From Bacillota bacterium (GTDB taxonomy: Bacteria; Bacillota; UBA4882; UBA8346), in assembly GCA_023435225.1 (NCBI GenBank), contig JAEYRX010000076.1:1-24000 (forward strand): a stretch of 24,000 nt of DNA, in the 5' to 3' direction. Positions 1 through 24,000 of the stretch are shown here, piece after piece (within the stretch, counting starts at the first letter, position 1; the number at the start of each line of letters is the position of its first letter). Both the position numbers and the translations under genes were made by a program. Below the pieces are notes generated by a model. That model worked only from the letters and a program-made list of their open reading frames with translations. It did not search any database and was not told the origin of the DNA.

Positions 1-31
1 CCGTTCTTGTAATACCGAAAGGAGTATTCTC

Positions 32-1030
32 ATGGAAGACAGAGATTCAGCAAGATTGGAATACATTAAAATGTCGTTGCAAAACAACGGGAAACCGAGT
101 TTGATGAGCCGCATATTAAAAAGTGAAACGATGGCTTTTTATGGATTTATCTCAATCTGGTTATTAGGCATCATTCTTTTATTGGTATTTCCCTTAATTA
201 TAGCAGTCGTAATCAGTTTTACCAATTTTAATGGTATGGATATCAAAGGAAGCGTATTCATAGGGCTTTCTAACTATATCGAAGCGTTTCGCAACCCGGA
301 AGCATGGTATACCATGCGGCAAACTTTAATTTATTCGTTATTGTCGATCCCTTTATCTTTGGTTACCGCTTTAGGCCTGGCTTTGGTATTAAACAAAAGA
401 ATACCGGGCCGCGGTTTTTACCGAACCGCTTTTTACCTGCCGACCATGATCCCAATAGCCGCCGCCGCTTTGATATTTAAATCAATTTTTGACTCGAATT
501 CGGGTTTTTTAAATTTATTCATCAGTATCTTCCGGCCCGGCACCGCCATTAATTGGCTTAATGATTACGGTCTGTATGTTCTGGTCGCGATGTCCGTCTG
601 GAGCTGCGGCACGGCGCTGGTGATTTTTTTAGCCGGTTTGCAGGGAGTACCCCATGAGCTTGAGGAAGCGGCCGCCATCGACGGCGCCGGGAAGTGGCAA
701 GTTTTCCGCCATGTAACCTGGCCGATATTAACTCCAATTACCTATTTTCAGATCGTCTTGGGAATTATCAACTCCTTACAAATGTTTATTCCGGGGAACA
801 TTATGAGCAGATTAACAGACATGGCAACTTTTTGGACCCCGCAACACAGCATGTATGTGTTCCCGGGTTACGCTATGAATCAAATAATGGTGGCCAACCG
901 GGCGGGATATGGAGTGGCCTTGATCTGGATTATGTTTATTATAACAATGTTAATTACTTTAGTTGTCTGGAAATCAAGCCAATATTGGGTTCATTATTCA
1001 ATCGAACAGGATGGGGGAAGTGAAAAATGA
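32..1030 (+). CDS. Carbohydrate ABC transporter permease (CUT1 family, MalF/UgpA-like)
   Basis: 332-aa ORF with multiple hydrophobic spans and the permease EAA loop (ELEEAAAIDGAGKWQVFRHVTWPILTP). SD AAAGGAG lies 7 nt before the ATG. The stop overlaps the next start (ATGA at 1027-1030). Confidence 0.9.
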   Translation: MEDRDSARLEYIKMSLQNNGKPSLMSRILKSETMAFYGFISIWLLGIILLLVFPLIIAVVISFTNFNGMDIKGSVFIGLSNYIEAFRNPEAWYTMRQTLIYSLLSIPLSLVTALGLALVLNKRIPGRGFYRTAFYLPTMIPIAAAALIFKSIFDSNSGFLNLFISIFRPGTAINWLNDYGLYVLVAMSVWSCGTALVIFLAGLQGVPHELEEAAAIDGAGKWQVFRHVTWPILTPITYFQIVLGIINSLQMFIPGNIMSRLTDMATFWTPQHSMYVFPGYAMNQIMVANRAGYGVALIWIMFIITMLITLVVWKSSQYWVHYSIEQDGGSEK

Positions 1031-1887
1031 GCGGGCGAAAAAACGGTTTCTTAATTGTATTATTGGTGTTTGCCAGCATTTTAGCGCTGTTTCCCCTTTG
1101 CTGGATGTTGATCATGGCCTTAAAAACTCCGGAAGAATTGACTATGTATCCGGTGACCATCCTCCCCAAGGTTGCGCTTTGGAAGCATTTCCGGGAAGTG
1201 CTTTTCGACCCGCGGACAATTGACTTCTTTAATTCTTTACGAAACTCATTAACACTCAGTATAACGGTAACGGCGTTGGTCACAATATCGAGCGCTTTGG
1301 CGGGCTTCGGTTTCGCCCGATACAGAGCCCCCGGCCGGAACTTCCTTTTTGGAATCGTCCTGGCGACCATGATGTTGCCCCAATTAGCAACCTTGATTCC
1401 TCAATACATTATGTTTTCCCAACTAAATATATTAAATAAGCCTTGGCCCTTATGCTATCTGCCGTTTTGGCTCAATGCCGCCCCCGGCTGGGGAATCTTT
1501 ATTTTCTTGTTTCGCCAATTTTTTGCCAGCCTGCCCAAGGAGCTTGAAGATGCGGCCTTAATTGACGGTTGCGGACGGTTCAGAACCTTTTGGAACATCT
1601 TTTTCCCATTATCGAGTCCGGCTATTATTACCACTTGTATTTTTACTTTTCAATGGACTTATGCGGATTTTTTGGCACCGTTAATATATTTAACAGACCA
1701 AAACCAGACTTTGGCGGTCCAAATGCAAAATGTGCGCTTACCAAATGTTAGTTACACCCTTCCGATCCCTAACACCCCCTATCAAATGACGGTAGGAGTG
1801 TTATATACCTTGCCGTTGATAATATTGTTCTTTGCCGCGCAACGGTACTTTATGAGAGGTATCGCCACTACCGGAGTCAAAGGGTAA
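1027..1887 (+). CDS. Carbohydrate ABC transporter permease (CUT1 family, MalG/UgpE-like)
   Basis: 286-aa ORF with an N-terminal membrane anchor and EAA loop ELEDAALIDGCGRFRTFWNIFFPLSSP. Translationally coupled to the upstream permease. Confidence 0.9.
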   Translation: MSGRKNGFLIVLLVFASILALFPLCWMLIMALKTPEELTMYPVTILPKVALWKHFREVLFDPRTIDFFNSLRNSLTLSITVTALVTISSALAGFGFARYRAPGRNFLFGIVLATMMLPQLATLIPQYIMFSQLNILNKPWPLCYLPFWLNAAPGWGIFIFLFRQFFASLPKELEDAALIDGCGRFRTFWNIFFPLSSPAIITTCIFTFQWTYADFLAPLIYLTDQNQTLAVQMQNVRLPNVSYTLPIPNTPYQMTVGVLYTLPLIILFFAAQRYFMRGIATTGVKG

Positions 1888-1907
1888 TCAAACGGGCAAA
1901 ACTTTTG

Positions 1908-1951
1908 ATAATAAACCAAATTGCCGCTTCAACGGCAATTTGGTTTATTAT
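1908..1951 (+). terminator. Stem-loop after the permease pair (probable terminator)
   Basis: Perfect 19-bp inverted repeat ATAATAAACCAAATTGCCG / CGGCAATTTGGTTTATTAT with a 6-nt loop, starting 21 nt after the stop at 1887. There is no long T-run after the stem (only the T-rich stem end), so efficiency is uncertain. Confidence 0.55.
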
Positions 1952-2089
1952 GGTTCCTTAATTTCACCGGCTGAATAATGATGGGGAACCGGCGGATTTC
2001 CTCATATAAGCGGGACCTAACGGAGGATAATTCTATTTTTTGTTGAAATTAAATTTATGGAATAGAATACTAAGCAAGGAAGATGAAAA

Positions 2090-3931
2090 ATGAACCTTGG
2101 TCGGTTCAAGTATGGCAGCCTTCAAATCAAGATACTACTTGTGATCTTGTTCGTTTCCTTATTAAACGCAGGGCTTACCGCCTTTTTTTTCTCCACGCGC
2201 GTTAAAAATCAGATTACGGCCACAACTTATCAAAGCCTGCAAATTTCACTGCAGCATGCGGAGTCTAGGGTTTTAAACGAAATTACGCGGCGCTCTGAAA
2301 TGATTTATAGTTTGGCTAATCAAATTGATTTATTGGCCACTAAAGACCCGGATAAGATCCAAAGTTTTTTAAACAGATATTTAGTCGGTATCCACGTTAA
2401 CCTCAATAATTCAGTCAATGATTCAACCAATGTGTTGGCCGCTTATATCGTGTATCCGGATGGAAAACTGATTTACGCGGGACTCGACAACGCCTTGAAT
2501 GACCTGAAAAAACGGCCGTGGTGGCATCAGATCCTTAATGGAAAGACCCCGGATGAAGAATTGGGCTTTCAAATGAATTCCACTTCCACGGAACTATATA
2601 GCAGATTAAGCTTTATCGGAAATATTCGCGACAACATTCAACCCAGCGCCATAATGCCGCTATATTGGGTAGCCACTAAAAATTTTGGCAGTTTAAAATA
2701 TGTTGTCGGGATTGACTTTAACGCCGACTTGTCGGATACCCCGATTGGACCGTTGTTTCCAATCAACGAACCGGTGGGAGAACTTTTTGACGCCAAAGGA
2801 CTTCTGTTGGCCATTCCTTCCCAGGGAAGCATTGTCAATGAAAAATACCGTCTTTTTAAAAATTATGCCGGAAATAATCCGCTGCTGGCCAAAGCACTGG
2901 CGGATGACCCTGGTGTTTCCGAAGGTCATCTAATTTATCAAAACGGCAAAAAAAAAGAGTTGGGAATGTATCGGCGTGGCTTCATGGGTTATATTTATAC
3001 TCAATCGCTTCCTTTGAATGAAGTATATGGTCCGATTAGCCGGGAAATAACCTCCGTGATTTGGATCAGTGTGTTGATTGCTTTCAGCGCAGCTTTGATT
3101 TTGACCTGGTTTCTACTCCTGGATGTTGTCCGTCCGTTCCATCGGCTTTCTCTGGCAATAAACCGGCTTGGCCAAGGGGATTTTACTACCCGCATTGCTG
3201 AGCGGCGCAAAGACGAGTTTGGGCATCTTTACCAAAGTTTCAACTCCACCGCAGCCCAACTGGAGTTATTAATCCAAGAAGCTTATGTGCAACGATTAGC
3301 CCGGCGTCAATCCGAGTTGGAATTTCTCCAAGCCCAGATTAATCCCCATTTTTTATATAATACGCTGGATTGCATCTACCGCTTGATCATGGGCGGCGAC
3401 CATGAAGAAGGTGGTAAAGCCATTATCAACCTATCCCGGTTATTCCGGCTCAGCCTGGGCCGCGGGCCCGCCATTGTCAATATTAAATCGGCTATAGAAC
3501 AATTGAGCCACTATATCAATTTACAGCAACTGCGCCATGGTGACCGGATTCAAGTGGAGATCCGGATTGAGCCTGATATATTAAGATACCAAATTCCCAA
3601 GCTGCTTCTGCAACCTATTGTGGAAAACGCCTTCATCCACGGTCTTGAGCCTAAACAAGGAAACGGCTTGTTATCCATTATAGGGTTGCGCGAAAATAAC
3701 ACCATTCATTTTATCATTTCCGATAACGGGATCGGCTTAAATCAGGAACAATTATTGAAATCACAAGCCGATTTATCGGATACTGCGACCAAAAAAGCCC
3801 ATGGAATGGTTAACGTGCACCGCAGGCTGAAACTGGCTTATGGTGAAGAATGGGGGATTACACTATCCGCCAATCCTGACGGTGGATTACGAGTGGATAT
3901 CCGTTGGCCGGCCCAGGAGATTGACGGATGA
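2090..3931 (+). CDS. Sensor histidine kinase, YesM-type (two TM segments, large extracytoplasmic domain, HAMP, LytS/YehU-type His kinase, HATPase)
   Basis: 613 aa. TM1 ILLVILFVSLLNAGLTAFFF, ~290-aa external domain, TM2 VIWISVLIAFSAALILTWFLLL. HAMP-like RPFHRLSLAINRLGQGDFTTRI, phosphoacceptor box FLQAQINPHFLYNTL, ATPase boxes QPIVENAFIHG and SDNGIGL. Confidence 0.9.
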   Translation: MNLGRFKYGSLQIKILLVILFVSLLNAGLTAFFFSTRVKNQITATTYQSLQISLQHAESRVLNEITRRSEMIYSLANQIDLLATKDPDKIQSFLNRYLVGIHVNLNNSVNDSTNVLAAYIVYPDGKLIYAGLDNALNDLKKRPWWHQILNGKTPDEELGFQMNSTSTELYSRLSFIGNIRDNIQPSAIMPLYWVATKNFGSLKYVVGIDFNADLSDTPIGPLFPINEPVGELFDAKGLLLAIPSQGSIVNEKYRLFKNYAGNNPLLAKALADDPGVSEGHLIYQNGKKKELGMYRRGFMGYIYTQSLPLNEVYGPISREITSVIWISVLIAFSAALILTWFLLLDVVRPFHRLSLAINRLGQGDFTTRIAERRKDEFGHLYQSFNSTAAQLELLIQEAYVQRLARRQSELEFLQAQINPHFLYNTLDCIYRLIMGGDHEEGGKAIINLSRLFRLSLGRGPAIVNIKSAIEQLSHYINLQQLRHGDRIQVEIRIEPDILRYQIPKLLLQPIVENAFIHGLEPKQGNGLLSIIGLRENNTIHFIISDNGIGLNQEQLLKSQADLSDTATKKAHGMVNVHRRLKLAYGEEWGITLSANPDGGLRVDIRWPAQEIDG

Positions 3932-5550
3932 TAGACAAAGGAGGCGCTCCTATGTTTAAGTTATTAATTGCCGATGATGAACCCGGGTCAAGAGAATGGC
4001 TGGCCCGGGAAATAGCCTGGGAAGATCACGATATCTGCATTGTCGGTCCCGCCGTGGACGGGGTGGAAGCTTGGCAGTTGATTCAGGAAGAAAAACCGGA
4101 AATTATTCTGACTGACATCCGAATGCCGGGGATGGCCGGTATTGATCTGGCGAAGTTGGTGATGATGCATTATCCCCATTCCCGGATTTTGGTCATCAGC
4201 GGCTATGATGAATTTTCCTATGTGAAGTCTTGCTTGGAAATCGGCGTTTCCGGCTATATTTTAAAACCTTCTCCCCGTGAAGAGATTCTGACAGCGGTCC
4301 TCAAGGAATGTGAAATTTTGGTCCAAAGACGGGCTAACGATGAAGCTCAAGCCCAAATGCGGCTCCAGTTGGAGGCCAGTCAGCCTATGTTACGGGAACA
4401 GTTTTTACGGGAGTTGTTTCAGGGCGAATTAGAGGAGAACGACTTACGAGAGCGCCTCGGCTTTCTCCAATTACCATTGGAACCCGAGCAACCTGTGGTT
4501 GCATTGGTTTGTAAAGTGGAAGATCATGCCGGATTGTATTTGAATTACAATGAAAAGGAACGGCAGCTAATTTGGCTGTCAATCCATCACCTGGTCGAAA
4601 CCGCCTTTGCCCAAGCCGGTTTAGCAACCCGGTTGGAACGCGGACTTATCGGAGGACTTATTTTCGTTAATCAGTCGGGAGGCAGCCTGTCTAAGCTTGC
4701 CGATGGTCTGGCCCGCGACATTCTGGATCAGGCTCGGTTGCAGTTGCCTTGCGCGCTACAGATCGGTATCGGAGGAGTAGCGCCGAGCCTTATCGAGGCG
4801 GCCCGCTCATTCGAACAAGCCAAACAAGCTTTGCGGTTCCAATCCAGTTTGGGCGTGGAAGCAATTGCCACGCATTCCGCCAAGGAGACGCAAGTTCCCA
4901 CGTTTTTACCAAGGGACGAAGAAAGGTTAAGCGTTTGCTTGGAAACCGGCCAAGCGCCGGAAACCATCCATTTAATATTAGAACAAGTGTTTTCCACAGG
5001 TTGGGAACAGTCCGAACCGAACCCATGGCAGCGTGAAACTGGATGGATCCTCACCGGCGCGCTGGTCCGGATCGCGCAACGGGCTGGATTGAATCTCCAA
5101 GAAGCGCTGAAGGATGATGAATATGCTTTGTTGATGCATGGCGGTCCAACGGGACCAACCCAATATCTGATTGAGTGGTGGGAGTCCCGGTTCAATCAAT
5201 TAGGAGATGCGATTCGCAAAATGACCAGCACCTCGCTGCGGGGTTGTATCCGTCAGGTAAAAGATTATATTGATAATCATTTAGCTGAGACCATCTCCCT
5301 CTCCCAGGTAGCCCGCTCGGTATTTCTAAGTCCGCAGTATCTAAGCCGCCTTTTCCGGGAACAAACCAATGAGAGTTTTTCGGATTACGTAACCCGTCGC
5401 AAGATGGAAGTAGCTCGTTCCTTGCTGGAATCAGGCGAGAAAAAAATCTATGAGGTGGCCACCGCCGTTGGTTATACCGACCCCTCCTATTTCGGCCGGG
5501 TTTTCCGCCAATACTATAATGTTACCCCGATGGATTATAAAAAGGTGTGA
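3928..5550 (+). CDS. Response regulator with AraC/XylS-type HTH output (YesN-type)
   Basis: REC domain (LLIADDEP ... TDIRMPGMAGIDL ... VISGY ... KP) plus a C-terminal AraC HTH (LSPQYLSRLFRE ... VATAVGYTDPSYFGRVFRQYYNVTPMDYKK). The ATG at 3928 overlaps the kinase stop (ATGA). An in-frame ATG at 3952 is preceded by AAAGGAGG with a 7-nt spacer, gives the classical MFKLLIADDE N-terminus, and may be the real start. Confidence 0.9.
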   Translation: MIDKGGAPMFKLLIADDEPGSREWLAREIAWEDHDICIVGPAVDGVEAWQLIQEEKPEIILTDIRMPGMAGIDLAKLVMMHYPHSRILVISGYDEFSYVKSCLEIGVSGYILKPSPREEILTAVLKECEILVQRRANDEAQAQMRLQLEASQPMLREQFLRELFQGELEENDLRERLGFLQLPLEPEQPVVALVCKVEDHAGLYLNYNEKERQLIWLSIHHLVETAFAQAGLATRLERGLIGGLIFVNQSGGSLSKLADGLARDILDQARLQLPCALQIGIGGVAPSLIEAARSFEQAKQALRFQSSLGVEAIATHSAKETQVPTFLPRDEERLSVCLETGQAPETIHLILEQVFSTGWEQSEPNPWQRETGWILTGALVRIAQRAGLNLQEALKDDEYALLMHGGPTGPTQYLIEWWESRFNQLGDAIRKMTSTSLRGCIRQVKDYIDNHLAETISLSQVARSVFLSPQYLSRLFREQTNESFSDYVTRRKMEVARSLLESGEKKIYEVATAVGYTDPSYFGRVFRQYYNVTPMDYKKV

Positions 5551-5554
5551 CCTC

Positions 5555-6313
5555 TTATTTGGTATACCTTACCCAGTCATACACGGCATGAAGCGGACCG
5601 GTATATTGGAAAGGCGCCAGCCAATTGTCCACGCCGGTTCCAGCCCAAAGGTTCATCATAATCCGTTGCGGATGGGTCGGGATATCTTTAGTGGCGGTAC
5701 ACTTCAACACACCATCGACATACCAATCAATTTTTTCCTTACTCCAGACGATCTTATAGTCGTGAAAATCTTCCGAAGCATCAAACCCCAGGTTATCAAT
5801 ATACTCATGATTACCCTGACCGTTGGTGAAATAATTGAACTGGACAATAGTAGTGTCCCTTCCTAAAAACTCGATATCAATCTCATCCCAGGGCTGACCA
5901 TCATAAGGTCCGGTATAGGTAAAAAAAGAAGAGACGATACCTTTTTGTTTTACGGCTTTCATCCGGACTTCAAAAGTTCCGTATTGATAAAACTGCGCGG
6001 TACGGTACTCACCTGAGGTGAACGGTTGACCACAACTCGCTTGGTTATCAAGAGTTAACGTCAAAACGCCATTGCCGGCCACAGCATGGTCGGCCATCCA
6101 ACCAACCCGGAACATATTGCCGTTGCTCCATCCGCTGGAAGCAGTCCATAAGGGGTCTTTTCCCTCTTTAAAATCGGAAAGGAAGGAATCTCCAACCGTC
6201 AGTTGGGGATTTTCCCGCCCGTTGTCGTTGCAAAAGCCTGCCGGTAGAACGGCCACCATTAACAACGCCAATACAATTAACCCGCTTTTTAGTTGTTTCA
6301 TCCGTTCATTCAT
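5555..6313 (-). CDS. bglS: Secreted GH16 beta-1,3-1,4-glucanase (licheninase)
   Basis: 252 aa with an N-terminal signal peptide. Collinear with Bacillus lichenases as I recall them: GIVSSFFTYTGP, PWDEIDIEFLG (catalytic ExDxE), VQFNYFTNG, IMMNLWAGTGVDNWL, YDWVRYTK. SD AGGAGG lies 9 nt upstream of the ATG. Confidence 0.9.
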   Translation of the reverse strand: MNERMKQLKSGLIVLALLMVAVLPAGFCNDNGRENPQLTVGDSFLSDFKEGKDPLWTASSGWSNGNMFRVGWMADHAVAGNGVLTLTLDNQASCGQPFTSGEYRTAQFYQYGTFEVRMKAVKQKGIVSSFFTYTGPYDGQPWDEIDIEFLGRDTTIVQFNYFTNGQGNHEYIDNLGFDASEDFHDYKIVWSKEKIDWYVDGVLKCTATKDIPTHPQRIMMNLWAGTGVDNWLAPFQYTGPLHAVYDWVRYTK

Positions 6314-6373
6314 CCCCCAAAACCTCCTATAAAATTATTATCAATTTTGAATTGGCGATCCAGGTTTATATTA

Positions 6374-7219
6374 TTATTTTTGATATACCCGGACATAGTC
6401 GACCAGCATTTTTTGAGGGAAAACGGTGGTGGCATCCGGATAGCCAGGCCAAGAACCCCCGACTGCTACATTTAGCAGAATAAAAAACGGGTGCTCAAAA
6501 ACCCATTTATCCATAATATCCCCGGGCTCCATAGTGAAATAACACTTATCATCAAAATACCAACGGATTCGGTTTGGTTCCCATTCGATAGCGTAAATGT
6601 GAAAGTCATCGGAGATTTTCTTATTCTTGGTTTGGAACAAATTGGTCGGTCCCTTGGCCCCGGAATATCCTGGCCCGTGGATTGTTCCATGGATAATGTC
6701 GGGTTCCCGTCCTAGATTTTCCATAATATCAATCTCACCACAGTTAGGCCAATTATTGGTCTCAATATCATTGCCCAACATCCAGAAAGCCGGCCATATT
6801 CCTTGTCCGGAAGGCAGTTTGATCCGGGCTTCAATTCTCCCGTATAGCGGCTCAAACCTACCCTTGGTCTTGATTCGGCCGGAAGTGTATTCCCGGTTTT
6901 CATAATCTTCCCGGAGGGCTTGAATGACCAGAAAACCGTTTTCTTGATAAACGTTCGCAGTCCGGTCGGTGTAACATTCGGCCTCTTCATTGCCCCAACC
7001 CCAGCCACCGAGATCATACTCCCATTTGGTGGGGTCAACCGGGGAACCGTCCGGCCCGTTAAACTCGTCGCTCCAAACCAGCTTCCATTGTGGCGAATTC
7101 GGAGACGCCGCGTTTACTTGGGCATGAATCGTCAAAGGAATGACAGTAAGGATCACTAAACAAAAGGCGGCAATGATTAGAATGATTTCTCCGTTTATAA
7201 CCAACATTATCTCCTCCAT
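6374..7219 (-). CDS. Secreted GH16 endo-beta-1,3-glucanase (laminarinase)
   Basis: 281 aa with a hydrophobic N-terminal signal/anchor ending AQVNA. Laminarinase-type GH16 motifs: WKLVWSDEFNG, GWGNEE, YTSGRIKTK, WPAFWMLG, catalytic GEIDIMEN. Alternative start at ATG 7207, with GGAGG 5 nt upstream. Confidence 0.88.
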   Translation of the reverse strand: MEEIMLVINGEIILIIAAFCLVILTVIPLTIHAQVNAASPNSPQWKLVWSDEFNGPDGSPVDPTKWEYDLGGWGWGNEEAECYTDRTANVYQENGFLVIQALREDYENREYTSGRIKTKGRFEPLYGRIEARIKLPSGQGIWPAFWMLGNDIETNNWPNCGEIDIMENLGREPDIIHGTIHGPGYSGAKGPTNLFQTKNKKISDDFHIYAIEWEPNRIRWYFDDKCYFTMEPGDIMDKWVFEHPFFILLNVAVGGSWPGYPDATTVFPQKMLVDYVRVYQK

Positions 7220-7239
7220 GTTATAAAAAATGGATTGCT

Positions 7240-9501
7240 TTATTTTTCATAAATATCATACGCATGTTTCAAGGCCCAAATAGCAGTGGCCCGCATGTAA
7301 TAAGGAGCCCGGATTGTTCCATCGGCGCACCAGGCTTCGGGGGTCCGAAACCAAAGGGCGTTAGTGTTCCAAATCGTATTATAAACACTATACCCTAATT
7401 CTTCAGCCTCTTTTTCCATGCCTTGCTGCAGCATTCCGGCCGAGACCGACCAGGCCACTCCGGTCCAGACTTCATAGGTTTGGAGACGCAAAGCATCCAA
7501 TTTGCCGTCGGGATAAATTACATTTACCGGGCCCATTTGTCCGGATTTGAATTTCTTAAAGTTATTTTCATATATACTCCGGTACGCTTTCACGGCGTGA
7601 TCGTCGGAGACAATCCCCGGCAAACCACATGCTTTGGCGTACCATTGCCCGCACAATTGATCCACCATTATCCGGAGGTTATTCTCCTTGCTACTGCCGG
7701 TATCGATCTTATAATAACTGCCGGTCCAAAGTTTGCTTTCATAATTTTGTTGGCCTAATGCCAACCAAGCTTGATAGGTTTCGGCCAACTCCTGGTCGCC
7801 CAATGTCCCGGCTAATTTCGCCGCGGCTTGACAAGCAGCCAGAAACAACCCACCGCAATAGGCGGTATTACCATACAGTTCCATATCATCATAAGTTTGA
7901 TCCGCGCCATTGCTGTTGGGCAAACCGTCCCCATCCGTATCCTGGCTATGGACCTTGGCCATAGCTAATTTTACCGATGGCCAGCAATACTTCAGAAAAG
8001 CCTGGTCCTTCTCCCCGGTTAAAGCCCAATCACGGTAAACCATGAGAACAAACTTGGAGTTGAGGTCCTTCCAGTCGAGGGTATCCCGGTAGGTATAGGC
8101 GTTCCATTTGATGAAAACGCTTTTCGGGTCGCCGAAATCATGGGCGCAAGTCCCCAATGGAACGGGGCGGTCCTTGCGGTTGGTCGTGATGCTGTCACTG
8201 AACTGGCGGACACATTGCTTGTCAATCTCCGGCCAGTTTTGCAGTAAAGCCCAGGAGCCGTAAAAACGCACATCAGAGGTGCCATAGAATGGATATTGGA
8301 AACTCTCCAGGTGGCTGAACATATCTTCGTTAGGGTTATCAGCCTGGCCTGAAGCCGCTCCAACCTCCCAAACCGTCCCGCCGACGACCAGGTCATACAA
8401 TTCGTTGAATAACGACTGTTTCAACCAATCCGGATAGCGGAGGTCTGAAAACACTCCGGTTTGCCAACGATCTATCGCCTCTTCCCATTGACAATATTCC
8501 GATAAGGCTTCTACCGCGATCTTCCAGGAATTCAAACCCGTTCGCCCAAAAAAGCGGGTATACCGTTTATACCATTGACAAGGACTATCATATGAGCTAA
8601 AGGAAATCGGCATATCCCAAGCTACTACGATTGGGACGACGACCGATTGACCCGGCGCGATCATGGCCGTCACAGCCAGGCCACCGATTTTATCAGCGCC
8701 GACACGATTATTCAACGCCCCGTCTTCGTCAAAATCGGCCCTCAGCTCATCCGGGCCGGAGGCTGATGCGTAGGATACCCTTATATTATCGCTGTTTTCA
8801 CTGGCCAAAGTCATTTCCAGTTCATATTCTTTGGTAGCCGAAGCGGAGCCTTCCCGGCGCAAAATCAAGCCGGTCTTATTGCCGAAATTTACGGCTTCCG
8901 TAAAACTGCCGCTGGAATTATGCCAAATGAGCATCAGGCTAACCTGGCAGGTTTTTGAAGTGGGGTTGGAAAGTGTCCATTTATAAACTCCCACCGGGTA
9001 GCTGGTCCGTTGATAGTCATTGGGAATGACCGGGCTAAACTGAGTAACAACGGCTTTGCATTGAAAAGCTTCGCCGTAATAATCGACCCAAGCCTTCGGG
9101 TATAGGGCATAATAATTAGCCTGGTTGGGTCCGAGTTCCCCGGCGGTCAATTTGGTAGCGACAGGCTTGCCGTTTTCCGGTTTTTGAAACATATAAAAAC
9201 CGCAATTATCATTCGTCAACATCCCGTTGACTCCCGGGTATAAGCGGGAATAAAATTGCCCGTCGTACCGCCAGGTAAAACTACCGGAACCAAATCCGCC
9301 AATCGGAGCCCCATCCTTATATCCGCTCCCGGCGATATCGCGTTTCCAAGCAACTGCTGGAATGGCGACACTGGCCGTAACCTCATGCTTGGTCTCCGCT
9401 ATCACGGTCGCCGTCGCGACAGGGAAGTTGTTTGCAAAAATGAAAAAGCTTAAAAGTAATAAAATAAGTGGAAAACAACGGATGTTATCTTTTTGGTTCA
9501 T
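7240..9501 (-). CDS. Secreted GH116-family beta-glucosidase (GBA2 / glucosylceramidase-like)
   Basis: 753 aa with a signal peptide (MNQKDNIRCFPLILLLLSFFIFA). N-terminal GBA2_N-like PIGGFGSGSF. The C-terminal region is collinear with my recollection of GBA2/bacterial GH116: HLESFQYPFYGTSDVRFY (nucleophile-Glu motif), WKDLNSKFVLMVYRD, GADQTYDD (acid/base-Asp motif), AYCGGLFLAA, DQLCGQWY, FRTPEAW. SD AGGAGG lies 7 nt before the ATG. Confidence 0.8.
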   Translation of the reverse strand: MNQKDNIRCFPLILLLLSFFIFANNFPVATATVIAETKHEVTASVAIPAVAWKRDIAGSGYKDGAPIGGFGSGSFTWRYDGQFYSRLYPGVNGMLTNDNCGFYMFQKPENGKPVATKLTAGELGPNQANYYALYPKAWVDYYGEAFQCKAVVTQFSPVIPNDYQRTSYPVGVYKWTLSNPTSKTCQVSLMLIWHNSSGSFTEAVNFGNKTGLILRREGSASATKEYELEMTLASENSDNIRVSYASASGPDELRADFDEDGALNNRVGADKIGGLAVTAMIAPGQSVVVPIVVAWDMPISFSSYDSPCQWYKRYTRFFGRTGLNSWKIAVEALSEYCQWEEAIDRWQTGVFSDLRYPDWLKQSLFNELYDLVVGGTVWEVGAASGQADNPNEDMFSHLESFQYPFYGTSDVRFYGSWALLQNWPEIDKQCVRQFSDSITTNRKDRPVPLGTCAHDFGDPKSVFIKWNAYTYRDTLDWKDLNSKFVLMVYRDWALTGEKDQAFLKYCWPSVKLAMAKVHSQDTDGDGLPNSNGADQTYDDMELYGNTAYCGGLFLAACQAAAKLAGTLGDQELAETYQAWLALGQQNYESKLWTGSYYKIDTGSSKENNLRIMVDQLCGQWYAKACGLPGIVSDDHAVKAYRSIYENNFKKFKSGQMGPVNVIYPDGKLDALRLQTYEVWTGVAWSVSAGMLQQGMEKEAEELGYSVYNTIWNTNALWFRTPEAWCADGTIRAPYYMRATAIWALKHAYDIYEK

Positions 9502-9510
9502 CGGAATACC

Positions 9511-9646
9511 TCCTAATCAAGCTTTTTGCGTTGTAACCGTGATCTTCATGAACAACACTATATGCAGTGATATGCGTGCTTTAGCCTATCTAACATATAG
9601 TATTACGAATCTTAAATCTATTAACAACGCAAAAAGTCCTAATCAA
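9511..9646. mobile_element. MITE-like non-autonomous element: 115-bp body (9522-9636) with 13-bp perfect terminal inverted repeats, flanked by a 10-bp direct repeat
   Basis: CTTTTTGCGTTGT (9522-9534) is the exact reverse complement of ACAACGCAAAAAG (9624-9636). TCCTAATCAA occurs at 9511-9520 and again at 9637-9646, abutting the inverted repeats (one extra G at 9521). There is no ORF inside. Confidence 0.5.
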
Positions 9647-9696
9647 AATAAAACAGACTTTTCCGTTTTATATTCATGTAAATTTACTTTGGATAT

Positions 9697-12672
9697 TCAC
9701 GATAAAACTAGGATGACCTTATGTTCCCGACCATCTTCCAATAACGGTAAGAAATAGGGCCCGCTTTGGACTTCAATTTTCCTGCCGTCAATTTCAAGTG
9801 AAACATTACTGTCGATTAACCGGCAAAAACCAAGCGGTTTTTGGATAGAAACCTGATAAATGGTTTTCCCGGTATTCAAGGTATATTCCAATAATGCTTC
9901 GTCAGGTCTTAAGATGGGGTTGATTTCAATTCCCCGGCTGGTATATTCGATACCAAAGGCGGCCAGTAAAGAAAGAATCAGCCAGGTGGAGGTGCCGCTA
10001 AGCATCGGCCCAATATTCTCTCCGGTCTCGCTATTATTGTACTGAGTGCAAAAACGGGGGTTGCCGCAGATCGCAAAAGGATTATCCATGGTTTTATACG
10101 GCAAAACCAGGTCGATCATCCAGTAAGCCAAACGGGTCAATTTTTCAGCCAACGCGTGGTTTGTTACCTGTTTGGCCGCTTTAAACATCGCTGCAGTCGC
10201 CATCATGCAAGCATGTTTGAATACTCCACCGTTTTCACGGTCGCCGGGGAAATACTCTCCGGTTGCCCTCCCTTGAGCTACCTTGCTAAGAGCAGCTGGA
10301 GAAACCAACTTGAGTCCGAATGGAGTTTTTAACACCTTTTCAATAATGTCCAACATGGTCTCTATCTTTTCATCGCCGGCCGAGTTTGAAAGAATGGCCC
10401 AATTGAATGAGTTTAGGAAATACACGCCGTCAATCGCCGGATCGGCTGATAAACCGTCTCCCTTGGCTCCCAAGTAGGTAAATTCATTGTTTTTGTACCG
10501 ATTAAATATAACCCGGACAAAAAAGTTTTCCTGCCAGGCATGGGTTTGAAGATTAGCATACAATTGCCCGGATAACTGCTTTAACTTTCCGACATAGGCG
10601 TTATCGCTTTTTAGCCCAGCTAAAATAATTGTTTCGTCTATAGCCAGTTTGAGCAGAAAAGCATTCATGACACTTTCTGAATAATCGCTATCCAGGGGCC
10701 GACCCATCTGTTCCTGATACCATTGCTCTTTGGCGGGACCATTTAGATAATCTTCATCCAGTTTTAAACAATCATTCCAATCAGCACAGTCCAATAAAGG
10801 CATCCCATGTTTTCCAATGGAAATCTCTCCCGAGTACCTAAGGACAGCCTTGACCGTGTCATAGACGGACCGGGTCCGGACGGGGTCAGTCCCTGCTATT
10901 TCGCATTCTTCATTTAGAAACTCTAAATCGCCGGTGAGATTGATATAGCGGGCAAGCGCCTGAATAAACCAGAGGGCGTCATCAGACCATTTCCCGGGCT
11001 CCTTCCCCACCCAGAAAAAGTTATGATAGGCATAACCAAACTCAAAAATTTTACTACACCATTCTTTGAGCAATTCTTTTACAAACTCCGCTTTTCCCAT
11101 ACCGGCAAAGTAATACATGGAGGCATAAATGTCTTGAATCTCCCGGAAGCCGATCTCCCGGTAACCTTTTTGGGTCTGGCAGAAAGACCGGGAGACAAAG
11201 GTTTGGTATAGCACTTGAAATGGCACGTTCAAATTGAAATATTGATTAAAAGATTCATCGGAGGTCTTAATCTGCAGAAAGTTACGGTATTGTTGGTAAA
11301 AACGGTCATTTACGGCGATAGTTTCAGCGATTTTACCCGGCATGGCAAACTGACGGATTAGGTTGTCGATTTCAGCGTGAAAGGTATCGTCATTAAATTG
11401 CGGATTGACTTTTTGGGAAACTACTCCGGTAAAGTTTAAGCAACGGCATTTCTCGCCGGGCGGCAGGAAAAGCGGAGCAGCCAGGGCAAAAAAACCGGGA
11501 CCTTTCCGGTAAAGTTGATTGCTTAATTGATAGAGTCCGGCGGGATTTTCCAAGGTACCGTTCCCAACAAATTCATTGTAGTTAAAACAATACTCCCGCG
11601 GGAAAGTTAGACAATCTCCATGTTGTACCAACATAGTGTGAAAGCGCAAATCGGACTTTGCTTCATCCGGACGATACGCTACACTGGCGGCTTTGATTGA
11701 GCCGTCATCATTCCGGAGCAATTTCGATTGCATAATTATATTGGTATATAATATATCTTCTTGCATGGCATTGGGGTAAGCAGGCCCAAACATGCCGGTA
11801 TAAATCAGCTTCAGTTCCCTGGGCTGACGGCTCGAATTGTGGATTGTAATCTCTTGCGCTTCAACCGCCAAAGGAAACCCCGCTTCCTGGGGAAGCAAAA
11901 AAATTGTCCGTTCAATCTCCAGCCCGCACCGGGTCTGATAACTGATAACGGTTTTGTTTTGGGAATGAGCGCAGACCGCTGTTTTTATATTTTTATCGGT
12001 AGGATCGGCCGAATAAAAAATTTTACGCCCTTTTTCAACTAAATAAAACTGGCGGTTAGCCGGAAATCCGTTTTCCTCCTGACGTAGATCCCATCGGGTC
12101 GCTAATACCTGTGTGGCGGCATGGGTCCGGAAACTACCCCTACCCAATCTGTCGACCACACTTTTGGGGGTGGTTTGCAAGGCATGAGGAAAACCAATTC
12201 GGTTCCCCAGCAGCAGATTGACTCCAAAATGTGGCCCAGGTAAAGGAGAAATCAAGTCAATTACATGTTCTCCCTGTTGATTCAGGTATCCGCCCCAAGC
12301 AGCAGTTTCGGATAAAAGCAACAGGATTGTTTCAGTAACTGGGGCAGGTACATCGGTAATTTCCTTCACGTCATCCTTGGAAGTAAAAATCGATAATATG
12401 GTCCCGGAGTCGTTGGGAAGAATCAATATGGAGGTTTCACTTGTCAATAATGAATTAAAATAAGAATTTACAGTGTGATTATTAATTATTTCAAGCATAA
12501 TCGGCATTTTGCGCTTTATATCGGCGATACCGATTACCCGGTCCATTCCGCTGTCGGCGAAGATGGCGTCAACGACCCATTCCTCCCGGATGATAGAGGA
12601 GAATATGTCCCGCAAAAGCTGATCAGGTGAAGATTTAAGCTCCCGTGTTACAAGTTCTATTGACATTTGCAA
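9697..12672 (-). CDS. Cytoplasmic glycoside phosphorylase of the GH94/GH149/GH161 clan (beta-glucan/oligoglucan phosphorylase; specificity undetermined)
   Basis: 991-aa ORF with no signal peptide. Catalytic-Asp box LDCADWNDCL and DRENGGVFKHACMM are typical of cellobiose/cellodextrin/laminaribiose-type phosphorylases, and the length fits the long (cellodextrin / beta-1,3-oligoglucan) forms. The ORF track starts at TTG 12672; the ATG at 12666 has AAGGAG 8 nt upstream and is the more likely start. Confidence 0.75.
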   Translation of the reverse strand: MQMSIELVTRELKSSPDQLLRDIFSSIIREEWVVDAIFADSGMDRVIGIADIKRKMPIMLEIINNHTVNSYFNSLLTSETSILILPNDSGTILSIFTSKDDVKEITDVPAPVTETILLLLSETAAWGGYLNQQGEHVIDLISPLPGPHFGVNLLLGNRIGFPHALQTTPKSVVDRLGRGSFRTHAATQVLATRWDLRQEENGFPANRQFYLVEKGRKIFYSADPTDKNIKTAVCAHSQNKTVISYQTRCGLEIERTIFLLPQEAGFPLAVEAQEITIHNSSRQPRELKLIYTGMFGPAYPNAMQEDILYTNIIMQSKLLRNDDGSIKAASVAYRPDEAKSDLRFHTMLVQHGDCLTFPREYCFNYNEFVGNGTLENPAGLYQLSNQLYRKGPGFFALAAPLFLPPGEKCRCLNFTGVVSQKVNPQFNDDTFHAEIDNLIRQFAMPGKIAETIAVNDRFYQQYRNFLQIKTSDESFNQYFNLNVPFQVLYQTFVSRSFCQTQKGYREIGFREIQDIYASMYYFAGMGKAEFVKELLKEWCSKIFEFGYAYHNFFWVGKEPGKWSDDALWFIQALARYINLTGDLEFLNEECEIAGTDPVRTRSVYDTVKAVLRYSGEISIGKHGMPLLDCADWNDCLKLDEDYLNGPAKEQWYQEQMGRPLDSDYSESVMNAFLLKLAIDETIILAGLKSDNAYVGKLKQLSGQLYANLQTHAWQENFFVRVIFNRYKNNEFTYLGAKGDGLSADPAIDGVYFLNSFNWAILSNSAGDEKIETMLDIIEKVLKTPFGLKLVSPAALSKVAQGRATGEYFPGDRENGGVFKHACMMATAAMFKAAKQVTNHALAEKLTRLAYWMIDLVLPYKTMDNPFAICGNPRFCTQYNNSETGENIGPMLSGTSTWLILSLLAAFGIEYTSRGIEINPILRPDEALLEYTLNTGKTIYQVSIQKPLGFCRLIDSNVSLEIDGRKIEVQSGPYFLPLLEDGREHKVILVLS

Positions 12673-12748
12673 TGCTCCTTAGCATTTTGATACATCAATC
12701 TATCTTTATTATAAAACACGGGTTGTTTCGGGTATACCGTAAAGATGT

Positions 12749-12778
12749 AATATAATCCTGAAAATCTTAAGATGTCAG
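12749..12778 (-). promoter_or_regulatory. Candidate sigma-A-type promoter for the phosphorylase gene
   Basis: The minus strand reads CTGACA, 18 nt, TATATT, about 80 nt upstream of the start codon. Hexamer match only. Confidence 0.3.
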
Positions 12779-12825
12779 CCCATTGTTAGTATTCCTTCGA
12801 ATTAAATCCATCCTAATAAAACTTT

Positions 12826-14142
12826 TTATAGCGGAAAAGCCCTCTCAATTTCTTCAATCTTGGGGGGGTCAATAGTTATAATATTTCCTATACTCTTTGC
12901 AGCGATAATTGTTTTAGCAGTATATTCAGCAACTTCTAGCCGGTCAAATGCTTTCAACAGACTATTCCCCGTAATAATTAGGGAATAATTATCCATCAAG
13001 ACGATAGGATTTTCTTGCGTCAATAACTTCAAGTCCATCTTACAAATATCGGATTGAAACGGCGCCTTTTGAACATTCCTTAATACAATATAGCTTTCAG
13101 GAATAGTTCGCGAATCGAATTCCTCTTTGGTTACGGCAAAGGCCATGATACCCGGAGGTATAGCATCAATAATGGAGTGAACATCCGGATGGCTATCATA
13201 AATCAACTTATGAAGTAAAACTGAAAAACCAGGTGTTTTCCCTGCTTCTCTTGAATCATCATCAATCCGGACTATTTCATCGATATTCAAATATCTTCTA
13301 TCTACCCCCTGTGGTGTTATAATGAATGAATGCGCATCAAGGCGGATTGAAAAATTTCCATGGGAACCGGCAATAAGTTTCTGATTATAGGCCCGGTGGA
13401 TAAAGGCGCATATATCTTTACGGGCCTGTCGTTCTTCACTGCTGTAACTGTTTGGAACAAATTTTGGCATTACTGCAACTGCTTCACTTTGTATTTGTTT
13501 TGCATCTTCAATTTCCATTTCCTTTAACGAAAGCGGATAGCCGATTTTATAAGCATTTATTTCCATTTGAGCATTAAACTCCAGGGTCTCAAAAACCATA
13601 AAGGCCTTAAAAATATTCTCTTCACCTACTACAACTCCATGATTCTCAAGCATTACAATGTTAACACCACTTTTGAAAGTAGTAGAAATCTTATTGCCCA
13701 AATCAGCGCTGCCTGGTAGGGCATATTCAACCATTTTAATTGAGCCGCAGATCAAGTCCACTTCAGGCAGAAGCTTTATCTGGGGTATTTTACGAACCAT
13801 GCTGAACGATACTAATGCCGGTGGATGAGCATGCACAATCGCTTTAATATCCGGCCTGTTCCGATAGATTGAGCGATGAAAGGGAAGCTCACACGAAGGT
13901 TGGTATTTGCCGATAATTGTTCCATCCGGTTTCACCCTAACAATATCAGAGCTGGTTAATGAGCCTTTATCGATTCCCCCTGGCGTTATCCAAATATCAC
14001 CATTACTATCCAGTAATGATAAATTCCCCCCTGAAGTGGTAGTCATTCCATAATGGTAAATCCGGTTAAGTATCATCACTAATTGTTCCGCCGGTGGTAA
14101 TAATATAATATTTTTGGAACAAACTCCAAATTCATTGTCCAT
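12826..14142 (-). CDS. Tandem class II aldolase/adducin-domain protein (FucA-like N-terminal domain plus a degenerate second domain)
   Basis: 438 aa, about twice the ~215 aa of FucA. The N-terminal half has the full FucA signature: TSGGNLS, PSCE(85)LPFH, IVH(104)AH(106)PP, LENH(168)GVVV. The C-terminal half repeats the fold signature (GSHGNFSIRL, ITPQGVDRRYL, LLKAFDRLE) but reads PGFS(307)VLLH, IID(326)AI(328)PP, MDNY(386)SL at the catalytic positions. Confidence 0.85.
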   Translation of the reverse strand: MDNEFGVCSKNIILLPPAEQLVMILNRIYHYGMTTTSGGNLSLLDSNGDIWITPGGIDKGSLTSSDIVRVKPDGTIIGKYQPSCELPFHRSIYRNRPDIKAIVHAHPPALVSFSMVRKIPQIKLLPEVDLICGSIKMVEYALPGSADLGNKISTTFKSGVNIVMLENHGVVVGEENIFKAFMVFETLEFNAQMEINAYKIGYPLSLKEMEIEDAKQIQSEAVAVMPKFVPNSYSSEERQARKDICAFIHRAYNQKLIAGSHGNFSIRLDAHSFIITPQGVDRRYLNIDEIVRIDDDSREAGKTPGFSVLLHKLIYDSHPDVHSIIDAIPPGIMAFAVTKEEFDSRTIPESYIVLRNVQKAPFQSDICKMDLKLLTQENPIVLMDNYSLIITGNSLLKAFDRLEVAEYTAKTIIAAKSIGNIITIDPPKIEEIERAFPL

Positions 14143-14169
14143 TTCTTTACCTCTGTTTTTTTATTTAAT

Positions 14170-15975
14170 TTATTTACCATATAAGGGCCCAAAATTAGCG
14201 CAAGCCCGGAAATCTGCCCCTTGCGGATCCATAGCTCCGAACATTCCCCAGGCGCTGGGACGAAAAATTCGTTCTCCCGGTACATTATGCATACTTACGG
14301 GGATTCTTAGCATGGACGCCAGAGTAATCAAATCGCCTCCGATATGTCCATAGCTAATAGCGCCATGATTAGCTCCCCAATTGTTCATGACCGAATACAC
14401 ATCCTTGAATGGCCCTACTCCAGTCGTAATAGGAACGAACCAAGTCGTTGGCCAGGTGGGATTGGTCCGCTGGACCAGTATGTCATTTATCTCCACCGGT
14501 AATTCTACGGTATAACCTTCAGCGATCTGCAAAACCGGTCCGAGACCTTTAATGAGGTTAATCCGGGACATAGTAACCGGCATATCGCCACGGGTGGTAA
14601 ATTCGGTCGAAAATCCGCCGCCCCGGAAATATCCAAGATCAGCATAGCGAAAACTGGTTGCTTTCAAACATTGTTCAACCTCGGAAGGGCTAATCTCCCA
14701 AAAGGGTTTCATCGCCGGTTTTCCATTTAGAGATTGTTGACCGGTCCCATCCAAACAAGTCGAACCGGAGTTGATTAAATGGATGATTCCATTGGCTGCC
14801 CTGCCGGATAATGATTTTCCGGTAACCCGTTTTACCGCTTCCGGACTCCAGTAGGTTCGGACATCTGAAAAAATCTGAGCGGTATTAGTTAATAGATGGC
14901 CAAATAACATCGGCGCTCCGTTAAGACTGTCGTTTTCAGTAGCAACTACATATGCTTCCCGGATTCCGTTCCAGTCAAACGAAGAATTGAGGATGGTCTC
15001 CAAAAAGTCGCCATTGGGAAAATGGTCAGTCCATTGCCGTTGTCCTTGAAAACCGGAAAGTATTGCATGGTGACCCATGGCTTCTTCTTCAAATCCCATT
15101 ACTTTTAAGCAGGGATTACCCACCATTAAATCTCGGGCAATCAAAGTCATTTTTATAACAGTCTCCCAGTCTTGATCCTTTTTGGTGCGGGATACTTGAA
15201 CCTCCGCCGGATTTAGATCCGGACCTTCCTCACATTTTTCTTTGACCCAAGCCAAAGCCCGCTTAAACTCTTCCAGGTCATAAATTCCTTCTTCTATTCT
15301 CCTGATAAACTCGGACATATCAATTGCTTCACAACGCATTCCTAAATAACTTTCGAAAAATCCGGGGTCGACGATTGAACCGGCTATACCCATAGAGGTC
15401 CCACCCATCGATAAATATGACTTACCGCGTATTGTTGCTACTGCTAAACCGGCTTTTACAAATTGCAATATTTTTTCTCTTACATCTTGAGGGATACTAA
15501 AATCAGTAGCATCTTGAACGTCCCGTCCATAAATTCCAAACGCCGGTAACCCTTTTTGGTTATGTCCGGCAAGAACCGCTGCCAGATATACCGCTCCGGG
15601 GCGTTCAGTTCCATTAAAGCCCCAAATAGCTTTAGGCGTTAGGGGGTCCATATCCATGGTTTCTGCGCCATAGCACCAACATGGGGTAACCGTTAATGAT
15701 ACACCGACACCTTCACGAGTAAATTTTTCGGCAGTTCGGGCGGCTTCCGCCACTCCACCGATACATGTATCGGCGATAACACATTCCACCGATAAACCGT
15801 TACTATGTTTGAGATTTTCGTTTATTAGCCTGGCGACGGATTTCGCCATTCCCATAGTCTGATCTTCCAAGGATTCCCTAACTCCCCGCCTTCTTCCATC
15901 AATTGTAGGTCGGATTCCAACTTTCGGCATACTACCCTGCAACCTGTTAAATTCTACCCCTTCACCATTACCCAT
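14170..15975 (-). CDS. fucI: L-fucose isomerase
   Basis: 601 aa, collinear along its whole length with E. coli FucI as I recall it: [109 protein letters not shown] lies 9 nt upstream. Confidence 0.95.
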
Positions 15976-15990
15976 TTAACTTCGCCTCCC

Positions 15991-17469
15991 TTATTGCTCT
16001 TGGATAAGACTTAAATACCTTTGATATTTTTGCTCCAAATCCAAATTTTGCGCTTCGTATTCCCTGACTGAAAAAGACCGTTTAATGACTGCCCTAGCTT
16101 CATCCCGCCCTTTTAAAACACCGATCCCGATAGCCTGAATCAGTAAATTACCTAGCGCAGTAGCCTCGATGGGGCCGACCGTAACCGGTATTTGTAAGGC
16201 ATCAGCAGTTAGCTGCGCTAAAAACTCGTCCTGTGAACCCCCACCCACAATATGCATTGTTGTTAAGGAATTACCGGTTAAGATTTGTAACTTCTCAACA
16301 ACATTACGATACTCCATAGCTAAACTTTCATAGATCGAACGGGCTATTTCGCCAATGGTTTCGGGTACGGTCTGTCCGGTTTCCCGGCAATACTGTTGAA
16401 TCTCTGTAACCATATTCTGCGGCGAAAAGAACCGTTGCTCATTTACATTAACAAGTGGGGTTAGTGATTTTACCTCCCGGGCAGCCTCTGAAATCTTTCT
16501 AAATGTAACGTTTACATCATGATGTTGCCAAATTCGTCGGCATTCCTGGAGCAGCCATAAAGCATTAATGTTTTTGAACAATAAAGCCGTATAATCCAAG
16601 CCTCCTTCATTGGTAAAATTCAATTTACGGGCCTCTTCCGTCACCACCGGTTTCCGGCTTTCAATTCCCAATAAAGACCATGTCCCGCTGCTCAAAAAAC
16701 CGCAACTTGCCGAACCAAGTGGAGCTGCAGCTATTGCGGCGGCAGTATCATGCCCGGCTACAACCACTACTGGTATTGGCCCACATCCCAACTCATTCTG
16801 CAAGGATTTTTTTAATAACCCCAAACATGTTCCCGCCGGTATAATCGGCAATAACTTTTCCTGGTCAAGTCCGATAGTATCCAACAATTCCTTATCCCAA
16901 GATCGGGTGCGGATATTAATCAGTCCGGTAGTTGAGGCTATTGAAAACTCCGTTGCCGGTTCCCCGGTCAATAAATAATTGAATAAATCCGGCATTAATA
17001 AAACTTTATCGGTAAGCTTAATCAATTCCGGTTGGTTGCGAATATCATCACCAAGTTGAAACATGGTATTAAAACTCAAAAACTGCACTCCGGAACGCTC
17101 ATAAAAATATTCTTCTCCATACTGTTCTTTCAACGTATTCATAACCGGTACAGTTCGTTGGTCCCGGTAATGATGGGGGTTGGACAGTAATCTGCCTTGT
17201 TTATCAAACAAGCCATAATCAACACCCCAGGTATCAACCCCAATACTGGATATTTCAACTCCTCCGGCAAGAGCTTTTCTTAGCCCGTTCTTTACTTCAT
17301 GCCAAAGCCTTAAAATATCCCAATAAAAATGGTCGCCTACCCAAACAGGTTCATTGGCGAAACGATGAATCTCCTCAAAACGGATCCGATCGCCGTCAAA
17401 ACTCCCAACTATCGCCCGTCCGCTGGATGCTCCAAAATCAAAGGCCAGCATATGGATTTCTTTTTCCAC
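15991..17469 (-). CDS. FGGY-family sugar kinase, RhaB (rhamnulokinase)-like; probable L-fuculokinase by context
   Basis: 492 aa. FDFGASSGRAIVG, EIHRF, IGVDTWGVDYGL, YRDQRT, SGVQFLSFNT, LLMPDLFNYLLTG, AGHDTAAA, LSSGTWSLLG, FTNEGG and HIVGGGSQ track E. coli RhaB closely. GTG start with GAGGAGG upstream. Sits 15 nt upstream of fucI. Confidence 0.85.
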   Translation of the reverse strand: MEKEIHMLAFDFGASSGRAIVGSFDGDRIRFEEIHRFANEPVWVGDHFYWDILRLWHEVKNGLRKALAGGVEISSIGVDTWGVDYGLFDKQGRLLSNPHHYRDQRTVPVMNTLKEQYGEEYFYERSGVQFLSFNTMFQLGDDIRNQPELIKLTDKVLLMPDLFNYLLTGEPATEFSIASTTGLINIRTRSWDKELLDTIGLDQEKLLPIIPAGTCLGLLKKSLQNELGCGPIPVVVVAGHDTAAAIAAAPLGSASCGFLSSGTWSLLGIESRKPVVTEEARKLNFTNEGGLDYTALLFKNINALWLLQECRRIWQHHDVNVTFRKISEAAREVKSLTPLVNVNEQRFFSPQNMVTEIQQYCRETGQTVPETIGEIARSIYESLAMEYRNVVEKLQILTGNSLTTMHIVGGGSQDEFLAQLTADALQIPVTVGPIEATALGNLLIQAIGIGVLKGRDEARAVIKRSFSVREYEAQNLDLEQKYQRYLSLIQEQ

Positions 17470-17517
17470 ACCCTCCCCCTCCTCTTCTTCAATGCCAAGG
17501 TAAATTATTAAGTTTGG

Positions 17518-18519
17518 TCATTTATTACCGGTTGATTCTCGAATAAAAAATTGTGGTTCCAAAATTACCTTTGTAGTAGTACTTGATATATGTTTGAGGC
17601 GGCGTAATAAAAGCTCCACCGCCATTTGCCCCATTGTATAGGCTGGTTGAACCATACTGGTAAAAAAAGGGTTTAAAATGGCATCAGTATCGGCAGCATC
17701 AAAACAGACTACACTAATATCCTTAGGCACTTCTAAATGGGCCTCATGCAATGCTCTCATTACTCCGTTTGCCAAAAAGTTGTTTGCTGCAAAAATAGCC
17801 GTTGGCCTAAGAATATTTTGCAGGAGCTTCTTAGTTAACAAGTATCCCGTTTCCAGATTAGGTTTCTCACCCCAGAGAAGCATATTTTGATTTATGGAAA
17901 TTCCGGCTTTTTGTTGGGCTGTTTTATAGCCTTCCATCCGCTGCCGGTAAACAGAAATCTCTGGTGTTCCTGAAATCAACGCAATTTGCCGGTGTCCCAA
18001 TTCTATAAGATAATGCACCAGGTCTTCTGCTCCCTTCGAATTATTGGAGCCGACATAATCAATTTGTAAATTGTCAATTTCCCGATCAATAAGCGCTAAG
18101 GGGATATCTCGCTTGATAATTGATTTTATGTTCTTACTCTGTGCCAAGACTGCATCAATGATTATACCGTCGACTCTGCGTTTCATAAAAGTTTGTAAGT
18201 AAGAATATTCTTTGGCGCTGTTTTCATCGGTATTACCATATATAACTACAAATCCACTTTCATTGGCTTTGTCTTCTATACCCCGTAATAAAGTAGTAAA
18301 AAAATTATTGGTAATATCCGGAACTATAACTGCAAAAGTATTGGTGGTTTTCCTTACTAAACTGCCGGCATTAAGATTAGGGATAAAATTAGTTTCTTCT
18401 AAAACTTGCTTGACTCTCTGGCGGGTTTCATACCGAACATACGGATGATTATTGATTACTCGAGAAACCGTTGTTATTGAAACTCCCGCTTTTTTCGCAA
18501 TATCATAAATAGTTGCCAT
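17518..18519 (-). CDS. LacI-family transcriptional regulator
   Basis: 333 aa. N-terminal LacI HTH MATIYDIAKKAGVSITTVSRVINNHPYVRYETRQRV followed by a periplasmic-binding-protein-like effector domain. Lies 48 nt upstream of the kinase gene on the same strand. Confidence 0.92.
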   Translation of the reverse strand: MATIYDIAKKAGVSITTVSRVINNHPYVRYETRQRVKQVLEETNFIPNLNAGSLVRKTTNTFAVIVPDITNNFFTTLLRGIEDKANESGFVVIYGNTDENSAKEYSYLQTFMKRRVDGIIIDAVLAQSKNIKSIIKRDIPLALIDREIDNLQIDYVGSNNSKGAEDLVHYLIELGHRQIALISGTPEISVYRQRMEGYKTAQQKAGISINQNMLLWGEKPNLETGYLLTKKLLQNILRPTAIFAANNFLANGVMRALHEAHLEVPKDISVVCFDAADTDAILNPFFTSMVQPAYTMGQMAVELLLRRLKHISSTTTKVILEPQFFIRESTGNK

Positions 18520-18531
18520 TTTTCTCTTTTA

Positions 18532-18545
18532 TGAAACCCCTTTCA
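18532..18545. promoter_or_regulatory. Palindromic box 1, TGAAACCCCTTTCA (candidate LacI-family operator)
   Basis: TGAAA/TTTCA half-sites around a CCCC centre, 13 nt upstream of the LacI start codon. An identical 14-mer recurs at 18599-18612. Resembles the generic LacI/CcpA-type TGnAAnCGnTTnCA pattern but lacks the central CG. Confidence 0.4.
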
Positions 18546-18598
18546 GATTTTATAATAATTAAATCATGAAATTTTCTCATATAAAGGCAATTTATTTT

Positions 18599-18612
18599 TG
18601 AAACCCCTTTCA
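18599..18612. promoter_or_regulatory. Palindromic box 2, TGAAACCCCTTTCA (candidate LacI-family operator)
   Basis: Exact repeat of box 1, centres 67 bp apart. The flanks are also similar (TTTnTGAAACCCCTTTCAnA). Confidence 0.4.
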
Positions 18613-18628
18613 TAGATGCCTATCTTAT

Positions 18629-18744
18629 TAAGGGAGTTCTATAATTACCTTTATTCAATTTTTAATCAATATATAGTGATAATCCCGAATGTAGCTATCA
18701 ATATTGTGTTCAAAGTCAATTTTATTAATTATGAAAATCCCTCA
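18629..18744. repeat. Copy A of a ~120-nt nested-palindrome intergenic element
   Basis: Hand alignment to 22726-22845 gives 99 identical positions over 120 columns. Terminal inverted repeats are TAAGGGAGTTCTATAATTA / TAATTATGAAAATCCCTCA. Lies 65 nt after the stop of the binding-protein gene at 18810. Confidence 0.8.
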
Positions 18745-18809
18745 ATTATCAAACTTCCTTCAGAAAAAAGATTTGTCTACTCTATAATCAAGTGCTTAAA
18801 ATATTATTT

Positions 18810-19775
18810 TTATTGTTTTTTAAGAGGAAACAGTAATTTCTGAACGGATGGCTTATAATAGTTATTCATCGTTACTACTTCCACACCTGTATCTATTCGT
18901 TTAGCTATCTTTTTCCCATGCAAAGCATCGATACACACTTTCACCGCAGTATATCCCATATTATAAGGATTTTGGACCACCAATCCTTGTATTGTCCCAT
19001 TTTTAAGCATTTCAATCTCGGCCGAGGAAGCATCAAAAGCGACTATTTTAACCTTTCCAGCTAAACCACGGGCCTTAACGGCACGTGAAACACCAATAGC
19101 GCTTGGTTCATTAGCGGCAAAAATACCGTCCAAACCCGGATTGGCAGTCAAAATATTTTCCGTTACCGCCATTGCTTTAGCCACATCACTCTCAGAATAT
19201 TGAATTGCTACTAATTTAACATCAGGGAATTTACTAATAGCTATTTTAAAGCCTTTTTCACGTAATATGGAGGTAGAAGCGCCCGGAATATAAGGAATAC
19301 AAGCCACCTTTCCTTTTCCACCCATCAATTTAACTAAAACATTTCCGGCATCGATTGCGCCTTTCAAGTTATCAGTCGCCACTAAACTTAAGGTAGGATC
19401 GGGGTCCAATCCGGAATCAAGTGAAACAACCGGAATACCCTTATCAAGCGCTTTCTTAACCGGGGCATATAGCGCTTTGACATCACAAGCCGCCAGGGCA
19501 ATCGCATCAACCTTTTTATTGGTATAATCTTCAACAATTGATATCTGACCGGCTATATCAGTTTCCACCGCCGGTCCTTTCCAGATAATTTCGGCTCCAT
19601 ATTCCTTTCCGGCCGCATAAGCTCCTTCGCGTACTGTCAACCAAAAAGAACTGGCTAATGTTTTGGCGCAAACCAAAACAGTTGGTCTTTTGGGTGATTC
19701 GGCGGAAATTTGTGAGAAAAATATGATAATTCCTACTAATGAAACTACTTTAGTTTTTATATATTTCTTCATCAT
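18810..19775 (-). CDS. Sugar ABC transporter substrate-binding protein (RbsB-like, type 1 periplasmic binding fold)
   Basis: 321 aa. Signal peptide (KVVSLVGIIIFFSQISA/E) with no lipobox Cys. Family motifs VDAIALAA, IPVVSLDSG, GIFAANEPSAIGV, VVQNPYNMGY. Paralogue of 22922-23866. Confidence 0.9.
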   Translation of the reverse strand: MMKKYIKTKVVSLVGIIIFFSQISAESPKRPTVLVCAKTLASSFWLTVREGAYAAGKEYGAEIIWKGPAVETDIAGQISIVEDYTNKKVDAIALAACDVKALYAPVKKALDKGIPVVSLDSGLDPDPTLSLVATDNLKGAIDAGNVLVKLMGGKGKVACIPYIPGASTSILREKGFKIAISKFPDVKLVAIQYSESDVAKAMAVTENILTANPGLDGIFAANEPSAIGVSRAVKARGLAGKVKIVAFDASSAEIEMLKNGTIQGLVVQNPYNMGYTAVKVCIDALHGKKIAKRIDTGVEVVTMNNYYKPSVQKLLFPLKKQ

Positions 19776-19791
19776 AAATTCTCCCAGTTAC

Positions 19792-20763
19792 CTAAAACTT
19801 CACTATACGGCGCTGCCGATGTTGGTCCCAATAAACAGCCCCTACAATAACAACTCCGGCTAAAACTTGTTGCCAGAAAGCGGAAATATTTAATAAATTG
19901 GAACTATTTCGTAACAAACCCATCACTAATCCGCCGATAATCGCACTGATTACCGTACCGGTACCGCCGCGTAGCGAAGCTCCCCCCATAACACATACGG
20001 CAATTACTTCCAATTCGTAACCGATTCCGGCGGTTGGTTGACCAATATTTAAACGTGAGGCTAAAAGAATACCGGCAAATCCCGCCAGGAGTCCGGACAT
20101 TGTATAATAACCAATCAAATAATTATCGACATTTACTCCGGATAATAGGGTAGCCTGCGAATTACTTCCGATAGCATAGCTCAAACGTCCAAAACGCGTG
20201 TACCTTAAAATAAAGTATCCGATGACGGAAACCACAATCATCAAAAAAATGGGGACTGGAAATCCACCAAACAAGGTTCCCATTCCCCACCATGAAAAGG
20301 AATCTGTTAATCCTGATATAACAGCGCCATCACTAATAATTAGAGCCATACCGCGAGCTACCCCCATCATTCCTAAGGTAACAATAAACGGCGGTAATTT
20401 CCCTTTACTGATCAGAAAACCATTGATAAAACCACAACCGGCTCCCGCTAACATCCCTAAAATAATGCTCAATATTTCGGGAGTCCCCCGAACCATTAAA
20501 GTAGTCGTTATAATTCCGCTTAACGCCAAAACAGAACCTACCGAGAGATCAATTCCCGAAGAAATAATAACAATCATCTCACCAATGGCCAAAATGACCG
20601 TCACTGCTATTTGAACACCTATAGCGCATAAATTATCCCAGGTTAAAAAATATGGTGAAAAAAAGGTCAATAGAGTAAAGATAATAAGTAGGGTGATCAA
20701 GGGAGTAAAACGATATGAATTTCTTTTTAAAAGAATTTTAGTTGAATCTTCAAAACCAGTCAT
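19792..20763 (-). CDS. Sugar ABC transporter permease (RbsC-like, CUT2 family)
   Basis: 323 aa, highly hydrophobic. RbsC-type motif SSGIDLSVGSVLALSG. Lies 16 nt upstream of the binding-protein gene. No ATPase gene lies between it and the MCP gene. Confidence 0.9.
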   Translation of the reverse strand: MTGFEDSTKILLKRNSYRFTPLITLLIIFTLLTFFSPYFLTWDNLCAIGVQIAVTVILAIGEMIVIISSGIDLSVGSVLALSGIITTTLMVRGTPEILSIILGMLAGAGCGFINGFLISKGKLPPFIVTLGMMGVARGMALIISDGAVISGLTDSFSWWGMGTLFGGFPVPIFLMIVVSVIGYFILRYTRFGRLSYAIGSNSQATLLSGVNVDNYLIGYYTMSGLLAGFAGILLASRLNIGQPTAGIGYELEVIAVCVMGGASLRGGTGTVISAIIGGLVMGLLRNSSNLLNISAFWQQVLAGVVIVGAVYWDQHRQRRIVKF

Positions 20764-20800
20764 TGGTATTCTTTCACTTCCCCAAAGTTCATCTATGTTT

Positions 20801-20828
20801 ATTATATAGCATTAACGAAATATATCAA
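20801..20828 (-). promoter_or_regulatory. Sigma-A-type promoter for the permease/binding-protein (and possibly downstream lacI-fuc) genes
   Basis: The minus strand reads TTGATA (20828-20823), 16 nt, TATAAT (20806-20801). The -10 is perfect and the -35 matches 5/6. Lies about 40 nt upstream of the permease ATG. Confidence 0.6.
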
Positions 20829-20938
20829 ATATCAATCCCATCCAAGTAAACGAAGTACTCAAAAAATCGATATTGATTAATATGACTTAACTGCAAAAGA
20901 TTATTGAAGTGGAAAAATGAAATATTAACTAAAACAAT

Positions 20939-22666
20939 TTAAACCTTGAATATTTTGGCGGCAAGTTTCATCTCATTGGAAATCTGAAGTAAATTTTCTG
21001 CAAGAGTTGTTACTTCTTGCGCCGCAGCACTCTGTTCTTCAGCCGAAGCGGAAATCTCTTCAGTGCTGGCCATGCTTTCTTCACTTATAGCTGCAATATT
21101 AGCGACAGCGCTGATTACTTTTTCATTATCCAGACCCATTTCCGTAGCTGCCTTTGCTACATTACCAATTTGCGCTAAAACCATTTTTAGTTCATTAAAA
21201 ATACCTTCAAAAGTTACAGCTGCTTTACCCGCTAAATTCTTGCTCCCCTCGACCCTGGCAACTCCATTTTCCATTAATTGAACTGCTTGTTCAGCCCGTT
21301 CTCTCATTTGCACGGTAAGTCCATCTATTTTATAGGCGGCTTCCCGGCTTCGCTCGGACAGTTTTCCAACCGCAGTAGCTACCACACTAAATCCTTTACC
21401 TTGTTCGCCGGCTCGAGCGGCTTCAATTGATGCATTAAGCGACAGCAGGGAAGTTTCATCCGTAATTCCCCTTATTTCCGAAGAAATATCAGCAATTAAT
21501 TTTGTGGCTTCATCAAGCTCTTTGATAACATCTCCAATCTCTTTGGTTGCCAAATAAATTTGATTGATTTCATTGGCAACATCATAAGTGAGTTTTTGTC
21601 CGTTTTGCGCTGAAAGTGCCACGTGTTCCGAAGAACTTGCAATGTTTAGAGTTTTTCCTGATACTTCACGAACTATGGTTCCAAGCTTTTCCACGGTGTT
21701 AGCCGTTTGAGTTACTTGGTCCGTTTGGTTTGAAGCGGCACATGCCAATTCTTGCATTGCTTTGGCCACTTCTTCTGTCGTATCACCGGAATTTTTAGCG
21801 GCAATCTTCAAATTCTCACTAGCCGCAGCAATTTGGTCAGACTCATAATTCAAATTGCCAATAAGCCGGCGCAAACTTTCTAATGATGCATTTAATTCAT
21901 TAACTACCTCAAAAGATTCCCGGCAACCAAAGGAGTTAATTTTTTGGGTAAAATCACCAATAGCCATTGCGCGCCCCGCCTTAATAATCGCTTGCAATGG
22001 CCAAGATACAGAAAAATTAATAAATATTCCTATTATAACAGCAATAACGGTACCGCATACCAGTAAAAGTATTACTCTGTATCTTTGGTTTTGAGCGGCA
22101 TTTTTACTATCAGTTGAAGTATTATATGAATTTTCTTGAACTTGTGATTGTATGTTACCAATATCTTTAATTGCTTGAAATAAAGCGGACTCACATTCAA
22201 GAAAGTTTTCTTTAGTATCTGCAGCATAAGCTAATGTTTTCAATTTTTCTACAGTTTCAATAAGGTCTTTCGCCGGATCCGAAACTAACTCGGCTATTCT
22301 ACTATTAGACGAGGTAGTTTTGGTAATTTGCTTTATATTTTCTAAATTTTTCTCAATTGAGCTGAAAGTATAATCTAAAGAACTGCTATCCGCCAGTTGG
22401 GATAAACGTTTCAAATAGTTTTCCCGAATAAAAAGTAAATCGGATTTTAAGGCATCAATGTCGTTTCTAAATTGCACTGCCGAAAAAAACATTTTTTGAT
22501 TTACTATTTGTTGCAAATTAATGTATGATAATATCATATAGCCCTGTATTGCCGTAAAAGCGACCATAACCGCAATAATACTTAATACTAAATGAAAAAC
22601 CCGTACTTTTTTAATAAATGGATGAGATAAAAGCAGTATTATCACTTTCTTGACGTAATTTTTCAT
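20939..22666 (-). CDS. Methyl-accepting chemotaxis protein (two TM segments, ~145-aa helical periplasmic sensor, HAMP, MA domain)
   Basis: 575 aa. TM1 VFHLVLSIIAVMVAFTAIQGYMIL, TM2 VILLLVCGTVIAVIIGIFINF, HAMP WPLQAIIKAGRAMAIGDFTQKI. Invariant signalling hairpin LLSLNASIEAARAGEQGKGFSVVATAVGKLSERS. Confidence 0.93.
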   Translation of the reverse strand: MKNYVKKVIILLLSHPFIKKVRVFHLVLSIIAVMVAFTAIQGYMILSYINLQQIVNQKMFFSAVQFRNDIDALKSDLLFIRENYLKRLSQLADSSSLDYTFSSIEKNLENIKQITKTTSSNSRIAELVSDPAKDLIETVEKLKTLAYAADTKENFLECESALFQAIKDIGNIQSQVQENSYNTSTDSKNAAQNQRYRVILLLVCGTVIAVIIGIFINFSVSWPLQAIIKAGRAMAIGDFTQKINSFGCRESFEVVNELNASLESLRRLIGNLNYESDQIAAASENLKIAAKNSGDTTEEVAKAMQELACAASNQTDQVTQTANTVEKLGTIVREVSGKTLNIASSSEHVALSAQNGQKLTYDVANEINQIYLATKEIGDVIKELDEATKLIADISSEIRGITDETSLLSLNASIEAARAGEQGKGFSVVATAVGKLSERSREAAYKIDGLTVQMRERAEQAVQLMENGVARVEGSKNLAGKAAVTFEGIFNELKMVLAQIGNVAKAATEMGLDNEKVISAVANIAAISEESMASTEEISASAEEQSAAAQEVTTLAENLLQISNEMKLAAKIFKV

Positions 22667-22725
22667 GTTAACTCACTCCATAATAATCTCTAAATTGTTA
22701 TGCAAAGAATCAGGGTTTTTTAAGA

Positions 22726-22845
22726 TAAGGGAGTTTCATAATTACCTTTATTTAGTTTTGGATACAATATATAGTGAGAAACCTAGATGTGACTATCAAT
22801 ATATTGTATCCAAATGTCAAATTTTTTAATTATGAAAATCCCTCA
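22726..22845. repeat. Copy B of the ~120-nt nested-palindrome intergenic element
   Basis: Outer arms are TAAGGGAGTTTCATAATTA (22726-22744) and TAATTATGAAAATCCCTCA (22827-22845), complementary at 17 of 19 positions. Perfect inner 16-bp arms are TTTGGATACAATATAT (22757-22772) and ATATATTGTATCCAAA (22799-22814). There are 12-nt internal loops on both sides and a 26-nt apical loop. Confidence 0.85.
22792..22820 (-). promoter_or_regulatory. Candidate sigma-A-type promoter for the MCP gene, embedded in element copy B
   Basis: The minus strand reads ATTAAAAAAT TTGACA (22820-22815), 17 nt, GATAGT (22797-22792). It is downstream of the terminator at 22871-22908, so the MCP gene needs its own promoter. 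Predicted leader is about 120 nt. Confidence 0.45.
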
Positions 22846-22870
22846 GATAATTAAAACAGTAAAATAATTC

Positions 22871-22908
22871 CAAAAAATTAAAGGTCTGCCGATAATTGGC
22901 AGACCTTT
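22871..22908 (-). terminator. Rho-independent terminator after the binding-protein gene
   Basis: Perfect 11-bp stem AAAGGTCTGCC / GGCAGACCTTT (22880-22890 / 22898-22908) with a 7-nt loop. On the minus strand it is followed by AATTTTTTGG. It starts 14 nt after the stop at 22922. Confidence 0.8.
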
Positions 22909-22921
22909 GTAGATAAATTTT

Positions 22922-23866
22922 TTATTTGTTTCCTAATGCTTTTTGGGCTTCATCAGTCTTAATATTTTTGGTGGTTACAGCAAATACTCCGGTATCGATG
23001 AATTCTTCAATCTTTTTACCATTGATTTTATCCCAAGCGGCTTTAACGCCAAGATATCCCATGTTATAAGGGCTTTGAACCATAATCGCCTGGTAAACTC
23101 CTTTAGCTGTATAGTCTTGGAGAATAGGAGCGCCATCAAAACCTACTGCTACAATTTTACCGGCTTTACCTGCTTGTTCAATAGCTTTGCCTACGCCGAT
23201 TGCAGTTGGTTCATTAGCGGCAAAAACAGCTTTTAAATCCGGATTGGCGGCTAATACATCGGTCATTTGATTTAAGGCTTTGGCGGAATCAGCATCAGAA
23301 TAGTACGGTCCAACGATTTTCATCTTGGTTTTGGCTTTGATTTCATCGGTAAAACCTTTGGCCCGGTCTACACAACTTCCAGCGCCGGCGACATAGAGCA
23401 TCAAAGCAACTTTTCCTTTTTTACCAGCTCGTTTAATTAACTCTTGAGCTGCTTTTTTACCGGCAGCTACGTTATTAGTAGTTAAAAAGGAGTCACATTT
23501 AGTATTAAGAGCGGAATCTATACCGATCAAGGCGATGCCGGACGATTTGGCTTTTTCAGCCACTTTAACTAAAGCATTGGGATCGCAAGGGGCAAGCACG
23601 ATACCTTTTACCTGGCGATTAATAGCGTTTTCAACCATGGATACTTGATTGTTGATGTCGGTTTCTTGAGCCGGTCCATCATAGGTAATTTTAATGCCGA
23701 GTTCTTTAGCAGCTGCTTGGGCGCCTTTATTAACTACTTGCCAATAGGATGAATTGTTGGTTTTAACGATAACTGCGACATCTTCAGCGGCGGCAAAAAT
23801 GTTCCCAAGCGTTAAACTTAAAACAAATACAACAGCCATCAGAAAGAAGAGATTTCTTTTAAACAT
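22922..23866 (-). CDS. Sugar ABC transporter substrate-binding protein (RbsB-like, type 1 periplasmic binding fold)
   Basis: 314 aa. Signal peptide (FFLMAVVFVLSLTLGNIFAA/AE) with no lipobox Cys. Motifs VKGIVLAP, IALIGIDSA, AVFAANEPTAIGV, MVQSPYNMGY. SD GAGGGGG lies 7 nt before the ATG. Confidence 0.9.
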   Translation of the reverse strand: MFKRNLFFLMAVVFVLSLTLGNIFAAAEDVAVIVKTNNSSYWQVVNKGAQAAAKELGIKITYDGPAQETDINNQVSMVENAINRQVKGIVLAPCDPNALVKVAEKAKSSGIALIGIDSALNTKCDSFLTTNNVAAGKKAAQELIKRAGKKGKVALMLYVAGAGSCVDRAKGFTDEIKAKTKMKIVGPYYSDADSAKALNQMTDVLAANPDLKAVFAANEPTAIGVGKAIEQAGKAGKIVAVGFDGAPILQDYTAKGVYQAIMVQSPYNMGYLGVKAAWDKINGKKIEEFIDTGVFAVTTKNIKTDEAQKALGNK

Positions 23867-23929
23867 TACATTTCCCCCTCAATTCAAATTCATATTTGTA
23901 AAACTTTAGTGCCAAAACTAAACTATTTT

Positions 23930-24000
23930 TTAAGCTTTTCTGTTTCGGAGCTGATCAATATAGACCGCACCGATGATAACACCTCCTATTGTCATTTGTT
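23930..24000 (-). CDS. 3' end of an RbsC-like ABC permease gene (partial, runs off the window)
   Basis: The reverse frame reads QMTIGGVIIGAVYIDQLRNRKA-stop. This parallels the C-terminus of the permease at 19792-20763 (QVLAGVVIVGAVYWDQHRQRRIVKF). Confidence 0.7.
   Translation of the reverse strand, partial: QMTIGGVIIGAVYIDQLRNRKA

What the first reader, a model, noticed from the sequence alone, without database searches (positions are those of the whole stretch)
22726..22845. A ~120-nt nested-palindrome intergenic element, present twice and better conserved than the paralogous genes it follows
Seen directly:
- 22726-22845 and 18629-18744 align by hand at 99 identical positions over 120 columns (4 gap columns).
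- The RbsB-like genes immediately 5' of each copy (minus strand) are only distant paralogues, roughly 40% aa identity by eye. Their 3' coding DNA does not align anywhere near as well.
- Both copies sit 65-76 nt after a binding-protein stop codon and ahead of the next minus-strand gene (MCP or LacI).
- Copy B folds as a nested hairpin: 19-nt outer arms, symmetric 12-nt internal loops, a perfect 16-bp inner stem and a 26-nt apical loop.
- In the minus-strand transcript one of the two outer-arm mismatches becomes a G-U wobble; it is A-C on the plus strand. This is weak support for function in the gene-sense RNA.

I do not recognise it as any described riboswitch or leader class.

Competing explanations:
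- a new cis-regulatory RNA or structured leader;
- a REP-like 3' stabiliser of the binding-protein message, as with the malE-malF REP in E. coli;
- a MITE;
- a protein-bound DNA palindrome.

Higher conservation of non-coding DNA than of the flanking paralogous genes implies either selection or recent mobility.
Basis: seen in the sequence. Interest (0 to 1): 0.75.

Follow-up and report, generated by a model that had tools for sequence, protein, structure and literature searches.

The report
Small mobile palindromic repeat (MITE-like)
The 120-base nested palindrome is real and present twice in the window. It behaves like a small non-autonomous transposable repeat that recently inserted into intergenic DNA of this one bacterial lineage, not like a conserved regulatory RNA, so it is an ordinary kind of genome feature.

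Summary
Copies at 22726-22845 (B) and 18629-18744 (A) are 80% identical, while the binding-protein genes before them share 43% aa and about 52% nt. B folds into the described nested hairpin (-39.5 kcal/mol, z -6.7).

The "selection" reading fails:
- The source scaffold carries at least four more family members outside the window. These are a full copy (89% to B), a 47-nt internally deleted copy in inverted orientation, a 65%-identical variant upstream of hisG, and an inverted, deleted copy upstream of a glycine riboswitch/SHMT.
- Four related organisms (MCP orthologues 70-80% identical) keep the same gene order. Two of them span both paralogous permease/binding-protein pairs. None has the element; at site B it appears as a clean insertion between conserved flanks.
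- Only 1 of 44 predicted pairs shows a compensatory change, no better than shuffles.
- Rfam and pattern scans of genomes, metagenomes, viruses, plasmids and phages find nothing related.

Best explanation: a lineage-specific MITE-like element with 19-nt terminal inverted repeats, 25% G+C and no coding capacity. The high copy-to-copy similarity reflects recent transposition. A target-site duplication and an autonomous partner were not established. This is a new member of a known kind and of low interest.

The parts
22726..22845 (-). Copy B, full length (120 nt). It lies between the terminator of the upstream binding-protein gene and the leader of the MCP gene.
   Evidence: (I1). It appears as a clean insertion relative to three orthologous loci.
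18629..18744 (-). Copy A (116 nt, 80% identical to B). Its inner stem is degraded. It lies upstream of the conserved operator-like palindromes of the LacI gene.
   Evidence: It is absent at the same site in L010 and L013.
22827..22845 (-). Copy B terminal inverted repeat, 5' arm in gene sense (TGAGGGATTTTCATAATTA).
22726..22744 (-). Copy B terminal inverted repeat, 3' arm in gene sense (TAATTATGAAACTCCCTTA).
22757..22814 (-). Copy B inner hairpin: a perfect 16-bp stem (22799-22814 with 22757-22772) around a 26-nt loop.
   Evidence: One G-C to C-G swap relative to copy C.
18726..18744 (-). Copy A terminal inverted repeat, 5' arm in gene sense.
18629..18647 (-). Copy A terminal inverted repeat, 3' arm in gene sense (3 mismatches to the other arm).

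Best explanation
The element is a member of a small family of non-autonomous, MITE-like palindromic transposable repeats specific to this uncultured Bacillota-like lineage.

**Anatomy.** It is about 120 nt long with 19-nt terminal inverted repeats (5'-TGAGGGATTTTCATAATTA ... TAATTATGAAACTCCCTTA-3'). It has an AT-rich core containing a second inverted repeat and no coding capacity.

**Mechanism (inferred, not shown).** A transposase supplied in trans by an unidentified insertion sequence recognises the terminal repeats. It moves copies into AT-rich intergenic DNA, possibly with a preference for nearby sites.

**Why the copies look conserved.** The two window copies resemble each other more than the old paralogous genes beside them because they were inserted recently from a common master sequence. 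Selection on the sequence is not needed to explain this.

**Side effects (possible, untested).** Any effect on the host would be secondary. Where a copy is co-transcribed it adds a large hairpin to the transcript. Copy B also carries a promoter-like TTGACA-17-GATAGT.
For: **Family and anatomy**
- At least 6 members lie on one scaffold: B and A in the window, plus C (L001 1311-1430, 89% identical to B), D, E and F.
- D (L001 6122-6168) is 47 nt: the two arms plus about 13 nt, in inverted orientation. E (L026 2560-2667) is 65% identical to B and lies upstream of hisG. F (L026 1-68) is inverted, internally deleted and cut by the end of the locus.
- This mix of full-length, internally deleted and diverged members in both orientations is typical of a transposon family.
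- The same asymmetric arm mismatch (GGGATTTT versus GGGAGTTT) is inherited by B, C, A and D, which points to a common master copy.
- G+C is 22-32% against 43% for the window, and no copy has a credible ORF.

**Empty sites in relatives**
- Four relatives with the same gene order (L010 77%, L013 70%, L021 79%, L022 80% MCP identity) have no copy.
- At site B the terminator and the MCP leader align across the gap.
- At site A the two ATGAAAGGGGTTTCAT palindromes are conserved and the element is extra DNA upstream of them.
- At site D the element sits just after a conserved terminator T-run.

**Timing**
- Each binding-protein and permease paralogue has its own orthologue at 79-87% aa in relatives, while the paralogues share 43-47%.
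- The gene duplication is therefore old, and the elements arrived after the species split.
- B and C are 89% identical, whereas orthologous coding DNA between the source and L010 is 76-80% identical.

**No RNA signature**
- There is no Rfam hit.
- Only 1 of 44 pairs is compensatory, and 332 of 500 shuffles do as well.
- Folding energy is equal on both strands.

**Assembly behaviour**
- Independent Logan contigs of the source sample end inside copies B and C.
Against: - **No clear target-site duplication.** B has TTATC on both sides if the element is taken to end at CTCCC, and A matches 4 of 5, but C and D do not.
- **No autonomous partner.** No element with the same terminal repeats was found, and no transposase gene lies in the roughly 62 kb of source sequence read.
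- **Genome-wide copy number is unknown.** The six copies are clustered in 25 kb with none in the other 37 kb of the same contig. Four of them sit upstream of the four transcription units of one sugar-utilisation cluster, which could also suggest a recruited function.
- **No other copies found elsewhere.** Exact-pattern scans of genome, metagenome and viral collections found none. These scans needed exact matches, and the source genome is apparently not in those collections.
Confidence: 0.77

Rival explanations
1. A host-exploited palindromic repeat, comparable to ERIC, Correia or REP elements. It would be mobile in origin but now kept because the co-transcribed hairpin acts as an RNase III/RNase E processing site, an mRNA stabiliser or a promoter donor for the sugar-uptake/chemotaxis cluster.
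For: - The hairpins are very stable: B -39.5, C -34.7 and E -28.8 kcal/mol, with z between -4.7 and -6.7.
- Four copies lie upstream of the four transcription units of one cluster.
- Copy B carries TTGACA-17-GATAGT in gene sense.
- The inner stem shows one G-C to C-G swap between B and C.
- Effects of this kind are documented for Correia and ERIC elements (PMC10969869).
Against: - Copy A has lost the inner stem.
- D and F are inverted and internally deleted.
- The promoter-like spacing is not kept in A (14 nt), and the -10 hexamer is poor in C.
- Relatives run the same cluster without the element.
- E and F lie next to unrelated housekeeping genes.
Confidence: 0.1
2. A DNA palindrome bound by a protein, for example a regulator of the cluster or a nucleoid protein. 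It would have been spread on a mobile carrier so that several operons acquire the same operator.
For: - Two-fold symmetry, with the arms retained even in the 47-nt mini-copy D.
- Each arm contains ATGAAA/TTTCAT, the half-site of the conserved ATGAAAGGGGTTTCAT palindromes upstream of the LacI gene.
- Copies are clustered in one sugar-utilisation region.
Against: - The full operator-like motif TGAAANNNNTTTCA occurs only at the two sites upstream of LacI, in the source and in relatives, and never inside the element.
- The arm half-sites are 31-104 nt apart and point outward.
- Copies E and F are outside the cluster.
- Relatives lack the element altogether.
Confidence: 0.05
3. A new cis-regulatory RNA (riboswitch-like leader or attenuator) acting in the gene-sense transcript.
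For: - Intergenic position, 36-110 nt upstream of start codons, with a strong predicted fold.
- A G-U wobble appears only on the gene-sense strand in B, A and C.
Against: - It is not conserved at any orthologous site in four relatives, although true regulatory sequences nearby are conserved.
- Covariation is no better than shuffles.
- Copies occur in both orientations, and the downstream genes are unrelated.
- The fold is equally good on both strands.
- There is no Rfam match.
Confidence: 0.03
4. A relic of the segmental duplication that produced the two permease/binding-protein pairs, kept similar by gene conversion.
For: The two window copies each follow a permease/binding-protein pair in the same order and orientation.
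Against: - The duplication predates the split from relatives: orthologues share 79-87% aa and paralogues 43-47%.
- Relatives have both gene pairs but no element.
- Other copies lie next to unrelated genes.
Confidence: 0.02

Closest known systems
Prokaryotic MITEs in general (as reviewed in PMC10969869)
   Same: It is under 500 bp, has terminal inverted repeats within the 4-30 bp range, and is AT-rich. It inserts into AT-rich intergenic DNA, has no transposase, forms stable stem-loop transcripts, and exists as multiple copies including deleted variants.
   Different: No convincing target-site duplication and no partner insertion sequence were identified. The family is known so far from a single metagenomic scaffold.
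ERIC / IRU elements of Enterobacteriaceae (about 127-bp imperfect palindromes)
   Same: Nearly the same size. Both are imperfect nested palindromes, intergenic, often co-transcribed, variable in presence between related genomes, and have shorter deleted forms.
   Different: No sequence similarity was seen and the host phylum differs. ERIC is more G+C-rich and is thought to be largely immobile today (own knowledge). Here the copies look recent.
Correia elements (Neisseria) and RUP (Streptococcus pneumoniae)
   Same: Both are 100-150-bp repeats with terminal inverted repeats, inserted close to gene starts. They can donate promoters or create RNase III substrates (PMC10969869).
   Different: Correia and RUP have a defined TA duplication, and RUP has a known or suspected IS630-type mobiliser (own knowledge). 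Neither feature is shown here, and the sequences are unrelated.
REP/BIME elements (e.g. the malE-malF REP of E. coli)
   Same: Both are intergenic palindromes that follow binding-protein genes and could stabilise the upstream message.
   Different: REPs are 20-40-nt G+C-rich hairpins linked to RAYT transposases (own knowledge). This element is 120 nt with 25% G+C and true terminal inverted repeats. Copy B also sits downstream of the gene's own terminator, so it is unlikely to be part of that message.

Membership tests
MITE (miniature inverted-repeat transposable element) | Total length typically under 500 bp | tested here: met
   Copies are 116-120 nt at full length, 108 nt for the variant and 47 nt for the deleted form.
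MITE (miniature inverted-repeat transposable element) | Terminal inverted repeats of about 4-30 bp | tested here: met
   The arms are 19 nt, and 17 of 19 positions pair, plus a G-U, in B. All four arms in the window were recovered at up to 3 mismatches against 0.18 expected.
MITE (miniature inverted-repeat transposable element) | No transposase or other coding capacity | tested here: met
   Only spurious ORFs of 22-54 aa overlap copy B.
MITE (miniature inverted-repeat transposable element) | Multiple dispersed copies in one genome | tested here: inconclusive
   At least 6 copies lie in 25 kb of one scaffold, next to unrelated genes, and none in the other 37 kb. The rest of the genome could not be reached.
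MITE (miniature inverted-repeat transposable element) | Evidence of insertion: empty orthologous sites in relatives | tested here: met
   Sites B, A and D are empty in the relatives whose loci cover them (site B in L010, L013, L021 and L022; sites A and D in L010 and L013), with flanks that align in relatives at sites B, A and D. The aldo-keto reductase upstream region at site C also lacks it.
MITE (miniature inverted-repeat transposable element) | Flanking target-site duplication | tested here: inconclusive
   B has TTATC/TTATC and A has ATAAT/TTAAT under one choice of boundary. C and D show none. The review notes that direct repeats decay with age.
MITE (miniature inverted-repeat transposable element) | AT-rich and inserted in AT-rich intergenic DNA | tested here: met
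   Copies have 22-32% G+C and the host intergenic regions 25-27%, against 43% for the window.
MITE (miniature inverted-repeat transposable element) | Related autonomous insertion sequence with matching terminal repeats able to mobilise it | not testable with these tools
   No transposase gene lies in the 62 kb read. Arm-pattern scans of the viral collection and blastn against plasmids and phages gave only chance hits.
Cis-regulatory RNA (riboswitch / leader) | Conserved at orthologous positions upstream of the regulated genes | tested here: not met
   It is absent from every relative's locus that covers a given site.
Cis-regulatory RNA (riboswitch / leader) | Base-pair covariation supporting the structure | tested here: not met
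   1 of 44 pairs is compensatory and 332 of 500 shuffles do as well. Only three full copies were available, so power is low.
Cis-regulatory RNA (riboswitch / leader) | Fixed orientation relative to the downstream gene | tested here: not met
   Copies D and F are inverted.
REP/BIME | Short (20-40 nt) G+C-rich hairpin units, often in clusters, linked to a RAYT transposase | tested here: not met
   The element is 120 nt with 25% G+C and has terminal inverted repeats. The RAYT link could not be tested.

The most novel reading that the evidence does not exclude
The element is a recently spread mobile palindrome that has been co-opted to rewire one catabolic/chemotaxis cluster. One copy landed upstream of each of the four transcription units: aldo-keto reductase/FucU, ABC ATPase-permease-binding protein, MCP-permease-binding protein, and LacI-kinase-isomerase-aldolase. 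These copies would provide a shared protein-binding site or RNA hairpin that couples sugar uptake, chemotaxis and catabolism in this lineage only.
Probability: 0.08. Interest if true: 0.55.

Novelty: new member of a known kind. Interest (0 to 1): 0.2.

Why it matters
It matters mainly for annotation. The case shows that [quoted passage not shown] can arise from recent transposition rather than selection. It adds an undescribed MITE-like family, and a second small palindromic family nearby, to an uncultured Bacillota-related lineage.

Such repeats fragment metagenome assemblies; the Logan contigs of the source sample end inside copies. They can also alter expression of adjacent genes. The insertions next to a conserved terminator, an ANTAR-type leader and LacI operator-like sites make this locus a usable natural experiment for that question. 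It does not open a new class of regulatory RNA.

Tried and rejected
- **Rfam, gathering threshold,** on the window and on L026. Nothing was found at any copy; the only hit was a glycine riboswitch elsewhere.
- **Two-arm pattern in genome contigs.** Two hits, both chance matches in unrelated MAGs.
- **Right-arm 20-specified-base pattern in metagenome contigs.** Two chance hits. In hindsight a protein-anchored scan might have fetched more of the source genome.
- **Viral contig scans** with the two-arm pattern and with each arm alone. There were 0 or chance hits inside coding gene starts.
- **blastn against plasmids and phages.** Only matches of at most 36 nt (query spans 25-35 nt) with E of 0.03 or higher.
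- **Leader peptide.** I looked for one from the AAAGG-N5-ATG in the right arm. It would give 9 aa in B and 4 aa in C, and the start codon is lost in A, so I rejected it.
- **Conserved sigma-70 promoter inside the element.** It is good only in B. The spacing is 14 nt in A, so I rejected it as a family feature.
- **Link to the LacI operator-like palindrome.** I searched for TGAAANNNNTTTCA. It occurs only at the two conserved sites upstream of LacI, so I rejected the link.
- **Target-site duplication.** I tried to define it from the empty sites. The flanks next to the insertion points are too diverged and AT-rich to settle it.

Full report
**1. The observation**

The two copies exist as described.
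- B is at window 22726-22845 and A at 18629-18744. They align at 96 of 120 columns by MAFFT.
- The 17-nt arm motif TAATTATGAAAATCCCT is found four times in the window at up to 3 mismatches, exactly at the four arms. The chance expectation is 0.18.
- Both flanking genes are Peripla_BP_4 sugar-binding proteins. They share 43% aa and about 52% nt.
- Copy B has 19-nt outer arms, a perfect 16-bp inner stem and 26 nt between the inner arms (I1). As RNA it folds at -39.5 kcal/mol (z -6.7) on the gene-sense strand and -38.3 (z -6.9) on the other strand.
- Copy A keeps the outer arms but has a degraded inner stem (-20 kcal/mol, z -2.2).

**2. Context**

All genes from about 5.5 kb to the end of the window are on the minus strand. 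In the direction of transcription the order is:
- ABC ATPase, then permease, then binding protein B
- a strong intrinsic terminator (22880-22908)
- element B, then the MCP gene, then permease, then binding protein A
- element A, then a LacI-family regulator, FGGY kinase, L-fucose isomerase and a class II aldolase

The window comes from a metagenomic scaffold, ena:ERZ28599450 scaffold_167 (61.5 kb). The same sequence lies on an 81.9-kb contig of a second assembly, ERZ27268878. The closest named relative of a neighbouring aldolase is Hydrogenispora ethanolica (Bacillota) at 80% aa.

**3. More family members on the same scaffold**

Reading outward from the window (L001, L008, L026) and scanning with an nhmmer profile of the copies gave four further members.

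| Copy | Location | Features | Neighbouring genes |
|---|---|---|---|
| C | L001 1311-1430 | 120 nt, 89% identical to B | between a GatZ-like gene and an aldo-keto reductase |
| D | L001 6122-6168 | 47 nt, the two arms plus about 13 nt, inverted | just after a terminator, upstream of the ABC ATPase |
| E | L026 2560-2667 | 108 nt, 65% identical to B, both arms of the TAAGGGAGTTTCATAATT type, fold -28.8 kcal/mol | ends about 20 nt before the hisG start |
| F | L026 1-68 | inverted, internally deleted, cut by the locus end | upstream of a glycine riboswitch (RF00504) and SHMT |

- At least six members therefore lie within 25 kb. None lies in the remaining 37 kb of the same contig (window 1-18600, L007, L015).
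- All copies have 22-32% G+C against 43% for the window.
- No copy has a credible ORF.
- B, C, A and D share the same asymmetry between the arms (GGGATTTT versus GGGAGTTT). This is expected if they descend from one master copy rather than being shaped independently for pairing.

**4. Relatives have empty sites**

A protein search with the MCP found orthologues of 70-80% identity. Their contigs have the same gene order: L010/L011/L012 at 77%, L013 at 70%, L021 at 79% and L022 at 80%. None of these loci contains the element.
- **Site B.** The alignment of four loci shows the terminator after the binding-protein gene and the MCP leader (CCCTGATTC..GCATAAC, ribosome-binding site, start) conserved. 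The element plus a few flanking bases is present only in the source.
- **Site A.** L010 and L013 conserve two ATGAAAGGGGTTTCAT palindromes in front of the LacI gene. The element is extra DNA just upstream of the first one.
- **Site D.** The element follows a conserved terminator T-run, and removing it restores a sequence that aligns with both relatives.
- **Site C.** The upstream gene differs between the source and its relatives. Their aldo-keto reductase upstream regions (26-104 nt) have no copy.

**5. Timing**

- Each binding-protein and permease paralogue has its own orthologue in the relatives at 79-87% aa, while the paralogues share 43-47%.
- The gene duplication therefore long predates the species split, and the elements arrived after it.
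- Orthologous coding DNA between the source and L010 is 76-80% identical. Copies B and C are 89% identical and B and A are 80% identical.
The repeat is more alike than the neighbouring paralogues because it is young, not because it is constrained.

**6. Tests of the RNA reading**

- Rfam has no match at any copy.
- On the alignment of B, C and A, 92% of cells pair, but only 1 of 44 pairs has a change on both sides: the G-C to C-G swap in the inner stem of C. Of 500 shuffles, 332 do at least as well.
- With three sequences the power is low, but there is no positive signal.
- The fold is equally stable on both strands.
- Two members are inverted relative to the genes.
- The downstream genes are functionally unrelated.

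A dedicated cis-regulatory RNA is therefore very unlikely.

**7. Other searches**

- Exact-pattern scans of the genome, metagenome and viral collections returned only chance matches, as did blastn against plasmids and phages.
- The source genome is evidently not among the GTDB representatives or the JGI contigs.
- Two partial similarities in other organisms exceed 2000 of 2000 shuffles:
  - the start of L014, directly upstream of a 76% MCP orthologue, resembles the right half of the element;
  - L019 19067-19102 resembles the interior.
- They may be decayed relatives of the family. I could not follow them further.
- Independent Logan contigs of the source sample end inside copies B and C. Repeats or strong hairpins are known to cause such breaks.

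**8. Interpretation**

The anatomy fits the definition of prokaryotic MITEs given in PMC10969869: terminal inverted repeats, small size, AT-richness, intergenic location, no coding capacity, deleted and diverged variants, both orientations, and presence/absence between relatives.

Two defining points remain open.
- A target-site duplication: TTATC on both sides of B and 4 of 5 at A, but none at C or D.
- The autonomous partner.

Mobilisation in trans by an unidentified transposase is therefore inferred, not shown.

The clustering of six copies in 25 kb, and of four copies upstream of the four transcription units of one sugar cluster, is the only unusual aspect.
- It could reflect local hopping, which is known for several transposons (own knowledge).
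- Less likely, it could reflect co-option.
- Secondary effects are plausible by analogy with Correia and ERIC elements but are untested. They include a hairpin in the MCP, LacI and ABC leaders, and the promoter-like TTGACA-17-GATAGT in B.

**9. Verdict**

This is a new member of a known kind and of low interest.

Noticed in passing
window 18532-18545 and 18599-18612 (minus strand): There are two copies of the palindrome (A)TGAAAGGGGTTTCA(T), 67 nt apart, in front of the LacI-family gene. The proximal one lies just upstream of the ribosome-binding site. Both are conserved in position in relatives L010 and L013, and the motif occurs nowhere else in the cluster. They are probably the regulator's own operators.
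   Followed up: partly
L001 6040-6115 (outside the window, upstream of the ABC ATPase gene); same place in L010 and L013: A conserved leader with hairpins and a strong terminator (GGCGATGAACGCCAGATTGTTG...CAACAGCTGGCGTTTTTTT) lies directly downstream of a GAF-histidine kinase / ANTAR response-regulator pair. This looks like an ANTAR-controlled antitermination leader for the sugar ABC transporter. Rfam gave no hit at gathering threshold.
   Followed up: partly
L026 2371-2463 and L026 16773-16849 (inverted relative to each other; outside the window): This is a second, unrelated small palindromic repeat family of about 80-90 nt, with arms TAGGATGAAGTAAAT and core GCATTCGGCCTTA.GAATGCAAAT. One copy lies after the SHMT gene and one after the ANTAR regulator gene. 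The latter is absent from relatives. The genome appears to carry several MITE-like families.
   Followed up: partly
window 18810-23866 and the syntenic loci L010, L013, L021: An MCP gene with no recognisable sensor domain in Pfam (only MCPsignal, residues 350-527) is embedded between two permease/binding-protein pairs of a ribose-type ABC transporter. The arrangement is conserved in relatives. This suggests chemotaxis signalling through the binding proteins.
   Followed up: no
L026 381-470: A glycine riboswitch aptamer (RF00504, 67 bits) lies upstream of a serine hydroxymethyltransferase gene. A second aptamer-like stretch lies just before it at about 300-380.
   Followed up: partly
L009 end, L002 start, L027 end (Logan contigs of SRR13358445): The Logan assembly of the source sample breaks inside copies B and C, near the inner hairpin. 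The ENA assemblies read through.
   Followed up: partly
L014 20-61 and L019 19067-19102: These are partial similarities to the element in other organisms. In L014 the right half is matched at the very start of a contig, just upstream of a 76% MCP orthologue that sits in a rearranged context. In L019 the interior and loop are matched upstream of a class IV aminotransferase. Both exceed 2000 of 2000 shuffles but lack the terminal repeats.
   Followed up: partly
window 1908-1951: A perfect 19-bp inverted repeat with a 6-nt loop (ATAATAAACCAAATTGCCG / CGGCAATTTGGTTTATTAT) lies just after the ABC permease gene that ends at 1887. It is probably an ordinary terminator.
   Followed up: no
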